DNA of 62,911 nt, counting the filler, from Basidioascus undulatus (Eukaryota), in NCBI GenBank assembly GCA_000826855.1. It is 5 parts of 5 records of this genome, joined end to end, with 100 filler letters (N's around TTAATTAATTAA, not from the genome) between each part and the next. Parts side by side here need not be neighbours in the genome. Positions count along the whole stretch, not along the records: positions 25,241 to 37,738 come from JTLS01000900.1; 4 more parts are not named here. One strand, written 5' to 3'. The notes under the pieces are model-generated. The model saw nothing but the letters and a program-made list of their open reading frames with translations. It had not been told where the DNA came from and made no database searches. The position numbers were made by a program, and so were the translations under genes. Of the stretch, positions 1-62,911 are shown piece after piece; position 1 is the stretch's first letter; the number at the start of each line of letters is the position of its first letter.

Positions 1-809
1 GGGGGGGGGGGGGGGGGGGTTTAGCGTGTCCAGCCTAGTGGTGATCGGAGATGGGAGGGACTCACTCGTGTAGCCTCCATGACATCCTCCTACGCCGTCT
101 ATGCGCTGAGCCTTGCCCGCACTGAGCGGGTAACTCTGCAGGACGGTCGACGGCAGTTTGGGGGGCGGGCGCGTCCAGGCTCCTCTGGGGGTGCTCGGAG
201 CCTGCTGGTGGAGCGGGAAGAGGAAGATAGAACGAGATACGACGATCTCGCAGAGTTTTTGGGTGTGCGTTCCGGGGTAGATCGCCCGCTATAAAATGCT
301 GGTTCCTGTAGGAAATGGAGGCCGGGGAAGAGATGAGACTTTGGGTCGTCGGAGTTGGAAGGCAAGGCGAGCGAGCAGCGGCGGACAACGCAAGACAGCT
401 TCGCGCTCACGCGTTGCGCCCGTCGCGCCGCTAACCGACGATCGGGCCAGTCGGCCGGCCGGGACCGGGACGAGATAGCGAACGAGCCGAACCTATCGGA
501 GGCTGGAGCTCAACGTGCAACAAACTGCAAAGGTCTGCGAGTGCGCTGGTCGACACAGCATTTTCAGCGAAGAAAATTCAGACGCAGCGGCGATGTATGG
601 AAGCGGAGCTGTTGGTTATGGACTTGGAAGTGAGCGGCCCCTCAGGCAGCCCCGGAAACAACAAAAGATATCCGCTTCTTCGCGCATTTTCCTTCACGCA
701 AGACAAGACATCTTCACCTTCACTTCAATAGCGCCAGGGATCACCGTCAACCGGCACAACTAGAGTAGTAAGGCCGTCGAAGAAGACTTGTATTAACTGA
801 CCATCCTGA

Positions 810-2367
810 ATGCCCGAGCACGCCTGCGTACTCTCAGACCTCAGCAGGTTCCTGAGAGATTTTCTCTTCTGTAAAACAACAAAATCATGCACGGGAACCT
901 TTGGAGCGACATATGGTGAGACATCTGGAAGCGGGAGTTTCCGAAGCTGCGTCAGGTCCTTATCCTTTCCGACGCTGCTCGCCATCTCTTGCTTACACCA
1001 CCACCACAACAACCATGATCAAGTCAGCCAACCTCGTTCCTGACGTTTTGGTCGGCATCTTATCCTTCGCAACCACCGCCCGGCGCTGACAGGAAGGACA
1101 CAAACCGACCGACGAGGGGCTGTTCCCACAAGTCCGCACGGCCAACCAGACAAAGTCTTTACTCCTTCTCGTGTGCAAGGAGTAGAATGTACACTCATTA
1201 TCATCCTGGAGGGAAATTCTGCCCTTTCTGAGGCTGGTAGCACTATGATTGACTTCGGGTTTCCCTGTGATGCCCAGCCACTCGCCGCCCCCCTCCTCCA
1301 CCGGCACATCATGTTCCTCTCCTGGAAACAGCTCGAGCTCATCCTAATCCATATCGGCAATGGCCATTTGACCAGCCTTCGCCGTGCACGACACATTCGA
1401 TCGCTCGCCACCCAATTCATATGGATGGACGGGTCCGTCCACAACGCGTCGCACGAGGACTCAGGCTGGGCGAACCTCTGCCTGCCCCTAAGTCTCTGTC
1501 GAAAACTCAAGTTCCTAGACCTGTACCGAGAGAAATTCTGGGCCTCGGCGCTCGGGTTCCCGGCGTTCTCGCAACTGGCTTGCGGTGCAGATTCGACCCT
1601 CGCCACGCTCATGGGCCTGTACGCCTCGCTCGGGCCGAACTTGCTCTTTCTGCTGCTTGCCGGGTTTGAAAATCTGCTGAAGCTCCAGCTGGAGTTGGAT
1701 TGGGTGGACCTCGAGCTTGGCTAGGAGAAACTGAAAAGCAGTTTGCGCCTCTCGAAGCTTGCGGAAATGGATGTCAAGGTAGAAGGGCACGCCGACCCCT
1801 TCCTCCGCATGCTCATCCACTCCCGCCTCCCCGCGCTCAAAAAGCTTTGGCTCTACCATACCGAATTCAGCACTTCACTCGACGAAGTCCTCTAAGCACT
1901 TGGGTCTCGTCTGACCATCTATCGTTCGACCCCCGCACGAACACGCGTCCGCAGCTCATGAGGTCCTCCGCCACCTCCCGCTCACTTGCCCGAACCTCCG
2001 CCACTTTCTGACCCCCCACCTCTTTTTTTCTACAAGGAAGGACTGGCTCGATTTAGATGCGGCTCATCCCGCCGTCGCGGCGCTTTCTCCTCCCGCTGAG
2101 TATCACCCTGTCGACACCGACATTCCTGGCGTCTTCGACCGCGACGGCGCGGTGGGACCGGATCCTGACTTCGCTCTGCGCGCGCGATCGTTTGCCGCGG
2201 GTGCAACCGGTTGTTCTATCGACTTATTATTTGGAAGAACTACCGGAATTGGAGCCGCCCACCGGGAGTGGTTGAGCGCGAAGGACAGGGAGCTCAGGGA
2301 GGTGGGGATCGTGCTGCGTGTCGAAGATGGAGGGCGCGTGGTGGACTTGTTGATGGATACTCGGTGA
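810..2367 (+). CDS. Hypothetical F-box/LRR-like protein, fragmented (introns and/or frameshifts)
   Basis: Leu-rich LxxLxL-type segments in several frames (LLKLQLELDWVDL, LPRLKKLWLY) ending in ...IVLRVEDGGRVVDLLMDTR*. No continuous model could be built and the start is uncertain. Confidence 0.35.
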
Positions 2368-2699
2368 CCTAGGAGCATCCCGTTCCCAATCCTTTGTTTG
2401 TGTAATCCCTCCGAGCAAACATACCTGCCTGTAATGCCCAGTTCGCCTGCAGCCCACAATCTGGTACAGCGTTGCGGTTGACAGACTGATCCTCTTGTGA
2501 AACTTCGATGATACGTCGCGGACAGCGAGGCCCTCTATGGATTCACAGAATGATAAGCTTCGGACTCTCTTAAAGCAAGCGATGGGACATGTATGCAACC
2601 AGAGGTTTCAATTTGATGAGGCTGAAACTTCAAGTGCAGTCCGAGTTTTGCTGACAACGACACAGAGCAAGGTTAATTGCATGCCAACCCGGTTTATGT

Positions 2700-3679
2700 T
2701 CAGCTCGCAGGTACAATCTGCCCATAGCAGTCCTTCAAGAGCCGGCCCCTTGCAGCCAGTAGCTCAGCCCACTTCAGCAGCGCGGCGTTCTTCGCCCGAA
2801 GCGCCTGCCATTCCGCCTCCTCCTCGGCAGACCGGACCTTAAGGCTGAGGTTCTCGCGGCCTTTGAAAAGCTCGACATGGCCTTGGATGTGGACCGCGCG
2901 GAAAGACGGCAGCACAGCTGGATAGAGTCCAAGGACCCATGAGGCTGGAAGAAGCATGTGTCCCGCGTCCGTCTGATAGTCCTCGTGAAGCATGTAGAAC
3001 CGCAAGCTCTGCAGAGTTGGATGCGCAAGCTCATCGAGCTCCTGATCTTGCAAGCTCGTCAGCCAGAGGTGCTGCAGGCAGGGCAGGGAAGAGTTGAGCG
3101 TCCCCATCAAGTCGAGCGGGTGTTGGCCGCGAAATATGTCGACAGACTCCAGCTGTGCCCCGTAAGAGCAACCATCTCTTCCAGGAACTCCTCCGAGGGA
3201 CCGGGAAGCGCAAGGCGAAGCACGTTGAGCCCGGGAAGTCCTAGCTGCGTCAGGCACGCTCTGAGCTCCGGGAAGAAGGTGGTCGAGCGGTAGTCGTCGT
3301 AGTCTTCATACCCGGCGGTGATACTGAGATTCTGCAGATGAGGAAGCGTACCAGCCTCAATCTTGAGCCCGTCCTCGTATGAGTCCTTCTCAGCATCGAT
3401 GCCGAAAGACAGCGTAAGACTTTCGAGCAATTGGAACGGTGCGAGCTCTGCGAAGATTTGGACAGGCGGAAAATCTGGGGCGATGGAGAACTCGCGCAAA
3501 TGGGGCCCCGTCACAGAGCTAGCACTGGAACCGACAACCTGAGGAGTTGTGCCGGGGGAGGTCGAGACCTGAAAAACGCGAAACCCGATTAAAAATGCCT
3601 CGGATGAGAGCGTGTGCTCTATCGCTACTGCGGTACGATATGCAGCGAATATTTGTAGACAAAATGTTGAAACTTTCAT
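2700..3679 (-). CDS. Hypothetical F-box/LRR-like protein with one apparent frameshift
   Basis: Two overlapping ORFs (3107-3679, 2700-3257) with LRR-like motifs (LPHLQNLSI, LPCLQHLWL, LQSLRF). They join if one T is restored near 3164 (GCT CTT [T]AC GGG GCA CAG). Confidence 0.5.
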
Positions 3680-4064
3680 GGCTTTGGAGGAACGTCTGGG
3701 CCTACTGTCCCTGTTATTTTAGAATTTAGATACTTCTTCCAAAGTAAACCGAAGCGCATACAACCGAGTACTCACACGTGCAGGAAGCCCAAGTTACACC
3801 GTGACTTCGGATGTCGCCAGGCCTCGCTCTGGCCGATCGTGAAGACCTGCTTCAAAAGTCTAAGAATGACTACTACCAAAATCTTCTGAATGTACATAAA
3901 CACACCACAGGGAGGCAGATTTTGAAGCTCGAGGGTGAGCATGCTCCCAAAGACGGAACTTGAAGACATGTCGCTGTCTCGGAGCGCTTGCACTCCAACC
4001 GCCACCTTCTCCCTCGTCCTCTAGACCCTCGACGCGCGCCCTCAACATACACTCCTCAGTGACC

Positions 4065-5284
4065 ATGTTCTCTCTCCAATCAGTTCCTGAGGATATCTGG
4101 AGGCACATCTTCAGCTTCGCCACGGCTGACGACGAGCAGTACAATGACCCGAGCGTCGCGATGGCCACCAAGCTGGCTCTCGTCCAGGTCTCTAAGCAAT
4201 TCAATGTACGCAGGTATCTTCAAACTGTGCCATATACGTGCCCCCTAGTTGCTGGACAAGCTCATCCGTGCCCGCTTTCCAGGCACTCGCTCTGCCGCAT
4301 CTCTGGCGTCTCGTTTGGGTCACATCTTTCGAGCATGCGGCTTCCATCGCCGAGCGGTTCTTTTACCTTTCGAACGACTCGCTCTTTCTGCTCATGACTT
4401 GCTCTTTCTGTCGATTTTTCTGCTCACCGAAGATATTCGTGTGGCGCTCCCATCACTCATTGAGGAAGAACCGGAGACCGACTCTTCTCGTCCTCCTCGA
4501 CCACACCGTCTTGCCTGAGCCTAATCACGCTGGCAACCTCAGACGCTTCGCTGTGCTTGCTGCTGGGACATGTGGGGTATCTGAACATGCAGAAGTGGGC
4601 TATGGGACGCTTCTCGCTCTCAAGCACTGGTGTCATGTATCGCTCCGCGAGGCCCGCGCAGACTTCACCCACAAATCTGTGTTCCGGGCGGTCGCGGACT
4701 TCCCCTCCATGACCACATTTGAGGCGGGTTACAACCCTACGGGACCTGCACTCATGACCCTTATCCCAGAAATCACTTCCGCTTCGCTGGCTATGCTCGC
4801 ACTCGATGCCGCGGACACTGCCGTCGAGGCACTCTTCGATCAACTCTCGCTTGCCAGCTTTCCTCGACTCGCACACTTGACGCTCTGGCTGCTGGAGGAC
4901 ACTAATGAAGTCGAGACCGAAGCTATTTCCACATTTCTCCCTATTCAAACCCTCATATTGCACGATGCCACACCGCATCCTCAAGCTATCGCTGCATCTC
5001 GCTCCGTGCCTCTCCAGCGCATCGCGCTCGACCTGACGCAAGCTTCAAGGCGCGAAGTTCACCAGTTCCTAGAATCCCTGATATCGACGACCGGGCGCAT
5101 CACCGAAACGATTGAACTCTACATCCGAAAAGGCAAGCCATTGTCATGGCGCTGTCCCGGACATGGAGAACTCTTCGGGCTCTTTTTCCGGCTCGCGTTG
5201 CGGCTTGCCGAAAGTGTGAGTTGTCGAAGTTGTAGCAGTTGTACCCCACCAGCAACGCAGGCATGTGCCTCTCCATGTCGGTAA
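4065..5284 (+). CDS. F-box-like/LRR protein (exons ~4065-4205, 4283-5284)
   Basis: N-terminal F-box-like SVPEDIWRHIFSF...LVQVSKQFN|ALALPHLWR. GT..AG intron 4206-4282 restores the frame. Downstream LRR-like FPRLAHLTLW. Confidence 0.6.
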
Positions 5285-5883
5285 TGAACAGTTATTGATT
5301 AACAGGCTTTACGCCTTGCGGGAAATTCAGTGTGCTGCACGTTGTGTTGAGGTGACAGCACGGCACGCGTCAGGAAGACAGCAGCCGCGGAATCTTCTAA
5401 CTGGGTAGATCGGTACATAATAAGGAGCGTCCGAGGCGGGGCAGGTTAAAAGAAGAACACCATCAGAAGATCCGGGAAGGTAGCTCAATAACGCCCACGA
5501 ATGGACGAGTGGGTGCGACTGGCACACACTGCCTCACCGAACTCAGGCTGGTGAGCCGTCCGTCCCGAACAACGACCATGCCAAGCGTCGAAGTCTACGA
5601 TCATCGGTCGCCAATTGCCCTCTCTTGGTTAGCTCGGATCAAAAGCACAACCGCGTATGGAAGCAGGAGTACATATAATTCAGTCATACCGACGGCGACG
5701 CGGTATCGGTGGAGGTCGCCGTGCAGCATGTTGTCGTCATGTTTGGAGTCCCGATCTCGACTTTTCCCCCCTTTCATCTTGCATTCCCCTCTGTCCATCT
5801 GACTTCCAACCCGATCACTGCTTCCATACTTCCAAAACACCTCCCCAGCAAACAACATCGACCACCTCACCCAGACAAACACC

Positions 5884-8096
5884 ATGGCCGACGTCGTTTC
5901 GCAGTCGATCACCTTCACTCGCAGCGGGAAGACCGCGCCGAACCGCTTCCTCAAGGTCAAGCAGCGTTCAAAAAAAGTGACAAGTCTGATGCTGAGAATT
6001 CTGATCGGTTTTCAAACAGAGCGCCATGACTGAGCGTCTCTGCACCTGGGACGACCACAACCCGGACGAGTGCGGGAAGCCAACTTCTGAGGTACGTGAC
6101 ATTCCAACGGTCGAGCCTATTTACCGCTGATGGCACTAATCACGAAATGTTGTAGTACCTGTACCTCTATGAGCAGTGGGGGAAGGGCGAGATTGGCACG
6201 GTCGTGCTAGGCAACATTCCGTGTAAGTATCGATCAGCGATGTCGCCTACGCAGTACGCGTGCTCAATCATCTACGGATCTAAACAGGCGACCGCGTGAG
6301 ATAACATCCCTTCAGTTGAATATTCTAAACTAAACTAATTTTGTCTCCCCCCAGCGCTACCCCGAAGCGAAGTGCAACGCGGTGATGGACCCCACGACCC
6401 CGTGGGACGCCGTCAAGGCGTTCAAGCCTGTGGTCGCAGCCGTCAAGGCTCACGGCAGTCTCTGCATCGGCCAAAGTACGCATCTCCATTTTGGTTCCTT
6501 CCAATCAAGATCCCAGTTCGAAACTGACATGCTGGTGCTCTTCCACTTCCGCAGTCACCCACGCCGGCCGCCAGACGAGCGAGGACATCGCACCCACGCC
6601 TGTGTCCGCTTCGGACGTGCAGAGCGCCCCGCTCGGCGGGATGACCTTCGGCAAGCCGCGCCCGCTTACTATGGAGGAGATCGAGGACATCGTGAAGCGC
6701 TTTGCGTTTGCTGCTAAGACGCTGCACGCTGTCAGTCTGAGCTGTTCTCATCCTTTTGTTTCTTTCCTTTCTTTTCCGTTTTCTATTGAACGTACTCGCT
6801 GACTTTAGGTGAACGTGACAGGCCGGCGCGGATGGCGCTCAGCTGCACTCGGCGGTGAGTTCAAATTGGCTCATGGTTTGACTGTACGGTTGACTTACTC
6901 TGTTTGGACGAAATCAGCACGGGTACCTTCTCTCGCAGTTCCTTTCTCCGAGAGTTAACCTGAGGAACGACCGCTACGGCGGGTAAGCGGCTCTTACTGT
7001 GATCGGGACCAAGTGGTATACTGACCGAGTCCACGCAGCTCGTTCGACAACCGCTCACGTATCGTGTTCGAGATCATCGATACCATCAAGAAGGAGGTCA
7101 ACGACGACAGCTGTACGCCATGCCCCGCATGCTCACACCCAGATTTAGCACTAACGCTTGGACTTCGCAGTCATCCTCAGCATCAAGATCAACAGGTACG
7201 ATCATACTAAAACCTTTTGAAGCGGCCATGAAGCTGATAGTTCTTCTTTTCTGCACGCAGCGCGGACTTCTCGGAGGGCGGCTTCGACGAGGAGGAGTCT
7301 CGTGAGATGATCAAACGCCTTGAGGCTGCTGGCGTGGACCTCATTGAGCTCAGCGGCGGAACGTGAGTTGTTAATTCGTCTCCCTCCTCTGAAGGTTAAG
7401 ACTGATCCGTAATCTGTTGGTGATCACAGCTACGAGAGCATGGCGTTCGCGCACAAGAAGGAGAGCACCAAGCGGCGCGAGGCGTTCTTCATCGAGTGCG
7501 TCTATTTCAATCTCCTCGCGCTGTCTCAAGGTGACTGACGGCAATTTCCTCCACTCTCAGATTCGCCGACCGCATTCGCCCGCACCTCAAGTCGTCCAAG
7601 CTGGCCGTCACGGGCGGCTTCCGCTCGGTCGATGCGTCAGTCACAACCATCCCTGCTCTGCCTCTGCTGTTCCTGCGCTATGCTGACGCGAAGGTGGTAA
7701 ATTTGGAACAGCATGGCCAAGGCCATCAACGAGAAGAGCTGCGACATCGTCGGCCTTGCCCGCCCGCTCACGGCCGAGCTGTACCTGCCGAACGAGCTCA
7801 TGTCCGGCAAGACGAAGGCGGCCAAGGAGAACCTGGTCGACCAGTCTGTCCAGACTGCGTCGTCTTACTACCAGCTCGGAGAGGTGCGTATTCTTACCTT
7901 GCTATTGTTGCGGTTTGCTGCCTTGAAGCTCATGCGTGTTGAAATTGGATGAAAATAGGTCGGCGCTGGAAGGCAGCCCCCTGACCTTTCGAACGGGAAG
8001 ATCGCCAAGGCCGTCGAGAAGGCTATCATGGACAACTCGGCGGCAGCGTTCAAGTTCAGGCCGCACGTCTCCGCCTACCACAGCCAGGACCAGTAG
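5884..8096 (+). CDS. NADH:flavin oxidoreductase / Old Yellow Enzyme family, ~15 exons
   Basis: Spliced translation gives APNRFLK|SAMTE, QITHAGRQT, AGADGAQLHSA|HGYLLSQFLSPRVNLRNDRYGG|SFDNRSR, VDLIELSGGT|YE, AVTGGFRS and IVGLARP, all typical OYE/NADH oxidase motifs. Stop TAG at 8094-8096. Confidence 0.92.
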
Positions 8097-8880
8097 ACTG
8101 AGGTCGTGAGGCCGTGTGATTTCCCTATTGACAATTGAAATCGAATACGTGAATGCTGCGCAGCTCTCCCGCTTGACTCATGAACACGGCAAATGCTTGC
8201 AGGTACTTGGCGGGTTTCTTTCCTCAGAAAATGTCGAAAATCAGTGTCAGAGCTCGCTGTCGAGTGAGGACGACGTACGGGGGATGGAGAAAGCGGAAAC
8301 TAGCGTCGGCGCTGCTTGGATAACAGGCCCTTTTTGTTCAGATACCTGCAAGTGAATCAAATTGCACACTGCATGGGCATCATGAAATTGACGGACAAGC
8401 CCGCAACGGGCATCAGCAGTGAAGTTCGCGTTGCGGAAAGTCCCTAACAGTTCTGCTGAAAAACTTACGGCGAGCCCGGACATTCACACATGTTTCGTAT
8501 CATGATGCGGCAATGCTGCGCATCAAGAACCAAACGAGTGCCCCTACCGCGACGAACAGCAAATATTGCTCCGGGCCTTAGTGCTGCTCATTTCCGTCCA
8601 TCACCGCGCGGCTCGCTCCACGCGCCAACGATGACGGTATCGGTCATCCTTCGCAATCGACTCATTGCCGACTAGCAGACTTGACGCCAACATAGCCCTC
8701 CAATCAGATAAGCTACCACCCAGCGCGTGCACGTGGCGGTAACGCGCGTGACTCCAACATAGATCGGCGAAGATGTAAATTGTCGATATCGACTGCAGCA
8801 GGTGTGCGAGAGCAAGCAGAAAGTGCGTGGCGTGTGTAGCAAAGATGCGAAGCGAAATATGGAAACGAACGCGAGGCGAA

Positions 8881-8940
8881 GCGAAAGCAAGACCGGCGAA
8901 AGCAAGACCGGGAAAGCAAGACGGGCGAAAGCAAAGATGG
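8881..8940. repeat. Minisatellite, ~15-bp unit GCGAAAGCAAGACCG x4 (degenerate)
   Basis: Two exact and two degenerate tandem copies, in the presumed 3' UTR of the kinase gene. Confidence 0.75.
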
Positions 8941-9063
8941 GTCAAGGGGCAACGTTCGAGCTGCAGGGGCTAAGTATGTGATGCGGGTCTGCATGCGGGG
9001 GGGGATGAGGTGTAAAGATGGAGGACAGATGCGGTGCACCTTCAGGGGAGGCACAGCACTCCC

Positions 9064-11447
<2,384 letters not shown>

Positions 11448-12386
11448 GCTGGAGGTCGTCGTGCTGAACGAGAAGCAAGCACGGACCGCGCGACCATCAG
11501 CTCCGGTTGCACTGCGCATGCCCATGATATCCCACTGCTATAGACTCAACTGGTTGTATTTAGCAGAGAATCGTTACCAAGTCGTATAATTTGCTGCGGA
11601 GTCGTAGAGGCGGAGGCGTGGATCGTGAAGGGCGTAAGGAAAGAAGTCGCGATGAGGCACGCGGATCCACGCCAGAGCGAGCGAGCGAGAGCGTCCAGCG
11701 TGCGCTCAAAGGTGTCTCAGAGCGCAGCCGGCGCCTGAAAGCAGCTTCGCGTTTCAGGACGCAGTGGCCATTTTCTGCGTCTGTCTTCACCAACTACAGA
11801 GACCTACGATCAACATCCAGTCTTTTCTAGTACTCTGGCTTGTCCATTAGTGCATAAATCGTACTGGTACCCGGGTCGGCGGTTGTCCAGACCGCCACGT
11901 CAAGGCTTACCGCTGTCAAGTGGTGCAAGACCTACATGCATTGCTCTACCTCAAAGTGTTGAACAGGGCCATGGAATGTAACGTGAAGCTCTGGACGCTC
12001 CTAAGTTTTGAGAAGGTCAAGGGTCGATGCCGCTTTCCGCAGGCCCAGTAGGCAGTAAAGCATCGCCTGCACGGGCTACAGATGATGCGTGTATAGAGAT
12101 AAGCCAAGTTATTTTCAAAAAGACCAAATTACTTTGACGACAATTGACAGAGCAAATGAAGACAGGCCGTAACGCAATCTACCATTTAGCTGGTGGGTCA
12201 GGCTCTGGCATCGCAGCATCCCCGACTGCTTGGAGCTAACGACTCTGGCGAGAGCAACACTGAACGTGCCTCTTTCTAGTGTATCAAAAAGAGATGAAAG
12301 AAACTGTGCGTGCTGTTGCTTCCCACCTGTCTAGGCTGGAAGTCCAGCTCGCTGACAACACGTCTTCTCGTACTCTTGTGTGTTGC

Positions 12387-12441
12387 TATATGTATTAGCT
12401 AACTTTCAATACTTATCACCACGAGCGTAAGCCAGTGGTAA
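12387..12441 (+). promoter_or_regulatory. Candidate Pol III upstream elements: TATA-like TATATGTATTA (12387-12397) and A-box-like TAAGCCAGTGG (12428-12438)
   Basis: The D-loop-like AGTGGTA lies 5' of the B-box GGTTCGATCC (12462-12471) of the permuted tRNA. The TATA-like tract is ~30-40 bp further upstream. Confidence 0.45.
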
Positions 12442-12447
12442 GTCGAG

Positions 12448-12520
12448 ATCAGGGGGTTGCAGGTTCGATCCCTGCGTCGGTCAAGGCCGGCTGGCTCAAT
12501 GGTAGAGTATCTGACTACGA
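12448..12520 (+). tRNA. Circularly permuted tRNA-Arg(ACG): 3' half 12448-12483, 1-nt spacer, 5' half 12485-12520
   Basis: Rejoined 72-nt sequence GGCCGGCTGGCTCAATGGTAGAGTATCTGACTACGA+ATCAGGGGGTTGCAGGTTCGATCCCTGCGTCGGTCA folds into a full cloverleaf. Acceptor GGCCGGC/GTCGGTC, D stem GCTC/GAGT, anticodon stem TCTGA/TCAGG with loop CTACGAA, T stem GCAGG/CCTGC with loop TTCGATC. U8, A14, G18G19, A21, U33 and the A15-U48 pair are all canonical. Confidence 0.88.
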
Positions 12521-12521
12521 C

Positions 12522-12526
12522 TTTTT
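12522..12526 (+). terminator. Pol III oligo-T terminator (T5)
   Basis: TTTTT begins one base after position 37 of the tRNA 5' half. Confidence 0.65.
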
Positions 12527-12627
12527 GNNNNNNNNNNNNNNNNNNNNNNNNNNNNNNNNNNNNNNNNNNNNTTAATTAATTAANNNNNNNNNNNNNNNNN
12601 NNNNNNNNNNNNNNNNNNNNNNNNNNN

Positions 12628-12808
12628 GGCGGAGGCCGAGATGGGTCAAATCAACTGGTGAAGCGAGGGTAGAGGACTGGGAAAGGACATGGTTTGTGGG
12701 CGGTGGCAAGGGGGATGGTGAAGGTGAAAGTAAAGAGGTGGATGTGGGTCTGAGGATGATGAGCAGGGGGAGAAGCATAGAGAAAGCATGGAAAAACGGG
12801 AGAGTCAT
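12628..12808 (-). CDS. Possible 5' end of a secreted/membrane protein running into the gap
   Basis: MTLPFFHAFSMLLPLLIILRP followed by a Ser/Pro-rich tract; the ORF is open into the N run. Confidence 0.3.
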
Positions 12809-13688
12809 CGCAGCGTCATTTTCAGAAAACTACAAATTACGCTCCCGCGGAGACACAGCACTGTCAGGCCTGTAGGCTTCTGAGGTCTTACTCAACTCTG
12901 AAATCTAGCCGGAAACTTTTCTCCCTTTAATATTGTACTTCGTAGCCCCGATGATCCCTGAGCTGAGCGCTGTACTGCAGCAGCAGCTTTGACTGCGCGC
13001 ACGCTCGCTGGCAGAACAGGTACACAGTTCAAGGGGCCCTACAAAAGCACACGGGTTAAGTTTCGGCCCACGAATGGCACATCCATTCCGGCTACGGCAA
13101 GGGACCAAGGCATTGAACGAGAGGTGAATGAAGCCTGAAGGCCGAGGGAACTCGCCATGTGCACTCTCGTGTTGCACTTCTTGAGACTCCTCCGTGTTTG
13201 CGCACTCAATCAGAAGGGTTAATCCTCCTACAAAACACAACTTGAGAAAGCTCAGAATGAGTCTGGTTCTAACCTGTATCGTTTGGCAATTCGCCCGATC
13301 AAACACGACTCGTCCAGAAGCTGACCTCAGCGCGACGCTGACAATTCGCACATGAAAGTGCGTGCCAAAAGTTGGCCTCGCACCTCCACCCTACGTCTTC
13401 TCGTTTGCCATTCCACTTTGCTCGCTGTTGGGAACGGCATTTGAGACGGTTTTCAGGTAGAAGGTGAGTTTGAGACTGCAGATCAGGGTCTGAGGAGCGC
13501 TGGAGTGGAGTGAGGATCTGGCGTGGCGGGCTGGAGGTCTTCGCCAGGCTGTGAGGCTGAGAGAGCTTGCCATGCTGCTGCTCTCGGATACTCTCTCCTG
13601 GAACCCGTTTGGTGCAATGCGATGCTGAAAGCACTCTATCCTCTACAGCGTCAGTCCTAGTTCCCACTCTCCGCTTCCTCGACCCGCG

Positions 13689-16657
13689 ATGCCGGTCCCC
13701 GCGCCCTCCTCGAGCGAGCTCGTCCAGGCGGAAGCCTCGCTTCTCTCTGGGCGGTACCGGTTCTCGCTCCCCTCCCAGCCGTCCTCGATCTTTCTCTCCC
13801 TCACCCGCACGGCGCTCGAGGGCGACCTCTCCGCCGTCCTGACTTCCCCCGCCGCCAAGGCGCTCCTCACGCTCCCCTCGCCCACCCCCGTCGTCGACGA
13901 CCTCTTCTCCCCGTCCTCGCCCTCCCCATTCCCCTCCTCCTCCGCGGTCTCCCAAGTCGGCGAGGGCGAGCGCCTGGTCGTCGGTATTGCGCTCCTGCAC
14001 GCTTTCGTGCAGGTCAACTGGACCGGGCCCGACCTCTCTATCTCCCCCATCGACCTCTTCCCCTCCCTCGCCGAGTCCGGCACGACCGAGGACGACCTCA
14101 ACCGGCATGCGCTGCACCTGCTCGCGTACGCCGGCGAGCCCGCATACCACCTCGCCCTGCGCGCGACCTTTCTCCTCCTCGCGCAGCGCATCTTCGCCAC
14201 GCTCCCCACTGAGCCCTCCGCAGCGCTCCCGCTCGGTTCGGGCGCATGGTGGGCCCTCCGCGCCGGCATGGCGCAGCAGCACCTGCTGGACGAGTCGGTG
14301 CCCTTCCCGGCAGAGGTGTACGCGCCGCTCGAAGCGCTCGCCGAGCACCTGGAGGAGGCCGGCGAGCTTGACCTGCACGCGCGCCTGGCGCTCGAGCGCG
14401 GGCTCGCGCACCACCAGTTCGGCGAGGACCGGCGCGCGGCGGAGGCGTTCGTGGTCGCTGCGCGGCGGAGCGGGATGGAGTACCTCTTGACTGGCGCGAT
14501 GGGCCGAAGGACAAAGTTCCAGGTCTCGGATCTGACGCAGCTGGTCCTCCTCGCTGAGAGCCGGACGCGCGAGGGCGTGGAGGAGGAGGAGCGGCTGGGG
14601 AAGGATGGGGAGAAAAAGAAGGAGGAGAAGGAGGAGGCGGCAGAGGAGGAGAAAAAGGCGGATGGCCGGTCGGTGCTCCCCGAGGCGCTCGCGCTCAACG
14701 ACGACACGCTGCTCGAGCAGACGCAGTTCACGTCGACGACGGCGCACGTCCCGCCCTCCGGCTCCGACGCATCCACGCCGCACCCGCTCGCGCACCTCGA
14801 GCCGGGCAACCAGCCCGCGCTGCACCCGCTTGACCAGTGCATCCTCCTCTCCCTGTGCCTCAACATCCGCAACACGTCCCCCGCGCACGGCCTGACCTCC
14901 TCGCAGATGTCCGCCTTCGTCGCGCGCGTCATCACGCACCCGCGCAACTGGTCCGTGCACACCATGGCGCTGCTCCTGCGCTCGCGGCTCGAGTCCAACC
15001 GGTCCCGGACCGTCGAGCGCGCGACGCTCCAGCTCCAAGCATTGATCGAGCAGATGCCGACATCGGACTCGGCGCTGCCCGAGCGGCTGCGCTACTTCTT
15101 CGCGATGCCCCTCCCGGCGAAGTGGGAGATGGAGCGCGAGCTGGCGAAGCGCTTCCTGAGCCTCGGCGTCGTGCGCTCCGCGCTCGACATCTTCGAGCGC
15201 CTCGAGATGTGGGAGGACGCCGTCGCGTGCTGGGTGCACATGGACCGCGCGGACAAGGGCCTTGCGATCGTGCGCGACCTGCTCTCCGGCGCGCGCACAG
15301 AGTCCGACGCCGTCGTCGCTCGCTCCAAAGACACCCTCGCCCCAGCCACCCGCTCCCGCATCGACACCGCCCGCCAGGCGAAGCTGTGGTGCCTCCTAGG
15401 CGACCTCGAGCCCGAGAAGTGCGTCGAGCACTACTCCCGCGCATGGGACGTCTCGGGGAAGTCGTCCTCTCGCGCGATGCGCTCGCTGGGTGGTTACTAC
15501 TTTGCGCATGCGAAGTGGACCGAGGCGATCGAGGCGCTCAGGGAGGCGCTCAAGATCAACCCGCTCTTCCACCGGACGTGGTTCGTCCTTGGGTGCGCGT
15601 GCGCCCGCGTCGAGAACTGGGACGAGGCGGCAGAGGCGTTCTCCCGCTGCGTCGCGATCGAGGAGGAGGACGCCGAGAGCTGGAACAACCTCGCGAGCGT
15701 GTACTTGCGCATGGGCGAGAAGAAGAACAACAGGCCGGTCGTGAGCGACGATGAGGACGAGGACGAGGTGCGCTTCCTACCTCCAGCTTTCTTTCTTCCT
15801 TTTCGTTCCGAATGCTGACTTTTCTGCTCCTGTCCTCTCTCTCGCAGCGCGACCCGAACGCCATCACCGCGCCCCAGCTTACGTCCGCCTCCTCCGCGAG
15901 CGTCCCGCACTCGCGCAAGGTGGACGCGCACCGGGCGCTGAAGCAAGGCATCCGGCACGGGTACGACAACTGGCGGATCTGGCAGAACTACATGGTGGTC
16001 TCTATGGACGTGGGCGAGCTGTCCGAAGCGACGCGCGCGCTCGGCCGCCTCGTCGAGATGCGCTCGGAAAAGACCGGCGCTGGGTCCGTGGACGTCGAGG
16101 TCCTCGAGCGCCTCGTCGACGCCGTCACGCGCGCGCCGCGGCGCGAGGCGGACGCGGTGGACGGCGACGCCGGCGCAGCGGGCGCGCAGGTCCAGCACAA
16201 CCCGAACGAGGGGCACGGGCTCTACCCGCGCGTGGAGCACCTCTTCGTGCACCAGATCCTCCCGCGGGTGTCCGAGGAGCCGCGCGTGTTCCGCGCGCAC
16301 GCCCGCTTGCTTCTCTGGCGCGGGCGGTACCGCGCCGCGCTGGACGCGCACCTCAAGGCGTACCGGTGCGGGATCGCCCAGGACGGAACGGTCGAGACGG
16401 ACCTCGGGCGCTTCCGCGAGGCTGCGGAGGAGGTCGAGGAGCTCGTGGACGTCATGCGGAATCTGGGGGACAAGCCGGCAGACGTGGAGGGCGAGGAGGG
16501 CAAGGGCGGCGAGGCGGAGGAGGCTCAGAAAGACTGGAGGTTCCAGGCGAGGAGCTTGGTCAGGACGTTCTGTGGGAGGACCAAGGCGAGCTTCGGGGAG
16601 GAGAAGGAGTGGGAGCGGCTGAAGGAGGTGCTGGATGAGCTGAAGAGGGGGGATTAG
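13689..16657 (+). CDS. emw1: TPR protein Emw1/TTC27 (exons 13689-15767, 15848-16657)
   Basis: Motifs: LHAFVQVNWTGP, LTGAMGRRTKFQ, WSVHTMALLLRSRLESNRSRTVERATLQLQAL, SALDIFERLEMWE, TPRs ending ESWNNLASVY, NWRIWQNY. One GT..AG intron joins the two long ORFs. Confidence 0.88.
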
Positions 16658-17044
16658 GTCGGGGGCGCTTCGCATTGCATGTTTTACTAGACTTTCCACG
16701 CGGAGATTGGCTGTAGTTTTCGTAGAGGCGACAGTGTTGAACAAGGCGTCTGTCGGGTAGCTTTCTTGAAACGAAAGCTACTCGCGCCGCTCGCTCATTG
16801 CGCTCAAGTTACAAGGCATAAACGCCGACCATGCTAACTGGTACGTCTACAGTCTGTTTCTTTGCGGCGGCGACAATGTTCCGAAGTTGACTGTCCCAAC
16901 TGCTCCCGCGTCGACGCCAGGAAGTTCGCGTGTACAGACACAATGGCCGCCTTCACGCAGCGTTAGGAAAGTATTAGGGTCGTGCATATAATAAGAGTCC
17001 GTGGGCGACAACCTCAATAAACGAATGGCTAGGTTTGTTTCTCT

Positions 17045-19727
<2,683 letters not shown>

Positions 19728-21067
19728 TAGGAAGGGATTAGTATTAAGAGGATAGAAAGGGGGAGAGCGAATGAAACGAAAGGAAGTTGGAGATGATGTT
19801 GAGTGTAGCGAAAGACGATGTCGGCGCCCTTTGTATCGGCGGCCTCAGGAGGCGTGCTTAATAGTCTCGGACCCCGTCGGAGCGAGGAGCGTGCTAGCGC
19901 ATCTCTCCACGACCGTCCGTGAGAAAGGACGGTGAATTCCATCGAGAAAATGCGCACGAGCATTCTTGGTTCGACGATGATGTGCAGCAGCCAGCTAGGG
20001 TTGATCAAGGCGCAGGAAGAGTCGCACGACGGGCCAGGGAGAGATGGATCGAGCGGAGAGAAGCCGCCAAACTGCTGCGACCGCCTGCTGCGAGCCTGCA
20101 CGTCATTCCTGGGCTGGCTGAACCGTGCGCTGGCTGCTTGTGTGTCTATCAATATCCGGTACTTCTCAATGGAACTTTCATGGCGAACTTGGTCGAACTA
20201 ACATGTAGCCTCCGCGCACTCAAGGCGAGAAAACACCGAGAAGGCTGTGAAGGAGATCCGAGGTACTTGAAAGCAGGCCGGCAGCGGGCAGGCATTGGGA
20301 CACCGTACTTCCCACAAAGCCAAGGTTCACGTCGAGCGCCTCCAGTCTTGTTTGCATGTCGAGGGTTCCAATTACAGAAAGAAAACTTCCGGCGGGATTC
20401 AGGCGAAGTGCGACTGACACAGTCACTCAAGATAGCGAACGTGCTCTGTAGTCACGGTTCGCAGGAACAGAAGCATCCCTTGGACCGTCTGAAGCTGAAG
20501 GCGATACGACTGTTCTGGAGTACGCATGTTTATGACATCGATCAAGGCATCGTGAACTGGATCGTTGTGCAAAACTGCTTCTCCCTCGGCAGAAGCTCAT
20601 TTCCCTCTGCCGGCGGTGTCAGACGCCCAATATTAAATCGCATGTGCCCGATGGAGCTGTGCTCACGGTATTTTGCAGGCAACACCTGGTGAGAACTTGG
20701 AAGAGCAGGCCAGTAAGACAACAATTTGAAGACAAGGCAACTACTGTAAGTTAGAGCCTTCGGACTCACGAACTCGAGGTGCGCAGGCCGAGGACATGTA
20801 AACAATCACTGCTCTCTAACTTCCCCTGCGAAGATCGCGGAGCTTACTAACCGGATAAACCAGTAGTGGGCAAGTGAGCCAATATACAACAGCCAGCGAG
20901 CTGAAGCATAAGGCAAGGTTGCGAAAAAGCCTCCCGTTGAGGTGAAGGTTGTGCTTCCGGGGCCACGGGGACTATCGCGTAGGGACACGCTTTAACACAA
21001 CCATATCAAAGAGCAAGAAGTTTATCTTCAACAGGCAAACCAATACTCAAACCGTCCCGGTTCCGCT

Positions 21068-22730
21068 CTAGTGCTCAGCCGACTGCTGCGACTTGTTGAC
21101 CGACGCAACGTTGTCGATGTTTCCTGCCCGCTGCTCTGTGGCCTGGGCCTCTTCGGTCTCCTTGTACTCGGTCGGGGCCCAGTTCTTGTCGTGTGGGACG
21201 ATATGGAGGAGGTCGTTGTGCGGGTTAGGAGAAAGAGCAGCACATCAGTGAAGGTTCTCCCGTCAAAGACAGTCTCAAGAGCTGCTATCCTACGACTCAC
21301 TAATTGCCCATGGTATCGGCGACGAGCTTCACCTCGTCAACCTTGTCGAGCGAAATCTCTACGTACACGATAGTTTCGACGCCAGGGTCGGCAGACTCGG
21401 GGAGCTGGGAGCCATCCGGCCCGTAGATCTGTGTGTACAAAGAAGTCAGGGGTGAACGTCAGCGCTGGGCCTAAAGGAACGGATAAAACAGAGACAAGAT
21501 AAGAAGGGAGCTGGGCCACTAACAGTCTAAAAGCTGCCGCCAGGGAACTTGAACCACGGGAAGCCAGCGATCTTCATCTTCTCAGCGCCGGCCTGGCTGA
21601 CGACCTGGCAGCCGACGGTGCCGAAGCAGCCGCCCTCCATGTCGACCATCTGGGTTCATCCTGGCAGACGCCTCGCGCTCACGATGTAGGGCAAGCCAAC
21701 CTTGTGCGGCGGGAAGGCGGGTCACCAGCCGCCGACGAAGACCTGCGGGTGCTGGGAGTAGAAGTGACACTTGAGGAAGGGCTGTGAAGTGGATTGTTCC
21801 CAGTGAGAAAGCCGTCCGGCAACGTAGCAGTGAAGGAGCAGAATGTCCGACTCGCCGTTGATGTGCTCCCAGCAGTTGAGGCTGCCCAAGCGGCCGTACT
21901 CGTCTGCACGACGTTGTAGATGGACTGGGCTACATGTGGGAACAAGACTCGGTCTGAGCCAAGGGAAGAGGAAAAACTTAACAATGGCAAACTGCACTGC
22001 ACTCACCGCTTCCGTCGCCGTAGATGGTCTTCTCGTAGTGCGTAGACTGGTCAAGGTGGTCAAGCTGCTGTAAGCTTTAGTCCTGTCCTACCAGCGGGTG
22101 CAAATGTGTCGGCAAAGCTCACCTTGATCTTGCAGCGGTGGTTGGCAATCTTGCCGTCCGAAGTGATGGTGACCTGCGCATGTAGAGCGATCCGCCGTCG
22201 CGCTCCGAGAATCCGAGGACGACAGACACGCCGGCGGCTCTGACGGCGTCCCGGATGCGGTACATCTCTGGAGAGTGCAGCCCGAGCGAGTTGGCCTGGT
22301 ACTGCTTGAGGATGTCCTGGCTCGCCATGAAGTCGTTGGCCCACGGCGTCCAGGGGTAGCCTGACAGGTAGAGGGAAAGAGAGAGGCGGAGTCAACAGTC
22401 AGTACATAGCCTTCTGCTTGAAGTGAGAAACAGATGTGAGTTCACCGGGGATGAAGACCTCAGGGAAGCCGATGATCTTGGCCCCGTTGTTCGCAGCCTC
22501 GCGATGATGTTGATGGTCTCGTCGACGCTACCATGGAGGTCAAGCCAGACGCTGTCCACAAGAAAGAGCCCCTAAGCAAGTATTACATATTTGAATGATA
22601 ACCTCCAGCCTGAGAACATCTGGCAACGTGCCGGAAGGAAGAAAGGATGGACCACTCACGGCTCAGCCTGCACAGCCGCGACCTTGAAAGTGCGAGTGTC
22701 GGCGTTGGAAGGGTTGAGAATGACGGGCAT
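21068..22730 (-). pseudogene. Nitrilase (CWEH-type, arylacetonitrilase-like) with at least three -1 frameshifts
   Basis: Motifs: FKVAAVQAEP|VWLDL, IGFPEVFIP|GYPW, LGFSERDGGSLY, HRCKIK, RLGSLNCWEH, so the catalytic E-K-C triad is present. Frame breaks near 22501, 22179 and 21901, with further irregularities downstream. Confidence 0.85.
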
Positions 22731-24361
22731 GGCTGTTATGTATAAATGCGCGGGTGTAGAAGTTTGTGATGTGGGTGTGAAGACAAGAGCGAAGTGACGG
22801 CGATGGAGTGGTCTTTAAAGGAATGCAAGTGCAGCTTATCGGGGGACTGTCGGTGGGACTCGGCTTCAGATCACTGCGTCCGCTGCCCCACCCCCCAGCA
22901 CTCTGCTAGAGGGATATGTGGGGTCTTCCTGGGGTTTGTGATCTGAATGACGAACGACCAAGCGGCGGCAGAAGTGGAAGGTCCGTATGAACACATCCTG
23001 GTGCACTTAGGAGAACGGGGCGTAAAGGACAGTCTTCGCACCGCCCGATCACTTCGGATAGACTATCTTCCATTCTTTGCCCCAATGCTCTACAGTGCAA
23101 ACCCATTAGGTGCGTGTGATACAATTGGTGTCTATGTCAGGCGCGTTCGAGAAAGCGAGCAGTATTCTCGCTCAGCCCCACGCAGCCTCCGCTGTCCCGA
23201 GTGCAGCCGTACATCATTGATATTCAGGCTCCGCAAGGCCCACTACCCTTCTCCGGCGGTCAGATCGGAAGTATTTCCCCTTGAGCAATCCACTGGCGTT
23301 CCATGACCGACAGACCTCGTCCCAGAAATGCCCGAGTTTCTTCGTAGTGTTGCCTCATGGGTCTGGCCGTTCCAGCAATTGCACGGTATCCTCGCAGCGG
23401 CCGGTTACGACGTACCCCTCAACTCCAGAGACAATTTTCTAGATGATGTCAGGTGGGGAACACACAACTGTCCTGTGCCCTCATTGATGTGTTGACCTTG
23501 GGGAGAGAAAAGAGCGGGGGCTGATGGCAGTGGGGCGCACAATTGCACGGTGTCCTTGCAGTGGGCGGTCACGACCACCCCCTAACTCCACTGAAGTTTT
23601 CCAACTGTTTGAATGTGGGGAGAACAGAACTGTCTTGTTACTCTGATGCGTTGCGGAAGGCGGGTCCGAGAGTGTGATGGCAGTGGGGCGTAAAATGAAC
23701 CCAACGAGACATCCCACTTGGTTTTCGAGATTCTCAGGGGTTATTCGCCCACACCAGGATTACTGCAGTACGACTGAACGAACCTTCAAGTGTTTCTCCT
23801 GCAGTGTTTGTTCAACATGACTGCAGTACTGCAACCCCAGCAAGCCCACCAGAGAACGTCCAAAGTCCCCAGCGGCTCGTCCCTACCACATAGCCGTGTT
23901 GCTCTGATGGTGCATATGCTGCTGTACATGAATAGTCAGACAGCTTGAACAAAGCACGAAGTCAGCCCTTCATTATTTCGCAAGAACGACAGGAGAACAG
24001 CCCTCCTTGAGGATTCGCCTCCGCGGCGTCTATAGAAACCTGCGGCCCGACGATGTCGCGAACACAGCTCTCCTGCCACTCATCCCGCAGCACCAGCAAG
24101 CCAAATAACGCAAGTCCATCGACCACCTGCAAAGCAGCCCGAGCATAAACCATTCAACGAAATAACCCTGTAGCAAGAGCTGGCCTGCAACCCGGAAAGG
24201 AGAAGAGTAGGATGTAACTGCTGTAAGTAATGCAAAGTGTAGAATGCAGAATTGTAGAATGTAGAATGTAGGCATGCAAGGGTATCCAACAGCGCCTGAA
24301 CTGAACTCCAGAAAGTAAAGAGAATGAGGCGAAGGATTAGAAGAAGTCGAATTGATTGGGA

Positions 24362-25010
24362 TTAGATCGGCAAGGGCAGCGTAAAGTTCGTGATTTGCGG
24401 GACCTGCGCCTCGTCCATCCATCATCAGCCTCACGCGCTTCCTCTTCCTCTTCCTCCTCCGCTGAACAGGAACGCACATAAGCGAATGCCGCCAAATCCA
24501 GTATATGCACGTCGTCGAAGACCTGGTGTCTGTGTTTCCCATCCCGCTCAGCACCCAACGCTCTCGACACCTAAAGAGAAGGGAGACGGGGAAAGCAGCC
24601 GTACCCGTCGAACCCCCCGATCAAGATCAAGCGGCTGTCGTATAGCACGCAGGCGTGGTACCCGCGCTTGGCGGGCAGCTTGCCGTACGGTCTGCGGGAC
24701 TCCCATTGGAGGGTGACTGGTTGGGGCATCGCGCGCATCAGTAGGAGGCGGAGAGGGGAGGAACGAGGGAGCGCACCGAGGTTGAACAGCAAAACGTTGT
24801 CGTTGTACTTCACGCCGTCGTGTCCTCCAAAGATCTGTTCAGTTGTCCGTCGGTCAGCGATCACCCCATCGTGCACTCGGCGCGCAATTTGCTAAGCATG
24901 GTCTGAGGTGAGGATCGGACGCACAAACAGGTAGCTCCCGATCTGCGTGCTCGTGTGCGCCAGACGCGGCCAGCTATCGCGCACGTTGATCGGGATCCAC
25001 GTCGCTGCGC
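24362..25010 (-). CDS. Kelch-repeat (beta-propeller) protein, 3' part; 5' part lost in gap
   Basis: PRLAHTSTQIGSYLF|IFGGHDG, KRGYHACVLYDSRLILIGGFDG, VFDDVHILDLAAFAY|VPQITNF. Confidence 0.85.
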
Positions 25011-25240
25011 CCGTGGGGGAGTCGTGCGTGTCTGGATGGGATAGAGTGGGGCGGTGGGGCGTCGGGTCAGTGGGTTGTTCGCGTACGGTTGGGGAGATTG
25101 GGGGCGGGGATGCGACAGGGAAAGGGGTGGGAGGACAGTTNNNNNNNNNNNNNNNNNNNNNNNNNNNNNNNNNNNNNNNNNNNNTTAATTAATTAANNNN
25201 NNNNNNNNNNNNNNNNNNNNNNNNNNNNNNNNNNNNNNNN

Positions 25241-26198
25241 CCCTCCCACCTCCCCAGCGCATCTCGCACTCCCCAAACACCTCCACGACCTTCCTCACCT
25301 CGAACCCGAGCTTCTCAAACAGGCGCTGGCTGGGCGTGTTGGAGAGCGCGATGCGTGCGATGAGCGCGCGCGGCTTCGGTTTGTGGAGGGAGGAGAGCGC
25401 GGGGGAGAGGAAGTAGTGGAGGAGGAGGGAGAGCGCGGTGTAAGCGTGGCCATGCCGGCGGTAGGCGGGCTCTGGGAGACCCGGGCGTTAGCGAAGATGG
25501 TGGGGATGGTAAGTGGCAAGGGAGGAGGAGAGGCGCACCAGCGATCATCACCTCGCACTCTGCTACAGGCTCGTCCGAGTCCGTGTCGTTCGAGAGGAAG
25601 ATGTTGACGTCGCCTATGGGGACGCCCCACTTCTCATCGGCGAGCGGGCAGGGTCCATCAGGGACCGGATGGCGGGCGAGAACGATGAACGTCAGTTCTG
25701 CGCAAGAGAAACAGATGAGTGTGGAAAGCGGGCAGAGGGAAAACGGAGGAAGAGGGATGGGGAGGAAGAGGGGCACAGACTATCTTCGTCGAGGTGCCAT
25801 TTGCCTGTGTGCGCGTGGGTGGTTGTAAGATGGAGGATGGATGTGGGAATAAATAGGTGTGGAACCAGAATGGGAAGGGGAAGGGGAAAGACGAACGCTG
25901 CATCTCGTACTCCTCCTTGAGCGTGAGCGGCTCGCTCGCCGTGAGCTCCTGCAGCTCGAGCGAGGCCATCCACTTGTGGTAACGCTCGATCTACTCGGAC
26001 CAAGCCAGACCTCAATGCATGCTCTTCTCATATATCAGGTCAGAAGGGCGCACATGCTTCTTTCTGCGGGCGGGCGAGGAGGGGTGAGTGTGGGCGTGTA
26101 AGCGCGAGAAACAAACAGAAGGGGAAGGGGCAGATGCACTTGTACGGGACGAGGTTGATGTCGCGCCCTATGAGGACGGTGTTCTCGTTTATGCGCAT
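25241..26198 (-). CDS. nat9: GNAT N-acetyltransferase 9-like; last codons run into gap
   Basis: MRINENTVLIG, LVPY, RYHKWM, LQELTASEPLTLKEEYEMQ, WHLDED|KLTFIVL, GDVNIFL, ECEVMIA|EPAYRR, SQRLFEKLGF. Confidence 0.9.
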
Positions 26199-26704
26199 TC
26201 GGAAGGGTTTCCTGAGGGCAGGAGGAGGAAACAAAAGAGGGCATAGGGACCGTCAGTGTGCGGATGTTGAGACGCGAGGGACGGGGCGGTGCGGGAGTGG
26301 GACCAATCGAAAGGTAAGTAACATGCTGCGAACAAACAGGATTGCGACTGTGCTTCCTTCCAGTAAAACCGTTGAGAGCGAGGGCTCCAAAGAGGCTGTG
26401 TGGGCGTTTGATACGGACGGGCCAGACGACGAGCAGGAGCGGTCGACTCGCTCGATCGAGGATTCGAGTATTGTTTTCCATAATGTCGCCAAACATGTAT
26501 AGACCATGTGCAGGAGCTGTATAGTACGAAAATCCAACAGAATGTACTCACAAGAAGGTGGTCAAGGAAGTCGCCTCGCGACAGCGGCAGGCAATAGCGT
26601 CGGCTTCAGAAACCTCGAAGTCCGAAAAGCCGCCCTTGCCCCTTCGCGTGCGCCTTCTCGCTTCGCTCTTGCCCCGCTCAGCTCGTCCTCTTCGCTCGCC
26701 CGAC

Positions 26705-27817
26705 ATGGCGCCCTCGACTTCCTCACTTGTTCCACTGGCGCGGGGGGCTCTGCAGGGTGCGCTGATATCTTTACTGGGAAATATTGGAACCGCGAAGGGC
26801 GTACTGACAGCTGGGGCTGGGCGGGTCTGGCAGCCTCCTCCCGGTCGTTCTCTTCCTCCGCTGCCCGGCGTGTGCTGGTCGAGTCTGCGTCTGCGCCTGA
26901 GGGTGTTGCGCGGACGGACAACAACCTCACGCTCGAGCAGCGTCTCTTGCAGCGTGGCATTGGTGCGTCGCTGGCCCTCAGCCCCCTTCCCTCCCCGCAC
27001 GCTGACCCTCCCGCTCCCCTCAGTGGACTCGCTCCAGAACCTGGGTTCGACTCAGCATCGGGCGTCGGCGACGACCTTCCGCCCGCACAAGACGCGCACG
27101 CCGCCGTCCAAAGACGCCCTCCTCTCCGCCCTCCTCGCGGCCGGCGCCCACCTCGGCCACGCCCACGCGGCCTGGCATCCCTCCACAAAGTCCTTCGTCC
27201 ACGGCATCCGCCACGGCCAGTCCATCATCGACCTCGAAGTCACCGTCTCCGCACTCCGCCGCGCCGCCAACGTCGTCCGCGCCGTCGTCGAGCGCGACGG
27301 CATCGTCCTCTTCGTTGGCGGAAAGACCCGCACCGAGACCACCCGCGCTGCCATCCGCCGCGCCGCCGAGGCCCTGGGCAGCAACGGCTTTGCTGTCCCC
27401 GAGCAGTGGCTCCCCGGCACGCTCACAAACGCCTCCGTCCTCCTCCCGCGCGTCTCCGCATCCGCAGCCCCCAAGGAGGGCGGCCGCCCCCCGCTCCCGG
27501 ACCTCGTAGTCCTCACCTCCCCGCTCGTGCACCCGCACGCCCTCCGCGAGTGCGCCCTCACCCACACCCCCACCATCGGCCTCGTCGACACCGACGCCGA
27601 CCCCCGCATCGTCACCTACCCCATCCCCGCCAACGACGAGAGCGAGCGCACCGCTGAGCTTGTGCTTGCGCTCCTGGGCGAGGCCGGCAAGCAGGGCCGC
27701 GAGGAGCGCATGCGCAAGAGGGAGCGGGCCGAAAAGATCGACCGCGCGCGCCGGGCAAGGGTCGAGGACAGGCGGCGGGCGCGGGGACAGGAGTCGGAGA
27801 CGGAGGAGGGGATGTAG
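26705..27817 (+). CDS. mrp4: Mitochondrial ribosomal protein uS2m (3 exons)
   Basis: Motifs: LLAAGAHLGH, IRHGQSIIDL, GIVLFVG, WLPGTLTN, PDLVV, PTIGLVDTDADPRIVTYPIPANDES. After removing the intron at 26757-26833 and a second intron, the N-terminus reads as a presequence (SSRSFSSSAARR). Confidence 0.92.
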   Translation: MAPSTSSLVPLARGALQGALISLLGNIGTAKGVLTAGAGRVWQPPPGRSLPPLPGVCWSSLRLRLRVLRGRTTTSRSSSVSCSVALVRRWPSAPFPPRTLTLPLPSVDSLQNLGSTQHRASATTFRPHKTRTPPSKDALLSALLAAGAHLGHAHAAWHPSTKSFVHGIRHGQSIIDLEVTVSALRRAANVVRAVVERDGIVLFVGGKTRTETTRAAIRRAAEALGSNGFAVPEQWLPGTLTNASVLLPRVSASAAPKEGGRPPLPDLVVLTSPLVHPHALRECALTHTPTIGLVDTDADPRIVTYPIPANDESERTAELVLALLGEAGKQGREERMRKRERAEKIDRARRARVEDRRRARGQESETEEGM

Positions 27818-29203
27818 TGGGCGGGATAGATGGACAGATTGCGAAGGCGTAAGCGGCTGCAGCCGTAAGTACGTGTTGGAGGGCGGTATGGCGGCGCTTT
27901 CAGTTCGCCCAGACTACCCTGCTCGCTCGCTCTCGCTTCCTTCGATCGCTCGCGCTTGCTCGCGGATCTCATCTACTCATGGCCTTTCGATCTTCCCTGC
28001 GCGACTAGTCTAATCTCTCGCTGCCTCTTCCCTGACCACCGCATAAAATCCTGTCACTTTTTCGCTTGCTGACAGACAGCCCTCACGACATTCACTTCCT
28101 CTCCCTCCCGTCGAGCTTTCTTCTCCCTCGCCAGCATGCCGCACTTTAATGCGCAATGCTGCAGCTTACCCGTCGTTCGTCAATTACCTGCCGCGCGATA
28201 ACACCCCGCTTCCATCACCTTCGTTCTGCCCGCACGTCGCATCTCATTCCACCGCATTTTTCTATTCGCGTCCTGGCGCGACTTAATGAAACAGTATGCC
28301 ATGATCCATTCACGCTTCGGCAGCTACCTGCTGTCTCTTCTCGCGCGGGCGGGAGTCGAGCCCTCGCTTTCTCCGGCTGTGTCCTCCACGCGCAAGCGGA
28401 TTGCGCACCTCGCACCCCCAGAGCACATGTGCTGAATCTTCAGACTGCGGCTCACTATTCTCTTGCCCACTGCCCAATTCGAAGGTAGTAGATCTGTCGC
28501 TGTGTTCTCCATTCAATGGGAAGCGTCGCGTTGATTCAATTTGCCGATGGGGATGTCTGCGGCTGCCTATGGGAGGGCAGTCTCAACCGGCACAGTCGAG
28601 GACCAGTTGTTGGAGCTTTCGTGTAGAAAAAGCTCGTTCGAGTTTTTTACTGATGTAACATACGGAACAGACCCGTTTGGACCATTCAGAACTTCCTGGT
28701 TTTGGCAGTGGTCTGTCGATTGCTTCCTGGCAGCGGGCTGCCTACCGGCGAACTTGGACGAACACCCTCCGGCCAGCATCCGATCGCAGGGGTTCTAGCG
28801 CATCATGTCCTGGGGAATCAAGATGATCACCATCGTCTTCCAGCTGTATCCGGACAACTTGCGCCTGTGCCGGTGCCAGCCGAGCATCGCCAACAGGCAC
28901 ATCAGCGAGCACGGTCCTTCCGCTTGTGATTTCTGGGAAGGACCGCCGGCCGCTGATGCGGCTCAGCTCCTGCACCCCGCACAACAACCATCGGCGTACC
29001 TTCTCGTTGAGAGATTATCCCTCGAGTTGACGTTGAATAAGTGTCTCTCGTTGCGGGGTAAGCCGGGCTGCCCGAAGGCAACGAGTGAGGATAAGAAGGA
29101 GCGCCTTCCTCTCGACTGCTGCTGTTTCTTCCCTCACACACGCATCTCATCCCGCACATCGCTCCCACACCCCTCTATATTGTCATTTATTCGTGCTCTC
29201 GAC

Positions 29204-30694
29204 ATGCCCGCCCCCAAGCGTTCCACCCAGTCCACCCGCGCGACAAAGCGTGACCAGCCTGCCGCCCACGTCGTCCCCGCTTCCACTGCGTCCGCTCCGC
29301 TTCGTGTCGGACCACCTAAGGCTAAGCGCGGGCGTCCTCCCAAGGTAAGCCTTCCTTATTTCATTCTAATGCCTCAAGCTATCCACTGGGGCTTACACTT
29401 TTGGGCGGGCACAGAATCCTCAGGACGCTGTCGAGCCGCGCGCGGCGGATTCGGCGACTGCACCGCCCAAGGGCCGGCGCGGGCGTCCTTGTAAGGTTTC
29501 GCGTAAGGTGAGTATATATTTCGGATTTTTCTGTGGCTACTTTTGGCAGACTGTCTCTAAGGGGGTGGTGCTGGTGCATACAGAAGGCCGCGCCCGTCGC
29601 TGTCGAGCCGCCCGCTTCGGAACCGGAGGAGGAAGGGGACGAGGAGGTGCAGGTGATAGACATAGAGTCCGATGAAGACGAGCGGGACGGCGAGGAGGTT
29701 CTGAGCTCGGGGGACGAGTTTGAGCCCCCCCAGGATGAGGTGGAAGAGGAGGACGAATCGGATTTGTCTGGGGAGGAGGAGGAGGCACCTGCGCCTCGGT
29801 CGGCGCTGCCTCTTCCACCGCCGCCCGCAGTGCAGGTCATCACCGGCAAGCCGCACATTTATGGTGAGTGATCCCGAGTTATACTTTCCACGTAATTTTT
29901 TGTTCTTCTGTATTTGTAGTGCTGACGCTATTTGGATTTTGACAGGCTCCCCAGCTGCCATGGTTAACAAGGGCAAGGGCAAGGGTAAGGCGCCGGCTTG
30001 TACGTAGACTTTCTTACTTTTATTCTTATGATAACCTGATTATACACTTCTTACACAATCACCTTCATTATCACAGCACCGCCGCCCGTTCTTTCGTATG
30101 AAAAGCCACCCGTGCCCAACTACCGTGCAAACGTCGCGCCCGCCTTTTCCTGCACTCCCCCGAATGTCAAGCGGAGCATCTTCGGTGCGTACGACGCCCT
30201 TCCATTTCCCTTTACTTTCCGAAGGATTAGACCAGCGAGTAAAATTACAACTTTGACTTGCAGCGCAACCGACTCCGCGACACGACCCGGGCGTCGGCTC
30301 GTCGAAGCTCCCGCCGTCGACCAAGGCTAAGCGCTCGGCAGGTAAATTCCATTAAATTCTTCCAATCCTTCCTTTATGAAAAGCTTCTGAGCGCTACGAC
30401 TGCAACTGTAGCCGCCTTGGCAGACGAAGCCCCGGCACCTACCACGCCTCAGCAGGCCAAGCGCGTCCGGTTCAACAGCGACAGGGTGCGTTTCGAACCG
30501 CTCCCATCTCCTAACGTCACATGCTCCAACCTGACTATTCGTCTTCATTTTAATTTCAGACGCTGACCCCTAGCCAGCGCAAGCATCTGCAAGCGCAGCG
30601 AGACACCCAGATCCGGCGCGTCGAGGAGCTGGAAAACGAACTCGTGCTCGCGAAGAGTTTCCTTGATGGGCTCGAGAGTACACTAGATCAATAG
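29204..30694 (+). CDS. AT-hook / acidic low-complexity protein with C-terminal coiled coil, ~8 exons
   Basis: KRGRPPK and RRGRPCK AT-hook-like motifs, a long D/E tract, and last exon QIRRVEELENELVLAKSFLDGLESTLDQ*. Canonical GT..AG introns. Confidence 0.65.
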
Positions 30695-32299
30695 GGGTGC
30701 ATGTACGAAGGTCATTGGTGGCAGAAAATTCAGCGCGATTTATGGACTTGTTAGGAAGGCGATAGAGTGAAAGCTCCGTGTGGCCGGCATGGGCTCTCAA
30801 CGTGGGTCGACCACTATCTCGGAAAAAGTCAGCCACCGCGCGGTATAGCAACAGATTAAATTAATTGCCTAAAACGCAAGTTGTGATTCCATCACTCATC
30901 AAAACAGATCCCAGTCCACCGCCATCCGGTCCTTGCTCCCTTCGTCACATTTCAGTCCCCCGGTCTTTGCATCACCCAGCACTTTAGTACCACTTCCTAA
31001 CCATCTCGAGCAGGTCCAGAAATCCTCCAAAGCGCTTAACCCAACCCCTCGACCAGCTCCTGCCGGTCATAAGCGCGTAAGACGCATCGGATCCTTCGTA
31101 GGTCAGGCTGTCAAGAGCCGCTTGACTGACACCTGTCATGCATAGCGTCTTTGCGGGGGAGAGCGGAGCGTTGGGAAGAGCCTCGAACAGGTTCTCGGAG
31201 ATGTGAATATGCTCAAGAGGGGTGTGGGTTCCCTCCCTTGTCCCAAGAGAGGGTTCTGGGGTGCGGTAATCTGACGCTTTGGTGTCAGAAAATATTAGAC
31301 CGATATGAAGGCCGAAAGGCTCTTTCTATTGCTTCCGCAGCTGACTGCAAGGCAGCTGACTGCGAGTCTGCTTGGCTTCGCACGTTTGTATCTTGCTCTT
31401 TGCTTGCTTCCAAACATAAAGTGAGGCATCATAAACTTCATAAATCAATATGAAGTGCCAGGGTAACTTAGGGAGTGAGTGGCAGGTACTCGCAGGGTGG
31501 CGCTGGCGGCTCGCAGCGAAGAGGGGGACCGGGGAGGGGAGGACACGGTATGAGGGGGAGATGGGAATAACCCAGCTTATGGATATGCTTAAAATATATA
31601 CTCTTCCTGTGCTCTATGTGGTGGCCAAGTTTGAAATGAAGAGGACATCGCTGTGTGGCGGCCTTATGCCAGCCATAAGATGTGGCTGTCTTGCTGTCGG
31701 AGCGGATCAGTCGGCGTAAACGAAAAGCAGTGCGTTATCCGGCAGGCCGCTCGTGCGAAGATGAAGGGCTAGCGCGCGAAGGGGTCCAAGGAAGTGTCGC
31801 AAGAAGCGATGAACACGTTCTCGCCCCGAGAACATACTTTTAGTTCGAGGGATCGAAAGCCGGCTAAAAGGAATCCGTCGCGCTTGCGCTCGTTCAGGGT
31901 AAGTTAACGGAGGTTGGGAAACACCCGCGGGCTGATGGCGCTAGAAGCAATCCAGGACAGTTGCAATGATAGCGACGACTCCGATGACGGTGAAGAAGGG
32001 CATGATGATAGGAAGAAGTGTTACCCCAATGCAGTAGAACCAAAGTTTCTCACGTCCTGTGAAACAGTCCGTCTATCGGACGACGCGGGGCTTGAGATGG
32101 TGGCATCGCTGCTTCTGTGGGAGTGAACGTGGAGGATGCCAGGCTGCGGTCTTCCGCTCGCTAGGGTATCAGCTTTCGCCTGGGCATATCATGAGATGGG
32201 AAGTTTTCAGAGCTCATAGCAATGTTGGGGGGCATTAATACCGGCTTTAATATCGAAACTAAAATGTACGGGTGGAGTACTCGGAGGAGCAACAGCGTC

Positions 32300-34989
32300 G
32301 TCGTCAGCGGAAGGCTTCCTCCATAGCGTTGCCCTTTTCGCGGAGCGACTTTCCCACACAAGGGCAGAACACCAATGTGATCCGTGCGTTACATGATGCA
32401 TGTCCTGCCTCCCTACGCCCACCACGGCTCAGGCCCCTCCCCACCGCCTTGCGGACCTGGGCACCTTCCGCGGAAGTGCAGCCCAATGGACGCATGGTAC
32501 TTGGTCCTTTAAAATTGGCAATGAGCAGTCAGACTCACGTTACCCTTTTTGGAAAGGAATGACGAACTCGTAAGGGCAGAAGGGGCAAGCCTGCCTTCCC
32601 CCGTTCCTCCATGCCCGCATCGCTTGCGCAAATCCGGTGTGGAACGGGCTGGCGCTGCGGAGAGTCGGGTGAGGCATTAGCCACAAAGCTAGCAGATAAA
32701 ATGGAGCACTACGTACAGATGTTTCTGCATTTGTGAGGGGTTACGGCGACGTTCCCGCTCCTTCCGCCCGCAAGTCGGGTCGACCGCGCAGTGCGGACAA
32801 ACCGAGCGGGTCATACCGGTCGGCAGATTAGCCAGGAACCTGCAACGCAATGTTCTTAAGCACCAATGCAAAAATCCGGTACGTCGTACTTCCAAGCAGA
32901 TGGAGAAGACTTACCGCATGAGTGCAAGTCGCGCACAGGGAAGAGGAATCGGAAGCTCGTCGTCTTTGGTCCAAGGCTCAGGGACGGTGAGGCAGCCTGT
33001 TTTGAGGGTAGGTAAGAATTTCTAAAAAATGTGGTAGTTCAGGCATTCTTACGGACCTTGAAAGCTCTCTCGCCTGTCCCAGGACAGCGCTGCGTCCAGC
33101 ACGACGCTCGGCCGTTCCAGTTGCAACGCGCGTTCAGCACGCAGCGGCAAGCGAACCGGCGCCTCGGGAGGCGGTCCAGCTTTGAAGAGCTTGGGGAACA
33201 TCTTCGACAGCTTCGTCTGCACGGCGTGGGTCTGTACGTCGGGCGGTGTCGTCTCGTCCGCCAGCGCCGGCGCGCTGTCGCTGTACCGCGATTGCGGCTC
33301 GCGGGGGTCGCCTATGCCGGCGAAGAGCGCCGTCGTGTTGTAGTTTTTCGCTTGATTCGTGTAGTGACGGGTCTGAATGTTTAAGTACGTCACTATATAG
33401 CATTCAGGTAGATGCCAAACCGCAGGAAAGCACCGATGTCAGAGGAGAAGTGTGACCTCCGAAGGCCTGCGCGAGCTGGTCGCCGCCATGCTGGGCAGCC
33501 CGATCGAGGAGGTGGCGCCGGAAAGACGTCGGACAGACCCCTGCGAAACCGGTTCAAGTCAACCAAGAATCTGCATTTCCCGGTCACAGTTGGACTTACC
33601 AAACATAGACACTGCCTCCGCGAGCTTCCTGACTATGAAGGACAGGTTTGCGGCGTTGCGGGGCACCCACCCCTGCTTGAGCCCGTACCCGTTTGAGGTG
33701 ACCTGCGTGAGGAGAGGAAGACAACGGAAGGTAGGTTTTATTAGCTCGTGCACATCCTCGGTCTCGTCCGCAAGCAGGTCATCGAGGGTCTTGTGGGGGA
33801 AAGCGCCTAGGAGGAAGAGGAAAGTGACGATATGCACGCCGAGGTCGTGGATGAGGCCGGCATGATGAGACGCCGGCTCGGCGGTGAACGCGATGCTAGA
33901 ATAAATCCATTTCAGCAACAAGAGTGCGAACCATGCACAAATTCACGTACGGACGAGAATGGATACCGTTACCACCTTTCGTGTGCCGATGCTCAACCTT
34001 GACGGTGTAACCAGGACAGACGGGGTCGGGCCGGCGATAGATTTGCAGATCCTGGAGGGCTGTATAGGCGATGGTAACGAAACAGACTATGTCAAATCTC
34101 ACCTCGAACTTGAGGTACCGCTCCTCCAAGATCCATTCCACGTACGCCGGCCCGATGGAACCGGGACGCGGCGATTGGCAGAGCAGACAGAGAAGGACGA
34201 GATCTTGAAGCGTCTGTTCACAAAGGCAATATATTAAGCAACAGCTCGGTGCGGCAACACAGAGCTCAATTGAACTAACCGGGATTGCGCTGTTGTGCTT
34301 GACAATCTGTTGCTCGTACAGCAACTTGTACTCGAAAGGTCCTGCCGGAGGTACCTGATCCTTTTCAGTAATAAGGGAATATTTGCTGACAATATAATTT
34401 TGCCACTGTGAGGGTAAATATCAGTTACCATGGAGCGTAGCCAAAACTGATACTGGGAACACAGACTTACTGTGCGGAAGTCGGGACGCAGTTGATTAAC
34501 ATCGACCCGGGACAGGCCGTAATGCACACTTAGCTGCCAGAACATCAAGAACACTGGTCAGCAAAGTTACACGCCGTACACAGAGCGAGGATACCTACCA
34601 TCGTGAGAAAACCGTCCGTCCAAGCGCTCGGAGTGCCGCTCTTGAAAATGTGCCCCTTGGCTTCCATACGTTCCCGGAGCCTCATCTCGAGGAACGTTTC
34701 GCCAAGCACTGCCAACCATTAGACCTGCGGACTGAAAAGAATGAACCGAGAAAGACGACGACGCACAGCTGAGCTCTGCCCTACCCCACCCAGGCTGCGG
34801 CTGATGACCTGCATTAAACTGCTCGATATAGACCTTGAAGTCTGCATGTATCGCGTTCATCTGTGCCTTCTGTCTCGGCCTAAGGTGAGCAGTGCGCCGG
34901 TCAGGCTCCGTACCGGTAGCGAGTTTTGTCGCCGCAAGCCGGGCTGCTTGGGTGCGGCGCTCATCCCTTATGGAATTGTAGTGGGGCAT
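32300..34989 (-). CDS. Tyrosine recombinase, DUF3435 (Starship captain)/Crypton-like, about 10+ exons; 3' end approximate
   Basis: Manual splicing gives a continuous frame with catalytic-order motifs: SPRPGSIG...YLKFE|DLQIY (R ~34167), HTKGG (K ~33978), TSFRRH (~33520), AQAFGGH (~33453), TRHY (Y 33361-33363). These are followed by a CPHC...KHLASPFH zinc-finger-like segment. Confidence 0.75.
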
Positions 34990-36002
34990 TGATATTGTAG
35001 GTGATAAGGAATAGTTTGAAGTGGGAGGGTTTGGGTGTTTGTCTGGGAGGGGGTGTGTAGAGGGCGCAGGAAGCCCGGGGCGATGCAGCGTAGGACAGCA
35101 ACGTCAAAGGAGAAGAGAAGACGCACTCGCAGGTGCGCGCGCTTTTCAGCGCTCCTCTCAGATTGAAAAACGCGCTGCGCGCTTCTTACTTAGGAGCACG
35201 AGCGGTGGACGTTCAGTAGATGTTGATGGGACGGGCAAGGGGGGTGATGAGCGTGAAGTGCACCGAGGGTCAGCATGGGGAAGCCGGCCTGTGCGGGACA
35301 GCGCAAGGGCCGTCCGCACATGCCCAACACTCGCCCATAGCCCCTTGCTATGGACACAACGAAATAGGTTGAGATAGGTCTCTTGTTTTATGGAAGCTCG
35401 CTTCTACGAGGCTTGTATCTGCGGCAGGTATACAGACCTGCTGCCGCTCTGCTGTCAAGCAACGCGCTGCGTCGATCACGGTGTGCCCTGTGCCCTCGCG
35501 ATTCCCTTTCCACTTTCTTGACTAACTCGGGTAACTAGACCGTAAGTGATTCTAGGTCTTGGTTGTCCAAATCATAATTGACGTCTCGCTATACTGGGCA
35601 ATTGCTCTTGGAATCGGGGACGACCAGCAGCTCGCTCGACGAGCGTAATATTCCGCTCTCACTTGCTCTCGCACAAATCTCGCCTGCCGGCCTTGAACAG
35701 GCTTTCTCTTTTCCAGAAACTTCCAGAATGAGCAGGGCATTATTTGGCGGCATTTCCAAAGAGAAGTGTCAGATTGTTCTGTGACTCAGCAGCATTGTTG
35801 GAAGCTGGGACGGCCTCAGCCGCCGCGCTCGAGACCCTCCCTGCGCCGATGTTGCATTGTTGTGCTTCAGCAGATCGTAGACCGGTCGAAGTCACGTTGA
35901 AAATCCGCATACGTCCATGTAAGAAACGAAATCCGAAATTCATTAACATCCGTCCGCATTCCCTCGAAATCGTGCCCGGACATCGCGTCCGTGCCCCCGG
36001 CC

Positions 36003-37000
36003 TCACAGCAACCAAGGCACGACCGCCCTCCGCTCGCGCGGGTACTCCTCGCCAAACTTGGTCCTGTACCACATGTGCCCGCGCACAGCGCGGGGCGACA
36101 TCGTCCCCAAGAGCGCGAGCCAGAAGAGCCAGGGCGGGGCGCGTGCGTCGAAGTGCCGCGTCGCTGCGAGCGCGTAGCCGAGCCATTCGATCCATTCGCT
36201 GGAAGGGGTGCCGGCCCGGGTAAGGCGGGAGGTGGGAGGCGGGAGGCGTGAGGCGGGATACGGGAAGGAGAGGGTACGCACCAGAAGTAGTTAGGATACG
36301 AAATGAACCTGTACAGCCCCCCATGGGGGATCTCATACCGGTTCTTCTCCCCCTTCTGCTCCCCCGTCCCTCTCCGCAGCCTCAGCAGCACCTCGTCATG
36401 CCACCAGTTCCCCATGAACCCGACCGCCCATATCCCCACGCCCACCCAGAACCTCGCCGAACCCCACTCCGCCGTCTGCGCACCGGGCACGCGCCCGCCG
36501 ATCCACGCGCCCATCAGGAGCCCATTCAAGAGGTTGAAGGCCACCGCGCACGCGACGACGAGTAGATGGCTCGGCGAGCGGCACGGCGTGCGGAGGGGCG
36601 AGATGATGGCGCGGTTGATGTAGTGCGTGAGGTAAAGGCCCGCCAGGAGCTTGGACGTGGCGGGAAGGTGCGAGAGACGGGCAAGGGAGGGGAAGAGGAG
36701 CGAGGTTGAGGAGGTGAGAGGCGGCGAGAGGAGCGAGAGCGCGAAGATCAGAGGCGAGGGGAGCTCCATGAAAATCCAGGCGTAGCGGCCTGCTCAGAAC
36801 ACGTCAATGGTATTGGTCTCTGAACGGGAGAAGATGGGAATGCGCGCACCATCAAGAGCGAACTTGGAATCCGGCTTGGCGAACCGGCCGAAAGGGGCAT
36901 TGATGAAGAGGCTCGGGATAGAGAGGAGCGGGAACGTCTGGTAGACGGGTACAAGCGCCTCGTACACGTCTAGCGGCGTGGAGAACGAGAGGAGAGGCAT
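36003..37000 (-). CDS. 3-oxo-5-alpha-steroid 4-dehydrogenase (steroid 5-alpha-reductase family), 3 exons
   Basis: APFGRF, AWIFMELPS, HYINRAII, NWWHDEVLLRLR, YEIPHGGLYRFISYPNYF|CEWIEWLG, RAVRGHMWYRTKFGEEYPRERRAVVPWLL. Confidence 0.92.
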
Positions 37001-37931
37001 GATTGGCTTCGAGCACCGACTCCTGAGGGGGCAGGGAGAAGGATCAGCGTGTCGATTCAATTGTCAGTGGTATCGCGAGCTTGATCGACATGGCCGATTG
37101 ATCCCGCTGAGACGCAGAACGCGTGTATTGGTGGGTTTGAAAGGATTGGTAGTGAAATGCAGTCGTTCCCGAGACTCGAGAACCTAGTGAACTTCGATCT
37201 TCGCGCAGAGGGCCGTCGCCTGGGCTTCTTCGGAAGTTCGACTCACTGAGGCGCGGTCAAAGCGTGAGATTCTGACAGCGCGAGCGCTGTACGGACTTCG
37301 ATGACAAATAATGTAGCGAAGTAATTCCGTGAAAGAGCAAGTCGATCGAGGTGAGGAGCGAGAACAGGGGTGAGTGCAGGAAGACAAGGAAGGTGAGCTG
37401 ATCTTCTGGAAGACGCCTCCTCAGTGATGTCACCATCCTCGTTCCCCTGCGACCACTGAGCTGAAACAGCAAGGGGTTTTGCACGCACGCATCTGTCGAA
37501 TGTCTATACGAGCCAGAGCACAAGCGAAGGATCGAAGGGAACGAGGAGTCGCGCCTTGCTCAGATCCGAATGTCATCCAAGAGCCTGCACACGGCATACA
37601 ATCGTGGAAGAGCGCCCATTCCTCCCGTCCTATTCACGTGCATGTATTGTAACCCCCTCCCACCTGGCGCTCATTAAAGATAATGCGTGGAGCTTTGCTC
37701 CCATCATCGCATGGCGTGCAAAAAAAAAAAAAAAAAAANNNNNNNNNNNNNNNNNNNNNNNNNNNNNNNNNNNNNNNNNNNNTTAATTAATTAANNNNNN
37801 NNNNNNNNNNNNNNNNNNNNNNNNNNNNNNNNNNNNNNCCCCTCCCCCCCCCCTTCCTGCCTTTTACCCCCCTCCCCCTCATCCAGCCGCCACTGTGTCT
37901 GTTGCTGATGATATTGTTCCCTGCGACGAAG

Positions 37932-38379
37932 GTACCCTCAAACGCTCTTCGCCCTCGAAGAAGCCATCCTCCTCCAGCCGCAAAACCCGTTCCACCTCCT
38001 CCGCTACGCCGAGACGCTCTACACGTCGGGGGACATCCCCGCAGCGTGGAAGGCGTACCTCCGCGTCGCGGAGATGCAGGGCGACTGGCGGCGGGCATGG
38101 TTGGGCGTCAAGCTCGTGCGTCCTCCCTTCCCCGCCCCATCCACCTTCCTTCGCCATCTCAACCGCAAAGCAGGCTGATGAACTCGGCTGGAAACTCAGT
38201 GCGCCCGGAAACTCCTCCAAGAGTCCGAAGCGGACCGGCCGGAACTCGTGCAGGAGTTGGACGAGCTCGCGACGGACCGCCTGCTCGAACTGTACTCGAC
38301 GCCGAAGGACGCGAGTGCGGGCAGGCCGGACGAGGGGACGAGGAAGGGCGTTCTCAAGTTTTTGGAGGTGCTTTCGTAG
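37932..38379 (+). CDS. emc2: ER membrane protein complex subunit 2 (EMC2/TTC35), 3' exons only
   Basis: In a frame absent from the ORF track: YPQTLFALEEAILLQPQNPFHLLRYAETLYT...AYLRVAEM...RAWLGVKL|CARKLL...LATDRLLELYS. Confidence 0.8.
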
Positions 38380-38655
38380 AAGGGAATGAGATGAACCTTG
38401 ATTGCTCTTGGTGTTATGTGATGTTGTTGGATAGCCAGCGGCTGGAGGTCTTGATGGCGAGAGCAATAGTATCATGTAGGATGCCGACTGTCGTGGGCTT
38501 ACACGGAATGCAGAGATAACAGTAACGCAGACGCGGTTGGCGATCGGTGGTCCCAGGCATGGCCAGCCACACACCCCGCTTCTCATCCGCCAAAGTCGCC
38601 AGCCAGCTGGCAGGGCCACACTTTCCCTAGAAAAGGATAAATCAATATGCCCGAA

Positions 38656-39372
38656 TCAATATGCCCTATTCCCATCCACTCGCTCATATCCGCCACCCCC
38701 GGATGCGGGCATCCCGAATCCGCCCATGCCGTAGACCGCGCTCGGCTCGCGCTGCCTGCTCCAGGCTGGGAGAGCGGGATGAGACTTGAGGGACTGCAGT
38801 AGGCGTAATCCAATTCAGTTATGGCCCACACCCGAGGGCCGAGATGCGGATGGGGTACAAAGACGCAGCGTACCTGCCAGAGCGGGAACCGATCGAGGTT
38901 GATGCGGTCCTTGACGGCCGCTCCGAGGAGCAAGAGGGAGGTGATGACCAGGAAAGAGACGATGATAGCCTGGTCCTTAAACGTGTCCCTCTCTGTGTGA
39001 ACGCCATACCCCTCCCCATTAGCCCTGTCCGTCCGACCTGCACACCCACTATCTCTCCACCGCCCCCGCGGACACAGACGCACGGAAGCACCGACTCGAC
39101 ACATCCCCGCCCTGGCCCGTGCCCGTGTCGAGGTCCTCGTCGCCGAGCTGCGCGCCGCGGCAGATCGCGAGCTTCTGGTCGAGGCAGAACTGGCGCGTGC
39201 ATGTCGTGCACGGGTTCGCGGGGTCCGTAGGGAAGTTGAGCGGGATGATGGTGCTGTTCGAGAAGCACGAGCATTTGCAGAAGTGCAGGCCCGCTGAGGA
39301 CGCTTCTGCGAGCGTCGAAAAGAAGAAAATGAACGCGAGGGGGAGGGTTAGTCGTGAGCGGAGGAGGGACAT
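38656..39372 (-). CDS. Small conserved fungal Cys-rich single-pass membrane protein, 3 exons
   Basis: Signal peptide, FCKCSCFSNSTIIPL, CTTCTRQFCLD, CF|QRDTFKDQAIIVSF, then a transmembrane helix. Confidence 0.8.
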
Positions 39373-39459
39373 GGTGACGGTTGGAGGGCAACCTCGGGGC
39401 GCGTCCACGGCGCGTGCAAGTCTCGGATGGTTCGGTCGGGTTCACGTTGGACCACCATC

Positions 39460-40153
39460 ATGACCTCGTCGAGTTTCCCAGCCTTTGTCATCCCAGCACT
39501 TACATCCGGGGCACTTGCTGCATTGGCAGGCGTAAGCGAACACTTCGCATCGTGGCTTATTTGATCGGGACGAGGCTCATTTGCCCCATACCCGCACAGC
39601 TGCTCAGCAAGCTCCTGACAGACGAGCGAGTCGCGGGCTGGGCTGGAGTCTTGTGCAGCTCGCTGGACAGTGCGCCGGGGCATAACAGGGTGTGCATGAA
39701 ATCTGAAGGGGGTCCTGTAGGGGTACGTGCAATCTCTGTTCTCCCGTTGAAGTCTGCGCTGAGTCCCTTGATCGGCCGGCCGCCCAGCTCACCTATCTGC
39801 TTCGCCCAATTTTCCTCCTCCTCATCCTTCTCACCAACTCCGCGATGTGGGCGACTTACTCCCGCGCTCTCGCTCTCGGGGCGTCGTCCACCTCGGGAGT
39901 GCCCACCGCCGACGAGGCACGGGGCGGAGCGAAGAAGGCTGGCGCGACGACGAGGGTGGTAGTGGTGAATACCGGCGCGAACCTCCTCTTCACGGTGAGC
40001 AGCTCCTTCTAGTCCTCGGATTATACGTGTCTTAATGGTGTGCGTTCTGGAAAGGCTCTGCTCGGGAGGATATTACTCGGCGAAACGCTGTCCAGTCAGT
40101 GGTTTCTTGGGGCGGCTTGCATCTTGTCGGGGATGGTGCTTGTGGCTGGATGA
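39460..40153 (+). CDS. TMEM42-like small multi-pass membrane protein, 4 exons
   Basis: Spliced: ALTSGALAALAG|LLSKL...LTNSAMWATYSRAL...VVVVNTGANLLFT|ALLGRILLGETLSSQWFLGAACILSGMVLVAG*. Confidence 0.8.
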
Positions 40154-40162
40154 TGGATTGTT

Positions 40163-41179
40163 CTAAGTCACTCGGTGCTGGCTCAGCGCGACTACGTGTA
40201 ATTGAGGAAGATTCTGCTGGTCTTCTTTGCAAGCACGTTGGCGTGCCATGCAGCTGGCGGTTGTGTTGCGGGTTTCAGAGGAGCCCGTAAAGCGTTCTGT
40301 TGAGTAAGGAACCTTCAAGCACAAGTCTTCAAGATTTGCACAACACCGCTTTATCACACTACACACCAGCGTGCTGCGCAAGCCCTGTCCCGCTAGCATC
40401 CTTCCATCCAGCCTTCGAGCACTCGCAGCGTGTGTCCCTCAGCGTCCTCCACCGCGATGCCCTTCGCCTGCAGCTCAAGAGATATGCGTACAAAGCACCC
40501 AAAATTGGCATCGGGCTCCTGCTCCATATCTCATCGTCTGACTGCAGTGTCATGGCATCTTTCAGGTAGCGTGGCAGGAGTGACCAGCGCGGACCTGATC
40601 ACGAACGAACGTGGCGCTGGATCGGAACTCGTAGTACTCCTCATAGAAATCGTTTGTAAAGAGCATCTCAATAGTGGGTGGCAGGCGAGTCTGAAGAGAA
40701 GTCGAATCCGCGTAATAGAGTTGAAGAACATTCAAAACGGGGCAAGTTTGATCAAGATCGAAAAGAAGCATCATGGCGTTGGGGACTTGGAGATCCAGCT
40801 CAACGAGATGCGAACCATGTCGCTCGAGTAAGGGAAGGAGGCTGCCGAATAGCGGATGACCCTCGACACATCGTTGTAGTTTGTGCAAGTTTGGCATGTG
40901 AAAGAGCTCGAGCGAATGCCAGTCATCAGCTGCAGACGAATACGTCTCCCACGATAGTACTTCAAGCTTCGGAGCACTACCTCGCCCAGAGAAGCAGACT
41001 CCTCCCACCCGCAGAACAGGCGGAGTGTGCGGAGATTCTTCAGCAGAGGAAGGAGGTCGAGTGAGGGAACAGCGTCGTCGACGACACCGGTCTGCAAGGT
41101 TACAAATGTCTCCGAGCCGCTGCACCACAACACACGAAAAATAGCAGGTCCCATCGCATATGAAGTTGTCAAGGAGCAT
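40163..41179 (-). CDS. Hypothetical LRR/F-box-like protein, fragmented
   Basis: LKNLRTLRL, APKLEVLSW, HLVELDL, CPVLNVLQL and CANLEDLCL occur across shifting frames. Confidence 0.45.
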
Positions 41180-41238
41180 GCTCGGTAACAGTGTATGGTT
41201 GTTCTTGAACTTTTATGCGTGCTGACCGTGGAAGAATC

Positions 41239-42397
41239 ATGAAAAGCTTTCTTTCCGTCGAATTCATACTCGACCGCGTGAGCACAAGCGCCGGGACGTT
41301 CTTCCTTCCTCGTGTTCTACGTAACACCCCCAACCTCGGTAGTCTCAGCCTCACGTTCGGACTACCCATCCCAGAAAGCGTGTGGGAGTCTATATCCGCT
41401 ATCAAATCTCTCGAGACCATGTTATCACTTGGTGTTATTTCAATCCTCCTATTGAGAGCACGCTTGACTCACTCGCGCTGGACGTCGCGCTTTTCACAGC
41501 GCCGCGCCCTGTTGATCCTGATACCGTCCCAATGCGGTTGGCACTCAAGAAGAAGATTTAAACTCTGAGTTACCCTTCCAGCGTCACCCTCGAACAGCGC
41601 GATGGCAATAGCTTGATTCTCGTTGCCTCCTCTTCGCCCGTTGCTGCTCCTCCTGCTCCCTTTCTCGCCCGCGTGCACCACATCGCATTCTCGCCAGACT
41701 ATGATACTTTCCCCATGACGCTGGCCGATCCTTCTTTGCATGGGGTTCACGTTGTTCGAAGCGGAGACATTTTCTCAGGGGCTGTGCTGCCCCATCCGGG
41801 CCTCCGAGTGGCCGCAGAGAGTTCTCGGGACCGCAAATTACTTCGCTCAGTGTCGACTTCCCGATGCATGCCGACAACGTCGCAGAGCTCGCTAGATACC
41901 TTCAAGACCTCACTAGTCTTCATATTGCAGTGGAAGGGTATTACACTGAGGATGATGCTGCTTTGTCCTCAGGCGCGTCCAGCGGGGTGTACTTCCTAAG
42001 TTTTGACTGTTATGCTTCAGCGCCGTTCCTGCACCGCTTTCACCTGGCGTTATCTCATTTTCCGCCGGCCTTTTCCCGAACAGGACGAGCTTATGAGGGG
42101 CCTTTCAGCCTTCACCGAGCCCACCACCCTTACCTGCTCCGTTCGCTCGAATGGCTGCATGCCCGCCGGCTTGGCGTGCGCGAACTCCTGCGCAAGCACG
42201 TCGACCTCGCGGAAGCGCTCGCGAGGGCTCTTCCCTACCTCGAAGACATTCGGACCGACTGGGATACTTGCGGTAGTCAAGCGGGGCTGGGAGATAGTGA
42301 GGAGGACGCGGACGAGGTCGAGGTGCTGGAGATGGTGTGGTGGGTGCAAAGGACGCAGGATGGCTTGTTCGAGAGCTTGGTGCTTGAGTTGGAATAA
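41239..42397 (+). CDS. Hypothetical LRR/F-box-like protein, fragmented
   Basis: TPNLGSLSL, LQDLTSLHI, AEALARALPYLEDI...WWVQR. The frame is discontinuous and the start uncertain. Confidence 0.45.
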
Positions 42398-43928
42398 CTG
42401 ATGGTGTCGATCAGGTCACGAATAGTCTTTATAGATGTGATCACTTTAGAGAGTGCGGTTGCAACAGCCCGCCGCCAGTGTAAAAAATGTCTTGTCAATA
42501 GAGCTGGTGGTGCTACAGCTTTGTTTAGTACTTTGCCTTAGCTTGTCGGGAGAAGAAGCGTCCGGTGGTATGTTGCTGAGATTGGTAGCACCCAAAGAAA
42601 CCAGGCTTTATCTGTCACATTTCCCGGGAATTGTGATGCTGGTCCTGTGTGATATGGAAAACGCACGCTCTGAGCCCTGTTCTCAACGTGAAGCAACTGC
42701 TTATGGGGTGTGCCTCAAAGGAAGCCTTTCTTCTTAACACTTTCCAAGACTTTGCTGATCCAAGACCTTGTATCAATGAAAAGTAGGCGGCGACTTGGCA
42801 TAACAAGCACCGCGACACTGCGGACATCTGTCACAGGATGGCCTACCGCTGCTTCTCTTTCTGACTAAGCTCAAACACAAGATGAACATACTGGACTCTC
42901 AGCTTGAAAGACTTGAGGTTGCAGTTTCCGTGATTGCCCACAATGCCCTCTTTTCCTTTACGATCTCGTTGCGAACCGGTTGTTCCGCTCGCTCTTTAAA
43001 GCTCATGCAGCTGCGTGGTGGAGAACGGTCAAGTCATCATTCACTCTTCCCTGCATTCTTGGGATAACAGCCCCTTCACTACAGCATCGCAGTCACTCCC
43101 AGCACAGTCGCGCTCAGCAACGACCCTCGACCCGCAACCGAACCGCTGCAGCAACAGCTTGGCATGAGCGCTGTTCCTGAATTTAGACCTTGTGGGGTGG
43201 AGTAGCCCTGAGTACCAAGTCCAAGGACATCGTCGAAGGCCACGTTCGACTAAATTTTTTTGTCGCAGTCGCTTCGAGAGAAAGCGCAGAAAGAAAGAAA
43301 AAAGAACGTGCACGGTGGTGAAGCAAAGGGACGCACCGCGGCAGCGGCAGGGACCGGCGCCCATTCTCCACAGCGTCGCACCTTGTCGATATGAAACGCT
43401 TTGACCTCCGTTCATTTTCTCAGTGGCAGCCACGCTGCGCCCTGCATCGCTTTCACCGCTGCATGGCACGGCCAAGGTCCCATTGGTGCAGGCAGAGCAT
43501 TCCAGATGCAAAACAGAGCGCACATGGATCCTGTATATGCAGGCTAGTCGACGACGGGCCGTACTCCCTCCATTGTCAAGGTTCGAGCTTGAGGCGATGC
43601 TCCTCATGGCCGCACGCTGGCCGCACGCGTCCATCGCCATCGCGGCCGGGGGAGGCGATTCCGTTGCCGGCGCACGGCCAGCCGCCAGGGCTACGCAGCT
43701 TTAGCGGAGACTAGGGCGGTCGTGCTACTACTGACGTTCGGATCTTGACCGACTTTGGGCAAGAGGATTGGCCGATTCTGGTTAGCGATGCATCTTGATC
43801 ATCTACTTCCACCAGCGCGGCCTTCCTTATTCTCCACATGGGCCCTAACTGACCGCCCACAGCAATCTCCCTCTCCCATATTCTTCCTCCACCCCGCATC
43901 GAGCTCATCCTCACCGCCATAGCTGACC

Positions 43929-46630
43929 ATGGCCGCATCGCTCGCTGCGCCTGCCGGGCTGAGCGGGCATACCTTTGGGCGGAGCTGGCTTGAAGATGTG
44001 AGTATCATTGTTGATTATCGAGGGGAGACCGAGGCGCAATCGGGGCCGTCGTTGCTCAAGAGCGGGACTGTCATGTCTCGGTGGGCGACCCGACACGCCT
44101 TGTTTACAACCGCGCCCTACTTTCATCGTGCTCTCCCTGCCGCGGATGTTGCCTTCAATCTCCCAACATTCCTCGGTCCAGGGCCGCTGCTCACTGAGAT
44201 TCCACTCTTGTTCCCATCGCAGGAGGCATTCCCACCTCCTCCGCCGCCCCCGAAATCTCCCATTCGACCTCCGCCATCTCCTGCCTCCCGCACACCTTCG
44301 ACGCACTCTACACCCACAAACCCCGCGTTCCAAATTCCACTGTCTCTCTCGGCGTTCCTCTCCCGCTCCCGCTCATCCACGCCCTCAAATACCTCCGCAT
44401 CGACAGCAGCAACTCCCTCTCCTCCCTCTCCGCACTCACCTCCCCCTACTCTACCCGACAAGTCACCGCCTCCGCCTCTCGCAGACGCGGACAGTCGCGA
44501 CGGCGCAGACCTCCGCCTGAGCATCTCCTCGACCCTCTCCTCAGCCATCATCTTCAACGAAGAGTCAGGCTCATTCGTGACCGGCGCCCTCCCGCGCGCT
44601 TCCCTCGACTCGCCCACCCCAGCTCCCATGCCCTCCGCCTCAGCCCTCTTCGCCTCCCGCCCACATCCCGAAACCCCCACGCAGCTCCGACCCATCAGCA
44701 CGCTGAGCACGCTGAGCACGCTCTCGGCGCTCGAGGCTGAAATCGGGCGCGCCGAACGCGCGGTCTTTAGTCGCGCGAGTGCGACAACGACGACGACTGC
44801 CGGGACGAGCAGCAGCCGCAGCTCAGGCAGCACAGACGAGCTTGGCCCGATAGGGTCCTTGGAAGGCGGCGCTGGGAGGAAAAAGGGCGGGGCATGGAAG
44901 AAGTTGACCAGGGCTGCGAGCGTGTTGAGGTCGGGACGAGGCGAGAGCGCAGGAGGAGGGACATCGTCCTCGGCCAACTCGTCCCCTGCGTCCAGGGTGC
45001 GCTTTCATTTGATTTGTCAACATGTTTCATGGCAAGGCTGATCCTCCTTCCATTCCGATTCTCAACACAGTCCCGCCTCTTCGCGCCCCTCCGCCTCCCC
45101 TCGCGCAGCACGTCCTCCCTCATTCCCTCGCGCTCTCCCGACCCCAGCGCCGCCTCCTCCATCCCCGCTCGTCCCAGCACGCCCACAACGCTCGCGCAGT
45201 TCTTCGCGACGCGCCGGCCGTCCGCGCCCGTGATCAACACTCCCACGCAGACGCATTTCGGGCATGACAGCGGGCGGCGAGGCAGCTTGCCCGGCACGCC
45301 GACGACTGCGCGCCCACCCACGGAGCAGCGGCCGGCTTCCCCCACCCGGACAACAACGGCACCGGGGACCCCCTCCCTCACGACGTCCACCTCCGCCCAA
45401 TCTCTCTCCACCTCTTCTTCCTCCGCCCACTCGCCTCTCACTCCTCCACGACACCCCCGCACGATCATGAGCCCCGCGGAGTTCGACGCAGCGTACACCA
45501 CCGCGAAGCAGCAGGTCTCGCGCCCGCTCCTGCCTCCGCCCCCCAGCGGCCCGGCCGAGTTCGGGCTCGCGCTGGGCCCGCTCCCGCCGCCGCCGCCGCG
45601 CTGCTCTGCAAAGCTGCAGCGGCCGTTGTCGACTGCCGAGTCGGAGGACGGGGAGAAGGAGCGCGTATTTGTCGATCTCGACACGTGGAAGAAGGAACTC
45701 AGCATTTCGGGCAGCGACATCTATGGGCGCTCGATGGAGCGTGAGCGCAGGCGGCAGGCCAGCCGCTCGGCGAGCAATAGCTGGAGCACCGCAGCGACAT
45801 CGGACGAGGCTCCCGTGCTGCCGCCCCTCCCCCTCACGGATCCCCCCATCGTCCTCTCCCCCTTTCCGACTCACCTCCTCCCCGCTTCTACCGCGTCCGA
45901 CAACATCTGCGAGCGCTCAGGCTCATTATCCTCTTTCGTGGGTCGACCTTCTCCCATCCCCGTTCTATATCATGTCAGGCACATGCTTACCGAACCCCGC
46001 GACCTCCCGCAGTCCGCGAAACCCCGCAAAAAGGCGCCCCCTGCGCCACTCAACCTATCCACCGCCCCCTCCTGTTCGCCCACATCCACCTCCGTCACCG
46101 CAGCCCCGCTCCCCTCTGCCTTCGTCGCTCGGCCCGCCGTCCTCGTCCGGCGCGCTACGGACGCCTCACGCGTGTCGCCGCTTACGGCGGAGGGCTCCGA
46201 CGTCGAAGCCGACGGGGATGACGGGGATGAGGGCTTCCCCCTCCCGCCGCAGCGGCTTATTGCGCAGACCCCGAGGGGACTCGAGTCTCAGGTGTCTCCG
46301 TTGGTCGAGGTTCGTCCTATTCCCTTTCCCCGCTCTTCATATCCTAAGCAACCCTGCTCATACCCCACGCTCCACCAGCGCTTCCCCGCGAACCTCAGCA
46401 GCTCCCAGAGTCTCGCCCCGCGGCACAGCGTCGCCGCGCTCAACGGCGGCGCCAAGAGCGCATTCGTGACGACTACGACCTTTGCTGAGGTGTTCACGCT
46501 CGCGGAGGATGAGCGCGCGACGCTCGCCGCGTGGGCTGACTTGCTCGGTCCTTCGGCGGGGGAGAGGGAGAGGGAGACAGAGGGCGACGAGGAGGCAAGG
46601 AAGAAGGCCCGGCGGGTTAGCCTTGGGTAA
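43929..46630 (+). CDS. Pro/Ser/Thr-rich low-complexity hypothetical protein (intron 44997-45070)
   Basis: Two long ORFs (370 and 578 aa) are joined in frame by a GT..AG intron. No recognisable domain. Confidence 0.65.
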
Positions 46631-47118
46631 TTGGGAGGTGGGAGTCGCCGCATCGTGACGCTGTATGAGGCACCGCTTCTTCTGGTTCTGCATTTCTCTT
46701 CCCGTGCTTTCACTCATTTGCATACCCTCGCTAGTTTATTTCTTGGCGCATTCAATTCGTTACCCCTCCCTATCATTCATCCTACCCATGACATCGATAC
46801 CTCGCTGTACCACATAGCACGCACTCTCATTCTTCACATCCTACCTCGATATCCTCAATTCTGGCGTCACTGTCTTGTGTTGATTTGTGTAACCTGCAGT
46901 CGTTGGCTTGTTCGCTTTCGCATACACTGTTATATGGTTTAGAGACGCTGCGGGCCAGCAAACATCACACAGAGCGTCGATTGGGATTGCGATTCATCAG
47001 ATACCAATGCGAGATGTGAATGGTAAGTATAAATGCTATAAGACAACAACATTAACGCGTATCCACTGAAAGACCGGAAGGAAAAATCGAATTGATGCGA
47101 AGGAGTGTAAATAGTTAA

Positions 47119-50100
47119 CTAAGAAGACCACTCTCCGCCGCTCGCGAGCGTGAAGAAGCTCCCCCGCGAAGCCATGAGCGACTCGTAGTCGCCCTGCTCG
47201 ACGATGCGCCCGTCCTGAACGACGATGATGCGGTCGCACATCTGCATGTCGGGCAGCTTGTGCGTGACGACGACCGTCGTGCGGCCCTCCTTGACCGCCA
47301 TCACCGTGTCCATTACCGCGCGCGCGTTCTCTGCGTCCAGCGCGCTCGTGCATTCGTCGAGAATGAGCATCCGAGCATCGCGCGCGAGCGCCCGCGCGAT
47401 CTGCAGGCGCTGCGCCTGCCCACCCGAGATGAGGGACGCGTTCTCGCCGAGGACGGTGTCGTAGCCGTTCGGCAGGCCGAGAATGAAGTCGTGCACGTTT
47501 GCGGCTTTGGCGGCGCGCACAATCTGGGCGTGCGGGAGCGGCGCAGAGGAGCCGTACGTGATGTTCTCCGTGACGGAGACGTCGAAGAGCGCCGAGTGCT
47601 GCGAGACGACGGCGATGTGGTTCCGTAGCCAGCGCACGTCCGTCTGACCGAGCGCGTACTGCGCCCCACTGCCGGAGTCGAGCAGGATCTCGCCCGAGCT
47701 CGGCTCGTACAGCCGCTGGAGAAGCGCGGCGATCGTGGACTTGCCCGAGCCCGAGCCGCCGACGACTGCGACACACTCGCCCTCGCGTAAGGAGAGCGAC
47801 ACGTCCTTGAGCACGGTCACGCCTGGCCGCGTCGGGTACGCGAAGGAGACGTTCGTGAAGTTCACTGCGCCAGTGATGGGGTAGCGGCGCGTGCCGTGCA
47901 ACTCGGAAGTCTCGGTCGGGAGTTGGAGAAGGCGCTTGACGTCCGTCGCGCCCTGGCATGCCTTGCTGATGGCGGGGACTGTGGAGCGCGAGGGGACTCA
48001 GTTAGGCGATGCGGTTGTAGCATGGTTTGGGAGACGTACTGGAAGCAAGAGCTTGGGAACCCATGGTAATCGAGAACATGACGATGCTGAAGACCTCGAG
48101 CATCTTGGGGTAGTTGAAGATGCCCTTAATGATGAACATCGCGCCAATGTAGAACATGAGAGCTGCAAAAGCACTATTGTCAGGCGAAGGATTCTTGGGA
48201 AGGAAAATGCAAGTCGGCAATTCAACGAACCTTGGGCGAGGTACACCAGCGTAGTGACCGCCCCGAAACCGATGCCGTAGATGGGCGCCGAGCGAACCCC
48301 GGTGCGACGAGCAGACTTGGCGCCCTGCTGGAACTTGTCGAGGAAGACACGCTCGAGGGCCATGGCGCGGATGCCGCGAATGTTGCTGACCATCTAAACG
48401 GGAACGGAGTCAGCCTTCGAACAAGCACAACCACGGAGAGGTAGGATGCCCGCCCACCTCGTAGAACGCCCGGGAAATCGCCTCGCGCTTGCGCTTGATG
48501 CGCCCCTCCCACTTGCCGACCGCAGCCGCCTGCGCGCCCATGACGACGAGGAAGACCGGCGCGAGAGCGATGCCGACGAGGGTGAGCTGCCAGCCAACGA
48601 CGAGGGCCCAGACGATGCCGAGGAGAATCATGGTGACGACGACGGTGAGCGTGCCGATGCAGTGGCTGATGAGCAGGCGCGCGTCCTCCGAGTCCTTGAC
48701 GATGAGCTGCACGAGCGCCGCCGCGCCGTTCTCGCGCTCGTCGAACCACGCCTTGTCCTGTGCGAGCGCGAGGCGCGCCGCGCGCGTGCGCACGCGGATG
48801 ATCCACGCGTTCGCGACGAACTCGAGCAGCGCCTGCTGCGCGAAGGTGGAGAAGCCGCTGATGGCGGCGATGAGGAGGACGAGGAGCGAGTAGAACGTGA
48901 AGTCGGATGCGGTGGATGTGGGGGACGCGAGGAGGCTGAGGACCTTAGAGAAAAAGTAGGAGAAGACGGGCGTCGTCGCGCCGTGGACGAGCGCGGTGAG
49001 GATGCCGAGGAAGAAGACGGGCTTGTACGGGATGTCACGCCAGTTGTTGCGCAGCACCTGCACGGCCGAGTCGCACCTGCGCGCATCCGCCGCGGCGTAC
49101 TCGTTCGGACCCGCGGCACCGCCATCCTTCTCGTCATCCCGCTGGACCTTGACGTCCTCGAGCTCAGCGGGGAGCCACTTCCTCCGCGTGGTCAACCCGA
49201 GCCGGCGCTGCGCCAGAACCGCGTCTCCCGCCTTCTCGAGCACGAGGCGCTCCTCGGACTCGCTCGGCCCGACCGGTAGCGGAGGCCGTGCGCTCAAGCG
49301 GCGGCTCTGTCGGGAGGGGAAGCCGCCGAAGGACTGGCGGGTCGGGCTCGGGCTGTCGGGCTGCGCGCCGAGGAAGGACGTGTTGAGGACCTGCCATGCG
49401 GACTGCCGGCGGAGGTACGACGGCTTGGTTCTGCCGCTGGGGACGGGCAAGCCTTGGAGGCTTTGGCGATGGTACGACGTGAGGATGTCCAAGTAGCTCG
49501 AGATGGGGCGAGTGGGCGAGGGGCTCGGCGGCTCGAGCTGCTGGATCATCATCGGCTCGGCGTCATAGTAGAGGACCTCCTGCATCTCGAGCTCGCCGTC
49601 GTGCTTGGGCGCGGCGACGTTGTTGACGTAGATCGCGGGCGCCGCGCGGCGGGCGTTGGCGTTCACCAGCGCACGGAACTCGCCTGCCGGGTTCAGCTCG
49701 AGGTCGGCGCGGAAGCCTTGGTCGACGACCTGGCCGTGCTTCATGTGGTAGACGAAGTCGTCCGCGGAGACTTGGGCGACGTCGTGCGTGATCACGATCG
49801 TCGTCTTGTTCTTTCGCCACGTTTTGACGGCCTCGTGAATGAGCAGACGCGAGGTTGCGTCGAGCGCAGAGGTCGCTTCGTCTGTTGAACGCGAACGAAG
49901 AATAGATGTCCGAAGTCAGAAAACATACACGGCAAGCTTTACGGAAGAGAGATGGGAAAGGAAGCGTGCGTACCGAGAATAAGGACGTCAGGATCCCGCA
50001 GCCTCGCGCGAGCGATCGCCAGACGCTGCTTCTGGCCACCGCTGAGGTCGGCGCCGCCGTTGCCAAGGATAGTCTCGTACCCGTCCGGCAAGTCGCGCAC

Positions 50101-50332
50101 AAAGTCGTGCATGAGCGCTGTCCGACAAGCCGCGACGACCTCCTCCCTGCTCGCGCGCGCGGGGGTGCGGCCGTCCGCGCACCCGGCCAGGCCGAGCGCG
50201 ACGTTGTCGTGCACGGACACGGGGAAGAGGATGACGTCCTGGGATACGGCGGCAATGTGCGCGCGCGTGTAGTCCGGGTCGAGGTGCGCGAAGCTCTGGT
50301 CGTCGAGCTCGATCGAGCCCGCCTGCGGCTCG
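47119..50332 (-). CDS. Full-size ABCB/MDR transporter, Ste6/Mam1 pheromone-exporter-like; 5' part in gap
   Basis: NBD1 LSGGQKQRLAIARA...LIL|DEATSALD, TMD2 (QDKAWFD...KDSEDAR, LVVGWQLTLVG), NBD2 GGSGSGKST, ISGGQAQRLQIARAL, LDECTSALD. The QAQRLQIARAL and DECTS variants resemble Ste6-type exporters. Confidence 0.88.
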
Positions 50333-50432
50333 NNNNNNNNNNNNNNNNNNNNNNNNNNNNNNNNNNNNNNNNNNNNTTAATTAATTAANNNNNNNNNNNN
50401 NNNNNNNNNNNNNNNNNNNNNNNNNNNNNNNN

Positions 50433-50923
50433 TCGATCTGCACGGAAGTGTGGGCGATGCGTGACGGTCGCCTCGAGGCGTCCGGCCACAACTGGGTCGA
50501 GGGCCAGGGCTCTGGGTGCGTCCTTCTCCCCGATCATTATCGTCCTTTTTTCATTCGTGATCGTGTGCGCTGACGGTGCGATGGTGCGTGTGAAACAGCC
50601 CCCGTATCGACACCAAGAAGGAGGACGAGGAGGACCAGTTCGACGCGATGGGCAACAAGATCGAGAAGGCCAAGAAAGCAAAGAAGCTCGTATGTCGCGT
50701 CTGATTTGTGGAATGCTGAGCGTTGTGGACACACCGTTGACGGTCACTTTTCCCTCCCTCGCCCCCACAGTCCTCCGCTGAGGCTCGCAAGGCCAAGAAG
50801 GAGCGCATTGCCCGCCGCAAGCGCGGTGAGGAGGTCTTCACCGACGAGGAGCGTAAGTAACAACAGCATATTTTCATGTTGGAAAGACTTTGAAGCTCAC
50901 ATTTGCGCGCCCCCGCAGTCTGA
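50433..50923 (+). CDS. yef3: Translation elongation factor 3 (eEF3), C-terminal exons only
   Basis: CTEVWAMRDGRLEASGHNWVEGQGS|..PRID...FDAMGNKI...KKL|SSAEARKAKKERIARRKRGEEV matches the characteristic eEF3 C-terminus. Confidence 0.92.
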
Positions 50924-51249
50924 GCGCCTCCGTCCTGGGCCCTTCTACCCTTCTCTTCACTCTTCATTACCCCTTCGCCTTCTCTCGCGGTTTCCTTCAT
51001 TTGTTCATCTCTTTCTCTGTTTCTGCATCTCTCTTCTTTTTACTACCCTTTTGCATCTGTCCCGCGCCATGTTACTTGTACACTCCCTAGTCCCCCACCA
51101 AAAGGCTACCGACCCCCTCCCCGACCCTCGATACGCGATCACGATAGACTGGTTACGCGGTTTCTTACGGTGTGTTTGCCTGCCCAGCAGTAGTATGTGT
51201 GCTTGGCGGTTTGGCTCCCTAGCGTTCAAAGAGCGCAGCGGGCGCTTGC

Positions 51250-52420
51250 CGTTCGTGTCGACGTTGCGAAGTTGCACTCGGGTAAACTTGATCATGGGAA
51301 TAAAGCCCAGGAACCAACCTCTTCCGAATTCTACATTTGCTGATGGTTCACGATTGCAAACTCGACGACCCGGTGTTAGCGCTTCAAAGGACATCCATGC
51401 GTACAGCGACCGTCCGCCAGGGGCTGAACTGAATCGCGACCGTCGGCCAGCAGCTGACTAGCCTGCAAGGGTAATGTCTAAGGGTAAAGCGTGACCATTT
51501 GATAGACTAGGCTTTTGATATCCTTCAGAGGTCTTGTGTTCATTCTCGGCGTCTCATGCCGATTTGAATGGCAAACGGTTGCGATGATGACCGTCCGCTG
51601 TAAGGGTTCATTAGGTCATTATTGATCTTCCTGAAGCCACCGCCCCAGCACTCCTGGGTGAAAACAACTAGCTCAGGGGAATCTCGCGTGTTTGGTCGGG
51701 TCAGAAGCAGAAGGTAACATTCCACGGGGCGAAGCGCAGACGAAGCGGCCAGGAGCTCAAGTTCGAAACTGGCCGGTTCGCATTGAGACCCTGTTCACAT
51801 TCCCCGTTTTATAATGACTTGAAGGAGTGGCCAGTAAGCTTCTGTCTCGAAGATAAGGCATCTGGTTGCGGTTGAGGCGAACAACGCCGCTTGGGGTGAA
51901 GCGATCGATTGGGATTTTCAAGCGACCGCGGTAGTCCATTTCGTGACCGTCCGCTAGCACTCAAGCATCCACCACCCTCCGTCCAATTGCAATTCACCGT
52001 TTCGGTCTCATACGTAAAGGTTTCTTAAACTTCTCATTCCAAAGTCTTACGCATCTCGCATCTCGCAGTCTACCAAGCTCCCGCCACCGCCTTCAGCTGC
52101 TGCTGCTCGTTCTCTGCCCCTAATTTAGCCTTTGTCCATTTCTGTATTTTACCACCTTCATTACCGTCTTTTTCCTACTACACTTCCTTGGGGATCCGTA
52201 CTCGTTCTGACTGTATCTCTTTTTCACTTTCTGAAAACCCCGGCGGACGGACGTCCAATCTGAAACAGCTGGCGGAAGGCCGCCTCAGCTGAAGAACACG
52301 ACGCTGGCCAGTCTTGCGGTGCAGTATGCAATGTGAATAGGCTGCTGGAGGGCGGTGGACTACCGCTCTGAAGCGCCTGGCGGACGGTCGCCCAGGCTGA
52401 AAAACACGATGCCGGCCAGC
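51250..52420 (+). repeat. Dispersed repeat copy A (non-autonomous TE-like, internal GACCGTCCGCC / GGCGGACGGTC motifs)
   Basis: Reverse-complement similarity to ~61870-62911. 51250-51460 is nearly identical to 62700-62911; the remainder is clearly diverged. Confidence 0.85.
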
Positions 52421-53009
52421 AGACTGTGTGGGCTGAATATCAGTCGATGGAATCCTATTTCAGAGACCAACGAAGACCGTCTCGTATGGTCGCCACATAT
52501 CTAGTTGAATTCGGGAGTGGATCAGAGCAAGGAAACCGCATGGCGTGCGGCTCTGGCGGTCGGCTCGTCATTGCGGGTTGTGTAATACGCTTTCCTCGGA
52601 CTTGGCAGTGGTCAGGCTTAGGGGCAAGTTGAAGTGTTGATTGACTGAGCGGTTGAGGGCGGCCTTTGGGAATGCAATCTCGTATACTTTCGAGACCAAG
52701 TCTAATCGTGTGCTGGGCAGCTTGTGAATGAGTGAATAACATCGGCCTTCCTTCACCCAGAGTCACGGCCGAAGGTCATCCAGTGGTGTCCGCTGCGGAC
52801 ATTTACGAAGCATCGGGTTGCAGCAGTTCGCATTCCGGATCAACAGACTAAGAGAGTGTAAATCAGGGTATATATTGGTGTCTATTGGTATCAAGATGGC
52901 ATGCAGCGGATGCGCATTGTGCGCCGAAAGCCGAGAAAACAAAAACAGGAAGACGGAAAGATATGGCGTTGAATGTCGATTTTATGGAAGATTAGGGGCT
53001 CTCTAGAGA

Positions 53010-54104
53010 TTAATTAGTTCCTGGTGAATGATCGTGCATAAGAATGAACTGATCGCTTTGCATGTTCGGATAAAGAGACGCACAAACAGGAACGCAAGAC
53101 AGGCTGCGGAGAGAGAGGCGGTAGCCGGGCTTGCACTTGGTGACGCTGCACCTGTAAGAAGAAGAACATGTCAGCTTTGTTGAACCTGGACCATGGTTAA
53201 TGTCAGAACTCACTTCGACTTAATGCACTCCATGCCGAAGGTGTCGACGCCCTTAGTCACCTTAGCGAGGGCGAGGCAGTTGAGACCCGTGCCCATGCTG
53301 GCGCATCCACCGCAAGACTCGAGCTCGGTGCGAGTCTATAGCCGAGAAGCATTTCGTCAGGAAGTTCTATTCACCTCGGAAACAACAAGAAGGCGCAATG
53401 GCACTCACGTCCAGGCACTCAAACGCTTCAGGCCCCTTGTTAGCGATTGGGCAGCGGGTAGTCTTGTGGGGGCAGGATGAAAGAGGGCCGTCCACCATAA
53501 TAGCCTGGGAGAGGTGACGCTTGCGAGCGGATGGTTGGGCGCAGGTGCACTGCGAGGGCGACGTAGGCGAGAGGGAGGGGTTGCGAGGGCAAGCACCGCC
53601 GTCGGTGTTGACGTTGAGGATCTGCAAATGCAGTACACTGAGATTAGCTCTAGACTCTCTTGGATCACTCTATAAAGGAAATGAAAACTCACAGCGGTCA
53701 GGGCGGCGTCAGCCGGGACATCGAGGTACAGAGGCACAGTAATGGGAAGTCCCAAGCCGCTCACTGTTGACCAGTTGTAAGAGCACGGAAGTGAAGAGAA
53801 ATAACACTTAAATTTGGGACTCACAAAGCTGTACACTGGCAGTAACTTGAGCGATGTTGTTCGTGGCACCGTTGAGGGCCTCCGCGCAAAGGCAGACGTT
53901 GGCGACGCCATTGAGGAACTCCACAAGGCCACCGGTGGCGTCTGCGACGGCGTTTAGGACCAGGTTGTCGTTACCGATACCGAGGGAAACCCCAGCAATG
54001 CTGCCAAGAGCGACAGTGGCACAGACGTCCGCGAGCTGAGCCTGTACAGCAAAGGGGGAAGCCAGGAGAAAGGCAAAGGCGGGAAGGGAGCGAGTGAAGC
54101 GCAT
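53010..54104 (-). CDS. Secreted Cys-rich PriA/Cpl1-like protein
   Basis: Signal peptide, CLC motif, KR site, then CP...CPI...FECLD|TRTELESCGGC...GLNC...C..|CSVTKCKPGY. The 3' end is approximate. Confidence 0.82.
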
Positions 54105-56311
54105 GCTGGCAGTCGGGTAGAGTTATAGGGGCGAGGACTGTTACAGAGATAATGAATGCAGGGGGATTTGAGGAAGAGGTCGAGCTGATGGGGAGAGGTG
54201 ACCGCAAGCAGCGGCCTTTCTATACCTTTCGGAGGACCAGGTGCCCCGCACATGAATGGGTCGCTAGATGAAAGACCGAAGGAATGCATTACCTTGGCAC
54301 GCACGCGAGTTATTCGTCTCATATTCATGGAGAGCGCTGGACTGGTTCAGCCATTTGAAAGCGCGATGTACAAGAGTTCTGTTTGACAGAAATTGGGTCT
54401 GTGCGGCGTGCTTCATTTGTGTATCCGACATCGGGTCTATTTACTGAGCATGGATAGCATAGAGTGAGACCAGTTAGTTGTGAATCAGGGCGAAGATAGT
54501 AATCAATGCAGGCGAGTAGAGAAGGAGGCGAGCAGGAGGCGAGCAGGAACGGACTAGTGAATGATGATAAGCTCGGATAAGCTCGGACCTGACCGAGACG
54601 ACACGGGAGTTTGAGTGTAGAAGGAGATGTAGGCCACTTCATGAAGAATAAAGGCCTTGAAGAACCTTGTTTGCCCCAGCTTTAATACGAAGCACGTCGA
54701 TCTCCGTGGGTATCTGAAAGCACTTCCGAGCACGCGAGCAGAATCCCGCGACATGCCCGGACAGAACCTCGCTGCTTGGCTCATACAGAGCACGCAAGGA
54801 AGACACAGCTAAAATGAGGTAAACTTCAATCTTCATTGATAACTTTATGAATGAGGTGACTGTGAGTGTGCTAGACGTTACCCCAAGGAATCAAGCATGG
54901 AAGCGCGGCGACACCGTTCGACGGGATCCATCAGCGGCAAGTCAGGATCGAGCGGATGGATTCCAATCGCATCACAGAAGAGGTGTACATTGAACTGGTG
55001 CAGGATATTATCGGATCTCAAAGAAGAGACTACTTGGTCTCGGAGGAGGTCGGCCAAGGTCGGCCTTTGGGAACAGGGAGTGCGGATTGCTGTGTGGAAT
55101 TGTATCGTTTTACAGTCGCTCATTCTTCGATTCCAGCTCTTCGAGCCGCTAAATGACATGAAATATATGTGCCTTGATTTAAACAGAAAATCGTCTATTC
55201 ACGGCAAGATTAACAGTGCAGTGTTATGATGAGTTTCCCTCGTGCATGTGGTTGAGGGAATACCCCGTTTGCAGTCCTTTCGCATTGCCGCTTCCTGTTC
55301 CTGACATTCTTCCTTAAAATATGCAATACTTACTCCCGAATCTTCGAAATATCTTTCCCTTGCTCCCGCTGGTCATCGTGCGGGCATCCTGAGGCGGATA
55401 CGTTCTTACCGCCTACTGGTATCTATGGGGACTCCTCTATCCGCCATTAAGCCAAGGAAGAGCAAGTTGAAGGAGCTGATCAGACAGAAATAATCTTTAT
55501 AATACTACATGTCTGTTGAAACGGAGATGCGAGCACAAAGACTTTCAGGGTCAGCCGCCGTATCTGCTATGGGCACCTCAGTGTGTCCTGTATTGACCAC
55601 CAATACTGGCTGGAATTCTCCCCAGCTCTCAATATTCGGGGTCGGCTCAGCTTGCCCGCAGGCCTGACGAGCTGCTCACTAGCCTCTTACAACCCAACGC
55701 AGCGCAACTGGGCTGTTGGGGGTCGCCAGTGAATCTCGGGGGTCAAGTATGGCTCAAAAGTGTGAGTCCCCCTCTTACTTCATCAGATACTGCAAGCGGA
55801 GTGTGGGAAGGTGGACCTAGCTGGCGACGACCGTGGCCAAGCTTATTTGCTGGAGTCGATCGAGTATTCAACATGCATTTGGTCAGGGCCACAATAATTT
55901 ACCTCATTCGAACGGTTCGAAGTATCACTCCCTGAACTCAGCTCATGTTATGCGACCGAAAGTTACAAATTTTCATATCAGGGGGTTTTCCGCCTTGATT
56001 CGTGCCCCCTCAGGGGCAGCAGTTGCAGGCCCTGCAGCGCTTCGTCAGGCAAACCGGATGATAAGCAGTCTGGGTACAGCGGTCCCTGACGTTTATTTGT
56101 ACCGTAAGCAGGACTTTAACATGGTTCAGGTAAGTATTCATACACTTCACTTCGAGCTTTGCGCGAGCAGCCGATGAATATAAAATACAAATTGCGTCAC
56201 GTCGAACGCGCTCACAGCCTGACGCTCGGCCTTCTAGGCTTGTTCTCCCACCATCACCTTCGTTTCCTCCCATCTCTGTTTGAGTCTCGGCTGACAAGAA
56301 CGCATTCGATC

Positions 56312-58589
56312 ATGTCTCTGAAATCCTTCCCACACCCGACCATCCTTCTTCTGCCTCTCCCTCTGCTTCTGTTTGTTCTTGGGAGATCGACAAGCGGGCC
56401 CAACGTAGGCGCGGCTCCTCCGAAGGACAAGACGCCGGGCGAAAGCGCGGTGCACGTCAGCCACCGTGTAACTATTGAAATGGCCGGTAAATAGGAGATT
56501 GCAGGGCCCACGGTGAAGAAGCTGACGTGGTGGGCCGCTTCACCATGACAGACGAGCATGGCAGGCTTCTCGCCGGTGCGTTCCACGTTCATGCTCTATC
56601 CAAGACTGAGCCAACTTACGGGGAAGTATTTACAGGCGAAATGCTTAAAATGATTGATATCGCGGCCGGAGTCGTCGCGCGCCGTCATGCGGGTGAGCAC
56701 ACACCTCAATGGCGATGTTATCGCAGGCGACGCTGATCGCCGAGCCGTTCGTTATCATCCAGGCATGCAGGCCGTAACTATCTCATTGGACCGGGTGCGT
56801 CCTCCGAAAATGACTCCCTCTAAGGTGTCCCGGGAGTGCTGAGGATGACTTACTTTGAGCGTGCAGTTCATCCTCTTGCGGGAGATGCGCGTCGGGGACA
56901 TCGTCCACCTTGACGCGGCAGTCAATCGCGCATGGGGATCGTCCATGGGTGAGAACATTCACATACTCTATCAATGACTGCAAATAATTAAGTACGCTCA
57001 CGCTGGACCCGCAGAGACTGGCGTGAAGGTTGTGAAGGAAGATGGAAAGACCGGCGTCAAGTCGTACTCTTGCCACGGTTCGTTCGACAGCCCTGCCTCT
57101 TTGTCCAAATTGTTCTCTTAGCCTTGAAGTCTTCTTCATGCAGCGTATCTCACATTTGTCGCCATCTCGTCCGACTCTCGCAGCGGCGAAACCAACGGCA
57201 AAGACCGCTCTTCCCGCTCCCCACCCTCATCTCTGCGTCTGTCCACGTCGACAGCCTCCACACGCCCTCGTCCTTCCAAGGCGCTCGTGCCAGCCCTACA
57301 CCCTACCACGCTCCTTGAACGCAAGCGCTACCTCCTTGCGGGTCGCCGCCGGTCCCTCCGCACCTCTGCTCCGCGCACCTCCCTCTCTTCCTTCCGCGAT
57401 GCCATCCTCGCCCTCGGGCCCTCTACCACGGCGCCTGATCCACCTGGCACCGAGGAGCGAGTGCGCGAGATGGAGGCGACGCTACTGGCCGATGCGCTGC
57501 GCGCTGGGGACGAGAGCTTGCGGGTCACAGAGGATGGGTGGGTTGAGGCGCGCGAGGAGGGCTGGGGAGGGGAGAAGGTCCGGTGCAGGGAAGAGGACGT
57601 CCGGAGGGTGATGGAGGAAAGGGCGAGGTTGGGGGCGAGGGCAGGCGCTGGGAGCTATAGTTTGGGGAGGAGAGGCACGGTGGATGTGCGCTATGAGGAG
57701 CTGGGTGACGAGGCTCAACGCAATGTCGGAGTCAGGGAAGCGGAGAACAGGACGCTCACGATCGCGGACACTCTCACCGCCGCGATGCATATCGTCATGC
57801 CGCAGCACGCGTAAGTCGCTGTCTATCAGTTGGCCGCTTGTGGGAGTGGGACCTGCGGCTGATGCAATTTGGAAGGGCAGCAATTCTGTCGGGGTTCTGT
57901 TCGGCGGGCAGCTCATGGGTAGGAACAGCTCAGTTGTAGGCGTTTATCCAGAAGGCTTACTTGGCTGGGGAATGATACCGCAGCGTGGATGGAGGAGGTC
58001 GCGCTACTGGCTGCTCATGCGGTGCGCAGAGACTGCGAGTGGGCTACTGCTGGGTACGAGTTCTGTGTTTTTTTCTTCATCTCACGTCGCTTGGTTCGCT
58101 CTGACGCCCTTTTGGTTTCCGATAGAATGGATGGGTGCGTACAGCCGTAGTGAATCCGCTAAAACTGCTAACAGAATAGGCTTTGTCTGGCAGGCTCGAG
58201 TTCCGCTCGGCGGTGGCCGTGGGCGAAGTGTGCGTTCCAGCTCCTTTTGTGGCCCGTGCTTACAACAGAAGTTTCTCTTTTCCCTCTCTACCTACAGCCT
58301 TACATTCCGCGCTGTCGTCCTCCGGGTCTGGCGTACCTCTCTCGAAGTATACGTGACGTCGCACGCTGACCAGACCCCGCCTTCGTCCGAGCCGCGCTTC
58401 ACCAATGACTGCTTCCTCACGCTCGTCGCCGTTGACTCTGTAGATGGCCGCGTCGGAGCGCGTATGGACGTGCATGAGGAGAGCGACGATGTGCGGCGGG
58501 TGGTTGAGGGCGGAGAGGCGAGGAGAAGGGAAAGGTTGGAAGCGCGGGAAGTGCTTGAAAGGGTCTATGCAGGGGTGCATCATGGGTGA
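56312..58589 (+). CDS. Acyl-CoA thioesterase, double hotdog fold (YciA/ACOT7-like), multi-exon
   Basis: GEMLKMIDIAAGVVARRHA, VGDIVHLDAAVNRAWGSSM|ETGVKV, IVMPQHA|NSVGVLFGGQLM|AWMEEVA, VLRVWRTSLEVYV, TNDCFLTLVAVD. Confidence 0.88.
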
Positions 58590-58903
58590 AGTACCCCCAT
58601 CGAACAAATGGCTTGGAATTATACGGCTGCATTTGTGAGCATGTAGGCTGGACAGGGTCGGTCCGATGATGCTGTCTGAAGACCGCAAGGACCTGGCTTT
58701 TGGGATTTCACGTGAAGTAAACACCTTCTTCGTGCATATGAAGACTTTGGAGAATTAAAGATGTTCATTCAAAGGGTATGATATCCGTGTCAGACGTGGC
58801 TGCCCGTCCGGTTGCAGTTGCGGCTGGGAGCTTATTCTCGAATCGCCTGCGGCGCTCCCTCACGTCTTTCCCACCGTGCTTCACCGCTTTTGCTTGCCGA
58901 GCA

Positions 58904-60736
58904 ATGTCGTCTCCTCCCTCCAGTGATTCATCATCTATTGATTACTCTCAGCTTTAATACGCGTATGTTTTACTTCTATTGCGTATCTGTGAGGTCAAGA
59001 AAGAGCGCGGCGGCGTGCTGATCCCAAATCCAGCCCGCATGAGGAGATCCACGACCGCAACCACAGGCCCGAACGATCTTCAACTTGATGAACGACGCAG
59101 GGATCGACATGGTCGACATCCTCTCGTTCTCTCGACGTAACCCGTACATAAGCCGCTATTATGAACTTGTGTCAGGCGTGATTGAGCGGGACGGCCTCGA
59201 GGAGCGCTTCGCAAAGGAAAAGGCGGTTCTTGTACGTACCCCGTCTTCCGACGAGCACATTTGCACGCTTTGACTATGCATTTATCACTTCAAGGTCAGC
59301 ACCTCCACATTCACCAAGATACTAGCCGTGGTTCTCTCGACCGTTGCCGCATTCGCCGACAACCGTCTACGCCCTCTCGCTCATGAACCGAGCCACTCGC
59401 GCCGCCGTCTTCCCTTCGCTGTTCTGAGGGGTCAAACTTCCGTGCTGGATGAATCCTGGCCTAGACGCTTTTGACTATGACGAGGACGGGAAGGAAAAGC
59501 TGCGCTCGCTCATTTGTCTACGGTGGATGCGCAACACGCCGTCGGCGCGCAACAACGTTCGGTCCGTCAAGTTGTTGAAAGCGTTTTCGAAACTCACTTA
59601 CCCATTCCCGCCTGTACTTCAGCGCCGTCGAATTGGTCCGGAACTCCCTTGCTCCGATGAGGCCATCGACTTCATTCTTCGCAAGCCTCACGAGTTCGCT
59701 CCGCACCCGACCAAATTCAGCCTCTTCACCCCAGGCACAATGCCATCCAAATTCGTTTCTACCCAATCTTCCGCGTCTTCGCGCTCTCGATCTTTATTTT
59801 AGTGTCGGTCAGGCGGAGCTCGCTGGTGACATTCGATACCTACTCTATGCGCTTCTTCATGCGCTCGCTGCCCTCGAAGAGCTCCGTCTCCGCTTCGAAC
59901 ATACGATCAGGTCTCGCACCCGGTTCATTCCCGCTGAAATAGCACCGGACTTTCTTCCCCGCCTACCTTCCCTCGAGGCTTCCAACGGTCTCCTTCTCGG
60001 CGTTCTCATCGCCAGCTCCCGCCCGCTTCGCTACTTGAAGCTATTCGCGCTGCACCCATACCGCGCTCTTCCACGCAGTTGCTGGCACCTCAAGAGCGAC
60101 ACCTCCATCTCAACGCACAAGCTCTCGTGTCATGACCTTCGCGCGTGTCGCGCTTCATTCCAGAACCCGCATGTCACCGCTCTCGAAATTCGAATTGCGG
60201 CCCCTGACCCGGCGATCGTTGAGATTCTCGCCGAGCTCTTCCCTCACGTGTCGGACTTGGCCCTTGTATGGCAGGGAAGCGAGTGGGATCATAGCATGAC
60301 ACGTTCGCGAAAGGTAAATGCTCGACGCCTCAATTTTCCCTTTAATCTCGAAGTCAGTCGTGCTGACGCACTTGCTTCTGATCTCTAGTTGTGCTCATGG
60401 CTGCTCTCCCACGCTTTCAGTATCTGCGTCACCTCACCATAGCTGCTCTGCGGTGGGAGCTCAAAGGCGCTGACGCCTCGTGGAACCAGGCCAAGTACCT
60501 CAAAAGTCGAGGCCGACACGTTTGCTGCAGACTTGGCCCGTGACTGCCCTACTCTGGAGAGCGTCGCACTCCGCTGCGGTCTGGAGAGTTTGGGGTGGGA
60601 CGATGAGGGCGATCCACCTAGGTCCGAGCGGAGGGCCTACGTTCATCGAGCGGACGACGGCTCAGTCGTTGAGGTCACTTCGAAGCGCGTGAGCTTCCAG
60701 CCTGACGACCGGCATCGCATTATTCACTGGCTATGA
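58904..60736 (+). CDS. Hypothetical F-box/LRR-like protein, spliced, apparent frameshift ~59740
   Basis: LPRLRALDL, LAALEELRL, FPHVSDLAL, ARDCPTLESVAL. Exon structure only partly resolved. Confidence 0.5.
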
Positions 60737-61357
60737 ACTACTTTTGCATGTTCATGGCATTCGAGAATTTTTTGCTCCTGGTGTATATCTTAGCTGACAA
60801 TGTCTGGTCTGCCTTAGTGTACGTTAAACGTTGCGGGCAGAACTTGAGAGTGTGGGAGGCGCTGCGGCGGCTCGCCTGAAGAACTAGCTGCCGCGATTTG
60901 AGCCTGACTCTGATTCTGGATCGATAGTGATGGGGAACATGGGCCAGCTTTCGAATTCGGAAACTTTTGCGTTTGAGCATCCAATGGGACATCTAGGCAG
61001 ACGACCTGTTTGTTGGTGCGCTGGGAGGCTCACACGTATACGGCCTGTTGCGCGGACGAGGGACTGTGCTCTGACTTGTTCTATCCAGGCTTTCCGGTTC
61101 AGAAATTTGTCCCTTTATAACTGACGGATGTGTGCGTCTGCTTCATACCCACCCGCACGGTAGCCCAAGCCGATCTGGTTTGCCGCAGAGACAAGCGGGA
61201 GTTCGAAGAGCCGGAACTAAGTGATGTGGGCGACAGCGATCAACATCAACTGGTATGATCCGGATAGAAGGGGGGACAAACTGAAATCCCTTACTTCTCC
61301 ATCTTCTCCAGCTTTGCCCTCTGCCTCGCTTCCTACCTGATTCCGAGCGCTAAAGCG

Positions 61358-61858
61358 CTACCTCCATACGGTTCCCTCTCCACCACGTCCTGCACCAACC
61401 ACGGTCCCTGCCCCGGCTTCGGAAGCCAGATGACCCCCTCCGGGCGGGAAGATGCGCTCCCGGTCATATCCTGAATGCGCACCCACGCAAGCACCTCGAG
61501 CGCGGGGCACGTGGCACGCCGGAGCGTAGCGCGCAGCGTCTTCCGCCTCAGGCATAGCCGTATCGTACAGGGCGATGCTCAAGGCTTTGAGGCGCAGGTG
61601 GGCAGCTTGGATGAATTCGGGTATCATCTGGTTGGTGCTGGAGGGGCTCTCCGGGAGGATCAGGAGAAGCAATGGAAGAAGAAAGGAGTGTGCGCTCATG
61701 GCACGGTCCGACATTGCTCGCCTCGGCTCGCCCTCGTTGAGCAGCAGGTTATTCAGCTTCTCTGTCAGTTTCCCCAACGCATAACGAAACTTCTGCGTAT
61801 CCGGCGATTTCATAGCCGCCTGCCAGTTGAGAATCCACAGGCCCAGCAAATTCCGCAA
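61358..61858 (-). CDS. Hypothetical protein fragment abutting repeat copy B
   Basis: 166-codon helical-looking ORF whose 5' end coincides with the inner edge of the repeat. Confidence 0.3.
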   Translation of the reverse strand: MRNLLGLWILNWQAAMKSPDTQKFRYALGKLTEKLNNLLLNEGEPRRAMSDRAMSAHSFLLPLLLLILPESPSSTNQMIPEFIQAAHLRLKALSIALYDTAMPEAEDAARYAPACHVPRARGACVGAHSGYDRERIFPPGGGHLASEAGAGTVVGAGRGGEGTVWR

Positions 61859-61869
61859 GCCTTCCTGCG

Positions 61870-62911
61870 GTACCGTCCGCCAGGCTCTTCAGATCATTGA
61901 TTCTCCACCAGGCATCCTCTTCAGACTAGATCGTCCACTTTCTAGTATGTTCTTCAGATGTTGCGAACGTCTTCCAGGCTCTGCGATTTAGGCCACCGTC
62001 CGGCAGGCCTTCGTGGCCTTCGCGCATTTCATCCGCTCAGCTCCAGCTTCCCAAACATTATAAAGCATCTCCAGCCAATTCCACAGACCAAGACGTGAGC
62101 CATTCAAGGCTTCGTGATGAGACGCTCGAAGGGACTGTTGAGTATGCGGCGGAAACGGTGAATTGCGTCTGGCGGACGGTGGTGGATGCTGGAATAAGCT
62201 GGCGGACGGTCAGGAATGGACTAATGTGCCGTTTGAAACGCCCAAATCAATTGCTTGACCCAAGCGGCACGGTTCGCCTCAGCCGCAACCAAATGCCTTA
62301 TCTTTCGGTCAGAAAGTTATGACCACTGATTACATCTTGCTGAATTATGGGGAAAGCGTACAGGTCTGGATGCGAACAGGTGCGTCTCGAACTCGAGCTC
62401 CAGACGAAGCTTCGTCTGCGCGTTGCCCAGCGGACTATGACCTTCTGCTTCTGACTACAATCGCGCAGGCCTGAATGCTCCAGATCTATTTATTCTAATG
62501 CGGGAGTGCAAGCGGACGGTGGTTTTGGGAGGATGAACAATGACCCTTGCGGCATTGACAGCCTCGCACGGTGGACGACGACAATCGCGACTGTTCGCCA
62601 TCCAATTCAGCATTAGCTTTGAGCAAACGAATAGAAGTGTATCGATAGCTTAGTCTAGCGGACGGCCACGCATTACCCTTGGCCATCACCCTTGAAGCCT
62701 AGTCAGCTGCTGGCGGACGGTCGCGATTCAGTTCAGCCCCTGACGGACGGTCGCTGTACGCATGGATGTCCCTTGAAGCGCTAACACCGGGTCGTCGAGT
62801 CTGCAATCGTGAACCATCAGCAAATGTAGAAATTCGGAAGAGGTTGGTTCCTGGGCTTTATTCCCATGATCAAGTTTACCCGAGTGCAACTTCGCAACGT
62901 CGACACGAACG
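61870..62911 (-). repeat. Dispersed repeat copy B (inverted relative to copy A; runs off the window)
   Basis: The last 210 bp are the reverse complement of 51250-51460. ACCGTCCGCCAGGCTCTTCAGA at ~61872 mirrors TCTGAAGCGCCTGGCGGACGGT at ~52367. Both copies share the translated string RL[NS]RNQMPYL. Confidence 0.85.

Follow-up and report, generated by a model that had tools for sequence, protein, structure and literature searches.

A multi-copy, circularly permuted tRNA-Arg(ACG) element in a basidiomycete fungus and its possible role as a working tRNA gene family

Permuted tRNA genes have been described in Cyanidioschyzon merolae, in prasinophyte green algae, in the nucleomorph of Bigelowiella natans and in the archaeon Thermofilum pendens. 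In the portions of the reviews available to us, they figure as an oddity of some algae and a single archaeon and are tied to promoter-independent transcription and to splicing of the bulge-helix-bulge (BHB) type (PMC3978253, PMC4033280, PMC13578239). Type II genes, in which the break lies at 37/38, are reported as permuted nuclear tRNA genes in Ostreococcus, Micromonas, C. merolae and the B. natans nucleomorph (Soma et al. 2007; Maruyama et al. 2010; reviewed in PMC3978253). According to the available text of that review, the intervening sequence of eukaryotic permuted genes measures 5-74 bp, and a length of 1 bp occurs only in T. pendens, where CCA is encoded; how the acceptor loop of this 1-nt case is opened was described in 2014 as an open problem (PMC3978253). 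The T. pendens genes are those for tRNA-Tyr(GTA) and tRNA-iMet (Chan, Cozen and Lowe 2011, PMC3218864; cited in PMC3978253). The same review places TATA-like boxes within ~50 bp of algal permuted tRNA genes and presents a tandem-duplication-and-loss model for the origin of permuted genes (PMC3978253). A full-text search of the open-access literature, to the extent of the text it covers, retrieved no fungal or basidiomycete permuted tRNA, in agreement with the original prediction for the present locus, which knew of no fungal example.

The DNA analysed here (the window, 62,911 nt) consists of five contigs of 12,527, 12,513, 12,498, 12,494 and 12,479 nt, between which linkers of the form N44-TTAATTAATTAA-N44 occupy 12528-12627, 25141-25240, 37739-37838 and 50333-50432. 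Their stepwise decrease in length suggests complete contigs taken in size order from a fragmented assembly. As the contigs are separate, reasoning from gene neighbourhood is invalid across the four linker points. The permuted tRNA-Arg is carried by the 12,527-nt contig, whose true end is position 12527; the gap that was thought to follow this position, possibly hiding a 3′ half, is an artificial inter-contig linker, and nothing is hidden there. A run of 19 G opens the first contig (1-19) and a run of 19 A closes the third (37720-37738); both are probably sequencing or assembly end artefacts, not biology.

The G+C content of the window is 0.577. Its reading frames are broken and short, and exon-like Pfam matches were obtained to a TPR protein, an ABC transporter membrane domain, mitochondrial ribosomal protein S2 and a steroid dehydrogenase. 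Judged from its sequence, the DNA is eukaryotic. The S2 frame, which lies on a different contig of the same window from the tRNA element, has 71 protein relatives at E ≤ 1e-10. Because the named relatives that match best belong to Wallemia (W. ichthyophaga and W. mellicola, 57% identity) and a large number of Agaricomycetes come next (41-50%), the host is identified as a basidiomycete distantly related to Wallemia, which upholds the fungal origin proposed earlier. On the first contig (1-12527), 97 stop-to-stop frames of at least 70 aa were collected, and the first 73 by coordinate together with 21 overlapping frames were scanned against Pfam. The sole match among these 94 frames was a protein-kinase domain exon at 9585-9827 on the minus strand, on the same contig as the tRNA-Arg element. 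A 348-aa ORF at 4238-5284 had no relatives at E ≤ 1e-5.

The predicted arrangement at 12448-12520, with the tRNA's 3′ half placed before the 5′ half, was recovered with every coordinate correct (Table 1). The 3′ half comprises the 3′ strand of the anticodon stem, a 5-nt variable loop, the T arm (GCAGG/TTCGATC/CCTGC), the 3′ strand of the acceptor stem and a discriminator A (12483). The anticodon ACG is found at 12517-12519, within the 5′ half. Positions 12521-12527 read CTTTTTG, after which the contig ends. The single intervening base and A73 would together form a 2-nt 'acceptor loop'.

Table 1. Coordinates of the permuted tRNA-Arg(ACG) element and of its upstream features, counted from the first letter of the window.
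Feature	Coordinates	Strand	Basis or remark
TATA-like stretch TATATGTATTA	12387..12397	+	51-61 nt upstream of the 3′ half; sequence, motif scan
Putative degenerate remnant of a tRNA 5′ part	12421..12444	+	read as decayed acceptor strand and D arm
Leader AAGTCGAG	12440..12447	+	common to copies; pairs with anticodon loop and trailer
3′ half of tRNA-Arg(ACG), positions 38-73	12448..12483	+	sequence, ARAGORN after rejoining
Single intervening base, A	12484	+	T in the soil metagenome copy X4
5′ half of tRNA-Arg(ACG), positions 1-37, 3′ end CTACGA	12485..12520	+	sequence, ARAGORN after rejoining
Trailer C and T5 (12522-12526), Pol III terminator-like	12521..12526	+	copies diverge right after

When 12485-12520 and 12448-12483 were rejoined in that order, ARAGORN called a tRNA-Arg(acg) of 72 nt, the canonical molecule that had been proposed. 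The stems agree with the prediction as well, with 7 of 7 pairs in the acceptor stem (two of them G-U) and 5 of 5 in the anticodon stem (one G-U). The rejoined tRNA also has a D stem of 4 bp, a T stem of 5 bp, the 7-nt loop CUACGAA and the 5-nt variable loop, and we take T8, A14, G18, G19, A21, U33, G53, T54, T55, C56, A58 and C61 to be in place. The break falls exactly at 37/38, the canonical intron site. As anticipated, the gene is missed by standard scans: ARAGORN made no call in the window or in the native stretch, and Rfam in gathering mode gave zero matches across the whole window.

As a chance control, segments of 36+1+36 nt were rejoined at all 124,300 positions of both strands and passed to ARAGORN. 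All 12 tRNA calls came from this locus (six offsets on two strands). None of the other 124,288 rejoined positions was called as a tRNA, and the layout is therefore far beyond chance. Further copies were not found within the window, where a 41-nt junction pattern allowing up to three mismatches matched itself alone and GGTTCGATCC allowing up to one mismatch had a single match. Two candidates were rejected: a minus-strand match of 15-16 nt at ~59093 sits in unrelated sequence, and a D-arm-like motif close to where the first contig begins (31-52) is no more similar to the leader than chance would give, being equalled in 57 of 500 shuffles.

Logan contigs from four sequencing runs were aligned to 10500-12527. 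Two of the runs, X1 and X2, cover the whole stretch and are possibly the source data, not independent of it; the other two, X4 and X5, come from soil metagenomes sequenced in other studies. The original prediction had described a lone gene at a contig end. The element is instead multi-copy, one of roughly 20-26 dispersed copies (a rough figure). Contigs of the single-copy flank have a depth of 18.2 in X1, where they stop at 12469, and of 43.1 in X2, where they stop at 12463. A 56-nt contig with zero differences, covering the junction between the halves (12454-12509), has a depth of 175.4 in X1 and 472.7 in X2. A 53-nt variant with one difference (12454-12506) reaches 298.3 in X1 and does not occur among the X2 matches listed. 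Dividing junction by single-copy depth gives ~10 + 16 = 26 copies in X1 and 11 copies of the exact form in X2. The summed depths of 1385-9700 are not copy numbers, and the estimate was taken from single junction contigs and from counts of flanking contigs.

The number of contigs placed on the stretch was 59 in X1 and 60 in X2, nearly all of them on 12416-12527. At least 99% alike were 41 of the 59 and 39 of the 60, with unrelated flanks. Contigs overrunning the ends of the stretch number 23 in X1 and 22 in X2, and the roughly 22 that exit the element to the right are in line with the copy estimate from depth. Other copies turn unlike the window just before 12433-12441, and at least seven contigs in X1 and at least six in X2 diverge after 12525/12526, their mutual agreement beyond this point being only 0.47 and 0.46. 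The start and end limits shared by the copies therefore define the repeated unit as 12440-12526, exactly the span of the original prediction. One X2 copy leaves after 12520 into a different T-rich trailer, and diverged copies are present (6 differences in 82 nt; 4 differences in 57 nt). Near-identical copies with unrelated flanks are the pattern of a tRNA gene family.

Two further X1 copies were recorded. One is alike from 12416 onward. The other, placed on 12453-12509, spans the permuted junction, is unlike the window before 12453 and ends where the anticodon-stem strands lie; this copy may represent a permuted gene with another anticodon stem or for another isoacceptor.

The ordinary order of a 5′ half followed by a 3′ half, with or without an intron, was found in none of the listed X1 and X2 contigs that are at least 85% alike (no joints), a comparison that would miss any conventional tRNA-Arg(ACG) gene whose sequence falls below 85% likeness. 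Contigs fitting two places were likewise absent among the 59 and the 60. In the soil metagenome X4, a 151-nt contig carries 12441-12523 in the same order with three differences, one of them 12484 A>T. Since the stretch is elsewhere 97-99% alike, this copy probably belongs to the same species or to one very close to it. The junction is thus spanned by high-depth contigs in X1 and X2 and independently by X4; the layout is therefore not an assembly artefact, and the misassembly considered with the prediction did not materialise. Patterns searched in JGI metagenome contigs, namely the T loop and D arm in permuted order and the first 24 nt of the 3′ half, each returned 0 matches.

Soil metagenome contigs also touch the single-copy flank. 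At 10669-12098, contigs of X4 and X5, from two further studies, match parts of the sequence at ~97-99% identity, and the same or a very close fungus is therefore present in soils.

Motifs resembling signals for RNA polymerase III (Pol III) surround the element. By analogy with the boxes near algal permuted genes, the TATA-like stretch is a candidate upstream Pol III promoter element. A relaxed A-box pattern applied to 12300-12527 matched at 12428 and 12492 only. The latter match is the true A box (TGGCTCAATGG, 12492-12502) in the 5′ half; it stands behind the B box (GGTTCGATCC, 12462-12471) in the T arm of the 3′ half, which is the wrong order for TFIIIC. The former is an A-box-like motif (TAAGCCAGTGG, 12428-12438) inside the putative remnant and upstream of the B box, and it could restore the A-then-B order for TFIIIC, the two boxes being 34 nt apart. 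Related A-box-like motifs lie upstream of other copies, one of which reads TAGCCTAGTGG, in our view a fit to the A-box consensus TRGCNNAGTGG. Read as tRNA positions, 12421-12444 resembles a decayed acceptor strand followed by a D arm, as the tandem-duplication-and-loss model predicts, and this segment may be a tRNA remnant with a promoter role. By motif alone, the upstream promoter-like elements (12387-12397 and 12428-12438) and the T5 at 12522-12526 are all present.

In the predicted fold of the window copy, a leader hairpin ACCAC...GTGGT is possible at 12418-12439 and takes in the A-box-like motif. A scan for bacterial promoters and terminators, a type of scan unsuited to a eukaryote, found nothing.

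The original prediction also proposed that leader and trailer form a BHB-like junction. Its geometry proved exact, but the fold is energetically poor and is not the favoured one. The two bulges, A12446 and G12447 before A38 and G36 and A37 before C12521, lie beside the anticodon stem. The central helix consists of C32-G12445, U33.C12444, A34-U12443 and C35-G12442 (three of four paired), the outer helix is two A-U pairs, and the canonical bulge positions put both cuts at the correct ends. C32 thereby pairs with G12445, 3 nt before the 3′ cut. An anticodon-intron pair is used by eukaryotic splicing endonucleases, and C32-G12445 is presumably such a pair.

The BHB register was calculated at -15.7 kcal/mol against -21.3 kcal/mol for the tRNA body alone, 5.6 kcal/mol worse than an unpaired leader and trailer. 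The alternative 6-bp helix between leader and trailer that had been pointed out is real in the calculation (12440-12445/12518-12523, -28.5 kcal/mol). The BHB register is 12.8 kcal/mol worse than this helix, which buries the 5′ cut site. The minimum-free-energy folds contain the 6-bp helix, with modest folding z-scores of -1.6 and -2.1. The weak BHB is a real weakness of reading the element as a working gene. It is not fatal, because the eukaryotic endonuclease measures from the mature body.

Codon usage was counted in four Pfam-supported ORFs (1893 codons). CGC, expected to be frequent, is the dominant arginine codon (96/162), and CGT, CGC and CGA together make up 111 of the 162 (69%). On these counts, an arginine tRNA with inosine-34 would be the main arginine decoder. 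Since Arg(ICG) would read 69% of the Arg codons, a high gene copy number is plausible.

We consider the best explanation to be a dispersed family of working type II (37/38) permuted tRNA-Arg(ICG) genes, whose maturation would fall to splicing endonuclease, ligase, RNase P and tRNase Z, and assign it a probability of roughly 0.55. From the sequence we infer transcription, each processing step and the role of the family as the cell's source of tRNA-Arg(ICG). Pol III would start ~30 nt upstream of the 3′ half (about 12410-12420), guided by the TATA-like box and/or by the T-arm B box acting with the A-box-like remnant upstream, and would stop at T5. In the folded transcript, A73 and one base would close the acceptor stem of a tRNA body, with leader and trailer in the place of an intron. 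The tRNA-splicing endonuclease (Sen complex), taking its position from the mature body and the C32:G(-3) pair, would cut after A37 and before A38, and the fungal tRNA ligase would link A37 to A38 to give a circle. RNase P and tRNase Z (or an exonuclease) would then open the acceptor end and take out the single linker base. After addition of CCA and deamination of A34 to inosine, the product would read CGU, CGC and CGA, ~69% of Arg codons.

The hardest step of this pathway is the opening of an acceptor stem closed by A73 and one base. A 7-bp acceptor stem with a 2-nt closure cannot form fully, and we know of no enzyme that opens a 2-nt acceptor loop. The near-identity of about twenty copies could equally fit a young burst of repeats. 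The further proposal that all of the host's tRNA-Arg(ICG), which would decode roughly two thirds of its Arg codons, comes from about twenty permuted genes is more tentative, and we would give it somewhat less than even odds.

Among the rival explanations, the one that survives best is a dead or selfish SINE-like repeat, derived from a rearranged tRNA-Arg or from a reverse-transcribed circular or dimeric pre-tRNA, with ordinary genes supplying tRNA-Arg(ACG). We regard it as unlikely. Dispersal in ~20-26 copies with sharp shared limits at 12440-12526 is consistent with such a repeat, as are the diverged copies and the weak BHB fold, but an A-rich or LINE-like tail is missing and the element finishes in a Pol III terminator. 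The unit is only ~87-110 nt long. The copies are unlike right after T5, so a shared body or tail is lacking. In the review's table, so far as available, permuted genes are single apart from one pair, and a one-base linker fits the model of reverse transcription of a circle (PMC3978253); against these points stand the identity of at least 99% among most copies in their tRNA parts and the absence of any ordinary-order copy among the aligned contigs. The position of the break, the C32:G pair and the trailer match the needs of processing, and a relic need not keep them.

A less probable reading, to which we attach little weight, is a Pol III RNA that is stable but does not decode, carries a tRNA-like head on the plan of the bacterial YrlA/Y RNAs and is neither cut nor ligated. 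The 6-bp leader-trailer helix, a 3x3 internal loop and the anticodon stem would make up its closing stem, the T arm, capped acceptor stem and D arm its head, and the U tail would bind La. The minimum-free-energy fold is exactly this closed stem. In a permissive search of 12300-12528, the sole Rfam match was YrlA (RF02553; E 3.1e-06, over 12439-12527), although its 34.6 bits are half of the gathering score (69). Of the model's long closing stem, which we take to be the Ro60-binding helix, 10 and 14 positions are deleted in the alignment, and the tRNA-like module alone matches. A YrlA match that lacks the closing stem therefore reflects the permuted order of the tRNA modules, not membership, and any permuted tRNA would score so. 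A perfect 7-nt anticodon loop (U33, ACG, A37, A38), formed only when the halves are rejoined at exactly 37/38, would be superfluous in a mimic. Some twenty copies of the gene are also unlike Y RNAs, which are not known at such numbers.

The remaining reading, an assembly artefact at the contig end or an ordinary intron-containing gene with its 3′ half in the gap, has in its favour the place of the element at the very end of a contig with N following in the window, but it retains only a minimal probability, and its artefact form is largely excluded: the N run was inserted artificially to join contigs that are separate, the 3′half-A-5′half junction is spanned by high-depth contigs of two runs and by the X4 soil contig, other copies run on past T5, mutually unlike and with no contig returning to a 3′ half, and a T5 within an intron would stop Pol III.

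If the permuted genes do supply all of the host's tRNA-Arg(ICG), an opisthokont with an ordinary splicing endonuclease and a Trl1-type ligase would routinely make circular tRNA intermediates, and the host would have to open an acceptor stem closed by two nucleotides. The upstream pseudo-A box would be kept so that TFIIIC reads an A box and then a B box. No permuted tRNA would have been known before outside algae and archaea, nor any that is multi-copy and essential. With a working fungal family, the opisthokont's standard machinery for tRNA splicing would be able to carry the permuted-tRNA pathway, permuted tRNA genes could multiply and supply a major tRNA, and fungal genome annotations may silently lack essential tRNAs. 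A culturable fungus would be at hand in which to follow the opening of a circular tRNA that has a 2-nt acceptor loop. Should the element be a dead repeat or a tRNA mimic instead, it would still be an undescribed fungal element of Pol III type, of modest importance.

The closest counterparts are the algal type II genes. As described in the available portions of the review literature, they have the junction at 37/38, a possible BHB-like motif of leader and trailer, an upstream TATA-like stretch, a downstream T-stretch and an unencoded CCA, and the fungal element resembles them in these respects, for the BHB-like motif in geometry; its upstream remnant is compatible with the tandem-duplication-and-loss model of origin. 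The host differs, being a fungus (an opisthokont) and not an alga. In the review's table, the Arg(ACG) isoacceptor is absent, algal genes occur in one or two copies as against ~20-26 in the fungal family, and the intervening sequence of the eukaryotes is 5-74 bp as against 1 bp (PMC3978253). In contrast to the algal genes, the fungal element has an A-box-like motif upstream of the B box, through which TFIIIC might act in the normal order; on the other side, the fungal BHB is weak.

The 1-nt intervening sequence is shared with tRNA-Tyr of T. pendens, the only other such case in the review's table (PMC3978253). The archaeal gene is otherwise unlike the fungal element, as far as the sources at hand describe it: the junction is at 59/60, the encoded CCA makes the acceptor loop larger and the genes are single-copy. 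The archaeal endonuclease moreover requires a strict BHB, unlike the fungal setting.

YrlA (RF02553) of bacteria and phages has, like the fungal element, the order T arm, capped acceptor-like stem and D arm, together with a closing stem formed by the ends. It is set apart by the score (34.6 against 69 bits for gathering), by the large deletion of its closing stem in the alignment and by the eukaryotic host of the fungal element. The complete anticodon loop split at 37/38, kept in the fungal element, is presumably lacking in YrlA.

AfuSINE2 of Aspergillus fumigatus, a fungal tRNA-related SINE, resembles the fungal element in being dispersed, multi-copy and tRNA-derived with Pol III promoter boxes. 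Fungal tRNA-related SINEs, so far as described, have their tRNA part in the ordinary order, followed by a body and a tail, whereas the permuted unit is just a permuted tRNA with a short leader and a terminator at its end. The A. fumigatus SINE paper, in the text available, mentions target-site duplications (PMC5063351). A working fungal tRNA-Arg family is plausible from its sequence; if real, it would lie in an unexpected kingdom and be unusual in its copy number, its 1-nt linker and its upstream pseudo-A box.

Follow-up and report, generated by a model that had tools for sequence, protein, structure and literature searches.

The window, which is the whole 62.9-kb stretch of DNA that was analysed, carries on its minus strand at 32413-34989 an intron-rich basidiomycete gene that probably encodes a very divergent tyrosine recombinase (YR) of the eukaryotic Crypton/DUF3435 (Starship-captain-like) group. 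We regard the predicted product as a tyrosine recombinase because of a collinear profile match, the rarity of this match in shuffled sequences and the alignment of its box II residues. The placement in the Crypton/DUF3435 group is suggested by exon 7, which is free of catalytic motifs and lies nearest to clusters of DUF3435, DUF3504 and NDC10_II.

The gene model consists of 13 exons and 12 GT..AG introns joined from three minus-strand frames, with the ATG at 34989 and the TAG at 32413-32415, and the CDS comprises 1845 nt (614 aa and TAG). All exons are predicted from joined open frames. Exons 1 to 4 are located at 34989-34785, 34708-34599, 34533-34471 and 34405-34280, followed by exon 5 (34213-34103), which carries SPRPGSIG, and exon 6 (34051-33951), which carries HTKGG. 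Exon 7 (33895-33600; residues 240-338) lies between the lysine and box II. The first half of box II, T342-S-F-R345 together with GGH367, is found in exon 8 (33540-33434), and exon 9 (33372-33057) contains TRHY and then a low-complexity linker. The C-terminal part is composed of exons 10 (32996-32915), 11 (32839-32717), 12 (32654-32544) and 13 (32506-32413). Eleven introns are 51-76 nt long; the last one (32543-32507) has 37 nt and is doubtful because it is so short.

The sequence-only reading had reported RPGSI, HTKG, SFRR, GGH, TRHY and C2H2-like motifs, spliced at GT..AG sites into one frame. Our rebuilt model agrees with this, as all of these motifs are present in that order in a single minus-strand frame and 12 of 12 introns are GT..AG. 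The SFRR/GGH exon was likewise correctly described as absent from the ORF track: it lies within an open frame of 49 aa (about 33404-33553), so short that it falls outside an ordinary ORF list. The span 32300-34989 proposed at the same time is right for the start at 34989 but not for the end, since the model ends at 32413 and 32300 fits another frame stopping at 32304. The donor of intron 8 (33433-33373, 61 nt) is weak (GTGCTT), and removal of this intron places GGH close to TRHY. Only one frame-compatible alternative exists at the exon 8/9 junction, a 64-nt intron (33456-33393) that would delete GGH and weakens the YR profile match from E = 2.4e-4 to 0.0063. This junction was chosen with the motif already known.

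Spliceability alone is no better than chance. A dynamic programme allowing GT..AG introns of 45-80 nt needed 9 introns to read either strand, totalling 475 nt on the real one and 525-539 nt on the opposite one. Of 60 dinucleotide shuffles, 48 were readable too, the median being 12 introns and 680 nt, compared with 12 introns and 732 nt in the gene model. The argument that the ORF fragments represent a gene because they can be spliced was therefore rejected, as the opposite strand and the shuffles splice equally well. A real spliced gene is nevertheless supported, because exon/intron GC contrast, codon phase and splice-site consensus, none of which was used in building the gene model, are all above chance. 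The GC content is 0.60 in exons (GC3 0.69) and 0.46 in introns, a contrast reached by 5 of 2576 circular shifts of the intron mask. With a codon table of 845 Pfam-supported codons from elsewhere in the window, codon usage favours the phase of the model over the other phases in 10 of the 13 exons (binomial P = 0.0016). Six of the 12 donors are GTRNGT, compared with 6.5% of all 154 GT sites (P = 4.9e-5), and 11 of the 12 acceptors are YAG, compared with 45% (P = 0.0011).

The similarity to tyrosine recombinases was assessed with a YR profile built from 49 bacterial and phage recombinases, in which lambda Int and Cre were included as two reference proteins only, their relatives from viral contigs being 99-100% identical copies. 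The spliced protein matches this profile in hmmsearch (E = 2.4e-4, 6.4 bits, search space of 1) with two collinear domains, residues 95-133 on HMM positions 7-45 and residues 325-388 on HMM positions 229-293. The score of 6.4 bits was attained by 2 of 5000 global shuffles and 0 of 5000 block shuffles, and by none of the 864 six-frame ORFs of the window (maximum 4.4). A separate profile of XerD only gave a collinear sum of 45.0, attained by 0 of 125 shuffles, and a top score of 23.8, attained by 4 of 125. The open frame of exon 8 alone (33407-33553) has E = 0.023 against the YR profile, which was attained by 54 of 5000 shuffles, and it ranks 22nd among the 864 window ORFs, 24 of which reach its score. 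Unrelated ORFs of the window also match the YR profile weakly (E = 0.001-0.002 at 30243-30563 and 28150-28485). The locus was picked for its box II motifs, and with about 68 gene-sized stretches per window the box II P-value becomes roughly 0.016 when corrected for this selection.

The N-terminal match (residues 95-133; 34385-34631, minus strand, spanning exons 2, 3 and 4) seems to correspond to the first helices of a core-binding (SAM-like) domain. It is weak on its own, both in hhalign against XerD profile positions 6-43 (P = 0.068) and against the 49-sequence YR profile (P = 0.031, hmmsearch i-E 0.012). However, it is collinear with box II and becomes contiguous only after removal of two introns. 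The earlier identification of the spliced protein as tyrosine-recombinase-like is thus supported by significant collinear profile similarity and aligned catalytic residues of box II.

Box II of the tyrosine recombinase superfamily is defined by (H/Y)xxR, an H/W about 22 residues on and a nucleophilic Tyr 9-10 residues further. In the hmmalign alignment, XerD H244/R247/H270, Cre H289/R292/W315 and lambda Int H308/R311/H333 fall on T342/R345/H367, and the tyrosines XerD Y279, Cre Y324 and lambda Int Y342 fall on Y377 (codon 33363-33361), which is hence the candidate nucleophile. The spacings are 22 and 10, and the first position is T, not H/Y. The candidate box I arginine R184 (codon 34168-34166, exon 5) and the candidate catalytic lysine K230 (codon 33979-33977, exon 6) were read as motifs from the translation. 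Both are in the right order, and hmmsearch and hhalign both leave residues 166-250 unaligned to box I. The previously suggested "intact catalytic set" is not supported, as the H/Y of HxxR is replaced by T342 and R184 and K230 are aligned by no profile. The sequence-only reading had named RPG...L.(Y/F).D and an xxFRR replacing HxxR as features of DUF3435 captains. Between R184 and K230 the protein has about 20 residues more than XerD or Cre, and captain families have been reported to differ by indels within a 19-residue part of Box 1 (PMC11162782). For captains, the only published statement found gives the motif as YxxR for clades 1 and 3 and as HxxR for clade 2 (PMC11162782), and in the captain HhpA a change of the H/Y-position residue to A or H abolishes function (PMC10104507). 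T342 and Y377 lie 35 residues apart, as do Y381 and Y416 of HhpA (PMC10104507).

Although exon 7 contains none of the motifs that attracted attention at first, in the ESM Atlas it lies closest to clusters of DUF3435 (0.92 with 171 of 256 features, and two more at 0.92 and 0.89), with DUF3504 (0.88) and NDC10_II (0.84) further away and a recognition of 2579. These three domains are Crypton-type YR domains or derivatives of them (PMC3212892). Exons 5-6 with a retained 51-nt intron gave no family in the ESM Atlas (best 0.78, recognition 1050). In Pfam, none of nine exon-level pieces matched PF11917 (match threshold 25.8 bits), PF00589 or any other recombinase family at E <= 1. The description of the protein as DUF3435-like has a single ESM Atlas lead from exon 7 (0.92) in its favour and the absence of PF11917 matches among the nine pieces against it. 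Searches of PHROGs and NCBIfam with five pieces returned one irrelevant PHROGs match (E = 0.32) and none in NCBIfam, and phmmer with exons 4-6 read through two introns, a poor query, found no match among 1.84 billion representatives. Word-seeded homologue searches with exon 7 ("longer" and "near") gave no matches, a metagenome scan matched 578 patterns with none confirmed, and exon 7 against PDB sequences gave four weak, irrelevant matches and nothing relevant. The AF2 pLDDT was 55.1 for exon 7 alone and 35.8 for exons 4-6 read through introns, these unspliced translations being too poor for a fold search.

Two zinc-finger-like units can be read from the C-terminal translation. Unit 1, C520-x2-C523-x22-H546-x5-H552 (32639-32799, minus strand), spans intron 11, and in Pfam exon 11 scores below threshold against Zn_ribbon_FGT1_2 (E = 2.8e-4; 20.8 bits, where 27 are required). 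Unit 2, C570-x2-C573-x14-H588-x5-H594 (32476-32587, minus strand), exists only if the 37-nt last intron is spliced, and it has no Pfam match. The CPxC...H-x5-H pattern common to both units is the only argument for this intron. A YR domain followed by C-terminal zinc fingers had been named as a captain feature, and this architecture is indeed documented for the captain Kirc (PMC8092012), which the present protein resembles by sequence pattern.

The piece to which the gene belongs covers 12.5 kb of the window (positions 25241-37738). Judged from its genes the host is a basidiomycete, because the best named matches of the adjoining mitochondrial ribosomal protein S2 gene, 4.6 kb downstream, are nearly all from Basidiomycota (Wallemia 57%, Agaricomycetes 40-50%). 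Upstream lies a Steroid_dh gene, whose end is 1013 bp from the recombinase gene. Its exons singly match their own Pfam family at 1e-11 to 1e-12 in the exon-level scan, so exon-level Pfam scanning works in this genome. We found no direct or inverted repeats flanking the recombinase gene in 20000-48000 except for artificial linkers, and saw no cargo, element boundaries, TIR or DR around it within the 12.5-kb piece; Rfam, tRNA and tandem-repeat scans of this piece revealed no 5S, no tRNA and no relevant repeat. No second copy is present in the 62.9 kb, where tblastn of the model found only itself. Reverse transcriptase and RNase H were without Pfam match in the 70 ORFs submitted of the 102 listed for the window (at least 140 aa), and in the 86 submitted of the 94 listed for the 12.5-kb piece (at least 55 aa). 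A YR retrotransposon of the DIRS/Ngaro type was excluded, the flanks being without reverse transcriptase or other Pfam domain among these submitted ORFs.

Compared with Starship captains (HhpA, Kirc), the protein is similar in the DUF3435 clusters nearest to exon 7, in having box II in register with HhpA and in the zinc-finger region after the YR domain. It differs from them in having no PF11917 match on any exon, T for H/Y before xxR, no chromodomain and 12 introns, and in the 12.5-kb piece there are no visible cargo, DRs or TIRs, and housekeeping genes adjoin. A captain stands first, at the 5' end, in a large cargo-carrying element delimited by DRs, with or without TIRs, and no such arrangement is found within this piece. 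The earlier proposal of a Starship captain is not supported, with housekeeping genes 1.0 kb upstream and 4.6 kb downstream and no cargo, boundaries or repeats seen. CryptonF elements consist of a single YR gene with no reverse transcriptase and no TIRs, and were first found in the basidiomycete Cryptococcus neoformans (PMC3212892); the present gene is similar in these respects and its host belongs to the same phylum. CryptonF elements are also multicopy and have terminal direct repeats of 4-6 bp. However, CryptonF proteins possess a C-terminal GCR1_C domain (PMC3212892), whereas the C-terminus here has the two CxxC...Hx5H units instead, and GCR1_C was matched by none of four C-terminal pieces in Pfam. 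With XerD, Cre and lambda Int the protein shares the first core-binding helices and box II, in which R, H/W and Y align exactly, but there is no PF00589 match on the exons, box I and the region from K to box II are unaligned, and the gene is eukaryotic, intron-bearing and equipped with C-terminal fingers. The domesticated Crypton derivatives DUF3504 and Ndc10/Cbf2 (NDC10_II) are similar to it in the ESM clusters (0.88 and 0.84) and in being host-like genes, single-copy in the window in the present case. The present protein retains R345, H367 and Y377, whereas most of the catalytic tetrad is missing from DUF3504 and Ndc10 (PMC3212892).

As far as the 12.5 kb show, the gene stands alone between housekeeping genes. 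It would accordingly be a Crypton-like element of small size, or else a copy that is resident or domesticated, and hardly the head of a visible Starship. Domestication, in which a YR-derived host gene has become DNA-binding or regulatory like Ndc10/Gcr1 or DUF3504 genes and is no longer a transposase, is a possibility that we consider less probable than a recombinase proper. It agrees with the single copy in 62.9 kb, the 12 host-sized introns, the position between Steroid_dh and mitochondrial S2, the lack of flanking repeats in 20000-48000 beyond the artificial linkers, and T342 at a position where HhpA cannot tolerate A or H (PMC10104507), and it is well documented for Crypton YRs (PMC3212892). 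The residues R345, H367 and Y377 remain in register, however, which DUF3504 and Ndc10 would not lead one to expect, and the searches found no orthologue by which conservation could be judged. That the gene is the captain of a Starship whose cargo extends past the 12.5-kb piece appears quite improbable. The DUF3435 clusters nearest to exon 7, the enrichment of the YR "Family 11" of Starships in basidiomycetes (PMC11162782) and the Starships reported in the basidiomycete Tremella fuciformis (PMC13066641) are in line with it. On the other hand, the element would need to include the mitochondrial S2 gene, no TIR/DR, tRNA or 5S target was seen nearby, PF11917 is unmatched by nine exon pieces, and the basidiomycete YRs in PMC11162782 are likewise described as having no identifiable element boundaries.

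It also seems unlikely that the gene is real but not a recombinase, with its motifs and weak profile matches arising by chance. The exon pieces match no curated family, box I is unaligned, unrelated window ORFs show weak YR-profile matches as well, and the locus was pre-selected for these motifs. Nevertheless, the two-domain collinear match was attained by at most 2 of 5000 shuffles, and the independent lead from exon 7 points, of all the families in Pfam, to exactly the group that was hypothesised. Least probable of all is that there is no gene and that short ORFs form a spurious chain, for although random and opposite-strand sequence could be "spliced" equally well, the GC contrast, codon phase, splice-site consensus and ESM recognition of exon 7 all argue against it.

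If the protein acts as a recombinase, by analogy with Cre/XerD and HhpA its N-terminal core-binding domain (about residues 95-133) and two C-terminal CxxC...Hx5H fingers would hold the DNA, while the catalytic domain (about residues 170-390) would cut a single strand, with Y377 forming the 3'-phosphotyrosine link. The phosphate would be activated by R345 and H367, probably together with R184 and K230, and paired cleavages may cut out a segment of DNA and insert it again. Zinc binding, the parts played by R184 and K230, and any activity or mobility are proposed from these analogies.

The novelty of the gene is below what the sequence-only reading implied. The "basidiomycete relative" it suggested is correct as to the host, according to the S2 gene matches, but YRs of Starship type and Kirc homologues (PMC8092012) are already in print for basidiomycetes. 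Alone, the gene leaves the overall picture unchanged, because it was in a basidiomycete that Cryptons were discovered, and the phylum already has reports of captain-like YRs and even of Starships. We tentatively consider, as a rather doubtful reading, that it represents a new family-level eukaryotic YR lineage of undersampled, deep-branching basidiomycetes, which would fall outside PF11917 as drawn, possess a TxxR variant and twin CxxC...Hx5H fingers, and lie near the Crypton/Starship split. No captain is known to tolerate a TxxR active site, and HhpA is intolerant of A or H at this position (PMC10104507). Such a lineage would bear on whether captain-like recombinases predate Pezizomycotina. 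The origin of Starship-type recombinases is presented as open in PMC11162782, between a Dikarya ancestor and Pezizomycotina with later transfer, and a very divergent, intron-rich relative that apparently keeps its nucleophile, from a basidiomycete lineage with no close sequenced relative in the database, would add a further observation on the "ancient" side. The gene went unseen by ORF lists, exon-level Pfam scans and sequence searches; surveys that depend on these may therefore undercount such recombinases in intron-rich fungi. The closest database relative of the host is Wallemia, with only 57% for the mitochondrial ribosomal protein.

The 13-exon gene on the minus strand at 34989-32413 probably encodes a tyrosine recombinase (YR) of the Crypton/DUF3435 type, judging from its sequence, and membership of the wider YR superfamily is somewhat more probable still. 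The model was assembled from three minus-strand frames and runs from an ATG at 34989 to a TAG at 32413-32415, with 12 GT..AG introns and a CDS of 1845 nt (614 aa). The spliced protein contains SPRPGSIG (R184), HTKGG (K230), TSFRR (T342, R345), GGH (H367) and TRHY (Y377) in this order, followed downstream by two CPxC...H-x5-H units (C520/C523/H546/H552 and C570/C573/H588/H594). The single spliced frame, the order of its motifs and the C2H2-like motifs at the C-terminal side, all proposed in the sequence-only reading, are thus recovered, and so is the absence of the SFRR/GGH exon from the ORF track, because its open frame, at 49 aa, falls below the length at which ORFs are usually listed. Eleven of the 12 introns measure 51-76 nt; the last (37 nt) is doubtful, its sole support being that its removal yields another finger whose H-x5-H spacing repeats that of the first.

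Since GT and AG are frequent, spliceability itself was tested with a dynamic programme that seeks a stop-free reading, allowing GT..AG introns of 45-80 nt. Nine introns were needed on the real strand (475 nt) and nine on the opposite strand (525-539 nt), and 48 of 60 dinucleotide shuffles were readable (medians 12 introns and 680 nt), compared with 12 introns and 732 nt in the model. The argument that the locus is a gene because it splices into one frame is therefore rejected, as the shuffles and the opposite strand splice equally well. A real gene, with predicted junctions, is instead supported by three properties that were not used in building the model: GC contrast, codon phase and splice-site consensus. 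Exon GC is 60% (GC3 69%, GC2 47%) against 46% in introns, a contrast matched in only 5 of the 2576 cases when the intron mask was shifted circularly. Scored with a codon table drawn from 845 Pfam-supported codons in other parts of the window, the model phase comes out best for 10 of the 13 exons (P 0.0016). GTRNGT is the donor at 6 of 12 introns, against a background of 6.5% across all GT sites (P 4.9e-5), and YAG the acceptor at 11 of 12 (P 0.0011).

The assignment to tyrosine recombinases is carried by collinear profile matches and aligned box II residues. With a XerD profile of 78 sequences (77 of 80 orthologue loci plus E. coli XerD, three being dropped for stops or ambiguous residues), residues 326-382 match XerD 226-284 in box II (P 0.029) and residues 97-134 match XerD 6-43 in the first core-binding helices (P 0.068). 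These two matches are collinear; among 125 shuffles, four reached the top score and none the collinear sum. A diverse YR profile of 49 sequences (37 PF00589 matches from ten genomes, Cre, lambda Int and 10 XerD) again picked out box II and the core-binding regions in hmmsearch (E 2.4e-4, 6.4 bits, with a search space of one sequence), and hhalign gave P 0.0043 and 0.031 for the two regions. The score of 6.4 bits was reached by 2 of 5000 global shuffles, by no block shuffle (0/5000) and by none of the 864 six-frame ORFs of the window (maximum 4.4). In hmmalign, H244/R247/H270/Y279 of XerD, H289/R292/W315/Y324 of Cre and H308/R311/H333/Y342 of lambda Int all fall on T342/R345/H367/Y377.

The box II P-value carries a selection effect, because box II motifs were what drew attention to the locus (a window of this size fits about 68 stretches of gene length), and the junction of exons 8 and 9 (33540-33434 and 33372-33057) was chosen with the motif already known; the only frame-compatible alternative there gives a profile E of 0.0063. 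The open frame of exon 8 alone reaches E 0.023, a value attained by 54 of 5000 shuffles and ranking 22nd among the 864 ORFs. Weak diverse-profile matches of the same size also occur in unrelated short ORFs at 28150-28485 (+), 30243-30563 (+) and 30123-30326 (-) (E 0.001-0.004, search space 1). They lie on mixed strands and match different profile parts, yet are top scorers from the same 12.5-kb piece; they are consistent with noise among 864 ORFs. The core-binding match is independent of the motif-based selection, and so is a lead from exon 7 (33895-33600, residues 240-338), which contains none of the catalytic motifs picked earlier.

For exon 7 the closest ESM Atlas clusters are DUF3435 (0.92, with 171/256 features; 0.92; 0.89), DUF3504 (0.88) and NDC10_II (0.84), at a recognition of 2579, although shuffled sequences also score near 0.9. 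These domains are described as Crypton-type recombinase domains or domesticated derivatives (PMC3212892), and it would be surprising for a chance match to single out precisely the family group that had been proposed. Exons 5-6 (34213-34103 and 34051-33951) pointed to no family in the ESM Atlas (best 0.78). The proposed DUF3435 likeness thus stands as a lead from exon 7 and finds no counterpart in Pfam, where nine exon-level pieces matched no recombinase family at E<=1, the sole result being a sub-threshold zinc-ribbon match in exon 11 (32839-32717). As both exons of the neighbouring Steroid_dh gene match their own family at 1e-12 and 2e-11, exon-level Pfam scanning works here, and the YR protein is far from PF11917 and PF00589. 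Nothing was returned by phmmer with exons 4-6 against 1.84 billion representatives (a query of low power, as translated introns broke up its three short exons), by word-seeded homologue searches with exon 7 or by a metagenome scan, and nothing relevant by a PDB sequence search or by PHROGs and NCBIfam on pieces of the gene. AlphaFold on single-exon-level pieces gave low pLDDT (55 and 36).

The catalytic set was previously described as intact, which goes too far: T342 occupies the H/Y position before xxR, and box I of the spliced protein did not align to the profiles. R184 and K230 are accordingly candidate catalytic residues, proposed from motif reading and order. Captains are reported to have H at this position in clade 2 (e.g. 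Kirc) and Y in clades 1 and 3 (e.g. HhpA) (PMC11162782), in contrast to the T342 found here. Both Y381A and Y381H abolished complementation by HhpA, whereas the corresponding histidine of Cre is reportedly not an absolute requirement (PMC10104507). T342 and Y377 lie 35 residues apart, the distance that also separates Y381 and Y416 in HhpA.

The window consists of five pieces of about 12.5 kb with N44-TTAATTAATTAA-N44 linkers at 12528-12627, 25141-25240, 37739-37838 and 50333-50432, so that any synteny across these joins is an artefact, and what the repeat scan listed as inverted repeats I1-I3 and direct-repeat family D1 are the linkers themselves. The true context of the YR gene is therefore the 12.5 kb of piece 25241-37738. 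Upstream lies an intron-split gene for 3-oxo-5-alpha-steroid 4-dehydrogenase (Steroid_dh, Pfam; 36006-36793, minus strand), whose last exon ends at 36003, 1013 bp from the ATG; profile positions 3-92 fall in frame 35870-36793 and 93-149 in frame 36006-36290. An (AGGCGGG)5 microsatellite is situated inside the latter frame at 36223-36258. A gene for a mitochondrial-type ribosomal protein S2 (26525-27814, plus strand; Pfam Ribosomal_S2, E 4e-48) lies 4.6 kb downstream of the stop. Between the YR and S2 genes, open frames at 28799-29871 (+), matching no Pfam family, encode units resembling KRGRPPK (AT-hook-like) within internal direct repeats (D4, D5) spaced by about 151-172 nt, and then a very acidic stretch. 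The repeat scan found no direct or inverted repeats flanking the YR gene, Rfam and tRNA scans of the piece no tRNA, 5S or other Rfam family near it, the Pfam scan of ORFs no reverse transcriptase, and the window holds no second copy. With ordinary genes so close on both sides and flanking repeats absent, the Starship captain label is not upheld; within a view that ends at 12.5 kb, the surroundings look like those of a lone element of Crypton size or of a gene that is resident or domesticated, not like the head of a visible Starship. In another piece, adjacent open frames at 47122-49915 (-) encode an ABC transporter (ABC_membrane, E 1e-25; ABC_tran, E 4e-31).

That the host is a basidiomycete is supported by the S2 gene, whose named matches are almost all from Basidiomycota, many Agaricomycetes showing 40-50% identity. 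The best is Wallemia at 57%; the host has no close relative in the database searched, which partly accounts for the missing YR homologues. The first Cryptons came from a basidiomycete, Cryptococcus neoformans (PMC3212892), Kirc homologues are reported from 10 basidiomycete genomes (PMC8092012) and eight Starships from Tremella fuciformis (PMC13066641); hence a captain- or Crypton-like YR is of an already known kind in this phylum. This gene stands out by being so divergent, by its TxxR site and pair of fingers, and by having 12 introns.
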